Shown here in pieces: positions 1-64,000 of a stretch of 64,000 nt of DNA (position 1 is its first letter; every line of letters begins with the position of its first letter). The notes beneath the pieces were generated by a model. It was not told the DNA's origin and made no database searches. It saw nothing but the letters and a program-made list of their open reading frames with translations. Made by a program: the position numbers and the translations under genes. The stretch is from the NCBI GenBank assembly GCA_016218765.1, contig JACRCZ010000048.1, positions 40,779-104,778 of the forward strand. The letters run 5' to 3'. The DNA comes from Deltaproteobacteria bacterium. Lineage in GTDB: Bacteria; Myxococcota_A; Polyangia; DRWM01; JAAZOP01.

Positions 1-3000
1 CGCGCGGGATGGGCATGCTGGTGAGCAGCACGGTGATCTTGGCGGGGTCGTTGATCTGCCTGATCCGGTTGATGGTCTGCCAGTATTCAGAGTCCTCCAT
101 CATCCGGCGAACGCGCTCCACGCGGGGGTCGATGTACCTCCGAAGTCGCAAGCCGACAGGTCCACCCTCGTGCCCGACCGGGTTGTCGGCCGGGTCATCG
201 AAGTCGTTGATCGCGGCGTACGGGACGACCTCCTCGGCGGTCGCCTCGTCGATTTCCTCGTCCCCTTGATGCAGCGCCTGCGCCGCAAACAGCACGTCGT
301 CCGGCTTGGCAAACGGGAACCCCAGCAGAATGATCTGCCGGTATCCCGACAGGTCGGCGCCGCGGACAGCCCCGAACCACGCGACCTCGACGTTCGCCGG
401 CAGCGGGCCCAGTCCGGGCTCTGCGGTCCGGAGCGCCGCAACGACGCTCTTGTACGTGACCAGAAGGGTCGGGCCATCGACGCGTGCGGCACGAGCAACC
501 ACGACGCGGATCATCTGCTCCAGCGCGCGGCGGCGGAGGACCGGACCACCCGAAGTGCGTTCGAAGAACGTCGCGCGCGGGTAGCGCCCATTCACGATCT
601 GCAGAACGGGCCCGGTGAAGGGCACGCGCAGATCCCTCACGTCGACCCGCCGCCCCAGTACCCGTTCGAGAAGCACGGGGTCGGCAGTCGCATCCAGCAC
701 CAGCACAGGACGATTGCCGGTCCGTAGCTGCTCCACCCACATGACACGCCATCCCGAGCCATCCCATTCCACTGCGGCAGCCCTGCCGCGCAGCACGTCG
801 CGAAGGGCCAGCAGCAGCGGCTTCGGGTTGACCGGCGGACGCCGGATCCCTGCGGGCTGAAGACCCTCAAACCCAACCCGGTCCGCGTACGCATCCAGCC
901 CGCTCCGCCGCGTTGGACCGACCGCCTTCCAGTCGATCCGATCCACGTCGTCGGCGAAGGCGGCGGCATCGACGACCCCCAGCGCCTCGCGCAACTTGAG
1001 CCGCGTCAGGCTCTCCGGCTTCAACCGCAGCTCGGCGACGACGCGAACGGCACGCCGGAGCACAGCCGTTTGCTCCTCGGACGCTCCCACCAACGTCTCC
1101 ACCGCCCGCTCAAGATCGCTGGGGCGGTACCGACGCTCGCGCAAGCAGCTCGACAGCACGTCCTCATCGATCACCACGTACGAGAACTGCATCGCCACGT
1201 CGGTCAGCGACGCCCACTCGTGCACGACTGCGTGTGGAGCAGTCCGGTCTTGGACCGCGACCTGGTATTCGCAGGGCACCGACCCAACGCCCAGCCGGCG
1301 CGGGTTCCGGGGGCAGCGCAGGCACACGCTCGCGGTCGCGGCGCCACCCCAGCCGGCCTTCGTCAACGCCTCGATCTCGACCCATCGGTCGCAGTTCTCC
1401 GGCGACCGGCGGGGGACGTGAACGAGTCCCGGCCAGTTCCCCTCGAGCGCTGCGAGTAGGTCGTGCCGATCACTCGCCCACAGCACGCGGAACCTGCCCG
1501 GCACGCGGGCGATCAGGGCGAGAACCTCGCGCAACGTGATGGTCGTCTTGCCAGTTCCGGGCGGTGCACGTACGAGAACCACAGGCCCCCCACGCTTCGG
1601 AGCGAGCACCGCCGTAGCGATCTCGTTGCGGACCTGCTGGAGCATCTCCTCCAGCGTGGAGCCGGCCGGCACCGCCGCCGGCACGAGCGGCTCGACCCCT
1701 TCAGGGAGCGGCTCCGGAAACCGAACGCCGGGGCGCCGGCGGTTCTTCCACAAGGCGCGCATCGGGCACGCCGGGGCGCACGGCAGCCCAGCGTCACGCA
1801 GCGTCTGGCAGCTGCGTGCGGCGAACACGTAGGTATCGTCCCGGCACACAGCTGCAGAGCGATCGGCCGCCACAAGACGCTGCTCGCGCTGCGACGCCGA
1901 GAGGTCCGCCGAGCCGAGGTTCGCGGCAACGTCCTTGTACAACCGGCGGCGGTCGATTTCCTTGAGCTGACGCGTGCGGGCGTACGCAACGATGGCGACG
2001 GACACGACGTTCCGCTTGCCGGAAGGCGTCCCCGTCCGGGATCGGAGCGCTGCGACGCACGCGGGTTCGTCGGCGAGCTTCGCCGCGGAACGCGCCGCGG
2101 CGCGTCGCGTCGGTGGGCTTCCGGAGACACGCGCCGGCCTGCGGCCCGACGGCTCCTTCGGTTTCCGGGGAGTGCTGCTTCGCCGCCCGGGGTCGGTCTC
2201 GGCCTTGCCTGCCTCCTCGAGCCAGATTGCTGCCAGCGATCGTACGGGCTCCGGGTCGGGCTGGTCTGCCTCGGTGAGGGCAGGAGGGAAGCGTGCACGG
2301 TCCTTCAGCTCCGCCTCCCTCACGGGCTGCAGTTCGTCGATTGAAACCGGAACGGACCACAAGCCGGTCTTGCCGTGCCGCGTGCCAAGAAGCCGCGACT
2401 TGTGGCGCCGATCGAACAATGACCGATCGAACCTCGCGAGCCTGCCGAAGAGCCGCTCGGCCACCCGCCGCATGATGAGGTTGTTGCTGGGACCCGGGTT
2501 CTGTCCGAAAGCCGCGTACCAAAGGCGGACGTGAAAGCTCTTGCCGCCGGTGAACATCACCGCGATCGCGCTCGGTGGAACTCCGAAACCGATCATCTCC
2601 TGCACTTCGAGCACCGCGTCCCGCCGCGCCAACTCGAACGCACGGGGGCCAGTGTAGTCGCTCTCGAGCAGGAGGTCGGCTACGTGCGGCGACAAAGCGT
2701 CCGGCCTTGTGTAGGTGCAGATGGTGCCGACGGCATCATCGCCGTCGGCATGCCAGCGGGGATACCGGCGCAGCCTCTCGCGGGTGGACCACCAGTACGG
2801 TGCCGGGCCTACGCGGCCCAACTCGACGAACCGAGGCGTGCCGTCGATCGGCACGATCTCCGCCCCGACCTCGTCGGCGAGACCCGCAGGCAGCGAGGGA
2901 ACGGGGCGGTCATCCTCAAGCCAGCGCGGCTCGGCTTGATAGCCCGTTAGGTCGCACGTGTCACCGTCGGCCGCGAGGATCAAGTCGCTCGGCCGCGTCT

Positions 3001-3457
3001 CGATTCGCTCGAACACGGCCGCGTTCGGCGGGAACGCGAAGACGGCCTCGGCCGCATACGGACCGGCGGTCAGCACGAACGGCCGCTCGCTGCTGGGCAT
3101 GGCGGCGTTCAGAGTGCTCATGGCCCTCACGCCCACGGCGGTCACGCTCACCACCCTAGACCCCAACCCCGGGAGCAGAACGGGGACCGCGGCCGGGTGC
3201 TCCTTGATCCAGTCGAGGACCTCGCCCCAGTCAGGCGGCGGCCCACCGTCGGCCCCGGGGGCGACCACGCGCCTGTCGGAGCGCCCGCTGGTGAGCTCGA
3301 CCTTCCAGCCTCGGCCGATGACGGCGTTCTCGACGATGCGCGTGAGGCTGTCGGCGCCCCATCCGGCGGGCGGCCACTCTACCGACGTTGAGTTCGGTGT
3401 CAGCGGCTCGGATGTGCTAGCGTTGTTCGGGGCGGATGTCATCACCATCGCCTCCAT
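1..3457 (-). CDS. Large replication protein, partial at C-terminus (>1150 aa). The N-terminal region is AEP/PrimPol-like (ILAADGDT, GGKSFHVRLWY) and the central region is a P-loop NTPase (Walker A VRAPPGTGKTT, Walker B VVIDED)
   Basis: I translated the minus strand by hand. The reading frame is open from a TAG at 3593-3595 down to position 1 with no in-frame stop. Candidate ATG starts lie at 3440-3457. Walker A is encoded at about 1541-1573 and Walker B near 1160-1180. It is absent from the ORF track because its stop codon lies outside the window. Confidence 0.6.
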   Translation of the reverse strand, partial: MEAMVMTSAPNNASTSEPLTPNSTSVEWPPAGWGADSLTRIVENAVIGRGWKVELTSGRSDRRVVAPGADGGPPPDWGEVLDWIKEHPAAVPVLLPGLGSRVVSVTAVGVRAMSTLNAAMPSSERPFVLTAGPYAAEAVFAFPPNAAVFERIETRPSDLILAADGDTCDLTGYQAEPRWLEDDRPVPSLPAGLADEVGAEIVPIDGTPRFVELGRVGPAPYWWSTRERLRRYPRWHADGDDAVGTICTYTRPDALSPHVADLLLESDYTGPRAFELARRDAVLEVQEMIGFGVPPSAIAVMFTGGKSFHVRLWYAAFGQNPGPSNNLIMRRVAERLFGRLARFDRSLFDRRHKSRLLGTRHGKTGLWSVPVSIDELQPVREAELKDRARFPPALTEADQPDPEPVRSLAAIWLEEAGKAETDPGRRSSTPRKPKEPSGRRPARVSGSPPTRRAAARSAAKLADEPACVAALRSRTGTPSGKRNVVSVAIVAYARTRQLKEIDRRRLYKDVAANLGSADLSASQREQRLVAADRSAAVCRDDTYVFAARSCQTLRDAGLPCAPACPMRALWKNRRRPGVRFPEPLPEGVEPLVPAAVPAGSTLEEMLQQVRNEIATAVLAPKRGGPVVLVRAPPGTGKTTITLREVLALIARVPGRFRVLWASDRHDLLAALEGNWPGLVHVPRRSPENCDRWVEIEALTKAGWGGAATASVCLRCPRNPRRLGVGSVPCEYQVAVQDRTAPHAVVHEWASLTDVAMQFSYVVIDEDVLSSCLRERRYRPSDLERAVETLVGASEEQTAVLRRAVRVVAELRLKPESLTRLKLREALGVVDAAAFADDVDRIDWKAVGPTRRSGLDAYADRVGFEGLQPAGIRRPPVNPKPLLLALRDVLRGRAAAVEWDGSGWRVMWVEQLRTGNRPVLVLDATADPVLLERVLGRRVDVRDLRVPFTGPVLQIVNGRYPRATFFERTSGGPVLRRRALEQMIRVVVARAARVDGPTLLVTYKSVVAALRTAEPGLGPLPANVEVAWFGAVRGADLSGYRQIILLGFPFAKPDDVLFAAQALHQGDEEIDEATAEEVVPYAAINDFDDPADNPVGHEGGPVGLRLRRYIDPRVERVRRMMEDSEYWQTINRIRQINDPAKITVLLTSMPIPR

Positions 3458-3621
3458 CGGGCACGCCTCGTGGCGGAGGCGGTGCCCTGCGAAGAGAAGC
3501 AACCGTGGGGACGCGTGCCCTTGTCCGGGCGATGATGATGGGCGCTCTGGCCCTTTGGATGAGCCCTTGCGGGGACCGAGTCCCCTCGGGGTCTAGCTCG
3601 GCGCCGACCTTGCGGCGTAGC

Positions 3622-4245
3622 TCACGGCATAGGTCCCTCGGCTCGCATCGTCAAGCGAGCAGATCGGGGAGAAAACGCCGAACGGTCAGGTTGTTTCCAC
3701 GCCGATCCGGCCGCGGCATCGGCCACGAGCAGAAGGCGGGCTGCGCCGACAGCGGCTTCAGCAAGCATGCGCCGCGCCGCCCGGTGCAGGCACCTTCGGC
3801 TGGGCGCCCCCCCGGGGCATCGGTATGCTCGCTGGCGGAGCCGAGCGGCCTGCCGCAGCGGGCGGACGAGGTCCTTGTACCAGAACTTGTGGCCGTGGCG
3901 CTCCGACCAGCGCGGCAGCCCGACGCATCGGCTGCACCGGACGCCGTCGCTCACGAACCGTAGTAGGCGTGCAGAACTGCCGCAGGTTGGACACCGCGCC
4001 ACCCATCGCCGGCCGGCGAACGCGGTCGGATGTACTCCGAGCACGACGTGTACGCCCCCAAGCCCCGCCTCGTCCCCGACGAGGACCTCGACCTCTACGA
4101 CGTCGCCCAGCTCCGGCTTGGAGATGCCGCGGCCGATCTCATCCGCGGTCAGGTACGGTACGAGGTCGAGCACCGGGGAAGCCGCCAGACCATCAAGATC
4201 GATTGCGTGGACGCGACGTGCTTCGGGATCGCCGAGGAGCGTCAT
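3622..4245 (-). CDS. Hypothetical protein with a CxxC...CxxC zinc-ribbon-like motif
   Basis: ORF 3622..4332 on the minus strand. An internal Met (MTLLGDPEA) removes the overlap with the upstream gene. It carries CPTCG...CSRC and sits upstream of, and co-oriented with, the replication gene. Confidence 0.35.
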   Translation of the reverse strand: MTLLGDPEARRVHAIDLDGLAASPVLDLVPYLTADEIGRGISKPELGDVVEVEVLVGDEAGLGGVHVVLGVHPTAFAGRRWVARCPTCGSSARLLRFVSDGVRCSRCVGLPRWSERHGHKFWYKDLVRPLRQAARLRQRAYRCPGGAPSRRCLHRAARRMLAEAAVGAARLLLVADAAAGSAWKQPDRSAFSPRSARLTMRAEGPMP

Positions 4246-4259
4246 CTGCCCGTCCTCCC

Positions 4260-4553
4260 CTACGTCTTGGAGTTCCGCTCGTCCCGCGCTGGCACGCCCC
4301 GACCGGAATCCCACCCTCTCCTCCGCAGCCATCGCAGGTCCGTGTAGGTCTTGAGCAACTGCCGCTCGAACCGCAGCTTGGTGGCCATGTGCAGGCCCAG
4401 CGCCGACTCCTCTGCCCCGTCCACGCCATGGAGCGCCCGCCGGGTTTCCTCGATCTTCTGCTTCATCTCTGCGATCGCCACGTCCACGGCGTCCGGAACG
4501 GCTTCCCCGTCTCGTTCATCTCGGTCGGCAGGCACGGGCTCCAACTTCGTCAT
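4260..4553 (-). CDS. Small hypothetical protein
   Basis: A 97-aa ORF in an operon-like run on the minus strand. It shares ATGA-type junctions with its neighbours. Confidence 0.3.
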   Translation of the reverse strand: MTKLEPVPADRDERDGEAVPDAVDVAIAEMKQKIEETRRALHGVDGAEESALGLHMATKLRFERQLLKTYTDLRWLRRRGWDSGRGVPARDERNSKT

Positions 4554-5344
4554 CGGCCATCCTCACCCTCCTCACGCGGGACGCGTCGTACGACGTACCG
4601 GGGCACGGAGGAGCGCTCCCGCGCCCGGGTCTTGGCCACTTCGATCGCCTCAAGCAGTCGCAGGAATGTCCGAGACGTGATCGCCATCGTCCGCGACGCA
4701 TCGAGCGCAGCCCGCGAGCCGGCCGCCGGGGAATCCGTCTGCTGCAAGAACCGCGTCGCCGCGGTAGCCGCCCGCGAGTAGGTGACCCATGCGGCGCCGG
4801 TCAGCTGCGCGAGGAGCGCGACCTCGATCGAGGACGGGTCGGCTCCGCCAACGAGGCCGTAGGCGATCGCTCGACCCGCGTCCACCTGCAGCTTGCCCAT
4901 CGGCGTGCCGTCCATCAGGGAGTGGAGCGGACCACCGACGCCCTCGAGCGCGGCCCCAAGCGCTCGGCGGTCCTCGACCTCGTCCTTGGGAAACGGCGTC
5001 AATGTCCAGCCCGTCGGGCTCTTGGAGTCCTTCCGGATGGAGAGCGCGATCACCTCGCCGACAAGGGAGGGCGCGGGCTGGGCGCGTCGGGGGTCGCCCG
5101 AACGGGATGCCGTGCCGCGGGCCGAACGGTCCTCGGGACGTCCAACCCCGGCCGGCCCATGGTCCCCGTCGTACTGCTCGCCGACAAGGTCCATCACCGA
5201 CGGCACGCCGGGCGGGTTGAGCGCCTCGTCCTCGTCCGCACCATCGGCGGCGTCGGGCACCCCGACGTCGGCGCGGCCGGACCGCAGGAGCCCGAGACCG
5301 TCGTCAAGATCGTCATCATCGTCGAGGTCGGTGGCGGGTTGCAT
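4550..5344 (-). CDS. Hypothetical acidic protein. A GTG start at 5485 is an alternative
   Basis: ORF 4550..5485. It contains an Asp-rich tract (DLDDDDDLDD). This is the first gene of the leftward operon, which is divergent from the rightward genes starting at 5957. Confidence 0.3.
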   Translation of the reverse strand: MQPATDLDDDDDLDDGLGLLRSGRADVGVPDAADGADEDEALNPPGVPSVMDLVGEQYDGDHGPAGVGRPEDRSARGTASRSGDPRRAQPAPSLVGEVIALSIRKDSKSPTGWTLTPFPKDEVEDRRALGAALEGVGGPLHSLMDGTPMGKLQVDAGRAIAYGLVGGADPSSIEVALLAQLTGAAWVTYSRAATAATRFLQQTDSPAAGSRAALDASRTMAITSRTFLRLLEAIEVAKTRARERSSVPRYVVRRVPREEGEDGR

Positions 5345-5956
5345 CGCCCGATGATACCGCCGCGCCACCGTCAGCCGAAGTCCACACGACGCGCCGGTGG
5401 CGTGCCGAAGAGCACGAGCGGCACGGGTCCGCAGGCAGCGGAAATGATCGCCCACGCCCGGACTTCGTGACCGACCGTCAGTCACCCGGACGACCTACGT
5501 GCGATACCCCAACAGGAGCCAATACATGCGGGCAGCAGCCAGACCGCACCTTGCTTCTCAACTACATGACTTGCGTGGCCACCGCTGGCCGCCCGGCCGG
5601 TTGGTGCCCCATCGGCGCCGGCGAAGCGAAGGCGACGCACCGGGCCTGATCGGGACGCAGAGACGGCATGCTGCACAGCGAAAGGCCAAGGAACCGCAAG
5701 ACCAACCTCCATTTCTGCTATAAGACCCATGGGTTAGAGAACACGTCTTGCCGGCCGTCCACGCGTGTTGCTGCCGCTCGACACGGTCCAATTCGCCCAG
5801 TTGACCATGGAAGCCGCCCTCGGGAGCCACGCGGCCCCGTCCCAGCCGGATCCGCCGTCGGGCGGGCCGGGCCTAGTCACCCCGGACGTCCCGCTCCGGG
5901 ACACCCGCCCGGCGACGGTTCCGGTCGAACCACACGAACAACAGGAAGGAGTCCAG

Positions 5957-6076
5957 ATGCGAGAAGCCGCAGTCCGATGGGTTTCGTTCGCGAAGGTGAT
6001 CGCCGTGGCGGTGGTCACCGCGGCGATCGACCTGATCGTCGACTACTTCGACGATGACGAGGAGGAGCAGCGCTGA
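5957..6076 (+). CDS. Small hydrophobic protein (39 aa)
   Basis: A strong SD (GGAAGGAG) lies 6 nt upstream of the ATG. The product has a hydrophobic core, AKVIAVAVVTAAIDLIV. Its stop overlaps the ATG of the nuclease gene (TGATG). Confidence 0.3.
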   Translation: MREAAVRWVSFAKVIAVAVVTAAIDLIVDYFDDDEEEQR

Positions 6077-7155
6077 TGGAAGCCGTCGAACAGGTCACGA
6101 CACCAGCGGAATCGACGCTCGGCGCCACGCAGCGGAAGCCGAAACCGGCCCGGCAGGTCCGGGTGTTGACGTTCTCCTCGATCGAGACGTTCAGCAGGTG
6201 TCAGCACGAGTACGAGCTGCGCTACGAGCGCTTGCTCGTGCCGGCCGACTACTCCCCAGCGCTGGCCATCGGCGCCGGATTCCACCGGGGCATCGAGGTG
6301 CTCCACCTTCGCGGAACGCTGGCCGGTGCGCTGGCCGCCGCCAGCGTGGAAATCGAGGAGCACGCCGCGAAGGCGCGGGCGGTTCTCGACGACCTCGAGG
6401 CCGCCGCCCTGTCCGAGTCGGTGCGCTGGGACGCGGCCAAGACCCGCGGGATGGTCCGGGCGTGGCACGACCGGTACGTCGGTCCGGCGACGGCCAACGG
6501 CGGCGGCGTCCCCTACGTGGACTGCGACCGCGAGGCCGTCGAGGTCGAGCTGGCGCTGGAGGCGCCGCTCCGGAACCCCACCACCGGCCGGCCCTCTCGG
6601 TCGTTCCTGCTCGGCGGCCGCCTCGACGCCGTCGTCCGTCGGCGCGGGGCGACCGACTCCGGCTGGTGGCTACTGGAAACGAAGACGACCAGCGAGGCGC
6701 TCGACAGCTTCGTCGAGGCGATGCGCTTCAGCTTGCAGCCCAGCATCTACCAGACCCTCGCGATGGAGCATCTGGGCGACGAGCTCGGTCCGCCTCTGGG
6801 GACGATGCTGGACATCTGCGTGAAGCCGGCGGTCAGGCCCAAGAAGACGGAGACTCCTACCGACTTCGAGCAACGGGTCGTGGAGACGTACGCTGCGGAG
6901 CCCGATCGCTACTTCGCCCGCCTCGCGCTGCCGCTGGACGAGGCGCGGCGCCGTGAGGCCATACAGGTGGCGTGGAGGACGGCGGAGGCGATCCGCTCCT
7001 CGCTCCGTCACGGGTTCCTCGCGAAGGCCGGGCCAGCGTGCCGGGGAGCGTTCGGGCCCTGCAAGTACATGCGGATGTGCCGACACGGCGACCTGTCGGG
7101 TTTCGTGCAGAAGGTAATCCCCAACGAGGAGCTCACCCCTCGGCGGGTGAGCTGA
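6076..7155 (+). CDS. Cas4/RecB-family PD-(D/E)XK exonuclease with a four-Cys Fe-S cluster signature
   Basis: One N-terminal Cys (SRCQHEYELRY) and a C-terminal CRGAFGPCKYMRMC triad give the typical Cas4/AddB-type cluster ligands around a PD-(D/E)XK core. The ORF is 359 aa. Confidence 0.65.
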   Translation: MEAVEQVTTPAESTLGATQRKPKPARQVRVLTFSSIETFSRCQHEYELRYERLLVPADYSPALAIGAGFHRGIEVLHLRGTLAGALAAASVEIEEHAAKARAVLDDLEAAALSESVRWDAAKTRGMVRAWHDRYVGPATANGGGVPYVDCDREAVEVELALEAPLRNPTTGRPSRSFLLGGRLDAVVRRRGATDSGWWLLETKTTSEALDSFVEAMRFSLQPSIYQTLAMEHLGDELGPPLGTMLDICVKPAVRPKKTETPTDFEQRVVETYAAEPDRYFARLALPLDEARRREAIQVAWRTAEAIRSSLRHGFLAKAGPACRGAFGPCKYMRMCRHGDLSGFVQKVIPNEELTPRRVS

Positions 7156-7169
7156 AGGAGGTGAAGGTC

Positions 7170-8009
7170 ATGCGGAAGAACCGAAGCAGCGCCCTGTCCC
7201 TGATCCCGACCGCCCCGGGCGAGCCGGCCGCGACGCCGGCCGCCGCAATATCGTCGGCTACGCCGGTGCCCGCACCACTGGCGGTGCAGAACGTCCCCGA
7301 GGGGTTCGACGACCTGCTGGCCGACGACCTCGTGCTGCCGAGGCTGACGATCGTGCAGCCGACCTCGCAGGAGGGAAGCCCGGGCACCTTCCGGTCGTCG
7401 CTGACCGGCGAGGAGCGACGGGAGCTGCAGCTCGTCCCGCTCGCGATCAGGCGCGGTCGGATCTGCTGGGCAGAAACGCTGGGCGAGGATCCCGTGTGCA
7501 AGAGCAACGACGGCAGGCTCCCCGCGTCCACCGTGGAGAGACCCGTCAGCGAGGAGTGCTGCGTCCTCGCCGGCGGACGCCTCAAGCCGGTCTGCGGGGC
7601 GGCCGTTTGGCGCCGCGTCAAGACGGACGACGGTCTGTCGCGACAGGAGCCGCCTCGCTGCCGGGAAACAGCGATCGTCGTCGCGGTGGATCTCGAGACG
7701 CAGGCGCCGCTCATGATCGCCTTCCACGGTACGGGCATCCGTTCCGTCCGAGTCCTTCGCACGATCGCCCTGCAGAAGCGGCTCGCCTTGTTCGACGCCG
7801 CGGCCACGCTCCGGCTCCGCAAGGTCACGAACGCCCGCGGCACGTACTTCGTGCCCGAGTTCCACGACGTGCGTCCCGTCGAGCCGGCGGGGAAGTACAG
7901 GGCGCTGTACCAGCAGTTCGCCACCTACAACCCGGAGCAGACGTTCGAGGCCGAGCGCGAGGCCGGCGGCGCCGTCACCGAGGCGGCCGCGGAGGAACCG
8001 GCCTTCTGA
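7170..8009 (+). CDS. Hypothetical protein. A single-strand annealing or recombination partner of the nuclease is possible
   Basis: An AAGGAGG RBS sits directly upstream of the ATG at 7170. The gene immediately follows the nuclease. The product contains a Cys cluster (CKSNDG...CCVLAGGRLKPVCG). No family was recognised with confidence. Confidence 0.5.
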   Translation: MRKNRSSALSLIPTAPGEPAATPAAAISSATPVPAPLAVQNVPEGFDDLLADDLVLPRLTIVQPTSQEGSPGTFRSSLTGEERRELQLVPLAIRRGRICWAETLGEDPVCKSNDGRLPASTVERPVSEECCVLAGGRLKPVCGAAVWRRVKTDDGLSRQEPPRCRETAIVVAVDLETQAPLMIAFHGTGIRSVRVLRTIALQKRLALFDAAATLRLRKVTNARGTYFVPEFHDVRPVEPAGKYRALYQQFATYNPEQTFEAEREAGGAVTEAAAEEPAF

Positions 8010-8086
8010 CCCACCCAAGGCTTCCGCCACCAACACCACCGCGGGGGCATCGGCTTCGATGACCCCCGCGGCTGGAGGAGGGCCGC

Positions 8087-8497
8087 ATGCACTTCCAAGC
8101 CTTCAACACCTACGAGGACATGATGAGCGAGGTAGAGCGTGCCCGCGATGAGGCGGACGGGCAGGTCCAGCCGTGGCAGGCGGTGCTAGCGCCGGGGGAC
8201 TTCTTCATTCGCATCTGGAGCGGCCTCGTCATCTACGGCGAGATCCTCGACCCGGCCGTCCCGCAGTTCCCGGGCGACTACTCCGACGAGGCGCTGTCCG
8301 AGATCCGCCGGGAAGCCCGGATCTACGAGCAGCCCGAGATGCGCGGCTACCGGTTCACCCGCTGCTACAGCGTCGCGTGCCCGGAGGGGGAGTTCGGCGA
8401 CACGCACGTCTCCAGCATGACCCGCAAGATCACCCGCGAGCAGTTCGAGCAGGCGCGAGCCTCGGGCTGGCCGGAGGCGCCATGGCCGCGCCGCTGA
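8087..8497 (+). CDS. Hypothetical protein
   Basis: A 136-aa ORF, co-directional within the element. Confidence 0.45.
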   Translation: MHFQAFNTYEDMMSEVERARDEADGQVQPWQAVLAPGDFFIRIWSGLVIYGEILDPAVPQFPGDYSDEALSEIRREARIYEQPEMRGYRFTRCYSVACPEGEFGDTHVSSMTRKITREQFEQARASGWPEAPWPRR

Positions 8498-8706
8498 CGG
8501 ACCGGGAGCTCGGACACGTGCTCGCCGGCCTGCGTCTGCTCCAGCGGGAGCCGTGCGTCCCGGTGCCGATCGATGACATCCGAACCAACGGGGGCCGACA
8601 CGCGCCGATGAGCCCGTCGGAGATCGACGACCTTTGCGAACGGCTGAACGTCGTCCCCCAGCCCCGGCGACGGCGACGGGCAACAAGGAGGCCACGACAT
8701 GGGTGA
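8482..8706 (+). CDS. Small hypothetical protein
   Basis: An internal ATG of ORF 8173..8706. It overlaps the previous stop by 16 nt. Confidence 0.3.
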   Translation: MAAPLTDRELGHVLAGLRLLQREPCVPVPIDDIRTNGGRHAPMSPSEIDDLCERLNVVPQPRRRRRATRRPRHG

Positions 8707-9310
8707 CCACTGCTGGGTGGGCGTGACCTGCCGGACCGTGGACCGGTCGGCGTTCGAGGAGATCGGCTTCGTCGTGGAGCGCGAGAACGACGACGGCAGC
8801 GTGTTCCTGACGCAGGACTCCGCCAACCACGCGGCCGACTCGGAGCTCCGCGAGCTGGGGCGCATGGGCATCGTCTTCCTCGCCACCCACGGTCCCGGCG
8901 AGGAGTACGGCGACGGGGCCTACGCCTCCTACGGCCGGCGCTTCCTCCACGTGGACTGCCTCGCGGGAGGCCTGCCCGCGGTCGAGGTGAACGCGGACGG
9001 CAACCCTGACCCGGACCAGCTACGCGCAGTCCGCCAGTACCTCGAGGTCGCCGCGGCGGCGAAGGAGATCATCACCGGCAGGGCATCGCAGCCGACGGCG
9101 CCGGCTCGCATCTTGGTGACGCTGCATGTGCGCGGCGCCGGCTCCGACGACTTCGGGGTCGTCACGGTCTGCATCCCGCTGACCGAGATCGACTGGTCCC
9201 TCGCCGATGCTCCCCGGAAGCGGATCGGCATGGAGGACGTGTACGAGCTCGACCTGCGCCTCGAGCTCCCCGGCGAGGAGCCCGCGACGGCGACGTGGGA
9301 CCGCTCGTGA
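8699..9310 (+). CDS. Hypothetical protein
   Basis: A 203-aa ORF. Its start overlaps the previous stop. Confidence 0.45.
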   Translation: MGDHCWVGVTCRTVDRSAFEEIGFVVERENDDGSVFLTQDSANHAADSELRELGRMGIVFLATHGPGEEYGDGAYASYGRRFLHVDCLAGGLPAVEVNADGNPDPDQLRAVRQYLEVAAAAKEIITGRASQPTAPARILVTLHVRGAGSDDFGVVTVCIPLTEIDWSLADAPRKRIGMEDVYELDLRLELPGEEPATATWDRS

Positions 9311-9401
9311 TCGACCACCGCCCACGCCGCGCCCCGTAGAACATCCCAAACCCAAGCACCCGGCGACACGACCCTCACGCGCCGGGAAGGTGCACTGCAT
9401 C

Positions 9402-9605
9402 ATGACGACGATGACGCCGGCCGACAGGCCGGAGAACCCCGAGATCGGCTCCGCAACCGTCCACGACTCCGACGACGAGTACGACTTCGGTCCCCGCATC
9501 CATGCGGGCGCGATGGACTCGACGGCCCGCTGGCGGATGGCGAACGTCGAGCGCGACCGATCGTTCCGCCTCGACGTCCTGCGGGCCGCCGGTCTGCTCG
9601 GCTGA
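9402..9605 (+). CDS. Small hypothetical protein
   Basis: An internal ATG (MTTMTPADRP) of ORF 9207..9605. Confidence 0.25.
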   Translation: MTTMTPADRPENPEIGSATVHDSDDEYDFGPRIHAGAMDSTARWRMANVERDRSFRLDVLRAAGLLG

Positions 9606-9720
9606 CCCGACCGTGCCGCTGGAGTCCCGAACGTCCGAATGAACCCGCGCCCCAAGGCGCACGTCCGCGCCGCGGGGATCCAGCCGGCTCCTCGTGTGCG
9701 CCCAGAGCAAGGAGCCGGAG

Positions 9721-10410
9721 ATGAACCTGAGCACGGAGGATGTCGCGCTCGACGCCGCCCGCCGGCGGTTCGAGGAGATCGTTCGGTCCGGGGCGATGCG
9801 GGTGTGCGAGAGGCCCGTGTACTACGCCGCCGACCGGGAGGACCGCGTCGCCGAGGGCGTCGCCCACTGCTGGGCGTGGTACCGGCACCAGTCGTTGCTG
9901 GGCAACAGCCCGGACGTCGCTCTCGTGGTCCACGTGGCCCGGCTGCGGACCACCGACCGTACGCGGCGTTTCGTCAGCGGCGACGGCACGCGCTGGGGCG
10001 AAGACGTCTACGTCCAGCAGGAGCGCGGCGTCGAGCTGCGGCGGCTCGACGGTGTGCACGACCACGACGACGGCGACGACGAGGAGCGGCACGAGGACCT
10101 GTCGCTGGGCTTGGCCCGACTCGGCGTCTCGAACCTGGAGGCGAATCTCGCCAGCTCGATCGACTTGCGCGACTGGCTCGACTCGCTCCCCTCCTCCGAC
10201 GAGGAGATGATCGAGATGCGCGGCGCTGGCCACGAACTCCACGAGATCGCCAAGGCGACCGGCCGGTCGGTGCCGACGATCTGCCGCCGCATCCGCGACC
10301 TCGGCGTCGAGCTGGCGGAGCGGGCCGGTGTGCCGGTTCCGCACGGAAGGCGCCGCGGTCGTGCCGGCGGCATCAGCGAGGTTCATGCCGACGCGGGCGG
10401 TGCGGCATGA
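9721..10410 (+). CDS. Regulator with a sigma-70 region-4-like HTH
   Basis: The C-terminal segment SDEEMIEMRGAGHELHEIAKATGRSVPTICRRIRDLG resembles sigma region 4 or a LuxR-type HTH. Confidence 0.5.
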   Translation: MNLSTEDVALDAARRRFEEIVRSGAMRVCERPVYYAADREDRVAEGVAHCWAWYRHQSLLGNSPDVALVVHVARLRTTDRTRRFVSGDGTRWGEDVYVQQERGVELRRLDGVHDHDDGDDEERHEDLSLGLARLGVSNLEANLASSIDLRDWLDSLPSSDEEMIEMRGAGHELHEIAKATGRSVPTICRRIRDLGVELAERAGVPVPHGRRRGRAGGISEVHADAGGAA

Positions 10411-10844
10411 GCGCGGCACGATGCCCCGCCTGCGGTCACGTTCTCGCCGCAGAGGCGCCGGCACCGTCGTTGCGCTGCTCCGCCGAGGCGTTCGAGGCGC
10501 TCGGCGAGCGGCTCTCTCGCTGCCGTCAGGAGCGCTTCCTCGTCGTCGCGCTCGACGCCCGGAACCGGATCATCGCCCGTCACCTCGTCGCGGTCGGGTC
10601 GCTCTCGACGTGCGTCGTGCACCCCCGCGAGGTTTTCTCGCCGCTCGTCCGTCGCCATGCTGCCGCAGCGCTGCTCGTCCACAACCACCCTTCCGGCGAC
10701 CCGCAGCCGAGCCCCGAGGACCGCGTCTTGACCGAGCGGCTGGCCGACGCTGGCCGGTTGCTCGGCATCCCCATCCTCGACCACCTGATCGTCGGGCGCG
10801 AGGGCTACCACAGCTTCCGCGACGCGGGCGGGATCTGCTCGTAG
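10407..10844 (+). CDS. radC: RadC-like JAB/JAMM domain protein
   Basis: The motif LLVHNHPSGDPQPSPEDRVLT is the RadC/UPF0758 signature (HNHPSG...PS..D). There is an ATGA overlap with the upstream regulator. Confidence 0.75.
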   Translation: MSAARCPACGHVLAAEAPAPSLRCSAEAFEALGERLSRCRQERFLVVALDARNRIIARHLVAVGSLSTCVVHPREVFSPLVRRHAAAALLVHNHPSGDPQPSPEDRVLTERLADAGRLLGIPILDHLIVGREGYHSFRDAGGICS

Positions 10845-10904
10845 CCGAGCTGGATCTTCGACCAGAAGTCGGCGAAGCTGCACGTCGCTGGAGACGTCGT
10901 CGCC

Positions 10905-11705
10905 ATGACGGGGCGCAAGACAAGTCGGAGCACGATGACCGGGATCCCTTGGCCCCCGCACGGCTCCAGCGGCGGCCCCCGGCGGCTGGGCGCATCGCAG
11001 CACACGTTCTGTCGCGGCGATGAGGCCGCTCAGGCCTTCGAGGCGATCACGACGGTGCCCGTAGGGAGAATCAAGGAAGCGGTGGCCAGTCCGCCGCCTT
11101 TTCCCGACGACAAGCGGCCGACCCGTTCGCACCGCCGGTCAAGGCACGTCTTCTTCCCCAAGTCCGGCGAGGCACAGCTGGACGTCGTCCAGCAGTTGGC
11201 CGCTGTCGTGAGGCACCACGACGAGGCACTGCACCAGCTCGAGGTCGCACGCTACGGTGAGGCCAACTGGGCTAGTCGAGTGGTGGACTACGCCGGCCAG
11301 CTGCGTCCGTCGGTCGACGCGCTGCTCCGCGCGCTCCAGCCACGGGGTGAACCGGCACCGGAGCTTCTCGCTCTGTTGGAAGAGGCCGGGTGGGGGGCGG
11401 GGGATGTCAAGACTCTGACCCGGCTCTTGGGCGAGCTGGTTGGTGCTGGGGAGCGGCTCAAGCTGCTCGCCCCAGCGGACGAGAAGCGCTCGCCCGGTCG
11501 ACCAATAGGCCCGTTCAACGAAATCGTTGCTCGCCTCGCAGCGATTCTTCGACCGATCGCCCACGGCCGGCACCGATTGGCGGTGTCGCTGTTCGTCATC
11601 GCATTCGACTGGGTGGATGACGAGATCCGCCGCAAGGTCGGCGACGTCATGTACTACGACTTCGATGCCGTCGCCGAGCGCGTGAAGTTCGCGCTCCGCA
11701 AGTAG
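10905..11705 (+). CDS. Hypothetical protein
   Basis: A 266-aa ORF. The start could instead be an internal Met. Confidence 0.45.
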   Translation: MTGRKTSRSTMTGIPWPPHGSSGGPRRLGASQHTFCRGDEAAQAFEAITTVPVGRIKEAVASPPPFPDDKRPTRSHRRSRHVFFPKSGEAQLDVVQQLAAVVRHHDEALHQLEVARYGEANWASRVVDYAGQLRPSVDALLRALQPRGEPAPELLALLEEAGWGAGDVKTLTRLLGELVGAGERLKLLAPADEKRSPGRPIGPFNEIVARLAAILRPIAHGRHRLAVSLFVIAFDWVDDEIRRKVGDVMYYDFDAVAERVKFALRK

Positions 11706-11843
11706 AGGATTCCGCTTCCGGGCGTTCCGCGTTCTCTCCCCACCCGGTTCCCCGGCCCCCCAGTTCCGCGCGTGCTCTGCTCATCGTGGGTCCCCCGGGG
11801 GTACTCGCGCGAGGTGCGGGACCCCGGGCGGCCGGAGCCGAAG

Positions 11844-12275
11844 ATGGCGCCGGACAGGGCAACCGGGTGGCTCGACGTGAAGCAGGTCGCGGAGCGCTTC
11901 GGCGTCAGCCGCACCACCGCCTACCGCTGGATCGTCGCCTTCATGCCGCACCTGCGCGTCGGTCGCGTCGTGCGCGTCACCGAGCGGACCCTCGAGGAGT
12001 TCGCCCGGAGGTTCACGGAGGTTCGTTCATGTCGAAGCTCTTCCGGCCCAAGGGCCGGCAGGTCTGGCAGACCCTCATCCGACTGCCCGACGGCCGGCGG
12101 ATGTGGCGCACCACCGGATGCACCGACCGACGCGCCGCAGAAGCTCGAGCTCGTCAGGTCGAGCGTGACGTGGCCGAAGCCGGTGATGCCAAGAACCAAA
12201 CCCACCCGCTCGGCGACGCCCTCGCCTACTTCATCGCCGACCGCGAGCGGATCGGACGTGCCGCAGGCACGGTGA
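11844..12275 (+). CDS. xis: Excisionase-family HTH DNA-binding protein. The 3' extent is uncertain
   Basis: LDVKQVAERFGVSRTTAYRWIVAFMPHLRVGRVVRV matches the excisionase/AlpA HTH. The ORF runs 246 nt into the integrase gene in another frame, so the true C-terminus may be earlier or a frameshift may be present. Confidence 0.5.
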   Translation: MAPDRATGWLDVKQVAERFGVSRTTAYRWIVAFMPHLRVGRVVRVTERTLEEFARRFTEVRSCRSSSGPRAGRSGRPSSDCPTAGGCGAPPDAPTDAPQKLELVRSSVTWPKPVMPRTKPTRSATPSPTSSPTASGSDVPQAR

Positions 12276-13117
12276 GCATGCACAAGGTCAAGGCCGGGCA
12301 CCTGATCCGGCTCCTCGGAGGGAACCACAACGTCAACTCGCTGAAGCTGGACGATGTCGCCGCGTACATCGACACGCGCAAGGTCGAGGGTGCCTGCACC
12401 AACACGATCGCCAAGGAACTGATCACGCTACGCGCAGCGCTGCGCGTAGCCCGCAAGCGGGGCGTCTACGACGGCCACCCGGAGGATCTGATCCCCACGG
12501 GGTTCAGCCCGCACTACGTGCCCCGCAAGCGCTGGCTCTCCCCGGCGGAGTTCGAGAAGCTCCTCCTCCAGTTGCCGGCCGACCGGCGGGCGCATGTCGC
12601 GATCATGGTCTTCACCGGGGTCCGGCTATCGGAGTCGGCTGCGCTGCGGCCGGAGCACGTCGACATCGAGAAGCGCCGCCTCTACATTCCGGGGACAAAG
12701 ACGGAGCAGGCCGGGACGACCGTTCCCCTCGCCGCTGCTGCGGTCCCGTGGCTGATGGCGCTGCTCGGTCACCGTCCCGCCGGGCAGGCGGAGCTCCTCA
12801 CCCCGTGGCGGAACATCCGGCGGGACCTCCGCCTCGCCTGCGACAAGGCCGAGATCGATCCCGTTTCGCCCAACGACCTCCGCCGCACCTTCTCCAGCTG
12901 GCTCGAGCAGGCCGGGGTCCCCCGCGGCACCAACGCCCGGCTGATGCGCCACACCACAACCGCGATGGTGGACAAGGTCTACGCCCAGTCCGCCTTCGAG
13001 ACGCTCTCGGCGGCTGCGGACCTCCTGCCCGCGGGTCCCACGGTCAGCGTCGGTCTGCTGCCCGCGCCGCCGGAGTCGAGACCGGACAAGGTCGCCAGCG
13101 ACGGAGCGAAGAAGTAG
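12029..13117 (+). CDS. int: Tyrosine site-specific recombinase (phage integrase family)
   Basis: The C-terminal catalytic region reads LRRTFSSWLEQAGV...LMRHTTTAMVDKVYAQ (R...HxxR...Y). A GGAGG RBS lies 9 nt upstream of the ATG. Confidence 0.85.
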   Translation: MSKLFRPKGRQVWQTLIRLPDGRRMWRTTGCTDRRAAEARARQVERDVAEAGDAKNQTHPLGDALAYFIADRERIGRAAGTVSMHKVKAGHLIRLLGGNHNVNSLKLDDVAAYIDTRKVEGACTNTIAKELITLRAALRVARKRGVYDGHPEDLIPTGFSPHYVPRKRWLSPAEFEKLLLQLPADRRAHVAIMVFTGVRLSESAALRPEHVDIEKRRLYIPGTKTEQAGTTVPLAAAAVPWLMALLGHRPAGQAELLTPWRNIRRDLRLACDKAEIDPVSPNDLRRTFSSWLEQAGVPRGTNARLMRHTTTAMVDKVYAQSAFETLSAAADLLPAGPTVSVGLLPAPPESRPDKVASDGAKK

Positions 13118-13238
13118 GAGACTGGGCGCTCGTTCCGCCACGGCGGTGACGAGCGGCAATTGACGACGCGGGGGAACGCCGCCGGCATCGCGCCGACGTG
13201 GCCCAACGTCCGACACGCGGTGGTCGAAACGGCGTACC

Positions 13239-14507
13239 ATGGCTCCGGGAGGAGAGGTGCGGGCGAGGATCCACCGCGGGGCGAGCGAGATCGGCGGCAA
13301 CTGCATCGAAGTGGAGGCTGCAGGCCACCGGCTTCTCCTCGATCTCGGCTGGCCGCTCAACCTCCCATTCGATGCCGATCTGTCCCTGCCCGAAGTCGCC
13401 GGCCTGTCGAGCGCCGATCCCTCCCTGCTCGGAGTCATCATCAGCCACCCCCACCTCGACCACTACGGTCTGGCCCGCAAGGTCCCGGCCGCCGTTCCCT
13501 TCTACGAGGGGGAAGCGGCGTACAACATCATGCGGGAGGCGGCCTTCTTCACCGGCGCCGGCATGACGGTGGAGCCGGCCGGCTTCCTGCGGCACCGCCA
13601 GCCGTTCACGCTCGGCCCGTTCACCGTCACGCCCTACCTGATCGACCACAGCGCCTTCGACTCGTACTGCCTGCTCGTCGAGGCCGACGGGCGACGCCTG
13701 TTCTACAGCGGCGACGTGCGGGCCCACGGACGCAAGCCCGGCACGTTCCTCGAGCTGCTCCGCGACCCTCCCGCCGACGTGGACGCGCTCGTCTTGGAAG
13801 GAACGAGCATCCGGCCGGACGCGGACGGCTCCGAACGGGCCATCACCGAGGCCGAAGTCGAGGACGCCTGTGTCGGGACGTTCCGGGCAACGCCCGGAAT
13901 GGTGCTCGCGCTGTTCTCCCCACAGAACATCGACCGGCTGGTCACCATGTACCGGTCGGCCATCCGCTCGGATCGCGACCTCGTGCTCGACCTCTACGCG
14001 GCAGCCGTGGCCGCCGCCACGGGACGCGAGACGATCCCGCAGGCCCACTGGGACCGGGTGCGCGTCTACCTGCCGCACGGCCAGCGGATGAAGGTGATCC
14101 AGTCGGCCGAGTTCCACCGAACGGATGCGGTTCGGCCCCGACGGATCTACCCGGAGGAGCTGCGCGAACGCTCCGGAAAGCTCGTCACGATCTTCCGCAC
14201 GAGCATGGCCCGGGAAATGGAGAAGGCCGGCTGCCTCGTGGGCGCCCATGCCGTGTGGTCGATGTGGCCGGGCTATCTGCGGGAGCCGTCCGGGGAGAAG
14301 CTGAAGGCGTTCTTGGACCGGCTCGGCATCGGGATGACCATCCACCACGCGAGCGGCCACGCCGCGGTCCCCGACCTGCAGCGGCTCGTCGAGGCCGTCG
14401 CGCCGCGCAAGGTCGTGCCGATCCACACGTCGGCCGCCGACCGCTTCCGCGAGTTCGTTCCCAGCGTCGAGCAGCATGGTGACGGCGAGTGGTGGGACGT
14501 CGCCTGA
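13239..14507 (+). CDS. MBL-fold metallo-hydrolase, possibly a beta-CASP-type nuclease
   Basis: It has the HxHxDH motif (SHPHLDH), a downstream Asp (YSGD) and conserved His residues near the C-terminus. The ORF is 422 aa. Confidence 0.7.
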   Translation: MAPGGEVRARIHRGASEIGGNCIEVEAAGHRLLLDLGWPLNLPFDADLSLPEVAGLSSADPSLLGVIISHPHLDHYGLARKVPAAVPFYEGEAAYNIMREAAFFTGAGMTVEPAGFLRHRQPFTLGPFTVTPYLIDHSAFDSYCLLVEADGRRLFYSGDVRAHGRKPGTFLELLRDPPADVDALVLEGTSIRPDADGSERAITEAEVEDACVGTFRATPGMVLALFSPQNIDRLVTMYRSAIRSDRDLVLDLYAAAVAAATGRETIPQAHWDRVRVYLPHGQRMKVIQSAEFHRTDAVRPRRIYPEELRERSGKLVTIFRTSMAREMEKAGCLVGAHAVWSMWPGYLREPSGEKLKAFLDRLGIGMTIHHASGHAAVPDLQRLVEAVAPRKVVPIHTSAADRFREFVPSVEQHGDGEWWDVA

Positions 14508-14518
14508 GTCCCGCGGGA

Positions 14519-15118
14519 ATGGAGGGCACCATGGAACATCGTCTTCATCAAGTCATCGGGGACATCGTGCAGGAAGCGGCCAAGGGGCTCAGCGGCGTCA
14601 GGCCACTTCTGGACCCAGCGTGCGGTGTCCCAAAGGCCGGGCACCACAACCTGCCGCTCTTTCTGTCGGAGGAGCCGAGCAACGCGACCGAGATCTGCAA
14701 CGTGGACGCCGTGATTCTCGTCGGCAACCGCGTCGAGGACTACCGCATCAAGGTCGTCGTCGAGATCGAGGAGGCTGACGTCGGGCCGACGAAGATCTGC
14801 GGCAAGTTCCTCACGACGACGCTGGCGAAGTACCTCATCCACGAGAAGCTCGGGGACCGCCCAGTACCGTTCGATGCCGCCGCCACGTTCGTGCAGGTGC
14901 TCGACACGTCGGGACTCAAGCTGGGCCGGAGTGCCAAGCCGCGCCAGTGGAAGAACATCGAGGACGCCATCAAGGCCGCCATCAGGGACACGCCGCTCGT
15001 CAAGGCGACAGGGGTGACGGGCTACATGCTGGTGCACGGGAACAAGGACGACTTCGGGCGGAATGGTGCGAAGCGACGCGAGCTCATGGAGTTCCTCCGC
15101 CAAGCAGTCGAGCGGTAG
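14519..15118 (+). CDS. Hypothetical protein paired with the MBL-fold gene
   Basis: About 200 aa, directly downstream with a start-stop overlap. It has a possible PD-(D/E)XK-like pattern (NVDAVILV...KVVVEIEE), which is weak. Confidence 0.5.
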   Translation: MEGTMEHRLHQVIGDIVQEAAKGLSGVRPLLDPACGVPKAGHHNLPLFLSEEPSNATEICNVDAVILVGNRVEDYRIKVVVEIEEADVGPTKICGKFLTTTLAKYLIHEKLGDRPVPFDAAATFVQVLDTSGLKLGRSAKPRQWKNIEDAIKAAIRDTPLVKATGVTGYMLVHGNKDDFGRNGAKRRELMEFLRQAVER

Positions 15119-15309
15119 GATTCGGGCGCCCAGCGCTACGAGGCCGGTGACGCGTCGCGGCGGCATCCCGTCGCGTCCATGACACCTCCGGCTGCGACCC
15201 GTCGACCGTCAACGCTGTCGTCAACACGAACCGGCACTTTGGGGCGTTTCCAGCAACAGGAGAACAGATCCCGCCCTCGCAGAAGCTCTTGATTCCTTTG
15301 TTTTTCGAG

Positions 15310-15382
15310 TGCCCAGGGACGGAGTTGAACCGCCGACACGGGGATTTTCAGTCCCCTGCTCTACCACCTGAGCTACCTGGGC
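15310..15382 (-). tRNA. tRNA-Phe (anticodon GAA)
   Basis: The minus-strand sequence GCCCAGGTAGCTCAGGTGGTAGAGCAGGGGACTGAAAATCCCCGTGTCGGCGGTTCAACTCCGTCCCTGGGCA folds as a canonical cloverleaf with anticodon loop CTGAAAA and closely matches bacterial tRNA-Phe. CCA is not encoded. Confidence 0.85.
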
Positions 15383-15422
15383 TCCGGGGGCGATGCGCTT
15401 CTATCGTCCGACGGGGGCGAAG

Positions 15423-16994
15423 TCAAGAAGGCGGGGGCTCGCGCAACGCGGCCCAGAACCCGCCGGAGTCCTCGGGACGCATCGGCTGCAGATAGCCGGC
15501 GTAGGCGGGCAACGCGGAGAGCTTCAGCGCCAGGCTGCGCAGGCCGCCCACGTCGCCCGCCCAGCCGTCGGGCTCGAAAGCCTGCACCAGCGCATCGCCG
15601 AAATCGTCCGGCGGGTAGTCCGGCCACTGCCGGTCGAACCGGTCCCGCAGGCGCAGGAGAAGATCGCGCGCGTCGGAAAGGCGGCCGAACCAGTGCTCCC
15701 ACGCGGTGCTCGCCTGCGTCTGGGAGAGCCCGCACGCGGCCACGAGCACCTGGTACGACAGGCCATCCGCCTGGCGCTCCTGCGCCAGGTGGTAGTTCGC
15801 CACGCCGGCCAGCGCCTCGTGCCCGCCCCAGCGCCAGAACATGGAGCGCTCGACGTCCGACAGCGTTCGCACGGCGTCGATCCAGTTCGCCCGCGAGTCG
15901 CGCGACGCGGGAGGCAGATGCAGGTTCACGTACGCCTTCTGCAACGCGTGCGTCAGCTCGTGGTACACGGTCTGCCGCAACGACACGTCGCGGCAGCCAC
16001 GATGCCACTCGCGCAGCGCCTCCGCTTCGTCCGGCTCCGGACCCAGGAGCTTCGCGTTGCGGCACAGCTCCGAGCCGTTCCAGACGTCCGCGCCGTGCAC
16101 GCCGAGGACGAGGCGGGAGTAGTCCTGCTCCATCGTCGATTCGTCGAGGACGAGCGGCTCGGTCGCGGTCGGATCGGCGTCCGGGTCGTTGTCCGCAAAG
16201 TACTTCATGCGTTCGGCGGTGCCGGGCAGCACGCGGTCCAACTCGGCCAGGTACTCCTCCCGGACGCCGCGGTCGCGCAGGAACGCGACGTACTCCCCGC
16301 GCGCGCGGAGGATCTCCGCCTGGACCTGGGCCGCGGCCTCCTCCGAGACGTAGACCGGCTCCCACTCCGCGGGCACGGTGAGGTCCCGACCCTTGCGCTC
16401 CTCGTCGGCGACCATGCGGTGCACCTCGCGAGCCTCGAAGTCGCCGGCGCGAAGCGGCAGGGGATCGCCCCACGCGCCGTTCCAGGCCTTCGCTTCGAGC
16501 GCGTCGAGCGCCATCGACATGAGGTGCAGCTCGTTGAGCACGACCTGGCGTGCGGTCGCCGCGGGGATGGCGTCGCGATGGAAGCGTTCGGCGCAAGAGC
16601 CGGGGCCCGAGAGGTCGGCGAGGACCGCGACGGGTGGGGGAGGCGGCGCGGCGTCCGCCGGGTCGGCGTCCGGACCGTCGCCGCTCGCCTCCGTGGCGGG
16701 GGGAGGCGTCGCGGCGTCCGGCAGCTCGGGGGCAGCGGCATCCAATGCGGCGGCGGGCGACTCCGCCGGCGATGCCGCCGGCGCGTCACGCGTCGGCGGG
16801 GACGGCGAGCCCGCCTGGCGCGGCGATCCGGACTGTCCCTTGCAGGAAAACGCGGGCAGTCCGACGGCGATGCACAGGCCGAACGCGGCGGCCGCGGCCC
16901 GTATCGTCCTTCCCCATCGGTGTCCATCGGTGGGGAGGTGGTGCGGTAGAGCGGTGGAGCGGTGGTGCGGTGAGGAGGTGGTGCGGTGGTTCAT
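15423..16994 (-). CDS. Lipoprotein zinc metallopeptidase (HExxH: HELTHA)
   Basis: The ATG at 16994 has a GGAAGGAA SD. A lipobox (LPAFSC) follows a 30-residue N-terminal region rich in His, Pro and Arg. The upstream part of ORF 15423..17675 was rejected. Confidence 0.6.
   Translation of the reverse strand: MNHRTTSSPHHRSTALPHHLPTDGHRWGRTIRAAAAAFGLCIAVGLPAFSCKGQSGSPRQAGSPSPPTRDAPAASPAESPAAALDAAAPELPDAATPPPATEASGDGPDADPADAAPPPPPVAVLADLSGPGSCAERFHRDAIPAATARQVVLNELHLMSMALDALEAKAWNGAWGDPLPLRAGDFEAREVHRMVADEERKGRDLTVPAEWEPVYVSEEAAAQVQAEILRARGEYVAFLRDRGVREEYLAELDRVLPGTAERMKYFADNDPDADPTATEPLVLDESTMEQDYSRLVLGVHGADVWNGSELCRNAKLLGPEPDEAEALREWHRGCRDVSLRQTVYHELTHALQKAYVNLHLPPASRDSRANWIDAVRTLSDVERSMFWRWGGHEALAGVANYHLAQERQADGLSYQVLVAACGLSQTQASTAWEHWFGRLSDARDLLLRLRDRFDRQWPDYPPDDFGDALVQAFEPDGWAGDVGGLRSLALKLSALPAYAGYLQPMRPEDSGGFWAALREPPPS
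16912..16990 (-). repeat. Composite short tandem repeats inside the 5' coding end of the metallopeptidase gene: 2 decamers CACCGATGG[A/G], then an 8-bp GGT[G/A]GAGC-type array
   Basis: The plus strand reads ccccatcggtgtccatcggtgggg, then ggtggtgcggtagagcggtggagcggtggtgcggtgaggaggtggtgcggtgg. Confidence 0.6.
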
Positions 16995-17087
16995 CGGTGG
17001 TTCCTTCCCCGAACCTTGACCGGTCATCGAACCGGATGCTACGCGAGACGCGGGGGACGGGCCAGCCGGCAAAGAGAGGCGGAGGCG

Positions 17088-17912
17088 ATGACGGAAGAGC
17101 TGAAGTCGATGCGCGTGGGTCGCGAGGGACCCGTGGCCGAGGTGACGTTGCTGGGCCCGGCCAAGGGAAACGCGATGGGCCCCGACCTGTTCCGCGAACT
17201 GCCGCTCGTGTTCGGGGCGCTGGACAAGGACCCGGAGGTGCGCGTCGCCATCCTGCGCGGCTCGGGCGACCATTTCTGCTACGGGCTCGACCTCCCAGGC
17301 ATGTTCCAGGTCCTGGCGCCGCTGGTGGGGGGACCGGTCGGGGCGCTGGAGCGCACGCGCCTCTTGGACATGCTGGGCGAGCTGCAGGCGTCGGTGGACG
17401 CGATCGCGCGGTGCCGCAAGCCGGTGATCGCGGCGATCCACGGCTGGTGCATCGGCGGCGGGCTGGACCTGGCGTCGGCGTGCGACATCCGGCTGTGTGC
17501 GAAGGACGCGCGGTTCTCGCTTCGCGAGGTCAAGATGGCCATCGTCGCGGACCTCGGCTCGCTCCAGCACCTGCCGCGGATCATCGGCGAGGGTCACACG
17601 CGCGAGCTGGCCTACACGGGGCGCAACATCGACGCGGCCGAGGCGCTGCGCATCGGCCTGGTCAACAGCGCGCACGACACGCCCGACGCCCTCTTCGCCG
17701 CCGCTCGCGCGCTGGCCGCCGAGATCGCCGCCAACGCGCCGCTCAGCGTCCAGGGCGTCAAGCGGATGCTCGAGTGGGGCGACGCCAAGAGCGTGCCCGA
17801 AGGGCTGCGGCAGGTCCTGCTGTGGAACACGGCGTTCCTGCCCTCGAAGGACCTCCAGGAGGCCTTCGCGGCGTTCGCGGAGAAGAGGCCACCGGCGTAC
17901 AAGGGGGAGTAG
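17088..17912 (+). CDS. Enoyl-CoA hydratase/isomerase (crotonase) family protein
   Basis: Crotonase-fold motifs are present (GDHFCYGLDL, HGWCIGGGLDLA). The ATG is an internal Met of ORF 16986..17912. Confidence 0.8.
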   Translation: MTEELKSMRVGREGPVAEVTLLGPAKGNAMGPDLFRELPLVFGALDKDPEVRVAILRGSGDHFCYGLDLPGMFQVLAPLVGGPVGALERTRLLDMLGELQASVDAIARCRKPVIAAIHGWCIGGGLDLASACDIRLCAKDARFSLREVKMAIVADLGSLQHLPRIIGEGHTRELAYTGRNIDAAEALRIGLVNSAHDTPDALFAAARALAAEIAANAPLSVQGVKRMLEWGDAKSVPEGLRQVLLWNTAFLPSKDLQEAFAAFAEKRPPAYKGE

Positions 17913-18010
17913 GTCTGGCTGGTGGCTGGTAGCTGGTAGCTGGTAGCTGGTGGGGGAAGCTGGCGGCTGGTGGCGCTACCGGCTACGAGCTACGAGCTAC
18001 GAGCTGATAC
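17913..18010. repeat. Heptamer tandem arrays, (RGCTGGT)x8 then (CTACGAG)x3, between convergent genes
   Basis: The arrays are read directly from the sequence. The crotonase TAG and the ACAD TAG are both embedded in the arrays. Confidence 0.7.
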
Positions 18011-19174
18011 CGGTGGGGGCTCGGCGTCATCGACGAGGATGCGGGCGATGATCTCGCGCATGATCTCGGAGGTGCCGGCGACGATGGTGCCGGGGCGGGC
18101 GTCGCGGTAGAAGCGCGAGATCGGGTACTCCTCCATCAGGCCGAAACCGCCGAAGAGCTGGAGACACTCGTCGGCGACGCGCTTGGCGACCTCGGTGCCC
18201 AGGAGCTTCGCCATCGAGCACTCCCGCACGCAGGCGTGGCCGTTCTGGTGCAGCCACGCGGCGTGGTGTACGAGGCACCGCGCGGATTCGACTTCGGTCG
18301 CGAGGTCGGCGAGCTTGTGGGTGAGGGCCTGGAACTTCGTCAGCGGGCGGCCGAAGGCCTTGCGCTCGCGCATGTAGGCCAGGGTCTCGTCCAGGCAGAG
18401 CCGCGCCGAGCCGACGCCGATCGCGGCGCCGCAGAGGCGCTCGAGCTGGAAGGCTTCCATGAGGTAGTAGAAGCCCATGTTCTCCTCGCCGATCAGGCGA
18501 TCGAGGGGGACCTTGACGTCCTCGAAGGCCAGCTCGGCGGTGTCGGACGAGTGCCAGCCGATCTTCTCCAGGCGGCGGGCGACGCGGACGCCGGGGAGGT
18601 CGGTGTCGACGACGAAGAGGGAGATGCCGCCGACGCCGTGTTCGGGCGCGGTCTTGGCGGCGACGGTGAGGAACTGGCCGTCGGCGCCGTTGGTGATGAA
18701 GATCTTGCTGCCATTGAGGAGGAAATGGTCGTCCTTGCGGACGGCGCGGGTGCGCAGCGCGGAGACGTCGGAGCCCGCGTCCGGCTCGGTCACGGCCAGC
18801 GCGCCGACGGCCTTGCCGGCGACGGACGGCGCGACGTAGCGCTGCTTGAGCGCCTCGGTCCCCCAGCGGAAGATGTGCTGGGTGGCCATGAACTGCTGGA
18901 CGGAGACGGCGGCGCAGAAGCCGCCCATGCGGGAGCGCGGCAGCTCCTCGAGGAAGGCGACGGCGTGGAAGACGTCGCCGCCCGCGCCGCCCAGCTCGGG
19001 CGGGAAGAGGAGCCCGAGGAACCCCAGCTCGCCCATGCGGGCGAAGATCGAGCGCGGGATGCGACGTTCCTTCTCCCAGGCGTCGGCGTTCGGCGCGACC
19101 TCCTTCTCCAGGAAGCGGCGCACGGAAGCGCGGAACGTGTCGTGTTCGGGGGTGAAGTACGGGGAGGGCATCAC
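17990..19174 (-). CDS. Acyl-CoA dehydrogenase
   Basis: ACAD family features include AVTEPDAGSDV and FITNG. The ORF is 394 aa. Confidence 0.85.
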   Translation of the reverse strand: MMPSPYFTPEHDTFRASVRRFLEKEVAPNADAWEKERRIPRSIFARMGELGFLGLLFPPELGGAGGDVFHAVAFLEELPRSRMGGFCAAVSVQQFMATQHIFRWGTEALKQRYVAPSVAGKAVGALAVTEPDAGSDVSALRTRAVRKDDHFLLNGSKIFITNGADGQFLTVAAKTAPEHGVGGISLFVVDTDLPGVRVARRLEKIGWHSSDTAELAFEDVKVPLDRLIGEENMGFYYLMEAFQLERLCGAAIGVGSARLCLDETLAYMRERKAFGRPLTKFQALTHKLADLATEVESARCLVHHAAWLHQNGHACVRECSMAKLLGTEVAKRVADECLQLFGGFGLMEEYPISRFYRDARPGTIVAGTSEIMREIIARILVDDAEPPPVSARSS

Positions 19175-19257
19175 CGGTCTCCTTTCGACTCGCCGGGCGC
19201 ACTCGCCCCGCCGCTCGCGGCGCTCGGGCGGGGCTGCGTGGCGCCCCTACTCACGAC

Positions 19258-21378
19258 TCACGCTCCCCCGTGGAACTTGCCCCCCCGGCGAGCGAGGTCG
19301 ACCAGCATCGGCGGGGGCGCGAAGCGGGGCCCGTGGCGGGCGGCGAGGTCCTCCATGCGGCGGACGACGGCGGGGGCGCCGACGGCGTCGACGTGGCGGA
19401 ACGGGCCGCCGCGGAAGGGCGGGAAGCCGAGGCCCAGGATGCCGGCGGTGTCGCCGTCGCCGGGCGAAGCAATGACGCCTTCCTCCAGGCACCGGATCGC
19501 CTCGGCGACCATGAGCAGGGCGAGGCGGTCGGCGAGGTCGGCCGCCGGGATGTCGCGCGCGCTGCGGCCGTCGAAGAACGCGTAGACCTCGCCGTTGGGG
19601 CGTTTGCGGGCCTTCTTGCCCGGCGGCGGGTAGAGATAGAAGCCGCGGCCGCTCTTGCGGCCCAGGAAGCCGGCCTCCTTCAGCTTCGGGAGCGCGGCGT
19701 TGACCACGCCCCCGCGCTCGACGAAGAGCGCGCCGAGGTCGCGGGCGACGTGGGCGCCGACGTCGATGCCGACCTCGTCGACGAGGGCCACGGGGCCGAC
19801 GGGGAAGCCGAAGTCGAGCAGCGCGCCGTCGACGGCCTCGATGGTCGCGCCCTCGCCGATGACGATCATCGCCTCGTTGAGGTACGGCGCGAGGATGCGG
19901 GTCGTGTAGAATCCCGGGCCGTCCTTGACGACGACGACCGACTTGCCCTGCGCGGCGGCGAAGGCGCGGGCCGTGTCGACGGCCCACGGCGCGGTCTGCG
20001 GGGCGACGATCAGCTCCAGGAGGGGCATCTTGGGCACCGGCGAGAAATAGTGCATCCCCAGCACGCGCTCGGGATGCTTCGCGCCTTCCGCGACGCGTGC
20101 GATGGCCAGGGCGGAAGTGTTGGAGGCGTACACCGCCTCGGGGGAGATGGCGTCCTCGGCTTCGGCGAGCACGCGGCGCTTGAGGGCCAGATCCTCGAAT
20201 ACGGCTTCGACGACGATGTCGGCGCCGCGCAGGTCGGCGGCGGACTTCGTCAGGAGCAGGCGCGAGCGGCGCCGGTCGGCCTCGTCGCGGTGGAGGGCGC
20301 CGGACTTGACCTGCTTGCGCAGACCCTCGTCGATCGACTTCGCGGCGCTCGTGAGGACGTCGTCGTTGATGTCGCGCAGGACGACGGGGGCAAGGCCGAG
20401 AGAGACGGAGGCGATGCCGGCGCCCATGAAGCCGGCGCCGAGGATCGCGGCGCGGTGGATGGGTCGCGGCTGCGCGCCGGCGGGGGACTTCTTGGCCTCG
20501 GTCATGGCGAGGAAGAGGCGGACGAGCGAGCGGGACTCCGGGCCGGCGCCGAGCTTCGCGAAGTGCCGGCTCTCGCACTCCTGGCCGGCGGCGGCGCCCT
20601 TGAGCAGTCCGGTCTGGACGCAGTCGAGGATGGCGAGCGGCGCGGGGTACAGGCCGCGAGTGCGGCGCAGGACCTGCTTGCGCGCGGTGCGGAGCACGAG
20701 GAGGCACAGCGGGGGCAGGAGCAGGGCGCGCTGGGCCAGGGGCAGGTCGCGACGTGCGAGCCTGCCTTCGGCGAGGGCCAAGGCGGCGCGGGCCGCCGTG
20801 TCGGCGATCCCGCCGGGGGTGGTGAGGGCATCGACCAGGCCGAGCTTGTGGGCCTTGCGGGCGCGGATGCGGCCGCCGGCCAGGAGCAGCGGCAGCGCGG
20901 CGGGCAGGCCGATCCGCCGGGGCAGGCGTTGCGTTCCGCCACCGGCCGGGAGCAGGCCGAGCATGACCTCGGCGGCGGAGAAGACGGTCTCCGGATCGTC
21001 CGAGGCGACGACGTAGTGGCACGCGAGGGCGATCTCGAGACCGCCGCCGAGCGCGGCGCCGTGGACGGCGGCGACGACGGGTTTGGGCGAGGCGGCGACG
21101 CGGTCGAGGAGCCTCTGGCCGCGGCGCGACAGGCCTTCGATGTCCGCGGGCGACAGGCCTTCGAGCACTTTCAGGTCGGCGCCGGCGACGAAGTTCTGCG
21201 GCTTGCCGCTGGCGACGACGAGGGCGCGGACGGAGGGATCGTCGAGCAAGGGGGCGGTCTCGCGCTCCAGCTCATCGACGAGCGCGGGGGAGAGGGTGTT
21301 GACCGCTCGGCCGGCGACGTCGAGGAAGAGGATGACGACGCCGTCGTCCCGGCGTTCGAGGCGCAGGTTGGTGCTCAT
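19258..21378 (-). CDS. fadB: Fused enoyl-CoA hydratase / 3-hydroxyacyl-CoA dehydrogenase (FadB/FadJ-like)
   Basis: The 706-aa product has an N-terminal crotonase domain and a C-terminal NAD-binding 3-HCDH domain (ILGAGFMGAGIA). A perfect SD (GAGGAGGA) precedes the ATG. Confidence 0.85.
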   Translation of the reverse strand: MSTNLRLERRDDGVVILFLDVAGRAVNTLSPALVDELERETAPLLDDPSVRALVVASGKPQNFVAGADLKVLEGLSPADIEGLSRRGQRLLDRVAASPKPVVAAVHGAALGGGLEIALACHYVVASDDPETVFSAAEVMLGLLPAGGGTQRLPRRIGLPAALPLLLAGGRIRARKAHKLGLVDALTTPGGIADTAARAALALAEGRLARRDLPLAQRALLLPPLCLLVLRTARKQVLRRTRGLYPAPLAILDCVQTGLLKGAAAGQECESRHFAKLGAGPESRSLVRLFLAMTEAKKSPAGAQPRPIHRAAILGAGFMGAGIASVSLGLAPVVLRDINDDVLTSAAKSIDEGLRKQVKSGALHRDEADRRRSRLLLTKSAADLRGADIVVEAVFEDLALKRRVLAEAEDAISPEAVYASNTSALAIARVAEGAKHPERVLGMHYFSPVPKMPLLELIVAPQTAPWAVDTARAFAAAQGKSVVVVKDGPGFYTTRILAPYLNEAMIVIGEGATIEAVDGALLDFGFPVGPVALVDEVGIDVGAHVARDLGALFVERGGVVNAALPKLKEAGFLGRKSGRGFYLYPPPGKKARKRPNGEVYAFFDGRSARDIPAADLADRLALLMVAEAIRCLEEGVIASPGDGDTAGILGLGFPPFRGGPFRHVDAVGAPAVVRRMEDLAARHGPRFAPPPMLVDLARRGGKFHGGA

Positions 21379-21388
21379 CGCGTCCTCC

Positions 21389-22672
21389 TCACGGCCGCTC
21401 CAGGACCATGGCGATGCCGATCGCGCCGGCGGCGCAGGCGGCGACGATGCCCCGGCGGGCCTTCTCGTGGCGCATGCGGTGCGCGGCGTTGAGGATCAGG
21501 CGCGCTCCGGTGGCGCCGAAGGGGTGGCCGAGGGAGAGCGAGCCGCCCCAGAGGTTGAGGCGGGCGGTGTCGATGAGCCCCACCGGACGGTCCCGGCCCA
21601 GCCGGTTGCGGCAGAACGGGCCGTCGGCGAGCATCTTCCGCACGGCGAGCACCTGCGCCGCGAAAGCCTCGTGCAGCTCGACGACCTCGACGTCGTCGAG
21701 CGTCGTGCCTGCGGCGTCGAGGGCGCGGGGCATGGCGAGGGCGGGACCGAGCAGCAACTCCTCGCGCGGGTCCATGCCGACGACGGAGGAGGAGCGGATG
21801 ACGGCGAGGGGCTCGAGGTGGAGGGCGCGGGCCTTGCGTTCGCTCATGAGGAGGACGGCGGCGGCGCCGTCGGTGAGGAAGGAGCTGTTGGCGGCGGTGA
21901 CGCTGCCGAGCTTGCGGTCGAAGGCGGGGGAGAGCCGGGCGATCTTCTCGAGGGTGGTGTCGCCGCGGAAGCCGTTGTCGGCCGTGATCGGTTTCTTGCG
22001 CGCCGGGAGGAAGGCGGGCTCGATCTGGGTGAGCAGTCCCGCCTCGGTCGCCTTCGCGGCGCGCGTGTGCGAGAGCACGGCGTATTCGTCCTGCTCCCGG
22101 CGGCCGATGGCGAGGCGGCGGGCGAGGCGCTCGCAGTTCTGGCCCATGGTCTCGCCGGTGGTGAACTCGGCGATCGCCGGGGCCTCGGGGAGGAGGTCGG
22201 CCGCCCTGAGCCCGCCGAGGAGCTTGAGCCAGTCGCGGGGGCCCTTGGCCTTCTGGGAGGCGATGAGGCGTTTGCGGACGGGTTTGCGGAAACGGATGGG
22301 GGCGTCGGAGAGGGTCTCGGCGCCGGCGGCGACGACGACGTCGGCGGCGCCGGTCTGGATGGCGCGCACGCCGTCGATGGCGGCCTGGAGGGAGGAGACG
22401 CAGGCGACGGTGACGGTGTAGGCGGGGCAGGAGACGGGGATGCCGGCGCCGACGACGACCTCGCGGCCGAGGTTGGTGGTGGCGGGGTCGGCGACGACGG
22501 AGCCCATGACGAGGAGGTCGATGGCGTTGGGATCGATGCGGGTGCGGTGCAGGAGGGCGGCGACGGCCATGCGACCCAGGTCGTAGGCGGTGAGCTCGGC
22601 GAAGTCGGTGCCCGAGCGGAGGAACGGCGTGCGGGCGCCCTCGATGACGACGACGGGTTCGAGCTGGGCCAT
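21389..22672 (-). CDS. fadA: Acetyl-CoA acetyltransferase / 3-ketoacyl-CoA thiolase
   Basis: The N-terminus reads VVIEGARTPF, which is thiolase-like. The 427-aa ORF sits immediately upstream of fadB in an operon. Confidence 0.85.
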   Translation of the reverse strand: MAQLEPVVVIEGARTPFLRSGTDFAELTAYDLGRMAVAALLHRTRIDPNAIDLLVMGSVVADPATTNLGREVVVGAGIPVSCPAYTVTVACVSSLQAAIDGVRAIQTGAADVVVAAGAETLSDAPIRFRKPVRKRLIASQKAKGPRDWLKLLGGLRAADLLPEAPAIAEFTTGETMGQNCERLARRLAIGRREQDEYAVLSHTRAAKATEAGLLTQIEPAFLPARKKPITADNGFRGDTTLEKIARLSPAFDRKLGSVTAANSSFLTDGAAAVLLMSERKARALHLEPLAVIRSSSVVGMDPREELLLGPALAMPRALDAAGTTLDDVEVVELHEAFAAQVLAVRKMLADGPFCRNRLGRDRPVGLIDTARLNLWGGSLSLGHPFGATGARLILNAAHRMRHEKARRGIVAACAAGAIGIAMVLERP

Positions 22673-22899
22673 GGGTGGATCCCCTTTCCCTTCTCTTGCG
22701 CGGTCTCCCCGCTAGATACCCCGTAAGGCGGTTGGATGTCTCGTGCAAACGGGGGGGGGAGGAGGGTCGTTGGTTCTTGGTGGGTCGGCCGGGTCGAGTC
22801 GTTGGTCCGGAGGTGCGGGGGAGTTGGACGATGGGCGGGATGTCCCGTATAATTCGCGCGTTGTCCCGGCGGGCGTCGGGAGGATGGAGGGCAGGGGCC

Positions 22900-25800
22900 A
22901 TGCGTGCACGCGTTTCGCGGTCGACTGCGCTTGGTGTGTTCTGGGTTTGCGCGGCGGTGACGGCGGTCGGGTGCGCGACGGGAACGGGGTCGCCGGCGGA
23001 CGCGGAGGCGGGGGAAGCGGTGGAGGGCGGCGACGGGGGGGAGGAGATCGAGGGAGGGGAGGAGGAGGGGGACGGCGACGGGGGCGGGGGCGAGATCGAA
23101 GGGGAGACGGACGCCGGGGACGAGGGGGAGGCGGGGGACGACGCGGACGTGGGCGGGGAGACCGGGTGCTCGAGCGTGGAGGAGTGCGACGACGGGATCG
23201 AGTGCACGGTGGACTCGTGCGACCCGCGGGACGGGATGTGCAAGCACGAGGCGTTGCACATGGCGTGCGACGACGGCAATCCGTGTTCGGGTGCGGAGAC
23301 GTGCGACGTGGTGCTGGGCTGCATGCCCGGGACGCCGGTGGACTGTTCGGACGAGTTCGACTGCACGGTGGACGCGTGCGACGCGTTGACGGCGGAGTGT
23401 CGTCACACGCCGAGCCACGCGTTGTGCACGGAGCCGCAGATCTGCGATCCGGCGCGGGGCGGGTGTGCGGATCCGCCGACGTGCGCGAGCGACGTCGACT
23501 GCGACGACGACGACGACTGCAACGGTGTGGAGACGTGCGGGCCGGGGTTGTTCTGCGTTCCGGGTGCGGCGGTGGTGTGCGACGACGGGGTGAGCTGCAC
23601 GGTGGACTCGTGCGACCCTGCGGGCGGAGCCTGCTCGTTCACGCCCAACGACGCGGCGTGCGCGGACGCGGACCTGTGCAACGGGGACGAGGCGTGCGAC
23701 CCGGCGGCGGGGTGCGGGCCCGGGGTGCCGGTGGACTGCGACGACGGGGTCGGCTGCACGGAGGATTCGTGCACGCCGGCGACGGGGCGGTGCCGCAACG
23801 CGGCGGACGACGCGCGTTGCGACGACGGGGTGCTGTGCAACGGCCAGGAGATCTGCGACGTGCGGTCGGGCTGTGCGGCGGGGACGCCGCCGGCGTGCAG
23901 CGACGGCATCGCGTGCACGGACGACCGGTGCAATCCCGGGACGGACCGGTGCGTGAACACGCCGAACGACGCGCCGTGTTCGGACGGGTCGTTCTGCAAC
24001 GGGGCCGAGGTCTGTTCGGCGGTGACGGGCTGCGGGGCGGGGACGGCGCCGGTGTGCAGCGACGGCATCGCGTGCACGACGGACGCGTGCGACCCGGCGG
24101 CCGGGGGCGGGGCGGGGGCGTGCGTCTCGACGGCGCCGGATCGCGACCGTGACACGTATGCGGACGCGGCGTGCACGGGGACGGACTGCGACGACCTGGA
24201 CGCGGCGGTGCATCCCGGTGCGGCGGAGAGCTGCAACGCGATCGACGACGACTGCGAGGGCGGGACGGACGAGACGTTCGCGTGCGTGCGCGGGACGACG
24301 ATGTCGTGCAGCACGAGCTGCGGCTCGGCCGGCACGCAGCTCTGCTCGAACACGTGCGCCTGGGGCGCGTGCACGCCGCCGGCGGAGACGTGCAACGGGT
24401 TCGACGACGACTGCCTGGCGGGCTGCGACAACGGCTGGGAGTGCTGCCGGGGCGAGAGGCGCTCGCAGAGCTGCGGGTTCTGCGGGACGCAGGAGCGTTC
24501 GTGCGGCGCGACGTGCGCGTGGGGCTCGTGGGGGGCGTGCACGGGGGCGGGCGAGTGCGCGGCGGGGGGTACGGAGACGCGGGCGTGCACCTGCGGCGGC
24601 ACGGAGTCGCGGACGTGCGGCTCGGGCTGCGCCTGGGGCGCGTGGAGCGGGTGTGCGGCGGGGGCGTGCACGCCGGGGGCGACGCAGTCCTGCACGACTT
24701 CGTGCGGCACGACGGGCCTGCAGACGTGCTCGGCCACCTGCTCGTGGGGTGCCTGCACGCCGCCCGCGGAGGTCTGCAACGGCACGGACGACGACTGCGA
24801 CCTGACGTGCGACGACGGGGTGGGGACGTGCTGCCGGGGTGCGACGGAGACGGCGAGCTGCGGGGCGTGCGCCACGCAGACGCGCACGTGCAACGCGAGC
24901 TGCGGCTGGGGCGCGTGGGGCTCGTGCACGGGCGGCGGGGTCTGCACGCCGGCGGCGACGGAGACGCGGGCGTGCACCTGCGGCGGGACGGAGTCGCGCA
25001 CGTGCCTGGGCACGTGCCTGTGGGGTGCGTGGAGCGGCTGTGCCGCGGGGGCGTGCACGCCGGGGTCGAGCCGCTCGTGTGCGACGGGGTGCGGGTCGAG
25101 CGGCACGGAGCTGTGCACGGCGAGCTGCACGTGGAGCGGGACGTGCGTTCCGCCGGCGGAGACGTGCAACGGGGCGGACGACGACTGCGTGGCGGGTTGC
25201 GACAACGGGGTGGGCGAGTGCTGTCGGGGCGGAACGCAGAGCCAGAGCTGCGGCTTCTGCGGGACGCAGACGCGCTCGTGCGGGGCGACGTGCGCCTGGG
25301 CCGCGTGGGGCTCGTGCACGGGCGGCGGCGTGTGCGCGGCGGGCTCGACGGAGACGCGCGCGTGCGCGTGCGGCGGGACGGAGTCGCGCACGTGCAGTCC
25401 GTCGTGCGCGTGGGGGGCGTGGAGCGGGTGCGGAGCGGGCTCGTGCACGCCGGGCACGACGGGCTCCTGCACGACGTCGTGCCTGTCGACGGGCACGCGG
25501 CTGTGCCAGGCCGACTGCACGTGGGGCCCGTGCAATCCGCCGTCGGAGTCGTGCAACGGGGCCGACGACGACTGCGACCTGCTGTGCGACGACGGGATGG
25601 GCACGTGCTGCCGCGGCGCGACGGAGTCGCAGGCCTGCGGGTACTGCAGCACCGGGACGCAGTCGCGGAGCTGCGGAGCGACCTGCACGTGGGGCGGGTG
25701 GAGCGCGTGCGTGGGCGGCGGCGCGTGCTCCCCGGCCTCGTCGCAGGCGTGCAGCAACTCGTGCGGCGCGGCCGGCACCCAGACGTGCTCGGCCGGCTGT

Positions 25801-26643
25801 GCGTGGGGCACCTGCTGCGCGGCGGCGGAGGTGTGCGGCAACGCGTGCGACGACGACTGCGACGGCTCGACGAACGAAGGGTGCTCGTGCACGGGCGACA
25901 CGTGCGCCTGCCCGCTGACGGTGGCAGGCGCGGGCGGGACGTACACGGGGACGACGTCCGGGATGGCGAACAACACGTCGGGCACGTGCGCTTCGTCGGC
26001 GTGTCCCGACGTGGTGTACTCGTTCACGCCGTCCACGACGGGCACGTGGGCGATCGACACGAACGGCTCGGCCTTCGACACGGTGCTGTACGTGCACTCG
26101 GGCGGCTGCCCGGGCACGCAGCTCGCGTGCGACGACGACAGCGGGAGCGGGAGCCAGTCGCGGGTGCTGGTGAGCCTGACGGCGGGAACGACGTACTACG
26201 TCTTTGTCGACGGCTACAACGGCCTCTTCGGCTGCTCGTCGGGGGCCTACACGCTGCACGTCTACCTGAGCGTGAGCGGCGGAGACACGTGCGCGGCGGC
26301 GCCGGCGATCTCGGGGGCGGGGAGCTGGGCCGGCGACACCTGCGCGCTGGCTTCCGACTACGCCGGCTCCTGTGCCGGCAGCGGCGGCAACGACGCGGTC
26401 TTCGCCTGGACGGCGCCGTCGGCGGGGACGTGGAACTTCGACCTCCAGTACTCGGCCTTCGACACCTCGCTCTACGTGCGCTCGGCCACATGCACGGGCA
26501 CGGAGATCGACTGCGACGACGACTACTGGGGCGTGGCCGGCGCTTCGTACTTCAGCGCGAGCCTCTCGGCCGGCCTGTACTACGTCTTCGTCGACGGGTA
26601 CGGCAGTGGGGACTGCGGGGCGTACCAGCTGGATATTTATTAG
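22900..26643 (+). CDS. Very large exported lipoprotein made of Myxococcus-type cysteine-rich repeats and MopE-like metal-binding motifs, with two C-terminal PPC-like (pre-peptidase C-terminal) domains
   Basis: The signal peptide/lipobox is MRARVSRSTALGVFWVCAAVTAVGC. An acidic linker follows. There are many C..D..C..C repeats and CxxDDDC motifs, and the C-terminus carries SAFDT.LYV...C.......D modules. Start chosen at an internal ATG with an upstream GGAGG-like RBS. Confidence 0.7.
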   Translation: MRARVSRSTALGVFWVCAAVTAVGCATGTGSPADAEAGEAVEGGDGGEEIEGGEEEGDGDGGGGEIEGETDAGDEGEAGDDADVGGETGCSSVEECDDGIECTVDSCDPRDGMCKHEALHMACDDGNPCSGAETCDVVLGCMPGTPVDCSDEFDCTVDACDALTAECRHTPSHALCTEPQICDPARGGCADPPTCASDVDCDDDDDCNGVETCGPGLFCVPGAAVVCDDGVSCTVDSCDPAGGACSFTPNDAACADADLCNGDEACDPAAGCGPGVPVDCDDGVGCTEDSCTPATGRCRNAADDARCDDGVLCNGQEICDVRSGCAAGTPPACSDGIACTDDRCNPGTDRCVNTPNDAPCSDGSFCNGAEVCSAVTGCGAGTAPVCSDGIACTTDACDPAAGGGAGACVSTAPDRDRDTYADAACTGTDCDDLDAAVHPGAAESCNAIDDDCEGGTDETFACVRGTTMSCSTSCGSAGTQLCSNTCAWGACTPPAETCNGFDDDCLAGCDNGWECCRGERRSQSCGFCGTQERSCGATCAWGSWGACTGAGECAAGGTETRACTCGGTESRTCGSGCAWGAWSGCAAGACTPGATQSCTTSCGTTGLQTCSATCSWGACTPPAEVCNGTDDDCDLTCDDGVGTCCRGATETASCGACATQTRTCNASCGWGAWGSCTGGGVCTPAATETRACTCGGTESRTCLGTCLWGAWSGCAAGACTPGSSRSCATGCGSSGTELCTASCTWSGTCVPPAETCNGADDDCVAGCDNGVGECCRGGTQSQSCGFCGTQTRSCGATCAWAAWGSCTGGGVCAAGSTETRACACGGTESRTCSPSCAWGAWSGCGAGSCTPGTTGSCTTSCLSTGTRLCQADCTWGPCNPPSESCNGADDDCDLLCDDGMGTCCRGATESQACGYCSTGTQSRSCGATCTWGGWSACVGGGACSPASSQACSNSCGAAGTQTCSAGCAWGTCCAAAEVCGNACDDDCDGSTNEGCSCTGDTCACPLTVAGAGGTYTGTTSGMANNTSGTCASSACPDVVYSFTPSTTGTWAIDTNGSAFDTVLYVHSGGCPGTQLACDDDSGSGSQSRVLVSLTAGTTYYVFVDGYNGLFGCSSGAYTLHVYLSVSGGDTCAAAPAISGAGSWAGDTCALASDYAGSCAGSGGNDAVFAWTAPSAGTWNFDLQYSAFDTSLYVRSATCTGTEIDCDDDYWGVAGASYFSASLSAGLYYVFVDGYGSGDCGAYQLDIY

Positions 26644-26690
26644 AGCGGTGGAGCGGGGGAGCGGCAGGGGGGAAGAGCGGGGGGGATTGG
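26643..26690. repeat. GGT[G/A]GAGC-family repeat copy plus G-tracts
   Basis: The sequence is GAGCGGTGGAGCGGGGGAGCGGCAGGGGGGAAGAGCGGGGGGG, directly after the stop of the Cys-rich repeat gene. Confidence 0.5.
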
Positions 26691-26691
26691 G

Positions 26692-28899
26692 TCAGGGGTC
26701 GAGGGTGGCGGCGAGGCCGGAGGCGCCGGCGAGGATGCCGCGGCCGTTGGGGGTGAAGACGAGGCGGGTGCCGGAGGCGCCGGGGAGGGGCGGCGTGCGG
26801 ACGGGGGGATCGGACCACTCGGCGGAGGCGCCGATGGCGAGGCCGGCGCCGGAGCCGTCGAAGAGCTCGAGAGTGCCGTCGGGGAGGGTGCGGGCACCGA
26901 TGACGGTGAGGTCGTCGCCGGTGAAGCCGTATTGGGTCCAGCTGGCGCCGGCGTCGGTCGAGCGGTAGACGACGTTGGCGTTGACGAGCCAGGCGGTGTC
27001 GGCGCCGGACGAACCCAGCCAGTTGATCGTGAAGTAGGAGCGCGGGCCGGGGAGGCCGCCGCCATCGAGTTCGGCGAAGGTGCGGCCGTCGTCGGTGCTG
27101 CGCCAGAGGGCGCGACCGTCGGAGAGGAGGATCGTGGGCGAGGGGGCAGAGGGCAGGACGGCGAGCAGGCGCGGGGAGCGGCCCGCCGCGCCGGGCAGGG
27201 GGACGACGGTCCAGGAACGGCAGCCGTCGGCGGTGGCGAAGAGGCGGAGGCGAGAGGCGGCGAGGCCGTGGTCGTTGTCGAGGAAGTGCAGCATGGCGAT
27301 GCCGGGGTACGAGTAGTCGGTGGATTCGCCGGGCAGGTCGAGCGGCAGGCCGGTGGAGCGTTCCTCCCAGGTGGCGCCGCCGTCGTCGCTGGCGACGACG
27401 TGTCCCCACCTCGTGCCGAGGCGAATGTGGGTCGCGTCGGGAACGGCCACGGCGGACCACCCAAGGAACGCCTCCTCGTAGCCGTCCGTGACGGGAGGGA
27501 GGTTGACCTCGACGTCGGACCAGGTCTCGCCGAGGTTGCGCGAGAGGAGGACGGAGGTTTGGCCGGCGGCCACGGCGAGTGAGCCGGCGACGGCCAGGTC
27601 GGAGAGGTGGGGTGTGGGCCCGTCGTTCGCGGAGACCCAGCGATCACCCTCGGCGCGGTAGATGCGACCGCCGTAGCCGACGCCGAGAGCGTGGTCGAGG
27701 TCCCGGACGGCGAGGTCGCGGCCGTCGGGGTTGGATTCGCTGCCGGGGACCGGTCCGGGGAAGGGGCCGCCGAACCAGGTCTTGCCGTCGTCCCAGGTGC
27801 AGCGCACGCGGCGCAGGCGCTCGTCGGGCACGCAGAGGTCGGCGGGGCCGGCGGGAGGAGCACCGGGCGTTTCGGTCCAGGCGCCGGCCGTCTGCCAGGT
27901 TTCGCCGCCGTTGGTGGTGGTTTCGAGGGGCGCGTTGGTCTCGGGGACGAAGGCGTCGCCGCCGAGCGCGACGCCCGACGCGTCGTCGGCGAAGACGGCG
28001 AAGCGGACGTAGCGTTCGAAGAACGTGCGCGGATCGAGCCACGAGGCGCCGCCGTCGTCGCTGCGGCGAATGAACCCCGTGTGGTCGACGGCCATTCCCT
28101 CCGCGCCGGGAGTCGTCACGGGCATGTGGCGAAGGTCGAACCAGCCGCCGCCGACGAAGGCGCGCGTTTCGGTGGCGAAAGCGAAGGCGTCGGCGCGGCC
28201 GGGGAGGGGACCGACCATCGTCAACGTCGCGCCCTCGATGCGCTCGAGGAAGTTGGTGACCACCCAGGAGCGTTTCCAGCGGTCGACGAGGATGCGGCCG
28301 GAGGGGCCGCGCTGGAAGGTCGAGCCGTCGCCGCCCCAGGCGCGTTCAGGCGACGGCGTCGCGATCGTCTCCCACGCACTGCCGTCGGCGCTACGCAAGC
28401 GGGTGCCGTCCTTGCTGGCAAGCCAGATGACGCCGTCCGAGGCGCGGCCGACGGCGATCCAGTCGGCCGTGGAAGGAACGTCGACGAGGTCCCAACTCGC
28501 GCCGGAGTCGGTGCTGCGGACGACGGCGCCGCCGTAGCCTGCGGCCCAGGCCTCGGAGTCGGAGAACCATTCGACGGCGACGAGGGTCTGCAGGGTGGGG
28601 CCGGGATTGCGCACCAGCCAGCCCGGGGATGGAGCCGCACCTCTTCCCGGGCCTGAAGGCCCGGGCTGCACCCCCAAGCCCGCGTCGCGGGCTGAGGAGG
28701 AATCCGCTTCCGGGGGCGAGACCCCGGGCGGGACCACGAAGCCCGCTTCGCGGGCTGACGAGGAAGGGAGACTCTCTCCGGAGTGGTCGGTGACGGACGC
28801 GGGGGCGCGGGCGCGGCAGCCGGGGAAGGTCGCGGCGAGGAGCGCAAGCAAGGCAGTGATGCGCGCGAGGGACCGATCGCGGGCTGGTTGGGTTCTCAA
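26692..28899 (-). CDS. Exported BNR/Asp-box repeat (sialidase/sortilin-like beta-propeller) lipoprotein
   Basis: There are more than 8 Asp-box motifs of the form S-x-D-x-G-x-x-W (STDSGASW, SDDGGASW, TTNGGETW, SDDGGATW, STDAGASW...). A TTG start at 28899 gives the signal peptide MRTQPARDRSLARITALLALLAATFPGC. The ORF-track start at 29019 is an alternative. Confidence 0.6.
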   Translation of the reverse strand: MRTQPARDRSLARITALLALLAATFPGCRARAPASVTDHSGESLPSSSAREAGFVVPPGVSPPEADSSSARDAGLGVQPGPSGPGRGAAPSPGWLVRNPGPTLQTLVAVEWFSDSEAWAAGYGGAVVRSTDSGASWDLVDVPSTADWIAVGRASDGVIWLASKDGTRLRSADGSAWETIATPSPERAWGGDGSTFQRGPSGRILVDRWKRSWVVTNFLERIEGATLTMVGPLPGRADAFAFATETRAFVGGGWFDLRHMPVTTPGAEGMAVDHTGFIRRSDDGGASWLDPRTFFERYVRFAVFADDASGVALGGDAFVPETNAPLETTTNGGETWQTAGAWTETPGAPPAGPADLCVPDERLRRVRCTWDDGKTWFGGPFPGPVPGSESNPDGRDLAVRDLDHALGVGYGGRIYRAEGDRWVSANDGPTPHLSDLAVAGSLAVAAGQTSVLLSRNLGETWSDVEVNLPPVTDGYEEAFLGWSAVAVPDATHIRLGTRWGHVVASDDGGATWEERSTGLPLDLPGESTDYSYPGIAMLHFLDNDHGLAASRLRLFATADGCRSWTVVPLPGAAGRSPRLLAVLPSAPSPTILLSDGRALWRSTDDGRTFAELDGGGLPGPRSYFTINWLGSSGADTAWLVNANVVYRSTDAGASWTQYGFTGDDLTVIGARTLPDGTLELFDGSGAGLAIGASAEWSDPPVRTPPLPGASGTRLVFTPNGRGILAGASGLAATLDP

Positions 28900-29090
28900 C
28901 TTACACCTCGTCGGCGATGGACACCGCCCGCGGGCGGTGCTTGGTCGAATGGTATCCCACCCTTTGCGTCCTTTGCGGTTCTTTGCGCCCTTTGCGCGAG
29001 CTTCGGGACCATGGATCATGTTCTCCCCGCAGCCTTCAAATTGGGATTGACACGTCCGTCCGTATCGTTTATATACGTAGTTGTGGATGG

Positions 29091-29753
29091 ATGGTGGTCA
29101 TGACGACGGAGTTTCGGAGGCAGGCAGACCGGCAGCGCAAGGAGCGGCGCCGCGAGGTGTTGCTCGACGCGGCGGCGGTGGTCATCGGGCGCCAGGGTTA
29201 TCACCGCACGCTGGTTTCGGAGATTGTGGCGGAGGCCGGGTCGGGTCAGGGGACGTTCTACCGTTACTTCCGGGACAAGCGGGAGGTGTTCGACGCGTTG
29301 TTGGATCGGTTCGTGGAGACGGTGTTGGGGCAGTTTTCGGAGATGAGCGTGAACCTGCCGCGGAACGCGCGGGAGTACCGGGACGCGTCGGTGGCGGCGA
29401 TCCAGCGGATTGCGGCGGCGGCGGAGCGGGACCGGGCGTTGGTGCGTCGGCTCGTGCAGGAGGGTCCGGCGGTCGATGCCGCGTTCGAGCGCAAGCTGGC
29501 GGGGGTGCAGGATCGGCTGGCTGGGCTGGCGCAGTTCTACCTGGACCACGCGGTGCGGAGCGGGTTTGCGCGGCCGTGCAACACGGCGGTGGTGTCGCGG
29601 GCGGTGATCGGGATGGCGTTCGCCGGGGTGCAGCAGTGGATGGACGGGCGGTACGAGGAGCTGCCGCTCGAGCGATTGATCGAGGAGATGGTGGATTTCG
29701 CGTTTCACGGGTTCGGGGCCCCGGTGGGCGACGGGGGAGGAGGAGCGTCATGA
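29091..29753 (+). CDS. TetR/AcrR-family transcriptional regulator
   Basis: The N-terminal HTH is GYHRTLVSEIVAEAGSGQGTFYRYFRDKREVF. Confidence 0.8.
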   Translation: MVVMTTEFRRQADRQRKERRREVLLDAAAVVIGRQGYHRTLVSEIVAEAGSGQGTFYRYFRDKREVFDALLDRFVETVLGQFSEMSVNLPRNAREYRDASVAAIQRIAAAAERDRALVRRLVQEGPAVDAAFERKLAGVQDRLAGLAQFYLDHAVRSGFARPCNTAVVSRAVIGMAFAGVQQWMDGRYEELPLERLIEEMVDFAFHGFGAPVGDGGGGAS

Positions 29754-30583
29754 AGGATCTGCATGGGAAGACGGTGTTGGTGACCGGGGCGGCGAGCGGC
29801 ATCGGGCTCTGCACGGCAGAGGAGTTCGCGAAGGCGGGGACGACGCTGGTGCTGACGGACATCCAGCCGGAGGCGTTGGAGCGGGCGGCGGAGCGTTTGC
29901 GGGGGTGCGGGGCGACGGTGCACACGCGGGTGGTGGACGTCACGGATCGCGCGCAGGTCGACCTGCTGGCGAAGTGGGTGGTGGACGAGCTGGGCGGGCT
30001 GGACATCCTGGTGAACAACGCGGGCATCGGGCATCACGGCGAGCTGGCGGACACGACGCTCGACACCTGGAAGAAGCTGATGGACGTGAACTTCTGGGGG
30101 CCGCTGTACCACATCTACGCGTTCCTGCCCTCGATGACGGCGCGCGGGTCCGGGCACATCGTGAACGTCTCCTCGGGCCAGGCGTTCTTCCGGATGCCGA
30201 CCTGGGGGGCGTACGCGGCGATCAAGGTGGCGGAGGGGGCGTTCTCCGAGGTCCTGCACTTCGAGCTGCGGGGGAAGGGCATCCGGGTGACGACGGTCTA
30301 TCCGTTCCTGGTCAACACGCCGTTCTATCGCGGGGTGGAGGGGGGGACGTGGGCGGACCGGCTGTCGATGAAGCTGTTGCCGCTGTACTCGATGACGCCG
30401 GAGAAGGTGGGGACGATCATCTTCAAGGCGGTGGTCGACGATCGGCGGGTGGAGATGGTGAGTGCGATCAACCTGCTGGGTTTCTACGCGCACCTGTTGC
30501 CGCCGCTGGCGGCGGCGATGAGCGAGGTGGCGACGTATTTCCTGGCGCGCAAGCCGGCGCGGACGGCGCGGGGAAAGGAGTAG
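29750..30583 (+). CDS. Short-chain dehydrogenase/reductase (SDR)
   Basis: It has TGAASGIG (TGxxxGxG), NNAG and an YxxxK catalytic region. There is an ATGA overlap with the TetR gene. Confidence 0.8.
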   Translation: MKDLHGKTVLVTGAASGIGLCTAEEFAKAGTTLVLTDIQPEALERAAERLRGCGATVHTRVVDVTDRAQVDLLAKWVVDELGGLDILVNNAGIGHHGELADTTLDTWKKLMDVNFWGPLYHIYAFLPSMTARGSGHIVNVSSGQAFFRMPTWGAYAAIKVAEGAFSEVLHFELRGKGIRVTTVYPFLVNTPFYRGVEGGTWADRLSMKLLPLYSMTPEKVGTIIFKAVVDDRRVEMVSAINLLGFYAHLLPPLAAAMSEVATYFLARKPARTARGKE

Positions 30584-30587
30584 GGCG

Positions 30588-31091
30588 ATGGAGCGGCTGA
30601 TGGAGCTGGTGCGCGGCGTGACGGAGAAGAAGTTCGGGTTCCGGATGGACGAGGTGATGAGCGGGACGCACGTGTTCGAGCCCGGGGCGGGTCCGGAGGG
30701 GCGGCACGAGTTCTCGTTCACGGTGACGTGGGGTCCCGACGACCTGGTGCGGTGGCTCGACCCCCGGAGCGGCTCGTTCCTGACGCAGGACCTCGACGGC
30801 ACGGTGACGATCGGCGGCCTGTGCGAGGCGGCGCCGTGCCAGGGGCGGCTGGAGCTGCGGTATTTCGACGAGCACGTGTTGCGCTACCGGTTCGAGTTCG
30901 AGGTCGCGGGCGTGCGCTATCGCTACGTGGGCGAGAAGGTGAACATCCAGCCGTGGAACCTGCCGGTCTCGCACACGACGTGCTTCGGCGTCGTGACGGA
31001 GGTCGAGAGCGGGCGGCTGATCTCGCGTTCGGTGACGCACTTCCGGCTGCGCACGGTGCCGGCATTCCTCAAGAGCCTGCGGGCGGCGTGA
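30588..31091 (+). CDS. Hypothetical protein, third gene of the TetR-SDR operon
   Basis: A 167-aa ORF starting 5 nt after the SDR stop. Confidence 0.55.
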   Translation: MERLMELVRGVTEKKFGFRMDEVMSGTHVFEPGAGPEGRHEFSFTVTWGPDDLVRWLDPRSGSFLTQDLDGTVTIGGLCEAAPCQGRLELRYFDEHVLRYRFEFEVAGVRYRYVGEKVNIQPWNLPVSHTTCFGVVTEVESGRLISRSVTHFRLRTVPAFLKSLRAA

Positions 31092-31143
31092 TTTCGCGCA
31101 AGGGACGCGAAGAGGCAAGGCACGCCAAGAGGGGGGCGGCGGT

Positions 31144-32385
31144 TCAGAGGTCCTCGAGGCGTCCCGAGCCGTCGTCAAACGTGGCTTTCTTGCGCCGGAT
31201 GCGCCATTCCGAGTCCCGGCGCGCGAGCTCGTACCGGAACTCGACCGTCTTGGGCCGCCAGCTCCCGTCGGTCCTCACGACGGCGGAGCGCTCGGCCTGT
31301 TCGACGCCGAGTACCTTCTCCTTTCGCGGGTCGTACGTGGGAGGATACCCGTAGATGGAGAACGTGAGTCGGTGGTGATCGCCCGGCAGGCAGCACGCGT
31401 CGAAGATTCCTGCCAGCGCTGCCGCGTCCGCCCTGCCCGACCTCCAGCAGCGCCTCTCCCATCGGTTCATCTCGCGGATGAAGGACTCGACGACGCCGGC
31501 GGGGCCGGCGGTCGAAGGGGCTCGAGGAGTCGGGGTCGTTCGTTTCATGTGTTGTTCCTGCAGCGCCTGGCGCCGCCCGGCGCGAAGGTCATCGACTTCG
31601 ACCAGCCGCATCTTCAGGTCGCCCGTCGGGCGACGCGTGGCTTCGAGCCCGATCACGAAGGGCGTGGGTTGGCTATCGGGGGCGGGGTTGGCGTCCCACA
31701 ACCGGAATTGGATTCGCCACGTCGGTGCCCTGCGGTCCGGCAGGCGGGAACCCGCGAGGCTGCTGCCGGGTCCGTCCAGGCCGTAGGCGCGTTGCGGGGG
31801 GAGGACGAGGGGAAAGCCGCGTCTCGCGCACCGGGCCAGTTCTCGCTGCAGCGTCGCCGGCAGCACCCCGGCGCGGGCCAACGCCGCCGTCCGGCCTGCG
31901 ACGATTTTCGCCACCAGGTCCTGGAGGAGGGGACGCAACTCGTCGATGACGGGCGGGCTGCCGACCAGGAAGCTGTCATGCGCAGGATCCCGGAGCCCAT
32001 CCTGGATGGCGTAGTGCGGATCCCAGCTCTCGAAGCGCACAATCTCGGGATGCCCCTCTAGCACCGGCGCATGGCGGGCGTAGTCGAGCGGTTTCTCGAG
32101 GGTGACGGTGAAGTGGCTGTGGGCGGTCCAGCATGCTGCCGAGACGACCGCGTTGCCGCGCCGAAGCTCGGCGTCGAGGATGGCGGCCAGGGTCGGCCCC
32201 AGGCGATTCCGCTGTGCCGGCGGCAGGTGACGCGCCGTCGCACGGGGATGCGTGTGTCCGGCGCCGGATCCGGGCGCCGCTGTCCGCGCGGTGCGTTTGC
32301 GCCTTGTCTCGCTGTTCGCCACGAGCCGCACCTCCCGTCCCAGGGCGACGCGGAGACGATCGTCGAGACTGCCGTCTGCGGTCAA
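31144..32385 (-). CDS. Hypothetical protein
   Basis: A 413-aa ORF with no confident family assignment. Confidence 0.45.
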   Translation of the reverse strand: MTADGSLDDRLRVALGREVRLVANSETRRKRTARTAAPGSGAGHTHPRATARHLPPAQRNRLGPTLAAILDAELRRGNAVVSAACWTAHSHFTVTLEKPLDYARHAPVLEGHPEIVRFESWDPHYAIQDGLRDPAHDSFLVGSPPVIDELRPLLQDLVAKIVAGRTAALARAGVLPATLQRELARCARRGFPLVLPPQRAYGLDGPGSSLAGSRLPDRRAPTWRIQFRLWDANPAPDSQPTPFVIGLEATRRPTGDLKMRLVEVDDLRAGRRQALQEQHMKRTTPTPRAPSTAGPAGVVESFIREMNRWERRCWRSGRADAAALAGIFDACCLPGDHHRLTFSIYGYPPTYDPRKEKVLGVEQAERSAVVRTDGSWRPKTVEFRYELARRDSEWRIRRKKATFDDGSGRLEDL

Positions 32386-32492
32386 GCCTGCGCGCAGTGG
32401 GGGTTGAGAGGTTGACGGCCCGGCCGCGCGTGTTCAGGGTGGCGGCGGGGTGGGCGACGCTTCGCCGGGCTGCTCTCGGCGGGAGAGGTGCG

Positions 32493-32795
32493 ATGCCCAA
32501 CTGGACCTTCTACTGCTGGTCGTGCGGGCGCACGACCGAGATGATCGACAAGGTGGCCCGGTTCGACGTGTGCCCGCACTGCGGCGCGGACATGCACTCC
32601 TGCCGGAACTGCGAGCACTGGGACCCGGATCGGCCGGAGCGCTGCTGCGACGAGTCGTACCCGCTCGCGGAGGACCCGAAGCGCTCCAACGTCTCGAGCC
32701 GCTTCGAGGCCCGGCGCTCGCCGCACCCGTCCCGCGCCGGAGCCGAAGCCGCGCGCGCCAGGCTCGACGAGGTTTTTGACAAGAAGCCGAAATAG
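32493..32795 (+). CDS. Small zinc-ribbon protein
   Basis: MPNWTFYCWSCG...CPHCG...CRNCEH has three CxxC pairs. The ATG is internal to ORF 32133..32795. Confidence 0.45.
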   Translation: MPNWTFYCWSCGRTTEMIDKVARFDVCPHCGADMHSCRNCEHWDPDRPERCCDESYPLAEDPKRSNVSSRFEARRSPHPSRAGAEAARARLDEVFDKKPK

Positions 32796-32809
32796 CACGG
32801 CGCGGAGTG

Positions 32810-34300
32810 CTACGGCGCGGGGGGCCAGGAGACGCCGACGTAGATGGGGTTGGAGTAGACCCAGGCGTGGTCGACGACGTAGGTGTCGGCGCGGAGGCCG
32901 AGCCAGGGGCGGAGGTGTTCGGGGACGATGCGCACGTCGGCGCGGTACACGCCGACGGGCGCCGCCGGCAGCTCGACGGTGCCCTGCCCTGTCGCGACTT
33001 CCATCCAGGTCCCGTCGTCGGAGCGGAGGATCCGTGCGGTGATCACCGGCTGCGGGCCGTCCGGGTCGAGCTTGCTGACGGTGGGGGCGACGACGCGCAG
33101 GACGACGGTCTCGCCGGCCGGGACTTCGTCCCCCATTTCGTAGAACGTTCCGGCGGCTTCGGCGTGGAAGTCGAACCCGACGGGGTATCCGAGGTAGTCG
33201 AAGCCGCCGTAGAGGCGGCCGCGGCGGATGGCGTCCTTGAGCGCAACGTCGTCGACCGCGCCCGCGGGGAGCAGCACGTAATTGGAGAACCAATGCGTGA
33301 GGCGGCGGAAGGAGTCGATCCGCTCGCCATCGGGGCTGGTCCCGTTGAAGGTGTTGCGGTGGACGTCGGTGGCCAGGACGCCGGCGGAGCGGCGGATCGC
33401 GAGGGCCCTGGACCAGCGGAGCAGGTCGGCGTCGTTCTCGCGCCAGATGGGCACGAGGCCGAGCTCGGGCACGGGGACGCGGCACGGCGCCCGGCGCAGC
33501 TCGGTCAGGAGGCTCAGCGCTTCCGCGATGCCGTCCTCCAGGTTGAAGTGCAGGTTGTAGATCTCGAAGCCGTCGAGCGGCATGGCGAGCAGCTCCTCGA
33601 CGGGCCAGCCTTCGGTGTGCTGGACGAGGGCCACGGCGCCGGCGGCCTTGAGCGCCTCGATGCCGGCGGGCGTGGTGTCATTGTAGTTGTCGTGGCGTTC
33701 GGCCGGCGTGTCGCCGACGTGGTGTTCGAGGCCGATGGGCATCGAGCCCTGCTCGGTGCCCGCGGCGATGATGATCTCGCGGCCGTCGGGGCAGGCCATG
33801 CGGTTGGCGACGGGGTTGCCGTCGCGCTCGATGAGGGTGTCGCCGGGGGCGTAGAGCAGGATGTCGGGAAACTCGTGGTCGGCGAAGAGGGTGGCGTGGT
33901 CGGTGAGGAAGGCGAAGTCCTGGCCGGTGTCGCAGAGGGCCTGGCGCAGCTGCTGGAAGCACTCTTCGTTGCGCACGCCGTCGGTGAACGGCTCGTTGTC
34001 GCAGCCGTCGTGGGAGTAGGGCGAGTGGATGTGGATGATGCCGCGGCGGAGCTGCCAGTCCCGCGGGGCCGGGACCTCGGACGAAGGCAGGACGGCCCAC
34101 GGGTGGTAGAAGCGATCGTCGGCGAACTCCTCGCCGGGGGGCGAGTTGCAGACGAACGCCTCCGCCTCCTCGGTCACGTCGAGGGCGTCGACCGCGTCGG
34201 CGGCGACGTCGCCCGCGTCGCCGGAGCTTCCGGCCGGGCCGCAGGCGAGGAGGGAGAGGCAGGTGAGTCCGAAAACGGCACGATGTCCACGGTGCATCAT
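32810..34300 (-). CDS. Exported PHP-domain (polymerase/histidinol-phosphatase-like) phosphoesterase lipoprotein
   Basis: It starts at MMHRGHRAVFGLTCLSLLACG (signal/lipobox). RGIIHIHSPYSHDG matches the PHP motif-I pattern. The N-terminal extension in the ORF track encodes an intergenic repeat and was rejected. Confidence 0.6.
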   Translation of the reverse strand: MMHRGHRAVFGLTCLSLLACGPAGSSGDAGDVAADAVDALDVTEEAEAFVCNSPPGEEFADDRFYHPWAVLPSSEVPAPRDWQLRRGIIHIHSPYSHDGCDNEPFTDGVRNEECFQQLRQALCDTGQDFAFLTDHATLFADHEFPDILLYAPGDTLIERDGNPVANRMACPDGREIIIAAGTEQGSMPIGLEHHVGDTPAERHDNYNDTTPAGIEALKAAGAVALVQHTEGWPVEELLAMPLDGFEIYNLHFNLEDGIAEALSLLTELRRAPCRVPVPELGLVPIWRENDADLLRWSRALAIRRSAGVLATDVHRNTFNGTSPDGERIDSFRRLTHWFSNYVLLPAGAVDDVALKDAIRRGRLYGGFDYLGYPVGFDFHAEAAGTFYEMGDEVPAGETVVLRVVAPTVSKLDPDGPQPVITARILRSDDGTWMEVATGQGTVELPAAPVGVYRADVRIVPEHLRPWLGLRADTYVVDHAWVYSNPIYVGVSWPPAP

Positions 34301-34360
34301 GACGGGATAGTACGTCGTGACGGGCGACGATGCCACGGAGAGGCGGCGCGACTCACGCGA

Positions 34361-34395
34361 GCGCTCCACCGCTCCACCGCTCCACCGCTCCACCC
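34361..34395. repeat. (GCTCCACC)x4 tandem octamer array upstream of the PHP lipoprotein gene
   Basis: The sequence is gcgctccaccgctccaccgctccaccgctccaccc. It lies about 60 nt upstream of the ATG at 34300 on the minus strand. Confidence 0.65.
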
Positions 34396-35570
34396 TACGT
34401 GCAGTCGTCGAACTCGAGGATGTCGATGGGGGAGCGCCAGCGGACGACGGGAGGAGCGGTGGGGGCGGGGGCGGGGTGGGCGGCGAAGCTGACGGCGGAG
34501 AGGACGGCGAGGCAGGCGGCGAGGCTCCAGAAGAAGCCGCGGGGGCCGAGGAGCATGATGGCGAGGCCGCCGGCGGCCGGGCCGAGGACGGAGCCGACGC
34601 CGTAGGAGGCGGTGAAGCGGGCGTTGGCGGCGGCGAGGGTGTGGATGTCGACGCGGCGGCCGACCTCGGCGAGACCCAGGGTGTACATGGAACCGACGCC
34701 GATGCCGGCGAGGACGCAGCACAGGATGATGGTCGTCAGCTCGAGGTGGAGCAGCGGCAGGCAGACGCCGACGAGGGCGATGGAGGCGGCAGCGCGGGTG
34801 AGCGGAATCGGTCCGACGCGATCGGCGGCGACGCCGACGGGGATGTGGGTCACGAGGCCCGAGCCGACGACGAGGACGAAGAACCAGCCGACCTGGTCGT
34901 TGGAGAAACCGAGGCGCACGGTGCAGACGGGGAGCAGCGCGGTGACGATGGCCTCGCAGAAGCCGTAGCTGAAGCCGATGACCATCGGGGCGCGCAGCGG
35001 CAGGCGCGGCTGCTTGCGGCGTTCGGGGCGGTCGCGCACGGGAGGACGGGCGTCGGGAAAGAGGAACGGAGCCAGGCCGGCGGCCAGGATGGAGACGCCG
35101 GCGACGACGAGGAACGGCGGCCAGTTGCCGAGCGGATCGAGGAACGGCCACGAGGCGGCGCCGGTGCTGAAGCCGACGGAGAAGGCGACGCCGTAGAGGG
35201 CGAGGTTGCGGGCGCGGCGTGCGGGGTCGCCGATCAGGCTGACCGCGACCTCGGTGGAGACGAAGAACAGCGCCGCGAAGCCGCCGGAGAGGGCGCGGAA
35301 GGCGAACCAGGCGGCGAGAGTCGGGAGCGCGGGGTAGAGGAGGGCGGTGAGGCCGAGTCCGATGCTCCCGGCGAGGAAGGTGCGACGGACGCCCTGGCTC
35401 TTGATCACGCGGCCGGCGAGCAGTGCGCCGAGGCCGATGGCAAGGTACATGACGGTGCTGGTCAAGCCGTTGACGAGCGGCGCGACGCCGTCGCGATCGA
35501 GCCGGGCAGCGATGAGGGGGGTGAAGACGCCGATGGAGAGGCCGAGGGCGACGGTGGTGCCCAGGAGCAT
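34395..35570 (-). CDS. MFS transporter
   Basis: About 12 predicted TM helices. The start taken is the internal Met MLLGTTVALG, because the upstream part of ORF 34395..37037 overlaps the next gene in another frame. Confidence 0.7.
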   Translation of the reverse strand: MLLGTTVALGLSIGVFTPLIAARLDRDGVAPLVNGLTSTVMYLAIGLGALLAGRVIKSQGVRRTFLAGSIGLGLTALLYPALPTLAAWFAFRALSGGFAALFFVSTEVAVSLIGDPARRARNLALYGVAFSVGFSTGAASWPFLDPLGNWPPFLVVAGVSILAAGLAPFLFPDARPPVRDRPERRKQPRLPLRAPMVIGFSYGFCEAIVTALLPVCTVRLGFSNDQVGWFFVLVVGSGLVTHIPVGVAADRVGPIPLTRAAASIALVGVCLPLLHLELTTIILCCVLAGIGVGSMYTLGLAEVGRRVDIHTLAAANARFTASYGVGSVLGPAAGGLAIMLLGPRGFFWSLAACLAVLSAVSFAAHPAPAPTAPPVVRWRSPIDILEFDDCT

Positions 35571-35638
35571 GACGAGGGCGGCGAGCGGATGGCGTTCCGC
35601 GCGCTCGCCCCCCTCCCCTGCCGGGCCGCAGTCGGCGG

Positions 35639-37351
35639 TCAACGCGAGATCACGAGCCAGGACGTGAGATCGATGTTGGCGCCGCTGCCGGTGTACGGTG
35701 CGCCGCCGTAGTCGGCGCGGTATTCGAAGGTGTTGTCGGCGCCGAGGACGACCTGGTCGGTGACGTCGAGAGAGACGATGGGGACTTCGCGTCCCGGGCA
35801 CCAGCCCGAGCGGCCGTACCACCAGGTGCCGTACTGGTTGGGGACGGTGCCCTGGCCGGTCTGTTGCATGCAGTCGTCGTCGGTGCCGGCCTGGGGGAAG
35901 CTGCGGACGTTGTCGGTGCCGTTGACGAGGTAGTGGTGGTTCACGTTGCAGAACTCGGCGCAGTTGCCGAGGTCGGCCATGCCGTGGCCGGAGAGGACGG
36001 TGGCGATCTCGACTTTCGCGGCGTCGGCGGGCACGGGGAGGGTGATGGCGGGGTGGGCGGTGTCGTAGTCGGCGGTGAGGGCGCCGCCGGAGAAGAGGTA
36101 CACGGCCTGCTCTGGGCGCACGGGCTTGCCGGCATCGGAGAAGCGCAGGTCGAGCGTGGTCTCGTAGGGTTGCTGCGAGTAGAAGGCGAAGCGGCGGCTG
36201 CCGCCGTCGCCGAGGAGCGGGAGGAGGGCGCTGGCGTCGTGGACCCAGCGGCCTTCGCGGTGGTAGGTGGTGATCCAGCGGCCGAGCTCGACGTCGCAGA
36301 TGTCGGGATCGGATTCGTCGCAGAGGTAGAGCGAGTTGATGTAGTCCCAGGCCGGGCAGTCGCCGTACTCGCCGTCGCCGACGCAGCCGAGGTAGAGATC
36401 GAGCTCGAGGGTGTCGAAGCCGGCCATGGCGGCGGCGTCCGGGAGGTCGACATCGATCGTGGTGCGGGCGCCGGCCCAGCCCGGATCGGAGACGACCTCG
36501 CCGGCGAGGAGGTGGACGACGGTGGCGTCTTCGGCCTGCAGGGCCGCATCGCGCTCGGCCTCGAAGTTGTAGTAGACGGCCTCGTTGGCGGCCATGGAGA
36601 GGTTGGGTGCGAACCAGCCGCGGCCGGCGTCGTAGCGGGCGAAGTCGGCGTAGGAGCCGATGAAGCGGAGGCGCTGGAAGCGGTCGATGGCGACGCCCCA
36701 GCCGGGGGAGATCATCTGGGCGCCCAGCCAGCCCGGCAAGCCGCTGGCACGGCCGGGCAGGTAGTGGATGCGGCCCGTCCACCACGCGCGATCGTCCTCG
36801 CTCATTGCGCCCAGGGCGGTGTCGACGCGGCCTTGCAGGGCGGTGAGCGACTCGTTCCGGACGACGGGGGCGCCGTGGGTGGAGACGAAGAAGTAGTGGA
36901 CGTTGCGCGGCGAGCGGGCGAGGAGGGTATTGACGTCCCGTTCCCAGATGCCTCGCGTCCAGCCGGACTCCTGCTGCGGGGTATCCTGGATGAAGAGGTA
37001 GACGTCGCATCCGCTCCAGGCTGCGGAGAGGGTCCACGTGCCGTCCCAGGTCTCGAAGGAGACGTCGGCGGCGACGGCGTAGAGGGCGGGGTCGTCCGGG
37101 GCATCGATGAACTCGCGCACGGGCAGGCCGAGGGTGGTGCAGGGATCCGGGGGGGATGTCTCAGCCTCGGCGTCACCCTCATCGGCAATCTCGGGTTCCG
37201 CGTCGGCTTCCGCTTCCGCCTCGGCGTCCGGCTCCGCGTCGGTGGCGTCATCGACATCGGCGGCATCGGCGTCGGGCTGGGAGGAGTCGCCGCCGTTGCA
37301 GGCGGCCGCGGCAAGGAAGGCCAGAGCGGAGATCCATGGGATGGCTCGCAT
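35639..37351 (-). CDS. Exported hypothetical lipoprotein with an acidic D/E/A-rich linker
   Basis: The signal is MRAIPWISALAFLAAAACNGG. It is followed by DADAADVDDATDAEPDAEAEAEADAEPE. The ORF is 570 aa and no confident family was found. Confidence 0.55.
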   Translation of the reverse strand: MRAIPWISALAFLAAAACNGGDSSQPDADAADVDDATDAEPDAEAEAEADAEPEIADEGDAEAETSPPDPCTTLGLPVREFIDAPDDPALYAVAADVSFETWDGTWTLSAAWSGCDVYLFIQDTPQQESGWTRGIWERDVNTLLARSPRNVHYFFVSTHGAPVVRNESLTALQGRVDTALGAMSEDDRAWWTGRIHYLPGRASGLPGWLGAQMISPGWGVAIDRFQRLRFIGSYADFARYDAGRGWFAPNLSMAANEAVYYNFEAERDAALQAEDATVVHLLAGEVVSDPGWAGARTTIDVDLPDAAAMAGFDTLELDLYLGCVGDGEYGDCPAWDYINSLYLCDESDPDICDVELGRWITTYHREGRWVHDASALLPLLGDGGSRRFAFYSQQPYETTLDLRFSDAGKPVRPEQAVYLFSGGALTADYDTAHPAITLPVPADAAKVEIATVLSGHGMADLGNCAEFCNVNHHYLVNGTDNVRSFPQAGTDDDCMQQTGQGTVPNQYGTWWYGRSGWCPGREVPIVSLDVTDQVVLGADNTFEYRADYGGAPYTGSGANIDLTSWLVISR

Positions 37352-37459
37352 GAGGGCGCGTATAGCACGGAACGAGGCGTGCGGACGAGCGGACGGGGGG
37401 GAAGCGAGCGGACGAGACGACCGCTCGGCCGCTCGGCCGCTCGACCGCTCGCCCGTTGG

Positions 37460-38530
37460 TCAATAGAGCGTGTCGTCGGGGTGGGTGGCGAGGAGCTCAT
37501 CGATGCGTGCGAGGGCCTGCTCGCGGCGGTCGAGGACGGCGCCGACGATGTCCTCGTCCAACGTGGCGCCCTGGAATTCCCGGGTGAGCAGGGCACGGAG
37601 GGTGTCGGGGTCGAGATTGCGGAGGCTGTCGACGAGGGTTTGGGGGAAGACCTTGATGCGCCAGAGCCAGCGGCGGCACTGGACGTCGCGGCCGGAGGGG
37701 TTGTAGAGCGAGTCGCCGAAATCGATGGCGACGAGGAGCTGGGAGTCGGAATCGGGGAAGCGGACCGAGCCGACGTTGTGCGGGCGATCCTCGTTGAAGA
37801 CGAGGAAGTCGAGGAGGAAGACGGCGGTGAGATCCTGGAGCGGCTGCGAGGCGGCCACCCAGTCGCGGTTGTTCGGTCCCATCCAGCCGGTGAGCTTGTC
37901 GAAGGTCTCGGGCAGCGAGGCGAGCGGTCCGATCTTGAACTGGAACTCGGGGACCCAGTAGGTGAAGGAGCCGCAGGCGCGGGTCTCGTCGCCCTCCCCT
38001 TCCCAGGTCACCAGCTCGGCGACCTCGGCCGGCTGATCGGCGAGGCCGACGTCGAGGATGGAACGGGGGAAACAGCGGTCGACGGTCGGGGTGAGACGGA
38101 TGCCGAGGGCGCGGCCGAGGCGGTAGGAGAAGATCTCGCCGACCCAGTCGCGGTAGTTCTGCTGCTTGACCTTGAGGAGGCCCTCGATGGTGCCGCCGTC
38201 CGGGGTGGAGAGGGTGACGCGGAAGCGCACCTTGGGTCGGACGCCGCGCTCGTAGGTGGCCTTGACGAGGAGGCGGCCGTCGTCGCCGGCGGCCACGGTG
38301 TCGCCGCGGAGGAGCTGCTCGGTGGCGTCGAGGTTCCGGAGGCGTTCGATGGTGGACGCGTCGGCGGTCGTTTGGTCGTCGGGGGGGGAGAGATCCGGGG
38401 GGTCGGCGAGGGCGGAGTGAGGATGGGCGAGGCAGGCAAACACGGCGGCAAGGGCCGCTACGGCGCGAGTGTTCGGGAGGGCTGCGAGGCGCGGAAGGTG
38501 GGAACGGGAGTGGGCGGTTGGGGACGGCAT
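37460..38530 (-). CDS. Secreted atypical protein-kinase-like protein (Fam20/four-jointed-like catalytic segment)
   Basis: A signal peptide is present. The segment LLDFLVFNEDRPHNVG...LVAIDFGDS resembles the DFLxGNxDRHH catalytic loop plus DFG of Fam20-type kinases. This assignment is from memory and is hedged. Confidence 0.5.
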   Translation of the reverse strand: MPSPTAHSRSHLPRLAALPNTRAVAALAAVFACLAHPHSALADPPDLSPPDDQTTADASTIERLRNLDATEQLLRGDTVAAGDDGRLLVKATYERGVRPKVRFRVTLSTPDGGTIEGLLKVKQQNYRDWVGEIFSYRLGRALGIRLTPTVDRCFPRSILDVGLADQPAEVAELVTWEGEGDETRACGSFTYWVPEFQFKIGPLASLPETFDKLTGWMGPNNRDWVAASQPLQDLTAVFLLDFLVFNEDRPHNVGSVRFPDSDSQLLVAIDFGDSLYNPSGRDVQCRRWLWRIKVFPQTLVDSLRNLDPDTLRALLTREFQGATLDEDIVGAVLDRREQALARIDELLATHPDDTLY

Positions 38531-38674
38531 CGGCGACCTTTCTTGGCGCGGAGGCTACAACGGGGCGATCCGGGCGGCAACGAGCGCGCGCCGTGGGTCA
38601 CGGACGGATGGGGGAATGGAAAATGCAAAAATGCAATGAAAAATGAAAAACGACTCGGCGGGGGAGGCGCGGCG

Positions 38675-40129
38675 TCAGCGTTGTCGGCGGCGGGAGAGAA
38701 GGAGGGCGGCGGCGGCGAGGAGAAGGGACACGGCGGGGCCGAAGCTGGTGCCGGCGACGCGGCAGCCGCAGCCGGTTTCGGCGAAGCCGGGGCCGACGTC
38801 CACGACGTCGCGGGGGGTGTCGCCGGTGCCGTCGGTGGCGATGTCGGCGGGGGTATCGGGTGAGGCGTCGGCCTCCGCCGCTGTTTCCGCGTCGCCGGTG
38901 ACGTCCGAATCGGCGTCCGCGTCCGCACCCGAATCCACGTCGGCCTCCGCGGAGGAATCCGCTTCGGCGGACGAGTCGGCGTCCGCGTCCGCGTCGGCGG
39001 CGCAGGCGCCTTCGTCGGTCGCGCCATCGCAGTCGTCGTCGGAGCCGTTGCACAGCTCGACGGCGGCTGCGTGAATGAAGGGATCGGAGTCGTTGCAGTC
39101 ACCTTCGCACGAGGCAAAGCCGTCGCCGTCGCCGTCCAGCTCGTCGGCGGGCGTGGTCCCGTCGCAGTCGTCGTCCAGGCCGTCGCAGGATTCGGCTGCG
39201 CCGGGATGGCGCAGCGGATTGCCGTCGTCGCAGTCGCCGGCGGCGGTGGTGTAGCCGTCGCCGTCCCCATCGATCGGGACGGCGCCGGCGACGGCGTCGA
39301 AGCGGGCGATGGCGGTGGCGATGTCCTCGGCCCAGACGTAGTACCAGACGAAGGTGGTGGTTTCGCCGGGGTCGAGCGCGGGCTCGTGGAAGACGATGGC
39401 GGACCAGTAGTCGCCGGAAGCTCCGTTGTCGTCGACGGGCGTCATCCAGGTGGCGGAAGGGCTGTCGGGAAACGTGTCGACGGTCGAGGAGACGCGGGCG
39501 CGGGCGTCGGCGGAGCCGGCGGCGAGCACGACGGTCCTGGGGGAGGTGGTGCCGTTGGTGCGCAGGGCGGTGGAATCCGTGGGGGGTTGGCGCACGACAT
39601 CGTTGTCGGTCGCGTAGCCGCCTCCGATGTCGACTCCGAAGTCGCACTCGTCCTGGAAGAGGAGGTAGGCGTCGGCCAGCGACGCCGCGCCGTTGTTGGT
39701 CAGCGTGGCGGTGATGCGCACCGCGCGGTCGTCGGTGCCGAGGTAGTAGTCCAGGGCCAGGGTGACGTCGCGTAGACCGTCGGAGTAGCGGCCCGACCAG
39801 AGGATGGAGCGTCCCGAGATGGTGGTGCTGCCGGTCGTGGCGAAGCCGGCGCTGCCGCCGTTGAGGTTCTGGACGAGGAAACTCGAGGAGTCGGTGGCCT
39901 CGAAGACGATCGCGTAGTAGGGCGAGCCGGGGTAGAAGGCGTCGCCGCAGACGGGACCGCCGACGGTCTCACGGTAGCGCATGCTGTGGCCGGCCTCGTT
40001 GAGCAGCACGCCGTTGGCGGCGACGCCGACGTAGTCGACGTACGTGCCGATCAGCTCGACCTGGGCCCCGGCCGGTGCGGCGGCGATGAGGATGGCGATG
40101 GCGACCATTCCGATGGCTGCGCTGCGCAT
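38675..40129 (-). CDS. Exported protein with MopE-like metal-binding motifs and a C-terminal MYXO-CTERM sorting signal
   Basis: The signal peptide is MRSAAIGMVAIAILIAAAPAGA. CDDGNPLRHPGAAESCDGLDDDCDG-type motifs occur twice. The C-terminus is GCGC-RVAGTSFGPAVSLLLAAAALLLSRRRQR. Confidence 0.65.
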   Translation of the reverse strand: MRSAAIGMVAIAILIAAAPAGAQVELIGTYVDYVGVAANGVLLNEAGHSMRYRETVGGPVCGDAFYPGSPYYAIVFEATDSSSFLVQNLNGGSAGFATTGSTTISGRSILWSGRYSDGLRDVTLALDYYLGTDDRAVRITATLTNNGAASLADAYLLFQDECDFGVDIGGGYATDNDVVRQPPTDSTALRTNGTTSPRTVVLAAGSADARARVSSTVDTFPDSPSATWMTPVDDNGASGDYWSAIVFHEPALDPGETTTFVWYYVWAEDIATAIARFDAVAGAVPIDGDGDGYTTAAGDCDDGNPLRHPGAAESCDGLDDDCDGTTPADELDGDGDGFASCEGDCNDSDPFIHAAAVELCNGSDDDCDGATDEGACAADADADADSSAEADSSAEADVDSGADADADSDVTGDAETAAEADASPDTPADIATDGTGDTPRDVVDVGPGFAETGCGCRVAGTSFGPAVSLLLAAAALLLSRRRQR

Positions 40130-40350
40130 GGTCGGACCCCTTCCCTCCCCGGCGGCGGGGACGGGAGGGATCATAGCGCCAATTGCGAGGGAGATCGTGC
40201 AGAATGCGGTGGTGGGGGGCGCGTCCAAGGCCGGCACGAAGGCCGCGGGGAGGAGCGCGAAAGCGGATTTCCCTTCGACTTCGCTCAGGGCAGGCGCGCA
40301 GCGGCCGCAAAGGACCGCAAAGGACGCAACGGGGGGGAGGAGCGGGGACG

Positions 40351-41559
40351 ATGAGACGAGCTTGCTGGATGGCGTGGGGGATCGTGGCGGCGTTGGGGAT
40401 GGGAGGGTGTTTCGTGGCGCGGGCACCGGCGGCGCAGGTGGTGCAGCCGCCGCCGCCGTCGTTGATCGCGTCGACGCCGGCGCCGGCGTACGTGCCGCCG
40501 AGCACGGTAACGGTCGGGACGGGGAATCCGCCGGCGGCCGTCGTCGTGCAGGCACCCCATCCGCCGCCCCCGGCGACCGTCGTCGTGCGCGTGCCGGAGC
40601 CTCCGCCCCCTCCCCCGCCGCCGACGGTGATCGTGCAGGCGCCCAATCCACCTGCGGCGACCGTGACCGTGACGGCGACGACGACGCAGGGCGCGACGGT
40701 GGTGGGCACGGTGAGCGCACCGCCGCCCCCGACGATCGTGGGGTCCGTGGCGGTTCCGGCGGTCGTCGGGCCGCCGCCGCCGACGATCGTGGGGGCGGTC
40801 GGGCCGTCGGCCATCGTGCTGGCGAACGGGACGGCGTACACGATCTGCCGGCTGTACCTGACGCCCGCGGGGCAATCGACGTGGGGCAACGACCTCCTGG
40901 GCGGGCAGATCATGGCGCCCGGAAGCCAGATGTCCGTGTCGCTCGACGGGTCGTGGGGCGCCTGGGACCTGCTGGCGGCGGACTGCAACGGCGCGACGAT
41001 CGTCGAGGAGCGCGGGCGGGCGCTGCCGTCCGACGGCGTGTGGTCGGTGCGCGCGGCGGCGACCGCGGTGGTGACCCGGCCCGTGCCGGCGGGCGTTGCG
41101 ACGGTGGTCGGTACGCCGGTGGTCGTGGGAACGGTGGCGGTGCCGGTCGTGGCGGGTCCCCCGCCGCCGGTGATCGTCGGGGCGGCGCCGCTCGCGACGG
41201 CGGATTTCGGCGGGCGCGCGGGGCTCACGGCGCTGGCGGTGGCCTACTGGCTGGGCGCGGACGCGGACGACCTGGACGAGCTGCGGCGGGCGGCGCTCGA
41301 CGAGGGCGCGTGCGGGTTCATTGACGCCGACGATTTGGACCAGATGTGCTCGATCGCGATCGACGACATGGGCGCGTGCAGCTTCCTGGACAACGACGAC
41401 CTGGAGACGCTGTGCGAGGTGGGGTTCGAGGGGGAGAGCTCGTGCGGGTTCATCCGCGACGCGAACCTCCAGGCGTTTTGCCGCAGCGCGTTCGAGGGCG
41501 AGCGGCTGTGCGGGTCGATCACGGACCCGCGCATCCAGCAGATCTGCTGGCAGATGTAG
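40351..41559 (+). CDS. Pro-rich lipoprotein with C-terminal Cys-containing DDLD repeats
   Basis: It starts MRRACWMAWGIVAALGMGGC. There is a poly-Pro tract (PEPPPPPPPPT) and four repeats of the form CGFIDADDLDQMC, CSFLDNDDLETLC, CGFIRDANLQAFC and CGSITDPRIQQIC. Confidence 0.55.
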   Translation: MRRACWMAWGIVAALGMGGCFVARAPAAQVVQPPPPSLIASTPAPAYVPPSTVTVGTGNPPAAVVVQAPHPPPPATVVVRVPEPPPPPPPPTVIVQAPNPPAATVTVTATTTQGATVVGTVSAPPPPTIVGSVAVPAVVGPPPPTIVGAVGPSAIVLANGTAYTICRLYLTPAGQSTWGNDLLGGQIMAPGSQMSVSLDGSWGAWDLLAADCNGATIVEERGRALPSDGVWSVRAAATAVVTRPVPAGVATVVGTPVVVGTVAVPVVAGPPPPVIVGAAPLATADFGGRAGLTALAVAYWLGADADDLDELRRAALDEGACGFIDADDLDQMCSIAIDDMGACSFLDNDDLETLCEVGFEGESSCGFIRDANLQAFCRSAFEGERLCGSITDPRIQQICWQM

Positions 41560-41590
41560 AGGGTTGACCGGGCGGTCGCGTCCGCGGAAC

Positions 41591-42691
41591 ATGGGTGCGA
41601 TGGAGCCGGACGGCACCACGCCCGATGAAGCCGCGGCCACACCGGTGGGCGGCGCGACCGCGGCGCCGGGGCCGGTCCGCGAGTCGCTGGATGCGACTCC
41701 GGAGCGGACGCTGGCGCGCGTGCGGTACGTGGTGCGCTGGACGGTCATCGCGGCGACGCTGGCCGCGGGTCTTGCGTTCGCCGCGGGCGTCGCATCGGAC
41801 GTGGTGCGGCCGTGGCTCTACGGCTTCCGGCCGTGGTGGGTGTCGCCGGCGGGGTACCGGTTCCTCGGACCGCAGCCGCCGCTGGTGTGGCTGGTCGCCG
41901 GGCTGCTGGTCGGGGCGGGGGTCGGCGTGGCGGCGGCGATGGGCGTCGGGCGCCGGCGGTGGTTTCGCGTCGCGGGGGGAGCGGCGGGAGCGGTCGGCCT
42001 GGCGCTGCTCGTGCTGACGGCGGTCGATGTGGCGCGGTTCGGCGTCGGCGGACCGGGTGGACTCGCGGCGGTGCCGTGGGACGTCTTCACGGGTTCGATC
42101 GCGATGACGATCGCGGGCTCGCTGGCGGCGTTGGGACGCCTGGGGGAGCCGCCTCGCGCGCGGCTGTGGCGCTGGATGCCGGTTCCGGCCGCGGTCGTGC
42201 TGGCGTTGGGCGTGGGGTATCCGACGATCTCGGACGTGTGGACGTGGTACCGGCCGCAGGACCTGCGGTCGTTCCATGCCGAGCTGGTGCGGGCACGAAG
42301 GACGTACTCCGCCGAGGTCGTGGGGGAGTCGCGGGACGTCGTCGAGGCCAACGGCGTGCTCTACCGTCTGGATCGCAGCGATACGATGCGACTGACGCCG
42401 GACGACGTGTCGCGGGTGATCTGGTTCCCGCCCGAGGACGGCGACGACCGCCCGTCGGTGGGCATCCGGCTGCGGTCCGGGCTGCACGGGGATCTGGCGC
42501 GGCGGAGCGAGCGTGGGATGCGGCAGTACGGGGCGTGGGACAGCGACGCGCTGTTCATCGACGGGCGCCTGTACCTGGTGGCGTCGTACCAGGGTCTGCT
42601 CCTGGACGGCCGGATGTCCGTGCGGGCGGGCGAGACGGACGGGGAGCTGCGCGAGCTGTACGCGGCGTTGACGGGGGAGGAGGCGCCGTGA
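41591..42691 (+). CDS. Integral membrane protein (about 5 TM) with a C-terminal soluble domain
   Basis: Hydrophobic segments are present. The ATG is an internal Met of ORF 41321..42691. Confidence 0.5.
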   Translation: MGAMEPDGTTPDEAAATPVGGATAAPGPVRESLDATPERTLARVRYVVRWTVIAATLAAGLAFAAGVASDVVRPWLYGFRPWWVSPAGYRFLGPQPPLVWLVAGLLVGAGVGVAAAMGVGRRRWFRVAGGAAGAVGLALLVLTAVDVARFGVGGPGGLAAVPWDVFTGSIAMTIAGSLAALGRLGEPPRARLWRWMPVPAAVVLALGVGYPTISDVWTWYRPQDLRSFHAELVRARRTYSAEVVGESRDVVEANGVLYRLDRSDTMRLTPDDVSRVIWFPPEDGDDRPSVGIRLRSGLHGDLARRSERGMRQYGAWDSDALFIDGRLYLVASYQGLLLDGRMSVRAGETDGELRELYAALTGEEAP

Positions 42692-42693
42692 AG

Positions 42694-42723
42694 GGAGCGG
42701 TGGAGCGGTAGAGCGGTAGAGCG
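42694..42723. repeat. GGT[G/A]GAGC-family tandem repeat upstream of an exported-protein gene
   Basis: The sequence is GGAGCGGTGGAGCGGTAGAGCGGTAGAGCG. It starts 3 nt after the stop at 42691 and lies about 55 nt upstream of the ATG at 42779. Confidence 0.65.
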
Positions 42724-42778
42724 TCAGGGCGGGCGGTCGGCTTGATCGGCCTCGCTCCGGTTGGTAGCGTCACGAACC

Positions 42779-43417
42779 ATGAGAACTGCAATCGTGGTCG
42801 TGGTCGTTCTGCTGGCGTCGGGATCTTGCTGTTCGCATCCGGGTCCGGGGTCGTGTCCGTCGTGTCCGGCCTGTCCACAGGCGGGGACGGAGGCCGGGGC
42901 GGCGGCGACGCCGGCGACGTTCACGGACAACCAGGGGACGGCGGTGACGTTCGAGCTGGGCGCCCGCGCCTTCGCGGACCGCATCGTTTCGGCCGAGCCG
43001 GGCGATCCGGCGCGCACGGCCGCGGGCTGGACCGATCCGGCCGCGGCGCTCGCGGTGCCGGACTACCACGGCGAGCATGACGAGCCGCCCACGGCCGTGA
43101 CGCTCGGCTGCGGCGGCGTCCTGGTCGTCGAGTTCACCGACAACGGGCTCGTCGACGGGCCGGGCGCCGACCTGCACGTGTTCGAGTGCGGGCCGGACGT
43201 CGAGGCGATGCACATCGCGATCAGCGTCGACGGCACGAGTTGGACGGAGGTGGGCGACGTGCGCGGCCAGCCGGCGCAGGTCGACCTCGCGGCCGTGGCC
43301 GCACCGGATGTCTCGTACCGTTTCGTCCGCATCACGGACCTCCGCGATTCCTGCAGCTCGACGTTTCCCGGTGCGGACATCGATGCCGTCGGAGCGATCC
43401 ACGCCGTGGCGCTCTGA
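42779..43417 (+). CDS. Small exported protein
   Basis: MRTAIVVVVVLLASGSCC is a signal peptide. The ORF is 213 aa. Confidence 0.5.
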   Translation: MRTAIVVVVVLLASGSCCSHPGPGSCPSCPACPQAGTEAGAAATPATFTDNQGTAVTFELGARAFADRIVSAEPGDPARTAAGWTDPAAALAVPDYHGEHDEPPTAVTLGCGGVLVVEFTDNGLVDGPGADLHVFECGPDVEAMHIAISVDGTSWTEVGDVRGQPAQVDLAAVAAPDVSYRFVRITDLRDSCSSTFPGADIDAVGAIHAVAL

Positions 43418-43464
43418 CCCGGCGGGCGCCGACGTCGAGGATCCCAAGGAGGTAGACGGGTCGC

Positions 43465-44715
43465 GTGGAACCGCTCGTTCCGGCTGCCGAAACCCCCCTG
43501 CTGCTCGCCATCCTTGCCGCGTGCGCGGCGGGAGCGCTGTGGGCGGAGGAGCGGTTCGCCTTCGCGCGCAAGGTGACGGCGTTCATGGTGGCGCTCCTGG
43601 CGGGGATGGCGCTGTCGAACGCGCGCGTCATCCCGGCGGACGCCCCGGCTCTGGACCTCGTGTGGGCTTGGGTGGTGCCGCTGGCGCTGCCGCTGCTGCT
43701 GGTGCGCGCGAATCTGGTGCGCATCTTCCGCGAGACCGGCCCGACACTGGGCGCCTTCCTGGTCGGCGCGCTCGGGACGGTGCTCGGTGGGTTCGTGGCG
43801 GCGTGGCTGGTGCCGGTGGGACCGGAGTCGTGGAAGGCGACGGGGGTATTCGTCGGCACGTACATCGGCGGATCGATCAACTTCCTGGCGATCTCGCGGG
43901 CGACCGAGCTTTCGCCGGGCATCTCGTCCGCGGCCATCGCGGCGGACAACCTGGTGATGACGTTGTACTTCTTCGTGCTGATTGCGGCGGCGCGGTCGGC
44001 GCGGTTGCACCGGTGGTTCTCGCGGGACCGCACAGGCGGGGTCCAGCGTCCGGGCAAGCCCGAGCAGCCGCGGGCTGAAGCCCGCGGTTCGGAAACCAAG
44101 GAGCCGCAGGCGACGGTGGGCGGTCCGGTGCCGGCACGGTCCGGCGGGTCGGAGCCGCCGCAGGCCGAGCCGCGCGGTACGGAGACGCAGCGCCCGCCGG
44201 CGACGGTGGTAGGCCTGGCGACGTCGCTGGCCTTTGCGTTCGGAACGGTCGCGACGGGCACGCTGCTGGCGCGGGTGGCGGGCACGCCGCACCTCGTGGC
44301 GCTGTTCATCACGGGGCTGGCCGTGGCGGTGGCGACGATCTTCCCGCGGCATCTGGGGGAGCTGCCCGGCGCGGAGGAGCTGGGGGTGTTCCTGATGCAC
44401 GTGTTCGCGGTGGCGCTGGGCGCCGCGGCGGAGGTGCGGACGATCGTGGAGCGCGGTCCGCTGTTGTTCGCGATGGCGGCGACGATCATCGCGGTGCACA
44501 TGGTGTTCCTGTTCGGGGTCTGCCGGGCGCTGCGGCTGCCGCTGCCGGAGACGATCGTGGCGTCCAACGCGAACATCGGCGGCCCGACGACGGCCTCGGC
44601 CTTCGCCGTCGCCGTGCACTGGGAGCGGCTGGTGCTGCCTGCCGTGCTGGCCGGCGTCCTTGGCTACGTCATCGCGAACTACATCGGGCTGGGCGTGGCC
44701 TACGCGGTGCGGTGA
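43465..44715 (+). CDS. Polytopic membrane protein (DUF819-like)
   Basis: A GTG start has AGGAGG 12 nt upstream. There are about 10 TM helices and a central charged loop. Confidence 0.6.
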   Translation: MEPLVPAAETPLLLAILAACAAGALWAEERFAFARKVTAFMVALLAGMALSNARVIPADAPALDLVWAWVVPLALPLLLVRANLVRIFRETGPTLGAFLVGALGTVLGGFVAAWLVPVGPESWKATGVFVGTYIGGSINFLAISRATELSPGISSAAIAADNLVMTLYFFVLIAAARSARLHRWFSRDRTGGVQRPGKPEQPRAEARGSETKEPQATVGGPVPARSGGSEPPQAEPRGTETQRPPATVVGLATSLAFAFGTVATGTLLARVAGTPHLVALFITGLAVAVATIFPRHLGELPGAEELGVFLMHVFAVALGAAAEVRTIVERGPLLFAMAATIIAVHMVFLFGVCRALRLPLPETIVASNANIGGPTTASAFAVAVHWERLVLPAVLAGVLGYVIANYIGLGVAYAVR

Positions 44716-44723
44716 CCGCTCTC

Positions 44724-47630
44724 CTACAGTCCGACGATCCCGGCGGTGCGATCGACGCCCGCGCCGTACTCGAACTCCTCGATCGGGTCGGTGTCGTGGA
44801 CGCGCTGGGTCCAGAGGGAGTCGTCGGCTGGGACGGCGGTATCGGGGCGCGTGTAGGTGTCGTCGCCGTCGGCGTCGAAGAAGAGGCCCATGGTGGGGAA
44901 GAGGGTGCGGGCGCCGGAGGCGGGATCGACCTGCGCGTTGCCGAAGGAGAAGTCGCTGGAGCATTCGTAGGAGTCGACGCCGGCGCGGTCGGCGAGCCAG
45001 CCGAAGCCGTCCTCGTTGCCCGCGCCGAGGGAGAGGTTCGGGGCGCCGTAGGAGTCGTCGCCGGCGTCGTCCATGAGGAAGGCGGTGGAAAAGTCGTGGC
45101 CGCCGCCGAGGGTGACGTTGAGGCGTCGCGCGGTGGCGTTGTAGACGTCGTTGCCTGCGGCGTCCCAGAGGGCGGCCATGGCATAGTGTGCGGCGCCGCC
45201 TTCGACGTACCAGCGTGCGTCGTAGTGGTCGGCGCCGCTGCCGTCGGCGAGGATGCCGGTGCCGAACCAGTAGCCCGAGCCTTCGCAGAAGACGGCGCAT
45301 TCGTAGTCGTCGTTGCCGGCGAGGTCGCGCAGGACGCCGAGGCCGCCGGACATGTAGACGCCGTCGCCGCCGCCGCCGAGGTCGGAGCGGCGGCCGAAGC
45401 CCATGCCTTGCGACATGCTGGAGTTGGAGCGGCCGGGGTCCTGCGGGTTGTAGTAGAGGACGTCGTCGGGCTGCGCGAGGTAGGTGTCGTCGCCGCCGTC
45501 GTCGTACAGGATGCCGGCGCCGAGCACGTAGGCGAAGCCCTGGACGCCGTAGTAGCCCTCGTAGTGGTCGATGCCTTCGCCTGCGTCGAGGAGGATGCCG
45601 ACGCCGAAGGTGGAGGCGCCCTGGCAGCCGGCTTCGCAGAGGTAGCGGTCGTCGCCGCCGGCATCGTAGAGGATGCCGACACCGAGGGAGCCCCAGCCCT
45701 GGCTCATGCGGAGGGAGCGGTATTCGTCGCCGGAGTCGCCGTGGTCGAGGAGGATGCCGATGCCCAGGGAGCCGCTGCCCTGCCGGCCGATGGTGGAGAG
45801 GGAGAAGGGGCCGTAGTAGGCGTCGCCGGGGTAGCGGCCCTGCGCGTCGGAGGGGAGGCGGGGCGGGGTGTCGGCGGGCCGCGGACGTTCGTCGTAGCCG
45901 TAGATGTCGGCGCCTCCGAGATCGATGGCGAGGGACACGGGGTTGTTGCGCGAGCGGGTGGCGCCGGCCTGGACGCGGTAGGTGTCGTTCCCGCCGGTGT
46001 CGACGAGCAGCAGGATGTCGCCGGAGAGGTCGGCGGTTTCGTGGGCGTCGTCGGCGCCGTCGCGGACGGCGATGATGCCGAGCGGTGTATCCCAGGTGGC
46101 GGAGAAGCCGGTGTCGTCGAGAAATCGGTCGAGGTCGGCGGCTTCGACGGTTGCCAGCAGGTCGGCGCCGGCCTGGAAGAGCGTGGCGTAGCCGAAATCA
46201 TCGATCAGGAAGTCCTGGATGTCGCGGCGGGTGACGGTGAGCGAGCTGGTCGAAGGCAACACGAGGCCCGGGGTATCGGAGCGGATGCGGGCGACGAGGG
46301 AGTCGTTCGCCGCGATCGGGGCGATGGCGACGTCCCGTGCGGTCGCGGCCTCGTCGAGGGCGACGATCACGGGTGCGAGGGCGGAGCGGAGGGGGGCGGG
46401 GAGCGTCGCTGCTTCGGCGGCGATGGCGTCGCGGTCGGCGGGACCGCCGTGGTGGTCGATGAGGGACGCAATCGCCTCGGTGAGGGGGTCGGTGGGATCG
46501 ACGGCCGGGTCGTGCGGGCGGTCCAGGATCGGGTGGCCTTGGCGCTCGGCGGCGCGGAGGAGGAGTCCGCGCGGGGTGGTGGCGGCATCGAGCGCCCCGA
46601 CCAGGTCGCGGACGAAGGGCTCGCCCCGGAGCCATTCGCCGTGGATGTCGTCGTACCACGGCAGGCGGAACCGATCGTTCGCCAGCTCGGGGCCGAAGCG
46701 GTCCATCGAGTCCTTGCTGAAGAACAGATCGCAGCGGTCGAGGCCCAGGGCGTCGAGCGCGTCGTCGAGCATGGAGCCCGGGACGCGCTGGAGACAGATG
46801 CAGTCGTCGGGGAGGCAGTAGCGATCGAGGTCGGCGGGCGAGGTGCCGGCGACGGGGAGGCAGCGGGAAGAGGCCGGACAGTCGGCGGCGGCGGTACACG
46901 GCTTCGAGCACAGCTCCGGGAGGCGGGCGTCGACGGTGCGGAGGCAGGTGTCGGAGCCGCCGGTGCAGGACGCACCGCCGACGCAGGACGCGCCGACGCC
47001 GGTGGCGGGCGGGTTCGCGCCGCAGCGCTCGGGCGGCGGCGGGAGGGGCTCGAGGCAGGCCCGGACGCCGTCGCCGCGGTCGGCGCAGCGGTTGAAGCCC
47101 GGGTCGCAATCGATGTCGCGGGAGCAGGCCCGGGTGCAGAAGCCAGAGGTGGAGCCGGCGGGGTCGGAGCAGGTGTCGAAGCGGCCGTCACAGCCCCAGG
47201 CGCGGCAGGGTTCGCCCAGGCCGGAGACGATGCAGGTCTCGGCGACGGGGGCGCAGTATTCGCCCCCGTCGCGGGTGGTGCACTCGGAGCCGTCGGGGCA
47301 CGGGAGGCCGCCGGCGCAGCTCGGCAGGCAGGACATCTCGAGACCGTCGAAGAGCGCGCAGGTTCCGGTGGGGCCGCAATCGGCGTCCCAGCGGCAGGGG
47401 AGGCAGTAGACGTCGGTGGGTGGGGCGTCGTCGGGCGCGTCCTCGCCGTCCAGGGCGTCGTCGCCGGCCGCGTCGTCGGGCGCGACGTCCTCGTCCAGCG
47501 CGTCGTCAACGGCTGCGTCGTCGCCGGTTGCGTCGTCCGGGGCGGCGTCGGTGGGGGAACTGTCGTCGCCGCAGGCGGGAAGAACGCAACAGGCGAGCAG
47601 GAAGCAGCACGTCCATGGTGTTGGGCTCAT
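44724..47630 (-). CDS. Large exported lipoprotein with a Cys-rich N-terminal region and about 12 tandem GxGxLxDxGxDDxY repeats (propeller-like)
   Basis: A GGAGGAA SD lies 5 nt upstream of the ATG at 47630. The lipobox is VLPAC. An acidic linker follows. Repeats include SLGIGILLDHGDSGDEY, SLGVGILYDAGGDDRY, TFGVGILLDAGEGIDHY and AYVLGAGILYDDGGDDTY. Confidence 0.6.
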   Translation of the reverse strand: MSPTPWTCCFLLACCVLPACGDDSSPTDAAPDDATGDDAAVDDALDEDVAPDDAAGDDALDGEDAPDDAPPTDVYCLPCRWDADCGPTGTCALFDGLEMSCLPSCAGGLPCPDGSECTTRDGGEYCAPVAETCIVSGLGEPCRAWGCDGRFDTCSDPAGSTSGFCTRACSRDIDCDPGFNRCADRGDGVRACLEPLPPPPERCGANPPATGVGASCVGGASCTGGSDTCLRTVDARLPELCSKPCTAAADCPASSRCLPVAGTSPADLDRYCLPDDCICLQRVPGSMLDDALDALGLDRCDLFFSKDSMDRFGPELANDRFRLPWYDDIHGEWLRGEPFVRDLVGALDAATTPRGLLLRAAERQGHPILDRPHDPAVDPTDPLTEAIASLIDHHGGPADRDAIAAEAATLPAPLRSALAPVIVALDEAATARDVAIAPIAANDSLVARIRSDTPGLVLPSTSSLTVTRRDIQDFLIDDFGYATLFQAGADLLATVEAADLDRFLDDTGFSATWDTPLGIIAVRDGADDAHETADLSGDILLLVDTGGNDTYRVQAGATRSRNNPVSLAIDLGGADIYGYDERPRPADTPPRLPSDAQGRYPGDAYYGPFSLSTIGRQGSGSLGIGILLDHGDSGDEYRSLRMSQGWGSLGVGILYDAGGDDRYLCEAGCQGASTFGVGILLDAGEGIDHYEGYYGVQGFAYVLGAGILYDDGGDDTYLAQPDDVLYYNPQDPGRSNSSMSQGMGFGRRSDLGGGGDGVYMSGGLGVLRDLAGNDDYECAVFCEGSGYWFGTGILADGSGADHYDARWYVEGGAAHYAMAALWDAAGNDVYNATARRLNVTLGGGHDFSTAFLMDDAGDDSYGAPNLSLGAGNEDGFGWLADRAGVDSYECSSDFSFGNAQVDPASGARTLFPTMGLFFDADGDDTYTRPDTAVPADDSLWTQRVHDTDPIEEFEYGAGVDRTAGIVGL

Positions 47631-47763
47631 CGGGGTTCCTCCGTCCGGCAAGCGTACCGGGCGGGGGGATTCCGCGCAATGAAGGCCGCGGGGTAAGGGC
47701 GAGCCGGAGTTCGCGCAAAGGGCGCAAAGGGACGCAAAGGGCGCAAAGAGGGGGGGCGGGGCT

Positions 47764-47792
47764 TGACATCTGCAATCGTGGTGCTATCAATA
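47764..47792 (+). promoter_or_regulatory. Sigma-70-like promoter, TTGACA-16 nt-TATCAA, in an unusually AT-rich patch
   Basis: The -35 TTGACA is at 47764-47769 and the -10 TATCAA at 47786-47791. A duplicated GCTATCA sits 22 nt upstream of the SPFH-gene ATG. Confidence 0.4.
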
Positions 47793-47813
47793 TGCTATCA
47801 GGAGGTGGGAGCG

Positions 47814-48683
47814 ATGAAGGAGAAGGAACGGAGCGGGGCGCCGGGGATTCCGTTGCTGGTGCTGTTCGTGGTGGTGGCGATCGGGGTGGGGGTCTGGCTG
47901 GCGCTGGCGGGGCGGCATCCGGGGCCGGCGGTGGTGGCGGCGGCGGTGACGGTGATTGTCGTGGACGTGTTCTGCCTGGCGGGCTTCTTCCTGGTCAATC
48001 CGAACGAGGGGCGGGTGTTGCAGCTCTTTGGGGACTACCGGGGGACGGCGCGGGCGCCGGGCTTGCGGTGGGCGAACCCGTTCCTGTCGAAGCGGGCGAT
48101 CTCGCTGCGGGTGCGCAACTTCGAGACGGCGAAGCTGAAGGTCAACGACAAGCGCGGCAACCCGATCGAGATCGCGGCGGTCGTGGTGTGGCGCGTGGTG
48201 GACACGGCGCAGGCGGCGTTCCACGTCGACAATTACGAGAACTACGTGCGGGTGCAGAGCGAGGCCGCGTTGCGCAACCTGGCGACGGGTTACGTGTACG
48301 ACGCGCACGACGCGGGCGAGGTGGACCTAAGCGGCCACACGGCGGAGGTCTCGGGCAAGCTGCGGGTGGAGCTGCACGAGCGGCTGGCGCAGGCGGGGGT
48401 CGAGGTGACGGAGGCGCGGATCAGCCATCTGGCGTATGCGCCGGAGATCGCGGCGGTGATGCTGCGGCGGCAGCAGGCGACGGCGGTGGTGGCGGCGCGG
48501 CAGAAGATCGTGGAGGGCGCGGTGGGGATGGTGGAGCACGCGCTGGATCTTCTGGCGCAGAAGCAGGTGATCCGGCTCGACGAGGAGCGCAAGGCCTCGA
48601 TGGTGAGCAACCTGCTGGTGGTGCTGTGCAGCGAGCACTCGACGCAGCCGGTGGTGAACACGGGGACATTGTACCAGGGGTAG
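47814..48683 (+). CDS. SPFH/band-7 (stomatin/prohibitin-like) membrane protein
   Basis: An N-terminal TM is followed by the SPFH core ([16 protein letters not shown]...ISLRVRNFE...AVVVWRVVD). A GGAGG RBS is present. Confidence 0.75.
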
Positions 48684-48704
48684 GTTGGTCGTGCTGGGTC
48701 GAAT

Positions 48705-48896
48705 TTGATGGCAGACCGCAAGCCGTTCCTGGTTCGGCTCTCGCCGGAGCTGCTCGACGCGCTCCAGCGGTGGGCGGCGGACGAGTTCCGCAGCTTGAAC
48801 GGCCAGATCGAGTTCCTGCTGCACGACGCCGCGCGTCGGGCCGGGCGGCTGCCGCCCCGGGATCCTCCCGGGGGTGCGAAGACCCGCGGAAAGTAG
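48705..48896 (+). CDS. Small ribbon-helix-helix (Arc/CopG-like) protein
   Basis: [34 protein letters not shown] fits a beta-strand followed by two helices. The ORF is 63 aa. Confidence 0.4.
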
Positions 48897-49029
48897 CCGG
48901 GGTCTCGGTCGACCCGGACGGCGCATGGTCCGGGCCGTGCTGATCGCCGCGCGGGCTGCCGGACGTGGCCGCGCCGCGCAGGTCCTGCGACAGGTGATCG
49001 ACCCTGCGACAGGCCTGTCCGCACGAATG

Positions 49030-50619
49030 TCAGGCGCGCAGTCGGAAGCGCTGGATCTTGCCGGTGGCGCTCTTGGGCAGGGCGGGGACGAACTCGATCC
49101 AGCGGGGGTACTTGTAGGCCGCCAGGTCGGACTTGACCAGGGCCTTGATCTCTTCCGCCAGGGCCTCGGACGGCTGCCGGGCCTGGCGCAAGACGACGAA
49201 GGCCTTGGGCTTGACGAGGTGGTGTTCGTCCTGCTGTCCGACGACGGCGCACTCCAGAACGGCGGGATGCCGGCACACGGCGCTTTCCACCTCGACCGGG
49301 GAGACCCAGATGCCGCCGACCTTGAGCATGTCGTCGCCGCGGCCGCTGCACCACCAGAAGCCGTCCGCGTCGACGTGGTACTTGTCGCCGGTCGCCGTCC
49401 ACTCGCCGACCATGGTGCTGCGGGTCTTCTCGGGCCGGTGCCAGTAGAGGCGGGCGGCGGAGCCGCCCTTGACCAGGAGGCTGCCCACGTCGCCCTGTGC
49501 GACGGGCCGTCCGGCCTCGTCGACGAGCTGCAGCTCGTATCCCGGGACGGGCTTGCCGGTGCTGCCGGGGCGGGCGTCGCCGGGGCGGTTGGAGAGGAAG
49601 ATGTGCAGCAGCTCGGTGGAGCCGATGCCGTCGAGGATTTCCAGACCGAAGCGGGTCTTCCAGCGGTGGAAGAGGTCGGCCGGGAGCGCCTCGCCGGCGG
49701 AGACGCACCGTCGGACCGAGGAGAGATCCGCGGCGGCGTCGGGGTGGCGTGCGCCGCCGGACTCGGCTTCGCGGCGCTCGATCCAGTCGAGCAGCGCGGC
49801 ATAGAGGGTGGGGACGGCGAAGAAGACGGTGGGCCGGAAGTCGCGCAGGTACGAGAGGACGGTTTCGGGCGTGGGGCGTTCGGGGCAGAGGACGGCGGAG
49901 GCGCCGACGGCGAGGGGGAAGGAGAGGCTGTTGCCCAGGCCGTAGGCGAAGAAGAGCTTGGAGGCGGAGAACACGACGTCGTCTTCGGTGAGGCCGAGCA
50001 CGCCCTGTCCGTAGTTGCGGGCGGTGACGGTCATGTCGAACATGGCGTGGACGACGCCCTTGGGCGCACCGGTAGAGCCGGAGGAGTAGAGCCAGAAGCC
50101 CGGGTCGTCCTTGGTGGTCGCCGCGGTCTTGACGATGGAAGGGGCGCGCCGGTAGGCCTGCTGGAAGGGGATGCGGGCGCCGTCCTTCTGGGAGATCACG
50201 ATCAAGTCGCGCAGGTGAGGCAGGTCGCCCCGGATCTGGTGGATCACGGGATCCAGTTCCTCGCTGACGGCGAAGACCCGGGCGCGCGAGTCGTTGAGCT
50301 GGAGCTCGAAGTCCCTGGCGGTCATCATGGTGCTGAGCGGGATGGGGACGGCGCCGATGCGGATGGCGCCGAGGAACACGGCGTAGAACTGGGGGATATC
50401 GAGGAGGGCCATGGCGACGCGATCCTCGATGCGGACGCCGAGGTCGCGCAGGGCGTTCGCGGTCTTGTTGACCATCTTCAGCAGGTCGTCGTACGTGTAG
50501 TCGCGCAGGCGGGTGCGGAGCACGACCTTGCGGCCGCGGCCCTCGCGGACGTTCCGGTCGACGAACCAGTCGGCGGCGTTGAACGGCTCGGTGTCCGGCG
50601 CGTCGTTCGTGTCGGTCAT
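49030..50619 (-). CDS. AMP-dependent synthetase / benzoate-CoA ligase family
   Basis: AMP-binding motif [12 protein letters not shown]. The ORF is 529 aa. Confidence 0.8.
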
Positions 50620-50786
50620 GGCGGCCCCCTTCGCCCGGCTTGGCGGGCGCGACTGTGTAGCACGTGGAGGCGGGCGGCCGGAAGCGTTGCGTCCGCTTCC
50701 GTCCACTCCGCGGTGCCCTTCCCTCTGGATCGTCCCGTCTCGACGACCGTAGGATGAGCCTCGCGGAGGGAAGGAAGGTGCGGGCA

Positions 50787-51509
50787 ATGCGGGACGTGCG
50801 GGCGCTAATCGTCGTCTGTGGATTCCTGGCGGCCGGTTGTGGCGCGCGCGGCGGCGGTTCGACCGCCTCGGACCGCGGCGCGGAAGCGGCCGTGCCTGCC
50901 GCGGATGCGGCGCCGTCCCTCCCGGCCGCCGGGTGGATGACCGTCCGCGCCGGACGGCTCGGGACGCTGGAGGTCGAGCGGCGTCTGTACGAGCGTGCCG
51001 GGAGCGAGCTGTTCTTCGTGCGCTTCCGGATCGTGAACTCGACGGGCGGTCCGATCGGGGTCGACCTGCGCGACTACGACACGGTCGCCTACCCCAACCA
51101 GTGGGGGGGCCTGAACGAGGACCACCGCACGGTGATCGACGAGGGGCGTGCCGTCGCCCGCCCGCTGGACGAGGCGCGCCGGGCGGATCTGGTCGAGGCA
51201 TTCGCGCGCGGGGAGTTGGCGGTCGCGGCGCCCGGCGCGGCTGTCGAGTATTTCCGCGAGTTCAACGCCTCGGGTCGAGCCGACGTCGACGCCGCCGGCG
51301 CTCCGTGGCTCTTCGTCAGTCTCTCGGGGCAGATCTTCCTTTCGGACGGCCGGGATGCCGAGAGCCTGGCGCTGGACTGGGACTCGGCCGACGTCGCGAA
51401 CACCGACCTCGTCCTGGCGACGCCGCTCGATTGGGCCGTGGTCCCCGGCGGCGCCCGCGTCGTGGAGCCCGACGCGCGACACGAGCCATCGACCCCGGCC
51501 GGCCCGTGA
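50787..51509 (+). CDS. Hypothetical lipoprotein
   Basis: [18 protein letters not shown] gives the lipobox. A GGAGGGAAGGAAGG RBS is present. Confidence 0.5.
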
Positions 51510-51557
51510 GGGCAGCGTCCGGCGGGAAGCGGGCGACCGGTTCCGGACCGGTTCGCG

Positions 51558-52640
51558 TCAGGGGGCGTCGGCGAGCGCATCGAAGACGGGGTGGAAGGCG
51601 CGACTGATCCGCTTGGCGAAGCGGTTCGAGGCGAAGACGATGCCGAGTTTCCTGCCGGGGTAGATGCGGACCTCCGTGGTGTATCCGGGCGCCCCTCCCT
51701 CGTGGTTGAGGAACACCCCGTGCCGGCCTTCGCCGAGCTTCCAGCCGAGTCCGACCCCGAGGCGGGAGCACATCCCGGCGGCACCACGGACGCTCAGGGT
51801 CTGCATGGCCTTGCGCGACGCGTCGCCCAGGAGCAGGCTCTTTTCCGCGAGCTGGTCCCGGAGGAACGCGGCGAAGTCGAGCACCGAGCCCACGAGGCCG
51901 CCGATCGGGGTGGCATCCAGGTCGTAGTGGCGGAGCTCCGTGTAGGGTCCCACGGTGGTCGCGCACAACCGTCTCATGAGCTCGGGCATTCCGAGCCGGA
52001 AGAGGAACTTCATCAGGTCCCAGCGGGCGAAGTACCCCGTCGCGGCCCGCGCCATGACGGCGGGATCGAGCATGCGGAAGCCGGCCTTCATGTCGATCGG
52101 GCGCAGCAGCTCGCCGGTCATCCATTCGGTGACGGGCTTCCCGCCGAGCCGTTCGAGGAGGGCGCCGAGCAGGAGGAAGCCGGTGTTGCAGTAGGACACG
52201 CGGGACCCGGGAGCTCCCGTCGCGCGGAACTGGTAGCCCCTGAGTGTCCGCTCGAGCCCCGGCGGCGCTTCGCCCTCGAAGTGGGCCTTTAGGAAGACCC
52301 GGTAGTCGTCCTTCAGCGTCGAGGTGTGGTTGAGGAGCTGGCGCACGGTGATGCCGGGTGGAAGGCCGAGTTCCGGAAGCAGCCGGGCGACTTCATCCTC
52401 GAGTCCGAGCCGCCCCTGTTCGGCGAGGCGCATGATCCCGGTGGCGGTGAGGAGTTTGGTCACGGAGCAGAAGTGGTAGTCGGTCGTTTCGGTCGCGGGC
52501 CGATTCTCCCGCAGATCGGCGACGCCGTACCCGCGGGCTTCGCGAACGCCGTCGGCCCCGACGACGGCCAGCGAGCATCCCGGCACGGAGAGGGACCTCA
52601 ACGCCGCTTCGATGCGCGGGGCGAAGTCATCGAGGATCAT
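51558..52640 (-). CDS. Serine hydrolase of the class-C beta-lactamase/esterase family
   Basis: SxxK motif (FCSVTKLL). The ORF is 360 aa. Confidence 0.75.
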   Translation of the reverse strand: MILDDFAPRIEAALRSLSVPGCSLAVVGADGVREARGYGVADLRENRPATETTDYHFCSVTKLLTATGIMRLAEQGRLGLEDEVARLLPELGLPPGITVRQLLNHTSTLKDDYRVFLKAHFEGEAPPGLERTLRGYQFRATGAPGSRVSYCNTGFLLLGALLERLGGKPVTEWMTGELLRPIDMKAGFRMLDPAVMARAATGYFARWDLMKFLFRLGMPELMRRLCATTVGPYTELRHYDLDATPIGGLVGSVLDFAAFLRDQLAEKSLLLGDASRKAMQTLSVRGAAGMCSRLGVGLGWKLGEGRHGVFLNHEGGAPGYTTEVRIYPGRKLGIVFASNRFAKRISRAFHPVFDALADAP

Positions 52641-52738
52641 GGCCGCCGGTCCTCATGGTCGTCCTCCGCCACGCAACACGAACCGAACCCTGGCTCGGCC
52701 GTGCTGCGGCGTCAAGTCGCGCGCCGGTCGCGGCGCGA

Positions 52739-53656
52739 TCAGGGACCGGGGACCGCGAGAGGCGGCCGGCCGACCTGCGGCTGCGGGCGGGAGCGTCCGA
52801 CGCCGGAGCCCGGGATGACGAAGGCGACGTCTTCGACGAGCGAGACGGCGCCGTCGTTCTCGATGCGCAGGCGCAGTCGTTGGAGGGCGTCGGAGGAGGA
52901 GAAGCCGCTGCTCGAGCCGCGCAGGCGAGCGGCGTCGTCGTCCGGGGCGAAGTCGCTGAGCCAGATCACGGCGTCGAAGCCGCCGTCGCGCGGGTCGGCC
53001 CGGGACTCGACGATGTCCGCGCCGTCCCGGCGCAGGTTCTCGCGGGCGGCGGCCGCCGCCTCGACGGAGTCGGTTTTCGCGGCGAGGATCGCCTGGAGGT
53101 CGTCCTCGCCGGGAACGAGTCCGAGGCCGGGGCGGAGGTCGCCGGCGATCAGCCGAGCGAGCGCCTGCGCCTCCTCCGTCGTCTCCGGGCCGGCCGACGC
53201 GGCCGCGAGAAACCGACTCCACCCGTCGAGACGAAGCGGCTCGTCCCAGGGCTCGACCGGGGCCAGCTCGATCGCGGGCAGCTCCTGCGGCGTCAGGAGG
53301 AAGCGGGCATCGCCGGCCGCGCCGACCAGGGCGTCGTCGGCCTCGGAGCTGCCGCCGCAGGTCTCGCCGGTGGAGCAGCACGAGCCCATGTCCACGGCGT
53401 ACCAGACCTCGCCGTCGCCCAGCGTGCGGACGCGCTCGACGCGCGGGCGGCGGTTTTCCCAGTCCAGCTTTCGCGACACGAAGCGACCGATGCGGCGGCC
53501 CGCCGCGGTGCAGGCGTCGGGGCCGTCGTCGGCGGCGTCCTGCGCGAAGGCCGCGCCTCCGAACCCGGCCCGGCCAAGGGCGACGAAGGCGACGGCCGCC
53601 GTTCCGTGCGGGCGCGCGCGGGTGGCCGCTTGCCGGACCTCGCGGTTCGGCCTCAT
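52739..53656 (-). CDS. Hypothetical exported protein
   Basis: An internal Met of ORF 52739..55507 gives a 305-aa protein. Its start overlaps the stop of the upstream FG-GAP gene (ATGA). Confidence 0.45.
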   Translation of the reverse strand: MRPNREVRQAATRARPHGTAAVAFVALGRAGFGGAAFAQDAADDGPDACTAAGRRIGRFVSRKLDWENRRPRVERVRTLGDGEVWYAVDMGSCCSTGETCGGSSEADDALVGAAGDARFLLTPQELPAIELAPVEPWDEPLRLDGWSRFLAAASAGPETTEEAQALARLIAGDLRPGLGLVPGEDDLQAILAAKTDSVEAAAAARENLRRDGADIVESRADPRDGGFDAVIWLSDFAPDDDAARLRGSSSGFSSSDALQRLRLRIENDGAVSLVEDVAFVIPGSGVGRSRPQPQVGRPPLAVPGP

Positions 53657-56082
53657 CCGATGATCTCGCACTGGACGCCGGAGAGGAGGCCGACGTTGTT
53701 GGCTTCGAGGCACTCGTCCTCGCCGGCGTCGGGGTCGGCGACGACGTAGACGTCGATCGGGGCGGAGCCCAGCGTGGCGTCGCAGGAGACGAGGGCGCAG
53801 GCTCCGACCTCGATCGTGGTGGCGACCGTCGCCCGGCACAGCTCGGTACCGTCGACGCTCCCGGTGCGAAAGCTGACGACGGTGCCGGCGCCGACGGGGA
53901 GGAGGCCGCGGTTGCAGACGCGGGCCTGGAGGGTGCCGACGCCGCTGGTGCAGGGGAGGCGGACGGGTCCGGCATCTCCCGAGGACGTGAGGTCCGGGAC
54001 GCCGAGTGCATCCAGCTCGCCCTGGACGTTCTGGCGGAAGTTGTTCAGCTCGGGGTCGCGCCAGTTCAGCGCGACGGCGGAGCTGCGGGGGAGCTCGCCG
54101 CGGTTGCCGACATGGGTGACGGCGTAGGCGTGCTGGCTCCAGACGGGACGGGAGGCGGCCCAGCGGTCCAGGACGTCGCGCAGGACGACGATGCCGTGGT
54201 TGACGGCGAAGGAGGCGGCGGGGAAGAGCGGATCGGCCGCGGGGCAGCCGAGGGATCCGGCGTAGTCGTTGACGGCGGAGACGATCTCGGCGTGGAAGTC
54301 GCCGTCCACGTCCACGATCACGGGGTTCTCGTAGGTGGTGCCGGAGGAGCGAGCGGCGCTGAAGACGACGGTCCCGGTCGAGCCGTCGTAGATGCGCAGG
54401 AAACACTCGTCGGCGTAGACGGCCTCGGCGCTGCCGTTGGCGTCGAAGTCGAAGACGGACGAGCCGGTGACGTTGGAGGAGAGGTCCTGGGACGGCTGGG
54501 TCCAGAGGATGCCGTCGGTGCGGCCGGAGGCGCAGGTGCCGATGGCGCCCGAGGGGGTGCAGTCGAGGTCGAAGACGACGTAGTTGGCGCCGCCGGCCGA
54601 GGCGAACTCGCGGCGGCCGTCGCCGTCGAAGTCGGCGATGGTGGGCAGGCCGCCGCTGCCGCCGCCCGGGAGCGCGACCGGTCCGAAGACGACGGCTCCC
54701 TCGATCGTCTGGACCCGGGCCTGCCCGGAGGAGACGACGGCGACCTCGGCGCGGTCCGCATCGCCGAACGAGGCGAGGGGGAAGACGCCGAAGTCGGCGA
54801 CGGCGACCTGTCCCGCGGCGAGGCTGCCGGGAACGAAGTAGGGCTCCGCGACGAGGTCGCCGGCGGTGGAGTCCCACGCGTACAGCGCGTTGCCGTAGAC
54901 CAGCTCCATCGTGCCGTCGTCGTCGACGTCGGCGACGACGGGGACGACGCCGCGGTGGTAGGCGGGGTAGCCGAAGGTGCTCGATCGGATGCAGCCGTCG
55001 GCGGAGTAGACGGTGGCACCGTAGATGATCTCGGGAGCGCCGTCGTCGTCGAGGTCGTGGAGCGACGGGCCGTTCCACTGGTCGGAGCCGCCGGTGGTGT
55101 CGGGGGTGCGCCCGCCGGAGGCGTCGCAGGTTGCGGAGCGCCACCAGCGGGCGAACGTCGCGGTGGTCTCGTCGTAGCGGAAGGCGACGAGGCCGCCGCC
55201 GTGGGCGGCGGCGACGATCTCGGCGCGGCCGTCGGCGTCGATGTCGCCGAGGGCGACGGAGGCGGGGGCCATGGTGGCGTCCTCGGCGGCGGGGAAGCTC
55301 CACTGCTGGCTGCAATCGCTGCCGTCGATGACGCGCAGGACGCCGGGGTTGCGGTAGGAGCCGGAGGTGGGGAACGGGGTGAAGACGATGGACGGGGCGA
55401 GGGTGGCGGGGTCGTCGTCGAAGTCGAAGTCGACGACGACGGGGGTGCTCATGACGTGGACCCAGTCCGGCGAGGCGTCGCCGGCCGGCGGGCCGGTCCA
55501 GCGGCACTGCACGTCGGGGACGATGGTCTCGATGTCGATGGGCCGGGAGCAGTCATCGTCGAACTGGTGGTCCGGGGGGACGCCGTAGGGCACGCAGAAA
55601 CCCGCTTCGCACCAGGAATCGGACCAGCAATCGTCGCCGGTGGTGCACTCGCCCAGGTCGGCGATGCAGGCATTCTCGCGGCAGCGCTCGAGCCCGTCGG
55701 TGCAGCAGGCGGATGCGCAGGCGGTGGTCCCGGTGGGGCAGGAGGAGTCGGGCGCGTCGGCGTCCGCGTCCGCGTCGGAGATGATGTCCGATTCGGCGAC
55801 GTCGACGTCCGTCGCGGTGTCACCGCCGTCCTCCGCGATCGAGTCGGCGGCGGCATCGAGGGCACGGCAGGCGCCGTCGATGCAGAGGAGTCCCGGGGGG
55901 CAATCGTCCTGGTTCTCGCAGGACTGGAGGGAGGGGGAGGAGGAGCTGCAGGAGAGGGAGAGGAGGAGGAGGGCGCAGAGAAAAAGGGAAACCACAGATG
56001 GACACAGATGAACACAGATGGGGGGGAGGGAGGGGGAAGAAGCCACCGCTGGACACCGATGGGCACCGATGGGGGGGCGCAT
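53653..56082 (-). CDS. Exported FG-GAP/VCBS-repeat (integrin-alpha-like beta-propeller) protein
   Basis: DxDxDG-type repeats ADVDDDGTMELVYG, ADFDGDGRREFASA, FDFDANGSAEAVYA and VDVDGDFHAEIVSA are present. The ATG at 56082 lies within the decamer repeats. An alternative GTG at 55995 gives the signal peptide MVSLFLCALLLLSLSC. Confidence 0.6.
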   Translation of the reverse strand: MRPPIGAHRCPAVASSPSLPPICVHLCPSVVSLFLCALLLLSLSCSSSSPSLQSCENQDDCPPGLLCIDGACRALDAAADSIAEDGGDTATDVDVAESDIISDADADADAPDSSCPTGTTACASACCTDGLERCRENACIADLGECTTGDDCWSDSWCEAGFCVPYGVPPDHQFDDDCSRPIDIETIVPDVQCRWTGPPAGDASPDWVHVMSTPVVVDFDFDDDPATLAPSIVFTPFPTSGSYRNPGVLRVIDGSDCSQQWSFPAAEDATMAPASVALGDIDADGRAEIVAAAHGGGLVAFRYDETTATFARWWRSATCDASGGRTPDTTGGSDQWNGPSLHDLDDDGAPEIIYGATVYSADGCIRSSTFGYPAYHRGVVPVVADVDDDGTMELVYGNALYAWDSTAGDLVAEPYFVPGSLAAGQVAVADFGVFPLASFGDADRAEVAVVSSGQARVQTIEGAVVFGPVALPGGGSGGLPTIADFDGDGRREFASAGGANYVVFDLDCTPSGAIGTCASGRTDGILWTQPSQDLSSNVTGSSVFDFDANGSAEAVYADECFLRIYDGSTGTVVFSAARSSGTTYENPVIVDVDGDFHAEIVSAVNDYAGSLGCPAADPLFPAASFAVNHGIVVLRDVLDRWAASRPVWSQHAYAVTHVGNRGELPRSSAVALNWRDPELNNFRQNVQGELDALGVPDLTSSGDAGPVRLPCTSGVGTLQARVCNRGLLPVGAGTVVSFRTGSVDGTELCRATVATTIEVGACALVSCDATLGSAPIDVYVVADPDAGEDECLEANNVGLLSGVQCEIIG
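55993..56077 (+). repeat. Decamer tandem repeats in a divergent intergenic region (three CACAGATG[GR]N units, a G-tract, then two CACCGATGGG units)
   Basis: The sequence is CACAGATGGA CACAGATGAA CACAGATGGG GGGGAGGGAGGGGGAAGAAGCCACCGCTGGA CACCGATGGG CACCGATGGG. Confidence 0.7.
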
Positions 56083-56168
56083 GGGGACCTCCTTCTCGGG
56101 CCGAGCCCGTGGGGAGAGTATAGCGGGGGAGGCGCGGGCGCGGTACCATGACGGGCGGAGGATGGGTG

Positions 56169-57677
56169 ATGGAATCGCACGCTCGCGCGTTCGTGTGGTG
56201 TTCCGATCGCAGATCAGGGGTCTGGGGGCGGGTGCTCGCGGCCCTCGCGGTGCTCGGCCTGCTCGGCGGGGGGCTGGCGGGCGGCGGCTGCGACGATGGT
56301 CCGGCGGGCGCCGGGGCGAGCCGGTATCTGCGGCTGGCGCCGGACGTGACGGTGGCCGGGGTCTCGGTGTTCCAGTCCGTCGAGGTGCCGTTGTGGGCCG
56401 ACGGGGAGGAGCGGACGGAGCTGGCCGCGGTCGTGGCGGACGGGAAGGCGGCGACGATCGTGGTGCGGCTGGAGCCGGGCCCGGAGTTCGACGGCCGGCT
56501 GGTCACGGTGGCGCTGGCGGTCGACCTCGGGGCGGGAATGCGCTGGCAGGAGACGTCGCTGGTGCCGGACGGGGCGTCGTCCTACGATCGTCCGGAGTCG
56601 CTGGCGGAGTTCGAGCTGACGGCGGAGCAGGTGACGGGAGCGTTGTCGATCGCGGTGGCAGTGCTGGATCCGGTCGCGCCGTCGGTGCCGGTGGGGACGC
56701 CGCACGCGGCGCGGTATCCCGCGGACGGCTCGACGCGCGCGGTGGAGCTGCGGAGCGCGCGCGACCCGGCGCGTCTGGTGCTGATCCCGATCCGCTACGC
56801 GCGGGACGGGAACGAGTACTTCCCCGACATGAGCGCCGAGCAGATCGAGCTGTACCGGGAGACGCTGCTGGCGGCGTATCCGGCGGTGGCGTGGGACATC
56901 GCGATCCACGAGGAGGTGTACTGGGACCGGCCGCCGAGCTGGAGCGGGTTCAACTTCGGGGCGCTCAACGCGTACATCTCGGACTTGAAGGCGGCGGAGG
57001 ACGACATTCCGCAGAGCCACTACTACTCGCTGGTATCGCCGGACGACTCGTTCGCGGCCTACTGCACGCCGATGTGCGTGGCGGGGGAGAGCTACCTGGT
57101 GACGGAGCCGTCGGCGTCGAACGTGCGGGTGGGCGCGGGGCTGGGATTCACGGGCGCGGAGTCGGCGTGGACGATGGTGCACGAGCTGGGCCACGTCTTC
57201 GGGCGCGGGCATTCGGGCTGCAGCGTGCCGCGGGACGACCGTGCGTTCCCGCATGCCGGAGGCGTGATCGGGGTGTGGGGCCGGGATCCGCGGGACGGCC
57301 GGTACTGGCCGCCCGGGACGGCGGACTTCATGGGCTACTGCACGCCGCCGTGGGTCTCGGACTACACATGGAACCGGCTCTTCGACCGGCTGGTGGATCT
57401 GGCGGCGCTGGGGGCGAAGGCGGCGGGGGACCGCTATCACACGCTGCACGTCGACTTCGAGGAGGGCGTGGCCGCGTGGGGGGCGGAGACGCGCGCCGAG
57501 CGACTGGATCGCGCCGAGCGCATCGCGGCGCGCTTCGCGGGGGCGGAGCCCGGACTGCCGGCCGAGCTGCCGATCCTCTGGCAGAGCGACTTCCGGCACG
57601 CATCGATCCTGGTGCCGGCCGAGCGCGCGGCGGAGCTGCGGAGCGTGGCGGGGATCGCGGCGGTGCCGGTGCCGTAG
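56169..57677 (+). CDS. Exported metzincin-like zinc metallopeptidase lipoprotein
   Basis: HELGHVFGRGH fits HExxHxxGxxH. The signal/lipobox is VLAALAVLGLLGGGLAGGGC. GGAGGA lies 9 nt upstream of the ATG. Confidence 0.65.
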   Translation: MESHARAFVWCSDRRSGVWGRVLAALAVLGLLGGGLAGGGCDDGPAGAGASRYLRLAPDVTVAGVSVFQSVEVPLWADGEERTELAAVVADGKAATIVVRLEPGPEFDGRLVTVALAVDLGAGMRWQETSLVPDGASSYDRPESLAEFELTAEQVTGALSIAVAVLDPVAPSVPVGTPHAARYPADGSTRAVELRSARDPARLVLIPIRYARDGNEYFPDMSAEQIELYRETLLAAYPAVAWDIAIHEEVYWDRPPSWSGFNFGALNAYISDLKAAEDDIPQSHYYSLVSPDDSFAAYCTPMCVAGESYLVTEPSASNVRVGAGLGFTGAESAWTMVHELGHVFGRGHSGCSVPRDDRAFPHAGGVIGVWGRDPRDGRYWPPGTADFMGYCTPPWVSDYTWNRLFDRLVDLAALGAKAAGDRYHTLHVDFEEGVAAWGAETRAERLDRAERIAARFAGAEPGLPAELPILWQSDFRHASILVPAERAAELRSVAGIAAVPVP

Positions 57678-57796
57678 GGGGCAGACGGGGCGGGAGTTTC
57701 GCGCAGAGGCGCAGGGAAGCAGAGGCGCAGAGCAGCACAGGGGCGGGACAGGGACGAACTTGCGCGGCGAGCGGGCCGCGGTACCATGGCGGGGCG

Positions 57797-59257
57797 ATGT
57801 CGAGGGTGACGATGCGTACTGCGTGGGTCGTGTTTGCGCTCCTTCTCCACCTGGCCGGGTGTTCGGGCGGGGGGAGCGGAGGGGGGAGCGACGACGGGGG
57901 CGACATCGAGTTGGAGGCGGGGCCGGACGAGGGAGCCGTCGACGTCGGAGACGGGGACGGGAGGGAGGACGAGGGCGGGGAGGCGCGGGACGAGGGCGGG
58001 GAGGACGCCGCGGCGGAGGACGGGGAGGAGTGCACGCGGACGACGGATCCGCTGAGCCTGTGGCGGGAGCGTCCGGAGCTGAACCTGGTCGGCTCGGGGC
58101 CGCTGACGCGGCTGGGGACGCTGGACGGGCCGTGCGTGGTCGACGGGTACCGGGTGGTGGCGGCGACGGGGATGGTGTTGCGGTTCGAGGCCACGACGGA
58201 GGCGGCGGGGATGGTGACGGCGCGGCTGGCGCTGTACGACGCACGGGCCTTCGGGGGCGGGGCGGTGGCGCCGCTGGCCGACGCGGTGGGCGCGCCGGGT
58301 TTCACGGCGACGCTGGACGCGACGATCCCGGCGGGCGGGGAGTACCTGCTCCTGGTGCACGACCTGGATTTGCACGACGCGGGGTCGTACGCGCTTTCGG
58401 CGAGCTGCCGGGCCGGCTGCGGCCGGAAGGCGACGCGGTTCCCGCTGGTGCTGCTGCATGGTTTCGGCGGCTGGGACACGATCCTCGGGTCGCTGGAGTA
58501 CTTCTACGGCATCGAGGACGAGCTGGAGGGCCAGGGGTACGACGTGTACGTGCCCACGAGCGACGCGGTGAACGACACGCCGACGCGGGCGCGGCAGTAC
58601 GCGGCGCAGCTCGACGAGATCCTGGCATCGACGCACGCGCGCAAGGTCGATTTCATCACGCACAGCCAGGGGGGGCTGGACGCGCGGTACATCGTCTCGA
58701 CGCTGGGCTACGGGGATCGGGTGGGCGCGATCGTGATGATCTCGACGCCGAACGACGGGACGCTGGTGGCGGACGCCTTGTTGGGGGACCTGCCGGTCAG
58801 CACGGCGGTGCTTTCGGCGTTGTTCGACGCGTGGGGTGCGATCCTGGGCGGTTCGGAGGCGGACACGCGGGCGGCGTTCGGGCAGCTCCGGACGAGCGTG
58901 ATCCGGGAGGAGTTCAACCCGTCGAACCCGGACGACCCGCGGGTCGTGTACTGGTCGTGGGCCGGGCAGAGCTGCGGCGTGCTGGACTTCTCCTGCCAGG
59001 CGGCGAGCTCGGGGGAGGTCGTCGACCCGCTGCTGATCCCGAGCTACGAGTTCCTGGTGGGGGACGAGCCCGGGCACGGGCCGAACGACGGGCTGGTGCC
59101 GGTGGCGTCGGCGCGTTGGGGGACGTTCCAGGATACGATTCCGGGCGACCATTGGGACGAGATCGGGCAGCTCGCGGATTCGGGGCCGGGCGGCCCGTTC
59201 GACCACCTGGCGTTCTACGCGGACATCGCGGCGCGGCTGTGTGCGGCGGGGCTGTGA
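57797..59257 (+). CDS. Secreted alpha/beta-hydrolase lipase/esterase lipoprotein
   Basis: The lipobox is LLLHLAGC. An acidic linker follows. The nucleophile elbow is ITHSQGG (GxSxG). The start could alternatively be the ATG at 57812. Confidence 0.7.
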   Translation: MSRVTMRTAWVVFALLLHLAGCSGGGSGGGSDDGGDIELEAGPDEGAVDVGDGDGREDEGGEARDEGGEDAAAEDGEECTRTTDPLSLWRERPELNLVGSGPLTRLGTLDGPCVVDGYRVVAATGMVLRFEATTEAAGMVTARLALYDARAFGGGAVAPLADAVGAPGFTATLDATIPAGGEYLLLVHDLDLHDAGSYALSASCRAGCGRKATRFPLVLLHGFGGWDTILGSLEYFYGIEDELEGQGYDVYVPTSDAVNDTPTRARQYAAQLDEILASTHARKVDFITHSQGGLDARYIVSTLGYGDRVGAIVMISTPNDGTLVADALLGDLPVSTAVLSALFDAWGAILGGSEADTRAAFGQLRTSVIREEFNPSNPDDPRVVYWSWAGQSCGVLDFSCQAASSGEVVDPLLIPSYEFLVGDEPGHGPNDGLVPVASARWGTFQDTIPGDHWDEIGQLADSGPGGPFDHLAFYADIAARLCAAGL

Positions 59258-59274
59258 GGGGGGAAGAAGAAAAC

Positions 59275-59304
59275 CACAGATGGACACCGATGGACACAGA
59301 TAGG
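59275..59304 (+). repeat. Decamer tandem repeats, three units, overlapping the FGE-family gene start
   Basis: The sequence is CACAGATGGA CACCGATGGA CACAGATAGG. It is preceded by an A-rich tract (GGGGGAAGAAGAAAAC) and followed by GGGGGAAGGGAAGAGGGGGGAGGG. Confidence 0.7.
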
Positions 59305-60255
59305 GGGAAGGGAAGAGGGGGGAGGGACCGGGCAGTGGCGCGCGTGGCGGTGGTGTCGGTGGGGATCGGACTGGGGTTTGCCGCGTGCAGCGTGTTGACG
59401 GATTTCTCGCCGATCGATGGGGGGGAGGAGGGAGGGACGGACGAGGGGGGGGTGGAGGACGTCGGGGGCGAGGGGGGGATGTGGTGCCACGAGGGGCCGG
59501 ATCCATGTCCGGCGGGGACGAGCTACGTGCCGTGCGGGCCGGTGTTGCTGGGCAGCGACACGGGGGAAGGGGACGGCGACGAGGAGCCGGAGCACGTGGT
59601 CGACGTGTCGGCGTACTGCATGGACACGGACGAGGTGACGAACGGGGGTTTTGCGGAGTGTGTCGCGGCCGGGGGTTGCACGGCGCCGCACGCGGACGGC
59701 TCGGCGACGCGGGCGTCGTACTATTCGCATCCGAGCTACGCGGCGTATCCGGTGATCGCGGTCGACCGCGACCAGGCGGAGGCGTACTGCCGTTGGGTGG
59801 GGAAGCGGCTGCCGACGGAGGCGGAGTGGGAGAAGGCGGCGCGCGGGGGATGCGAGATTGCGGCGCCGTCGGGCTGCGGGTCGGAGGACGAGAGGACGTA
59901 CCCGTGGGGCGAGGACGAGCCGACGTGCACGTTGGCGAACTTCGCGGGGTGCGCGGGGGACACGGACCGGGGCGGGGCGCGTCCCGCGGGTGCCAGTCCG
60001 TACGGGGTGCGGGACCTGGCGGGCAACGTGCAGGAGTGGGTGGCGGACTGGTACGCGGCGACGATCTACACGGCGTGCGGCGCGGGCGGCTGCGTCGACC
60101 CCGGGGGGCCGCCGACGGGCACGGAGCGGGTCTTTCGCGGGGGCGCGTGGGAGTCCGCGGTCGCGTACCTGCGCAACGCCAACCGTTTCCGGCAGGTTCC
60201 CGGGTATTCGGACGAACATCTGGGCTTCCGCTGCGTGGCGCCGGTGCGCCCCTAG
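59290..60255 (+). CDS. Formylglycine-generating-enzyme (FGE-sulfatase) family lipoprotein
   Basis: The C-terminal motifs RLPTEAEWEKAARGG, RVFRGGAWES and GFRCV are FGE-sulfatase hallmarks. The ATG lies inside the decamer repeat. Confidence 0.7.
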   Translation: MDTDRGKGRGGRDRAVARVAVVSVGIGLGFAACSVLTDFSPIDGGEEGGTDEGGVEDVGGEGGMWCHEGPDPCPAGTSYVPCGPVLLGSDTGEGDGDEEPEHVVDVSAYCMDTDEVTNGGFAECVAAGGCTAPHADGSATRASYYSHPSYAAYPVIAVDRDQAEAYCRWVGKRLPTEAEWEKAARGGCEIAAPSGCGSEDERTYPWGEDEPTCTLANFAGCAGDTDRGGARPAGASPYGVRDLAGNVQEWVADWYAATIYTACGAGGCVDPGGPPTGTERVFRGGAWESAVAYLRNANRFRQVPGYSDEHLGFRCVAPVRP

Positions 60256-61304
60256 CGGAATTCGATTTCCGCCAGCACGGGGAGGTGGTCGGAGAGGGGG
60301 CCGGCTTCGCGCACGACTCGGGCGGAGATGCGGCGCGTATCCGGGGAGAACCAGACATAGTCGAGGCGCCGATTGGGGACGTCGGCGGGGAAGGTGAAGG
60401 AGTCGACGTCCGGGGTCTCGGGCGGGAGGGCTTCCTGCAGGCCGAGGGTGCGGACGGTGGCGATGGTGCGATCGGTGGTCATGTCGGTTTCGAGCTCGTC
60501 GGGGAAGCGGGCGCGGAGGACGGCTTCGGGCGGGATGGCGTTGAAGTCGCCGAGCACGAGGCGTGGGCGGTCGGGGAGGGAGCGGACGCGGCTGACGAGG
60601 AGGTCGGCGTGGCGCTCGCGGTTGCGCTGGTGGAAGGCCTCGAGGTGGACGTTGAGGACGTCGAGAGTGATGCCTCCGCCGACGGACAGCTCGACGTGCT
60701 GCAGGGCGCGGTGGAGATAGAAGGCGTTGTACCAGAAGGGGTTCTCGTCGGGTTGCGGGAGGAGGTGCCGGACGTTGGAGGCGATGGGGAAGCGGGAGAG
60801 GACGGCCTGGCCGGAGCGCATGCGGCCGTAGTGCTGGGACGGGGGCCAGTAGGGGAAGGGGATGTAGCGGCAGTTCCAGGTTTCGACGCGTGCGGCCCAG
60901 GGGTAGCCGGCTTCGCGGGCCAGCCAAGCGACTTCATCGATGCCGTGGGTGCGTGCGGCGCCGAAATCGACTTCCTGGAGGGCGACGACGTCGGCGTCGA
61001 GGGTACGGAGGAGGTGGGCGATGCCGACGAGGTTGCGGCGGATGGTGGCTTCGTCGCGCAGGTCGCCGGCGTCGTCCTTGCGGCCGCGGGCGTAGGCGAT
61101 GTTCCAGGAGACGACGCGGATGCGGGAGGCGCGGGCGACGGGCGGGGTGAAGGAGCGGTGGCCGCCGTAGCGTTCCGGGGGGACGGGGAGGGGATCGGTG
61201 TCGTCGAAGCCGGAGGAGCCCCAGAGGTAGAAGACGGCGAAGGCCACGATCAGGCCTCCGAGGCCGAGGCCCGCGACGCGCAGGGTGCGCAGGGCGAGCC
61301 GCAC
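60252..61304 (-). CDS. Endonuclease/exonuclease/phosphatase (EEP) family protein
   Basis: EEP motifs VVSWNI, LQEVD, GDFN and SDHLPV are present. There is an N-terminal TM/signal. Confidence 0.75.
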   Translation of the reverse strand: MRLALRTLRVAGLGLGGLIVAFAVFYLWGSSGFDDTDPLPVPPERYGGHRSFTPPVARASRIRVVSWNIAYARGRKDDAGDLRDEATIRRNLVGIAHLLRTLDADVVALQEVDFGAARTHGIDEVAWLAREAGYPWAARVETWNCRYIPFPYWPPSQHYGRMRSGQAVLSRFPIASNVRHLLPQPDENPFWYNAFYLHRALQHVELSVGGGITLDVLNVHLEAFHQRNRERHADLLVSRVRSLPDRPRLVLGDFNAIPPEAVLRARFPDELETDMTTDRTIATVRTLGLQEALPPETPDVDSFTFPADVPNRRLDYVWFSPDTRRISARVVREAGPLSDHLPVLAEIEFR

Positions 61305-61320
61305 GGAGCTGCTCCCGGCC

Positions 61321-62079
61321 TCACTGTTCGAAGAACATGGGGACGCGGCGTTTGAGGAAGGTCTCGATGGCGCGGCGGTCGTCGTCGCGGAGGTTGATGA
61401 ACTTGAGGCCCATGCCCGGCGTGATGTCGGGGGTCTTGGGGTCGTAGTCGCGGACCCAGGAGACGCGGCCCTTGGCGGTGATCTGCCGGCCGCCGGGCAG
61501 CTCGAAGGTGAACAGGACCTTGGCGCCGATGGGCTTGACGTCGAAGGTGGCGACGAAGAGGCCGCCTTCGTCGAGGTTCTGGGTGAAGCCGCAGTAGAAC
61601 TGGGTTTCGCTGTCGAGGGTGAGCTGCTGGAGGACGTTCCAGTTGATGGTGCGGGCGGGGACGTGGGTACCGGCGAAGGCGCCCGGGGTGGCGTTGGCGA
61701 GGGAGGCGCGCTGTTCGGCCGGGAGCTGGGAGACGCGCTGCTTCTCCTCCTGGAAGCGTTTCTTGGCGTCCTGGACGATGGGGTAGAGCATGGCGAGGCA
61801 CTTGGCCACGGCGCTGGCGGCGACCTGGGTGGCGGCGCCGCCGCCCTGGACGTCCTGGAAGATCTGGAGCGCCTGGGCCAGGTGTTCCATGGCGCCCTTC
61901 AGGATGCCGCCGCATTCGAAGCTGTCGGGCGGTTCCTTGGTGGCCTGGAAGAGGAGTCCTTGCGCCTTGGCCAGGACCTGGGTGAGCCGGCCGAGCTGGG
62001 ACTCGAGCGCGGGGTCTCCCTGGGTCGCTTCGAGCGCCTGCATCAGGTACTCTCGTGCCGTCTGAGCAGGATGGGTCAT
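61321..62079 (-). CDS. PilZ-domain protein (putative c-di-GMP effector)
   Basis: The C-terminal region carries a PilZ-like core (ITAKGRVSWV...GMGLKFINL). The start is an internal Met of ORF 61321..63966. Confidence 0.5.
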   Translation of the reverse strand: MTHPAQTAREYLMQALEATQGDPALESQLGRLTQVLAKAQGLLFQATKEPPDSFECGGILKGAMEHLAQALQIFQDVQGGGAATQVAASAVAKCLAMLYPIVQDAKKRFQEEKQRVSQLPAEQRASLANATPGAFAGTHVPARTINWNVLQQLTLDSETQFYCGFTQNLDEGGLFVATFDVKPIGAKVLFTFELPGGRQITAKGRVSWVRDYDPKTPDITPGMGLKFINLRDDDRRAIETFLKRRVPMFFEQ

Positions 62080-62217
62080 GGCGGGAAGGCTACAACAGGG
62101 AGGAGGCGGCAGACAAGGGTGGATGCGTCCGAAATGGGAATGCAGCCTTGACCACGGGTCCCGGGAGCGGGTAGCGGTGCGGCGGGAGGGGGGAGGGGCG
62201 GGAAGGCGGTTTGGGCG

Positions 62218-63669
62218 ATGTTGTGCGTGACGGGTACGGAGCGGACGTTCGCGGCGCTGGCGGCGCGGATCGAGCGGCTGCCGGACGCGGCGCTGCACGA
62301 GGTGCGGCTCGACCTGCTGGACGACGAGGTGTCGGCGAAGCTGCTGGGGCGGCTGCCGTCGCCGCGGCGGCTTCTGGTGACGGTGCGTGCGGCGCGCGAG
62401 GGTGGAGGGTGGAAGGGCGGGGAGGAGCAGCGGGTGGCGTTGTTGCGGGAGGCGATGGCGCTGGAGGTGGCGTACGTGGACGTGGAGGCGTCGACGCCGG
62501 CGGAGCTCTTGGGGCCGCTCTTCGACGCGCCGGGCAGCACGCGGCGGATCGTGTCGGCGCACCTGGCGTCCGGGGCGGAGGAGACGCCGCTGGCCGCGCT
62601 GGCGCGGTTGGGGGGTTTCCGGGCGCAGGTGCTGAAGCTGGCGGTGCCGATCGAGGATGCGGCGGAGCTGTGCGCGTTGCGGGACGCGGCGTCCGGGTGC
62701 CGGCGCGACGTGATCGCGATCGGGACGGGGGAGGCGGGGGTGTTGTCGCGCGTGGCGTACCGCGCGTTCGGGTCGGCCTGGACGTACGTCGCGGCAGACG
62801 AGGCGGGGCGGACGGCGCCGGGGCAGTGGACGGCGGCGCAAGCGGAGCGGGTGGCGATGGGGCGGCAGCCGCCGCTGGTGTACGGGCTTCTGGGGGGCAA
62901 GGGGGCGCTGCGTTCGCCCGGTCCGCGCGTCTACAACGCGCTCCTGCCGCGTTCGGGCCGGCCGTTGTGCTACGTGCCGTTGCCGACGGCGCGACCGGCC
63001 GCCGTGTTGCAGCTCCTGCGGGACGAGGTGGTGGCGGGGCTGTCGGTGACGATGCCGCACAAGGAGGCGGTGCGGGACCTGATCGACGAGGAGGCGCCGT
63101 CGGCGCGGCGCTCCGGCTCGGTCAACACGATCGTGCTGGAGGCCGGGCGGTTGATCGGGCATTCGACGGACGGCGACGGCGCGGTGGCGGCGCTGGGGGG
63201 AGCCGAGGCGCTGTCCGGGCGGCGGGTGCTGATCCTGGGCGCGGGCGGGGCGGCGCGGGCGGTGGCCCGCGCGGTGACGGACGCCGGGGCGGCGGTGGTG
63301 GTGGCGTCGCGCCGGTTCGGGCGTGCGGCGGCGTTGGCCGAGGCGGTCGGGGGGAGCTGTGCCGAGTGGCGCGAGGCGGGGGACGTGCCGTTCGACGTGC
63401 TCATCAACGCGACGCCCGTCGGCGCGGACGGCGTGGAGCTGCCGCTGGCGGATCCGTCGGTGCTGGCGGGGCGCACGGTGCTGGACCTGGTGCTGGACCC
63501 GGCGCGCACGCCGCTCCTGGCGGCGGCCGCGCGTGCCGGTGCGGCGGCTGCGATCCCCGGTGACGTGATGTGGGCGCACCAGGGCGCGGCGCAGATGCGG
63601 TTGTTGGCGGGCATGACGCTGGATCCGGACGAGCTGCTGCGCGCGGTGCGTGCCGGGAGGGGAGAGTAG
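62218..63669 (+). CDS. aroDE: Bifunctional 3-dehydroquinate dehydratase (type I) / shikimate dehydrogenase
   Basis: The N-terminal half is DHQase-I-like. The C-terminal half has the shikimate DH motifs SVTMPHK and GAGGAARA. The ORF is 483 aa. Confidence 0.7.
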   Translation: MLCVTGTERTFAALAARIERLPDAALHEVRLDLLDDEVSAKLLGRLPSPRRLLVTVRAAREGGGWKGGEEQRVALLREAMALEVAYVDVEASTPAELLGPLFDAPGSTRRIVSAHLASGAEETPLAALARLGGFRAQVLKLAVPIEDAAELCALRDAASGCRRDVIAIGTGEAGVLSRVAYRAFGSAWTYVAADEAGRTAPGQWTAAQAERVAMGRQPPLVYGLLGGKGALRSPGPRVYNALLPRSGRPLCYVPLPTARPAAVLQLLRDEVVAGLSVTMPHKEAVRDLIDEEAPSARRSGSVNTIVLEAGRLIGHSTDGDGAVAALGGAEALSGRRVLILGAGGAARAVARAVTDAGAAVVVASRRFGRAAALAEAVGGSCAEWREAGDVPFDVLINATPVGADGVELPLADPSVLAGRTVLDLVLDPARTPLLAAAARAGAAAAIPGDVMWAHQGAAQMRLLAGMTLDPDELLRAVRAGRGE

Positions 63670-63671
63670 TC

Positions 63672-64000
63672 GATGCCGGCGCGCAAGCTGTCCGCCCTGC
63701 CCTGCTTCGCGACGACGGGCATCGGGAGCCTGCCGGTGGCGGACCCGGCGGAGGGTCTGGCGATGCTGCGCGAGGCGGCGCTGGACGTGCCGTTCTGGCC
63801 GCAGCTCCCGCGGCGGTCGTTCCTGGAGGCGATGGTCCCGCAGGCGGCGGTCCCGATCCCGTTCCTGCGGATCGACGAGGCGGCGCGCAAGGTGATGGCG
63901 GTGCGGCAGGACGAACGGCCCGCGCGGCTGGCGGAGACGTACGAGGCGTTGCTGGCGGGGGAGCACGAGCGGTTCGGTCTTTCGTCGCGCGAGGCGGCGG
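63672..64000 (+). CDS. Hypothetical protein, truncated by the window end
   Basis: The N-terminus reads MPARKLSALPCFATTGIGSLP. It starts 3 nt after the aroDE stop. Confidence 0.4.

What the first reader, a model, noticed from the sequence alone, without database searches (positions are those of the whole stretch)
55993..56077. Decamer tandem-repeat family CAC[A/C]GATGG[A/G] at the 5' ends of three exported-protein genes
Tandem 10-bp units, 2 to 5 copies at one helical turn of periodicity, occur at 16912-16935 (sense orientation, inside the metallopeptidase 5' end), 55993-56077 (between the divergent FG-GAP and metzincin genes) and 59275-59304 (overlapping the FGE-family start). Direct repeats with 10-11 bp phasing are what winged-helix response-regulator binding sites (OmpR/PhoB type) look like. 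Three hydrolase or secreted-protein genes would then share one cis-element. Alternatively this is a small dispersed repeat (MITE-like) that has been captured into N-terminal coding sequence.
Basis: seen in the sequence. Interest (0 to 1): 0.7.

Follow-up and report, generated by a model that had tools for sequence, protein, structure and literature searches.

The report
Triple-decamer ends of a nuclease-gene cassette
The 10-bp tandems are real, but they are not a local regulator's binding sites: they are lone end-pieces of a repeat found across many phyla that normally brackets a small nuclease gene (GxxExxY/PDDEXK_3), and here they appear to supply the start codon or N-terminal extension of lipoprotein genes.

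Summary
Observation confirmed. CACMGATGR occurs 11 times against 1.9 expected, at the three stated sites. Each array has three 10-bp units. Site 2 holds two arrays. The site 1 array is split by an octamer array.

The response-regulator reading is not supported. The same array (purine-rich flank, AAC, three CACAGATGAA-type units, third unit GATAR) occurs in Acidobacteriota, Planctomycetota, Verrucomicrobiota, Cyanobacteria, Chloroflexota, Proteobacteria and Methanosarcina. It lies mostly between genes, and about half of the arrays form convergent inverted pairs.

Pairs 360-470 bp apart enclose a GxxExxY/PDDEXK_3 nuclease gene that starts at a decamer ATG (MNTD/MDTD). In a separately drawn set of these genes from metagenomes, 55 of 71 are bracketed by such inverted arrays, against 0 of 71 in shuffled controls.

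The window copies (a Polyangia-like MAG) have no inverted partner. Two of them recur at orthologous sites in a relative. There all 36 core CAC.GAT positions are unchanged, although 4-fold sites are only 71.5% identical.

The arrays appear to provide translated sequence: MDTDR for the FGE-sulfatase lipoprotein, MNHR... for the HExxH lipoprotein, and an antisense-read stretch in the FG-GAP signal peptide.

No Rfam family and no paper in the held library describes the element. How it spreads and what it does are not known.

The parts
59259..59274 (+). Site 3: purine-rich 5' flank ending in the AAC junction (GGGGGGAAGAAGAAAAC)
   Evidence: The family logo has an A/purine-rich tract at -14 to -6 and A-A/G-C at -3 to -1. 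A relative keeps the composition but not the exact sequence.
59275..59304 (+). Site 3: three-unit array CACAGATGGA CACCGATGGA CACAGATAGG. The ATG of unit 2 (59290-59292) is in frame with the FGE-sulfatase lipoprotein gene.
   Evidence: An orthologous array lies in L121 with all core positions unchanged. The L121 gene call starts at the same decamer ATG.
59305..59334 (+). Site 3: polypurine tract (GGGGAAGGGAAGAGGGGGGAGGGACC...) between the array and the signal peptide. It is translated if the decamer ATG is used, or carries a GGGAGGG Shine-Dalgarno for the alternative GTG start at 59335.
   Evidence: Its length differs from L121 by gaps that sum to 21 nt, a multiple of 3. This RNA folds less well than 196 of 200 shuffles.
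59290..60255 (+). FGE-sulfatase-family lipoprotein gene (MDTDRGKGRGGRDRAVARVAVVSVGIGLGFAAC...)
   Evidence: Pfam PF03781, E 1.6e-44. Frame from position-specific GC.
55990..56022 (+). Site 2a: AAC plus CACAGATGGA CACAGATGAA CACAGATGGG. Read antisense it encodes PPICVHLCPSV of the FG-GAP N-terminus.
   Evidence: An orthologous array is present in L121.
56023..56043 (+). Site 2: polypurine spacer (GGGGAGGGAGGGGGAAGAAGC), which is the 5' flank of array 2b
56044..56073 (+). Site 2b: CACCGCTGGA CACCGATGGG CACCGATGGG. Read antisense it encodes PPIGAHRCPAV.
   Evidence: L121 has only a degenerate counterpart plus about 230 bp of other sequence.
53653..56082 (-). FG-GAP/VCBS lipoprotein gene. The probable start is ATG 56082-56080, preceded by GAAGGAGG with a 5-nt spacer. 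Both arrays then lie in its signal-peptide n-region.
   Evidence: The Shine-Dalgarno/ATGCGC block is conserved in L121 and the frame is open through the array in both genomes. NCBI starts the L121 ortholog at the GTG at the array edge instead, so the start is unresolved.
56169..57677 (+). Divergent 502-aa lipoprotein-like gene (no Pfam hit). The arrays lie about 95-175 nt upstream in sense orientation.
   Evidence: The distance from array to this gene is about 300 nt in L121.
16990..17002 (-). Site 1: AAC junction plus unit 1 (CACCGATGAA). Its ATG (16994-16992) is the annotated start codon of the HExxH lipoprotein. GGGGAAGG lies just upstream.
   Evidence: P0121 (NCBI, 523 aa, 100% identical) starts here.
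16933..16989 (-). Site 1: about 57 nt of tandem octamers (CCACCGCW x7) inserted in frame between unit 1 and unit 2. They encode HRTTSSPHHRSTALPHHLP.
   Evidence: period 8, 7.9 copies.
16913..16932 (-). Site 1: units 2 and 3 (CACCGATGGA CACCGATGGG), translated as TDGHRW
15423..16994 (-). HExxH lipoprotein gene (MNHRTTSS...GRTIRAAAAAFGLCIAVGLPAFSC...)
   Evidence: Orthologs P0122-P0126 begin with short ordinary lipoprotein signal peptides.
57701..57741 (+). Related short-array family: GCGCAGAG octamers between the 502-aa gene and the abhydrolase gene
   Evidence: Conserved at the orthologous spot in L121. Similar units flank GxxExxY genes elsewhere.
47713..47748 (+). Related short-array family: GCGCAAAGG x3.9 in a divergent intergenic region. 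The same unit type occurs at 28961-28996 (reverse complement) and 40305-40329.
   Evidence: CGCAAA-type and CGCAGAA-type arms flank GxxExxY genes in L129, L140, L145, L146.

Best explanation
The decamer tandems are lone terminal arrays of a dispersed repeat family found across many phyla. The complete form is a compact cassette of about 0.45 kb: a purine-rich tract, AAC, three 10-bp units of the type C-R-C-N-G-A-T-R-R-N, then a roughly 120-aa GxxExxY/PDDEXK_3 nuclease gene whose start codon is the ATG of a decamer (N-terminus M-N/D-T-D-K/E), then the same array inverted. Versions without the gene (two inverted arms 10-140 bp apart) and lone arms are far more numerous than full cassettes and lie between genes.

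Shown: in this Polyangia-like MAG only lone arms are present in the window, placed at the extreme 5' ends of lipoprotein genes. Two of them are retained at orthologous positions in a relative, with every core position unchanged.

Inferred: the arms have been co-opted as translated or translation-initiating sequence. The FGE-sulfatase lipoprotein starts at the unit 2 ATG (MDTDR...). The HExxH lipoprotein starts at the unit 1 ATG. Two arrays are read antisense as part of the FG-GAP signal-peptide n-region.

More weakly inferred: the arrays are the recognition sites of the cassette nuclease, three sites phased on one face of the helix, and this drives their spread or homogenisation.
For: Family identity:
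- The window arrays match the family logo in unit sequence, three-unit length, AAC junction, purine-rich flank and third unit GATAR.

Inverted-arm architecture:
- 196 arrays were found. Convergent pairs dominate, about 50 against few divergent ones, and the palindrome extends into the flanks.

Nuclease cargo:
- Every pair separated by 359-464 bp encloses a PDDEXK_3/TIGR04256 gene.
- In 80 GxxExxY loci drawn separately from metagenomes, 55 of 71 testable genes have a 16-mer inverted repeat with at most 2 mismatches between upstream and downstream flanks, against 0 of 71 after shuffling.
- About 60% of the nearest 120 GxxExxY clusters begin M[ND]TD[KEN]. This is the N-terminus the window FGE gene (MDTDR) and its ortholog (MDTDK) would have if they start at the decamer ATG.
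- Protein identity is higher among cassettes with the same array type (0.615 against 0.568, 0 of 1000 permutations reach this).

Intergenic location: 88 of 125 arrays are intergenic where 83% of bases are in called ORFs.

Constraint in the window's lineage:
- 4-fold sites are 71.5% identical (n = 1121).
- All 36 core positions of the two orthologous arrays are identical, and all 8 differences fall at positions that vary across the family.

Start-codon use:
- NCBI's own annotation starts the site 1 protein at the decamer ATG, and its orthologs have short N-termini.
- In L121 the window's alternative GTG is GCG, so the decamer ATG is the only in-frame start upstream of the conserved signal-peptide Arg.
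- The spacer indels sum to 21 nt, which keeps the frame.
Against: - No GxxExxY gene is in the window, in L008 or in L121, so a cognate nuclease in this lineage is unproven.
- No target-site duplication or other mark of transposition was seen.
- Both orthologous arrays are conserved, not polymorphic, so mobility is not shown here.
- Start-codon assignments are computational. For FG-GAP, NCBI prefers a GTG at the array edge in the relative. For FGE in the window, a GTG with a good GGGAGGG Shine-Dalgarno exists at 59335.
- Using the ATG would explain constraint on one unit, not on all three.
- The 80 metagenome loci are those most similar to seed proteins that came from CACAGATG-flanked genes.
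- Gene calls used for the positional statistics are crude.
Confidence: 0.62

Rival explanations
1. Response-regulator (OmpR/PhoB-type) binding sites: tandem 10-bp half-sites upstream of three exported-protein genes that form one regulon.
For: Direct repeats at one helical turn, and three sites near gene 5' ends. The reverse complement contains CTGT, as the Pho box does (my own knowledge of the E. coli Pho box, CTGTCAT-N4-CTGTCAY).
Against: - Identical arrays including flanks occur in many phyla and in Methanosarcina, mostly as inverted pairs or around a nuclease gene.
- Arrays have three units rather than two, with period 10 rather than 11.
- They overlap start codons or coding sequence.
- Distance to the divergent gene changes from about 95-175 nt to about 300 nt in the relative.
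- Across phyla there is no orientation bias toward gene starts (26 against 18).
- The window holds a dozen other array families in all kinds of intergenic region, including between convergent genes.
Confidence: 0.04
2. Functionless relics: decaying lone arms of an extinct palindromic element that are tolerated in intergenic DNA and in signal-peptide n-regions. ORF callers pick up their ATGs only because the arrays contain ATG in several frames and no stop codons in the GC-rich variant.
For: - The window arrays have no inverted partner within 800 bp, and no nuclease gene is nearby.
- Three ATGs spaced 10 bp apart cover all three frames, so an in-frame ATG is expected by construction.
- Array 2b has only a degenerate counterpart in the relative.
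Against: - All 36 core positions are unchanged in two orthologous arrays while 4-fold sites are 71.5% identical. The probability is about 6e-6 if neutral and independent. The surrounding intergenic sequence has many substitutions and indels.
- The length stays at exactly three units.
- In L121 no other start codon lies upstream of the conserved Arg.
Confidence: 0.18
3. The arrays act as RNA. The inverted arms form a long stem in the transcript, as REP/BIME elements or 23S rRNA intervening sequences do, and control mRNA stability or RNase III processing. Lone arms would act as unstructured translation leaders.
For: - Arms match within a cassette while units differ between cassettes.
- 23S rRNA intervening sequences with an ORF flanked by inverted repeats are an established precedent (my own knowledge).
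- The site 3 leader is unusually unstructured (z +1.88).
- In viral contigs the arrays lie in sense orientation 0-30 nt before start codons.
Against: - Arm mismatches show no wobble bias: 23 G.U, 20 A.C and 41 other, in 49 cassettes.
- No Rfam family matches.
- The unit sequence itself is conserved across phyla, which a bare stem would not require.
- The window copies have no partner arm and no significant fold.
Confidence: 0.14
4. Phase-variation (contingency) locus: slippage of 10-bp units in the 5' coding region switches the lipoproteins on and off.
For: The unit length is not a multiple of three, and the arrays sit at the 5' ends of surface or exported protein genes.
Against: - Copy number is fixed at three in most arrays across phyla: 99 of 189 have exactly three and only 3 have four. 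It is also three in both orthologous genomes.
- The units are not identical, which disfavours slippage.
- An ATG in each frame would buffer a 10-bp shift.
Confidence: 0.02

Closest known systems
MITEs with an autonomous partner element (miniature inverted-repeat transposable elements)
   Same: Short, non-coding, multi-copy and intergenic. Two inverted terminal arms. A longer version carries a gene between the same arms. Lone ends occur.
   Different: No target-site duplication was found. The cargo is a 120-aa PD-(D/E)XK nuclease, not a known transposase. The arms are themselves three tandem 10-mers. The same arm sequence is shared across phyla and domains. The window copies are conserved at orthologous sites.
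REP/BIME elements and their RAYT transposases
   Same: Intergenic palindromic repeats, often within operons. They are associated with a single small gene bracketed by the repeats. Many more repeats exist than genes.
   Different: REP sequences are species-specific and RAYTs are HUH/Y1 enzymes. Here the gene is PDDEXK_3 and the unit sequence is conserved from Archaea to Cyanobacteria. REPs are not made of tandem decamers.
23S rRNA intervening sequences carrying an ORF (S23p / four-helix-bundle protein, PF05635)
   Same: A small ORF enclosed by inverted repeats, with many paralogous copies in some genomes. By my recollection it occurs in similar phyla.
   Different: Not located in rRNA here, and a different protein fold. 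Whether PF05635 genes carry the same arrays was not tested.
Transposon ends with several phased transposase-binding sites (Tn7, Mu, IS21)
   Same: Several direct copies of a short site within each inverted end, which suggests cooperative binding by one protein.
   Different: Those sites are about 20-22 bp long and the transposases are large multi-domain enzymes. Nothing here shows transposition.
Type III toxin-antitoxin loci (ToxIN)
   Same: Short tandem repeats immediately upstream of a small nuclease gene.
   Different: ToxI repeats are about 36 nt, act as RNA and are not inverted downstream. ToxN is not a PD-(D/E)XK protein.
OmpR/PhoB response-regulator boxes
   Same: Direct repeats with roughly one helical turn of spacing.
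   Different: See the membership test. Location, copy number, taxonomic spread and inverted-arm architecture do not fit.

Membership tests
OmpR/PhoB-type response-regulator binding site | Two direct half-sites spaced 10-11 bp apart | tested here: inconclusive
   The period is exactly 10 bp, but arrays have three units, not two.
OmpR/PhoB-type response-regulator binding site | Located in the non-transcribed promoter, at or upstream of -35, at a conserved distance from the regulated gene | tested here: not met
   The arrays overlap annotated start codons or ORFs. The distance to the divergent gene is not conserved in L121. No sigma-70-like promoter was found nearby.
OmpR/PhoB-type response-regulator binding site | The motif is confined to the regulon of one lineage's regulator | tested here: not met
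   The same array occurs in at least 8 phyla and in Methanosarcina, mostly as inverted pairs.
   All window modules have it. Family logo.
   GAAGAAGAAAAC (site 3), AAAGGGAAAC (site 2a), GGAAGAAGC (site 2b), GGGGAAGGAAC (site 1), compared with the logo.
   Met at site 3 only: window MDTDR, L121 MDTDK, compared with MDTDK/MNTDK in 38 of the 120 nearest GxxExxY clusters. The third units at sites 1, 2a and 2b end GATGGG, not GATAR.
   No reverse-complement copy lies within 800 bp of any window array. The window copies are lone arms, as are roughly half of the arrays elsewhere.
   None is present in the window, L008 or L121.
MITE | Terminal inverted repeats | tested here: inconclusive
   Present in about 50 elements in other genomes but absent from the window copies.
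MITE | Target-site duplication | tested here: not met
   42 elements show no direct repeat outside the palindrome. The flanks continue the palindrome instead.
MITE | An autonomous relative that encodes a transposase | tested here: inconclusive
Structured RNA family (Rfam) | A match to a curated covariance model | tested here: not met
   Only a tRNA reached its gathering score, in the window plus 8 loci.
Contingency locus (phase variation by slippage) | Variable copy number of identical units | tested here: not met
   Fixed at three units, and the units are not identical.

The most novel reading that the evidence does not exclude
GxxExxY/PDDEXK_3 genes, with thousands of clusters and no assigned function, are the cargo of a so far undescribed class of selfish cassette. 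Its ends are inverted arrays of three phased decamers. The cassette moves between phyla and domains and seeds genomes with gene-less inverted-arm and lone-arm derivatives. Its 5' arm is a portable translation-initiation module (leader, ATG and the codons M-N/D-T-D-K) that host genes such as the lipoproteins in this window have captured. The nuclease would recognise the phased decamers, or a cruciform they extrude. That would account both for the spread and for the unchanged core positions at orthologous sites through homing-like gene conversion.
Probability: 0.3. Interest if true: 0.85.

Novelty: new variant of a known kind. Interest (0 to 1): 0.62.

Why it matters
If the reading holds, a very large protein family of unknown function (PF13366/TIGR04256; at least 7,549 clusters at E below 1e-10 in one search) gains a defined genomic context and a testable DNA partner.

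It would also explain many odd N-termini (MNTDK..., MDTDK...) and spurious ORF peptides (..ICVHLW.., ..SLRLCAS..) in annotations of Acidobacteriota, Planctomycetota, Verrucomicrobiota, Cyanobacteria and Myxococcota.

It would be a case of a dispersed repeat donating start codons and signal-peptide extensions to host genes. That matters for start-site annotation and for predicting the export signals of these lipoproteins.

For the original question, it removes a false lead: there is no evidence of a shared regulon for the three hydrolase genes.

Tried and rejected
- Rfam scan of the window and 8 loci: only a tRNA.
- Literature: the repeat sequence and its variants, GxxExxY, PDDEXK_3/PF13366/TIGR04256 and 'decamer repeat' phrases. 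Nothing describes the arrays. One review lists PDDEXK_3 as function unknown with multiple lateral transfers.
- 'Three units place a stop and a start in all three frames'. Rejected as a general rule: only 28 of 142 arrays have stop triplets in all three units and 35 of 142 have ATG in all three. The third unit's GATAA is better explained as the D-K codons of the cassette gene.
- RNA-stem selection: no G.U excess among arm mismatches, and no significant fold in the window arrays.
- Target-site duplications: none.
- Orientation bias of lone arrays toward gene starts across phyla: weak, 26 against 18.
- DnaA box, IHF, CsrA (GGA), C/D box, ECF -35 (GGAAC) and MuA-site resemblances were considered by eye and dropped as superficial.
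- Solved-structure sequence search for GxxExxY: no hit. The fold search gave only generic PD-(D/E)XK neighbours.
- Recovering the source contig: exact look-ups failed for two window proteins, and P0121 returned only a 1.7-kb read-assembly contig.
- The site 1 ortholog in the relative genome was not among the hits, so conservation of site 1 could not be tested.
Full report
1. WHAT IS IN THE WINDOW

CACMGATGR occurs 11 times against 1.89 expected, and no shuffle reaches 11. The tandem dimer occurs 7 times against 0.2 expected.

Read closely, every site is the same module: a purine-rich tract, then AAC (once AGC), then three 10-bp units.
- Site 3: GAAGAAGAAAAC | CACAGATGGA CACCGATGGA CACAGATAGG (59275-59304).
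- Site 2: two modules, 55993-56022 and 56044-56073.
- Site 1 (minus strand): GGGGAAGGAAC | CACCGATGAA, then about 57 nt of tandem octamers, then CACCGATGGA CACCGATGGG.

None has an inverted partner within 800 bp. None folds better than shuffled sequence, and the site 3 leader folds worse than 196 of 200 shuffles.

TRF also shows at least a dozen other short arrays with periods of 7-10 bp: GCGCAAAGG, GCGCAGAG, GAGCGGTG, GCTGGTA/GCTACGA and CCGCTCGG. They lie in divergent, tandem and convergent intergenic regions. The decamers are therefore one family among several, not a private signal of three genes.

2. RELATION TO THE GENES

Position-specific G+C fixes the reading frames.

Site 1.
- The HExxH lipoprotein ORF has no start codon between the unit 1 ATG (16994-16992) and the signal peptide GRTIRAAAAAFGLCIAVGLPAFSC.
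- NCBI's record for this very protein (P0121, 100% identical, 523 aa, 'HY907_06100') starts at that ATG.
- Its orthologs at 58-67% identity have short ordinary lipoprotein N-termini such as MRRTLRLVAVGLSLVVVIPSC.
- So about 26 residues (MNHRTTSSPHHRSTALPHHLPTDGHRW) are encoded by the arrays.

Site 3.
- The unit 2 ATG is in frame with the FGE-sulfatase lipoprotein: MDTDRGKGRGGRDRAVARVAVVSVGIGLGFAAC (Pfam).
- A GTG at 59335 with a GGGAGGG Shine-Dalgarno is an alternative start.

Site 2.
- A strong GAAGGAGG lies 5 nt before ATG 56082 on the minus strand.
- From that ATG the FG-GAP ORF reads both arrays antisense (MRPPIGAHRCPAVASSPSLPPICVHLCPSVVSLFLCALLLLSLSC) before the lipobox.
- From the first base of array 2a to the last base of array 2b is 81 nt, a multiple of three.

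3. THE SAME ARRAY ELSEWHERE

About 140 chance hits are expected for the whole collection (my estimate from the pattern's degeneracy and the collection's size). The hits are not chance, for two reasons:
- They share an extended consensus: A-rich tract, T/G-T/G-A-A/G-C, CACAGATGAA, CACAGATGAA, CACAGAT-R-R.
- 99 of 189 arrays have exactly three units.

They come from Acidobacteriota, Planctomycetota, Verrucomicrobiota, Cyanobacteria (including isolates and the complete Scytonema NIES-4073 genome), Chloroflexota, several proteobacterial groups and Methanosarcina.

Other properties across these loci:
- Of 196 arrays, about 50 pairs are convergent (array, then 10-470 bp, then inverted array), against very few divergent pairs. 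The palindrome usually continues a few bases into the flanks.
- Arrays are intergenic in 88 of 125 cases where 83% of bases lie in called ORFs. Those scored as 'inside' sit at ORF extremities.
- Lone arrays point toward a gene start 26 times and away from one 18 times.
- No target-site duplication is visible.
- Fifty viral contigs also carry the array. In some of them composite arrays of several families precede successive genes in sense orientation.

4. THE CARGO

Every pair separated by 359-464 bp encloses a gene of about 120 aa that matches TIGR04256 (GxxExxY; E 1e-27 to 1e-30) and PF13366 (PDDEXK_3; E 1e-33 to 1e-42). Its start codon is a decamer ATG.

As a check on a sample not selected by the DNA motif, 80 GxxExxY loci were drawn from metagenomes using the protein.
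- 55 of 71 with enough flank have a 16-mer inverted repeat with at most 2 mismatches between the 120 nt upstream and the 120 nt downstream. The shuffled control gives 0 of 71.
- Unit sequences differ between cassettes: CGCAGATGAA, CACAGATGAA, CGCCGATGCA, CACGGATGAA, CGCAAATGAA, CGCAGAACA, CAGGATGAA, CACGGAGAG and others. The two arms of one cassette match each other.
- Protein identity is higher within an array type than between types (0.615 against 0.568; 0 of 1000 permutations reach this).
- Arm mismatches show no wobble bias (23 G.U, 20 A.C, 41 other). This favours DNA-level recognition or recent copying over an RNA stem.

About 60% of the 120 nearest GxxExxY clusters begin M[ND]TD[KEN]. 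Unit 2 therefore gives the ATG and unit 3 the T-D codons, which explains why the third unit reads GATAA or GATAG.

The family is listed as function unknown with multiple lateral transfers between Bacteria and Archaea (PMC3424549).

5. CONSERVATION IN THE WINDOW'S LINEAGE

FG-GAP homologs place the window in Myxococcota/Polyangia (Sandaracinaceae-like MAGs). The nearest genome found is GCA_016218815.1. It is syntenic over the FG-GAP to shikimate-dehydrogenase stretch (L121) and is 82-90% identical in protein. Its 4-fold degenerate sites are only 71.5% identical (n = 1121).

- Arrays 2a and 3 are present at the orthologous places, as CACCGATGGA CACCGATGGA CACCGATA(G/A)G.
- All 8 differences from the window fall at unit positions 4, 8 and 9, which also vary across the family.
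- The 36 core positions (CAC.GAT) are all identical. The probability is about 0.715^36, or 6e-6, if they were neutral and independent.
- The adjoining intergenic DNA carries many substitutions and indels.
- The GCGCAGAG array is conserved in place too.
- Array 2b has only a degenerate counterpart.

This means purifying selection or concerted evolution, not free decay. The fact that five of the differences are C-to-A at the same unit position hints at conversion from other copies. That is an inference.

In L121 the window's alternative GTG start of the FGE gene is GCG. The decamer ATG is then the only in-frame ATG, GTG or TTG upstream of the conserved Arg of the signal peptide, and it is the start chosen in the gene calls stored with that contig. 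The spacer indels between the two genomes sum to 21 nt, which keeps the frame.

In both genomes the FG-GAP frame is open from the conserved Shine-Dalgarno/ATGCGC block through the array. NCBI, however, starts the L121 protein at the GTG on the array edge.

A more distant FG-GAP ortholog (77% identity; L202) carries a different array type (CGCAGAGA/CGCAAAGA) antisense in the same N-terminal region, encoding ..PLASLRLCASF...

6. INTERPRETATION

Shown:
- The window decamers belong to a repeat family found across phyla.
- The full form of that family brackets PDDEXK_3 genes.
- The repeats are intergenic.
- The window copies are lone arms conserved in a relative.

Inferred with moderate confidence:
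- The arms serve as the start codon and N-terminal extension of the HExxH and FGE lipoproteins, and as antisense-read signal-peptide sequence in FG-GAP. In effect, host genes have captured the 5' end of the cassette.

Inferred with low confidence:
- The cassette nuclease binds the three phased decamers, and this underlies both the spread of the element and the conservation of the core.

The response-regulator idea fails on location, unit number, taxonomic spread and architecture. Phase variation fails on the fixed copy number. A purely neutral relic is contradicted by the core conservation.

7. NOVELTY

No Rfam family matches. No paper in the held library contains the repeat or discusses arrays around GxxExxY genes. 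That library omits most subscription journals, so the element may have been described elsewhere.

As a kind, dispersed palindromic repeats with a gene-bearing relative are known (REP/RAYT, MITE/IS). The unusual features are the tandem-decamer arms, the PD-(D/E)XK cargo, the conservation of sequence across phyla, and the donation of start codons. I rate it a new variant of a known kind, with a 0.3 chance that it is an undescribed class of selfish cassette.

Noticed in passing
window 17916-18005: Between the convergent enoyl-CoA hydratase and acyl-CoA dehydrogenase genes lies a run of GCTGGTR heptamers (about 8 copies), followed by GCTACGA heptamers (3.4 copies). The two runs are imperfect reverse complements of each other (6 of 7 positions). 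This is a pair of inverted arms, each a tandem repeat, like the paired arrays seen in other phyla but with 7-bp units.
   Followed up: partly
window 37375-37455: A second inverted pair built from tandem repeats: GCGGACGA/GAGCGG-type octamers followed by CCGCTCGG x4.4, in a tandem intergenic region.
   Followed up: partly
window 28961-28996, 40305-40329, 47713-47748, 31098-31132: GCGCAAAGG/CCGCAAAGGA-type 9-10-mers in 3-4 tandem copies at four intergenic sites. CGCAAA-type and CGCAGAA-type arms flank GxxExxY genes in metagenome loci L129, L140, L145 and L146. These are probably sister families of the decamers.
   Followed up: partly
window 57701-57741 and L121 8113-8141: A GCGCAGAG octamer array between two co-directional genes, conserved at the orthologous position in the relative genome.
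   Followed up: yes
window 26643-26664, 34362-34394, 42695-42732: A GAGCGGTG/CGCTCCAC octamer family (100% identical copies at 34362). It is the same unit type as the octamers that split the site 1 decamer array.
   Followed up: no
window 38615-38650: An AT-rich island (AATGGAAAATGCAAAAATGCAATGAAAAATGAAAAA) in a 71% G+C genome, between two minus-strand genes.
   Followed up: no
window 22675-26643: A very large cysteine-rich repeat protein ORF with 387-bp tandem repeats (3.5 copies). The opposite strand also scores as coding by third-position G+C, so the strand assignment is ambiguous from composition alone.
   Followed up: no
window 15310-15382 (-): A tRNA gene (Rfam, 66.7 bits) immediately downstream of the HExxH lipoprotein gene.
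   Followed up: no
L202 2085-2115: In a 77%-identical FG-GAP ortholog from a JGI metagenome, a CGCAGAGA/CGCAAAGA/CGCCAAGG array lies antisense inside the N-terminal coding region (..PLASLRLCASFCLLLG..). A different array family thus occupies the same place in the signal peptide.
   Followed up: partly
L206, L208, L209 (IMG/VR sample 3300037461), L241: Contigs classed as viral in which successive genes are each preceded, in sense orientation, by composite arrays of several families: CACGAAGG x3, then TTTAAATCTATC, then CACCGATG x3, then CGAATGGGA x3. These contigs appeared by eye, in the printed flanks only, to be purine-rich on one strand; composition was not measured.
   Followed up: partly
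L089 about 1808-2200, L091 (minus strand, near the locus start): Genes other than GxxExxY also start at the decamer ATG. By my reading of the sequences, one is XisI-like (MNTDGISDF...) and one RhuM-like (MKPQMDTDEHR...). Neither had an NCBIfam hit.
   Followed up: no
L012, L089, L026, L080, L120: In a cyanobacterial genome (L026, Scytonema) and in loci whose source I did not check or that come from an uncultured bacterium, the decamer array is nested inside a larger palindrome: TAGACYTCTTGCA...TGCAAGAGGTCTA.
   Followed up: no
L121 9763-10003: In the relative, the ORF upstream of and in frame with the FG-GAP gene begins with a transmembrane-like segment followed by RRRR (MRGLPGALLASATLLAVLGTFAVVVLRRRR), about 50 residues before the array-encoded peptide and the lipobox. 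The true start and the membrane topology are unclear.
   Followed up: partly
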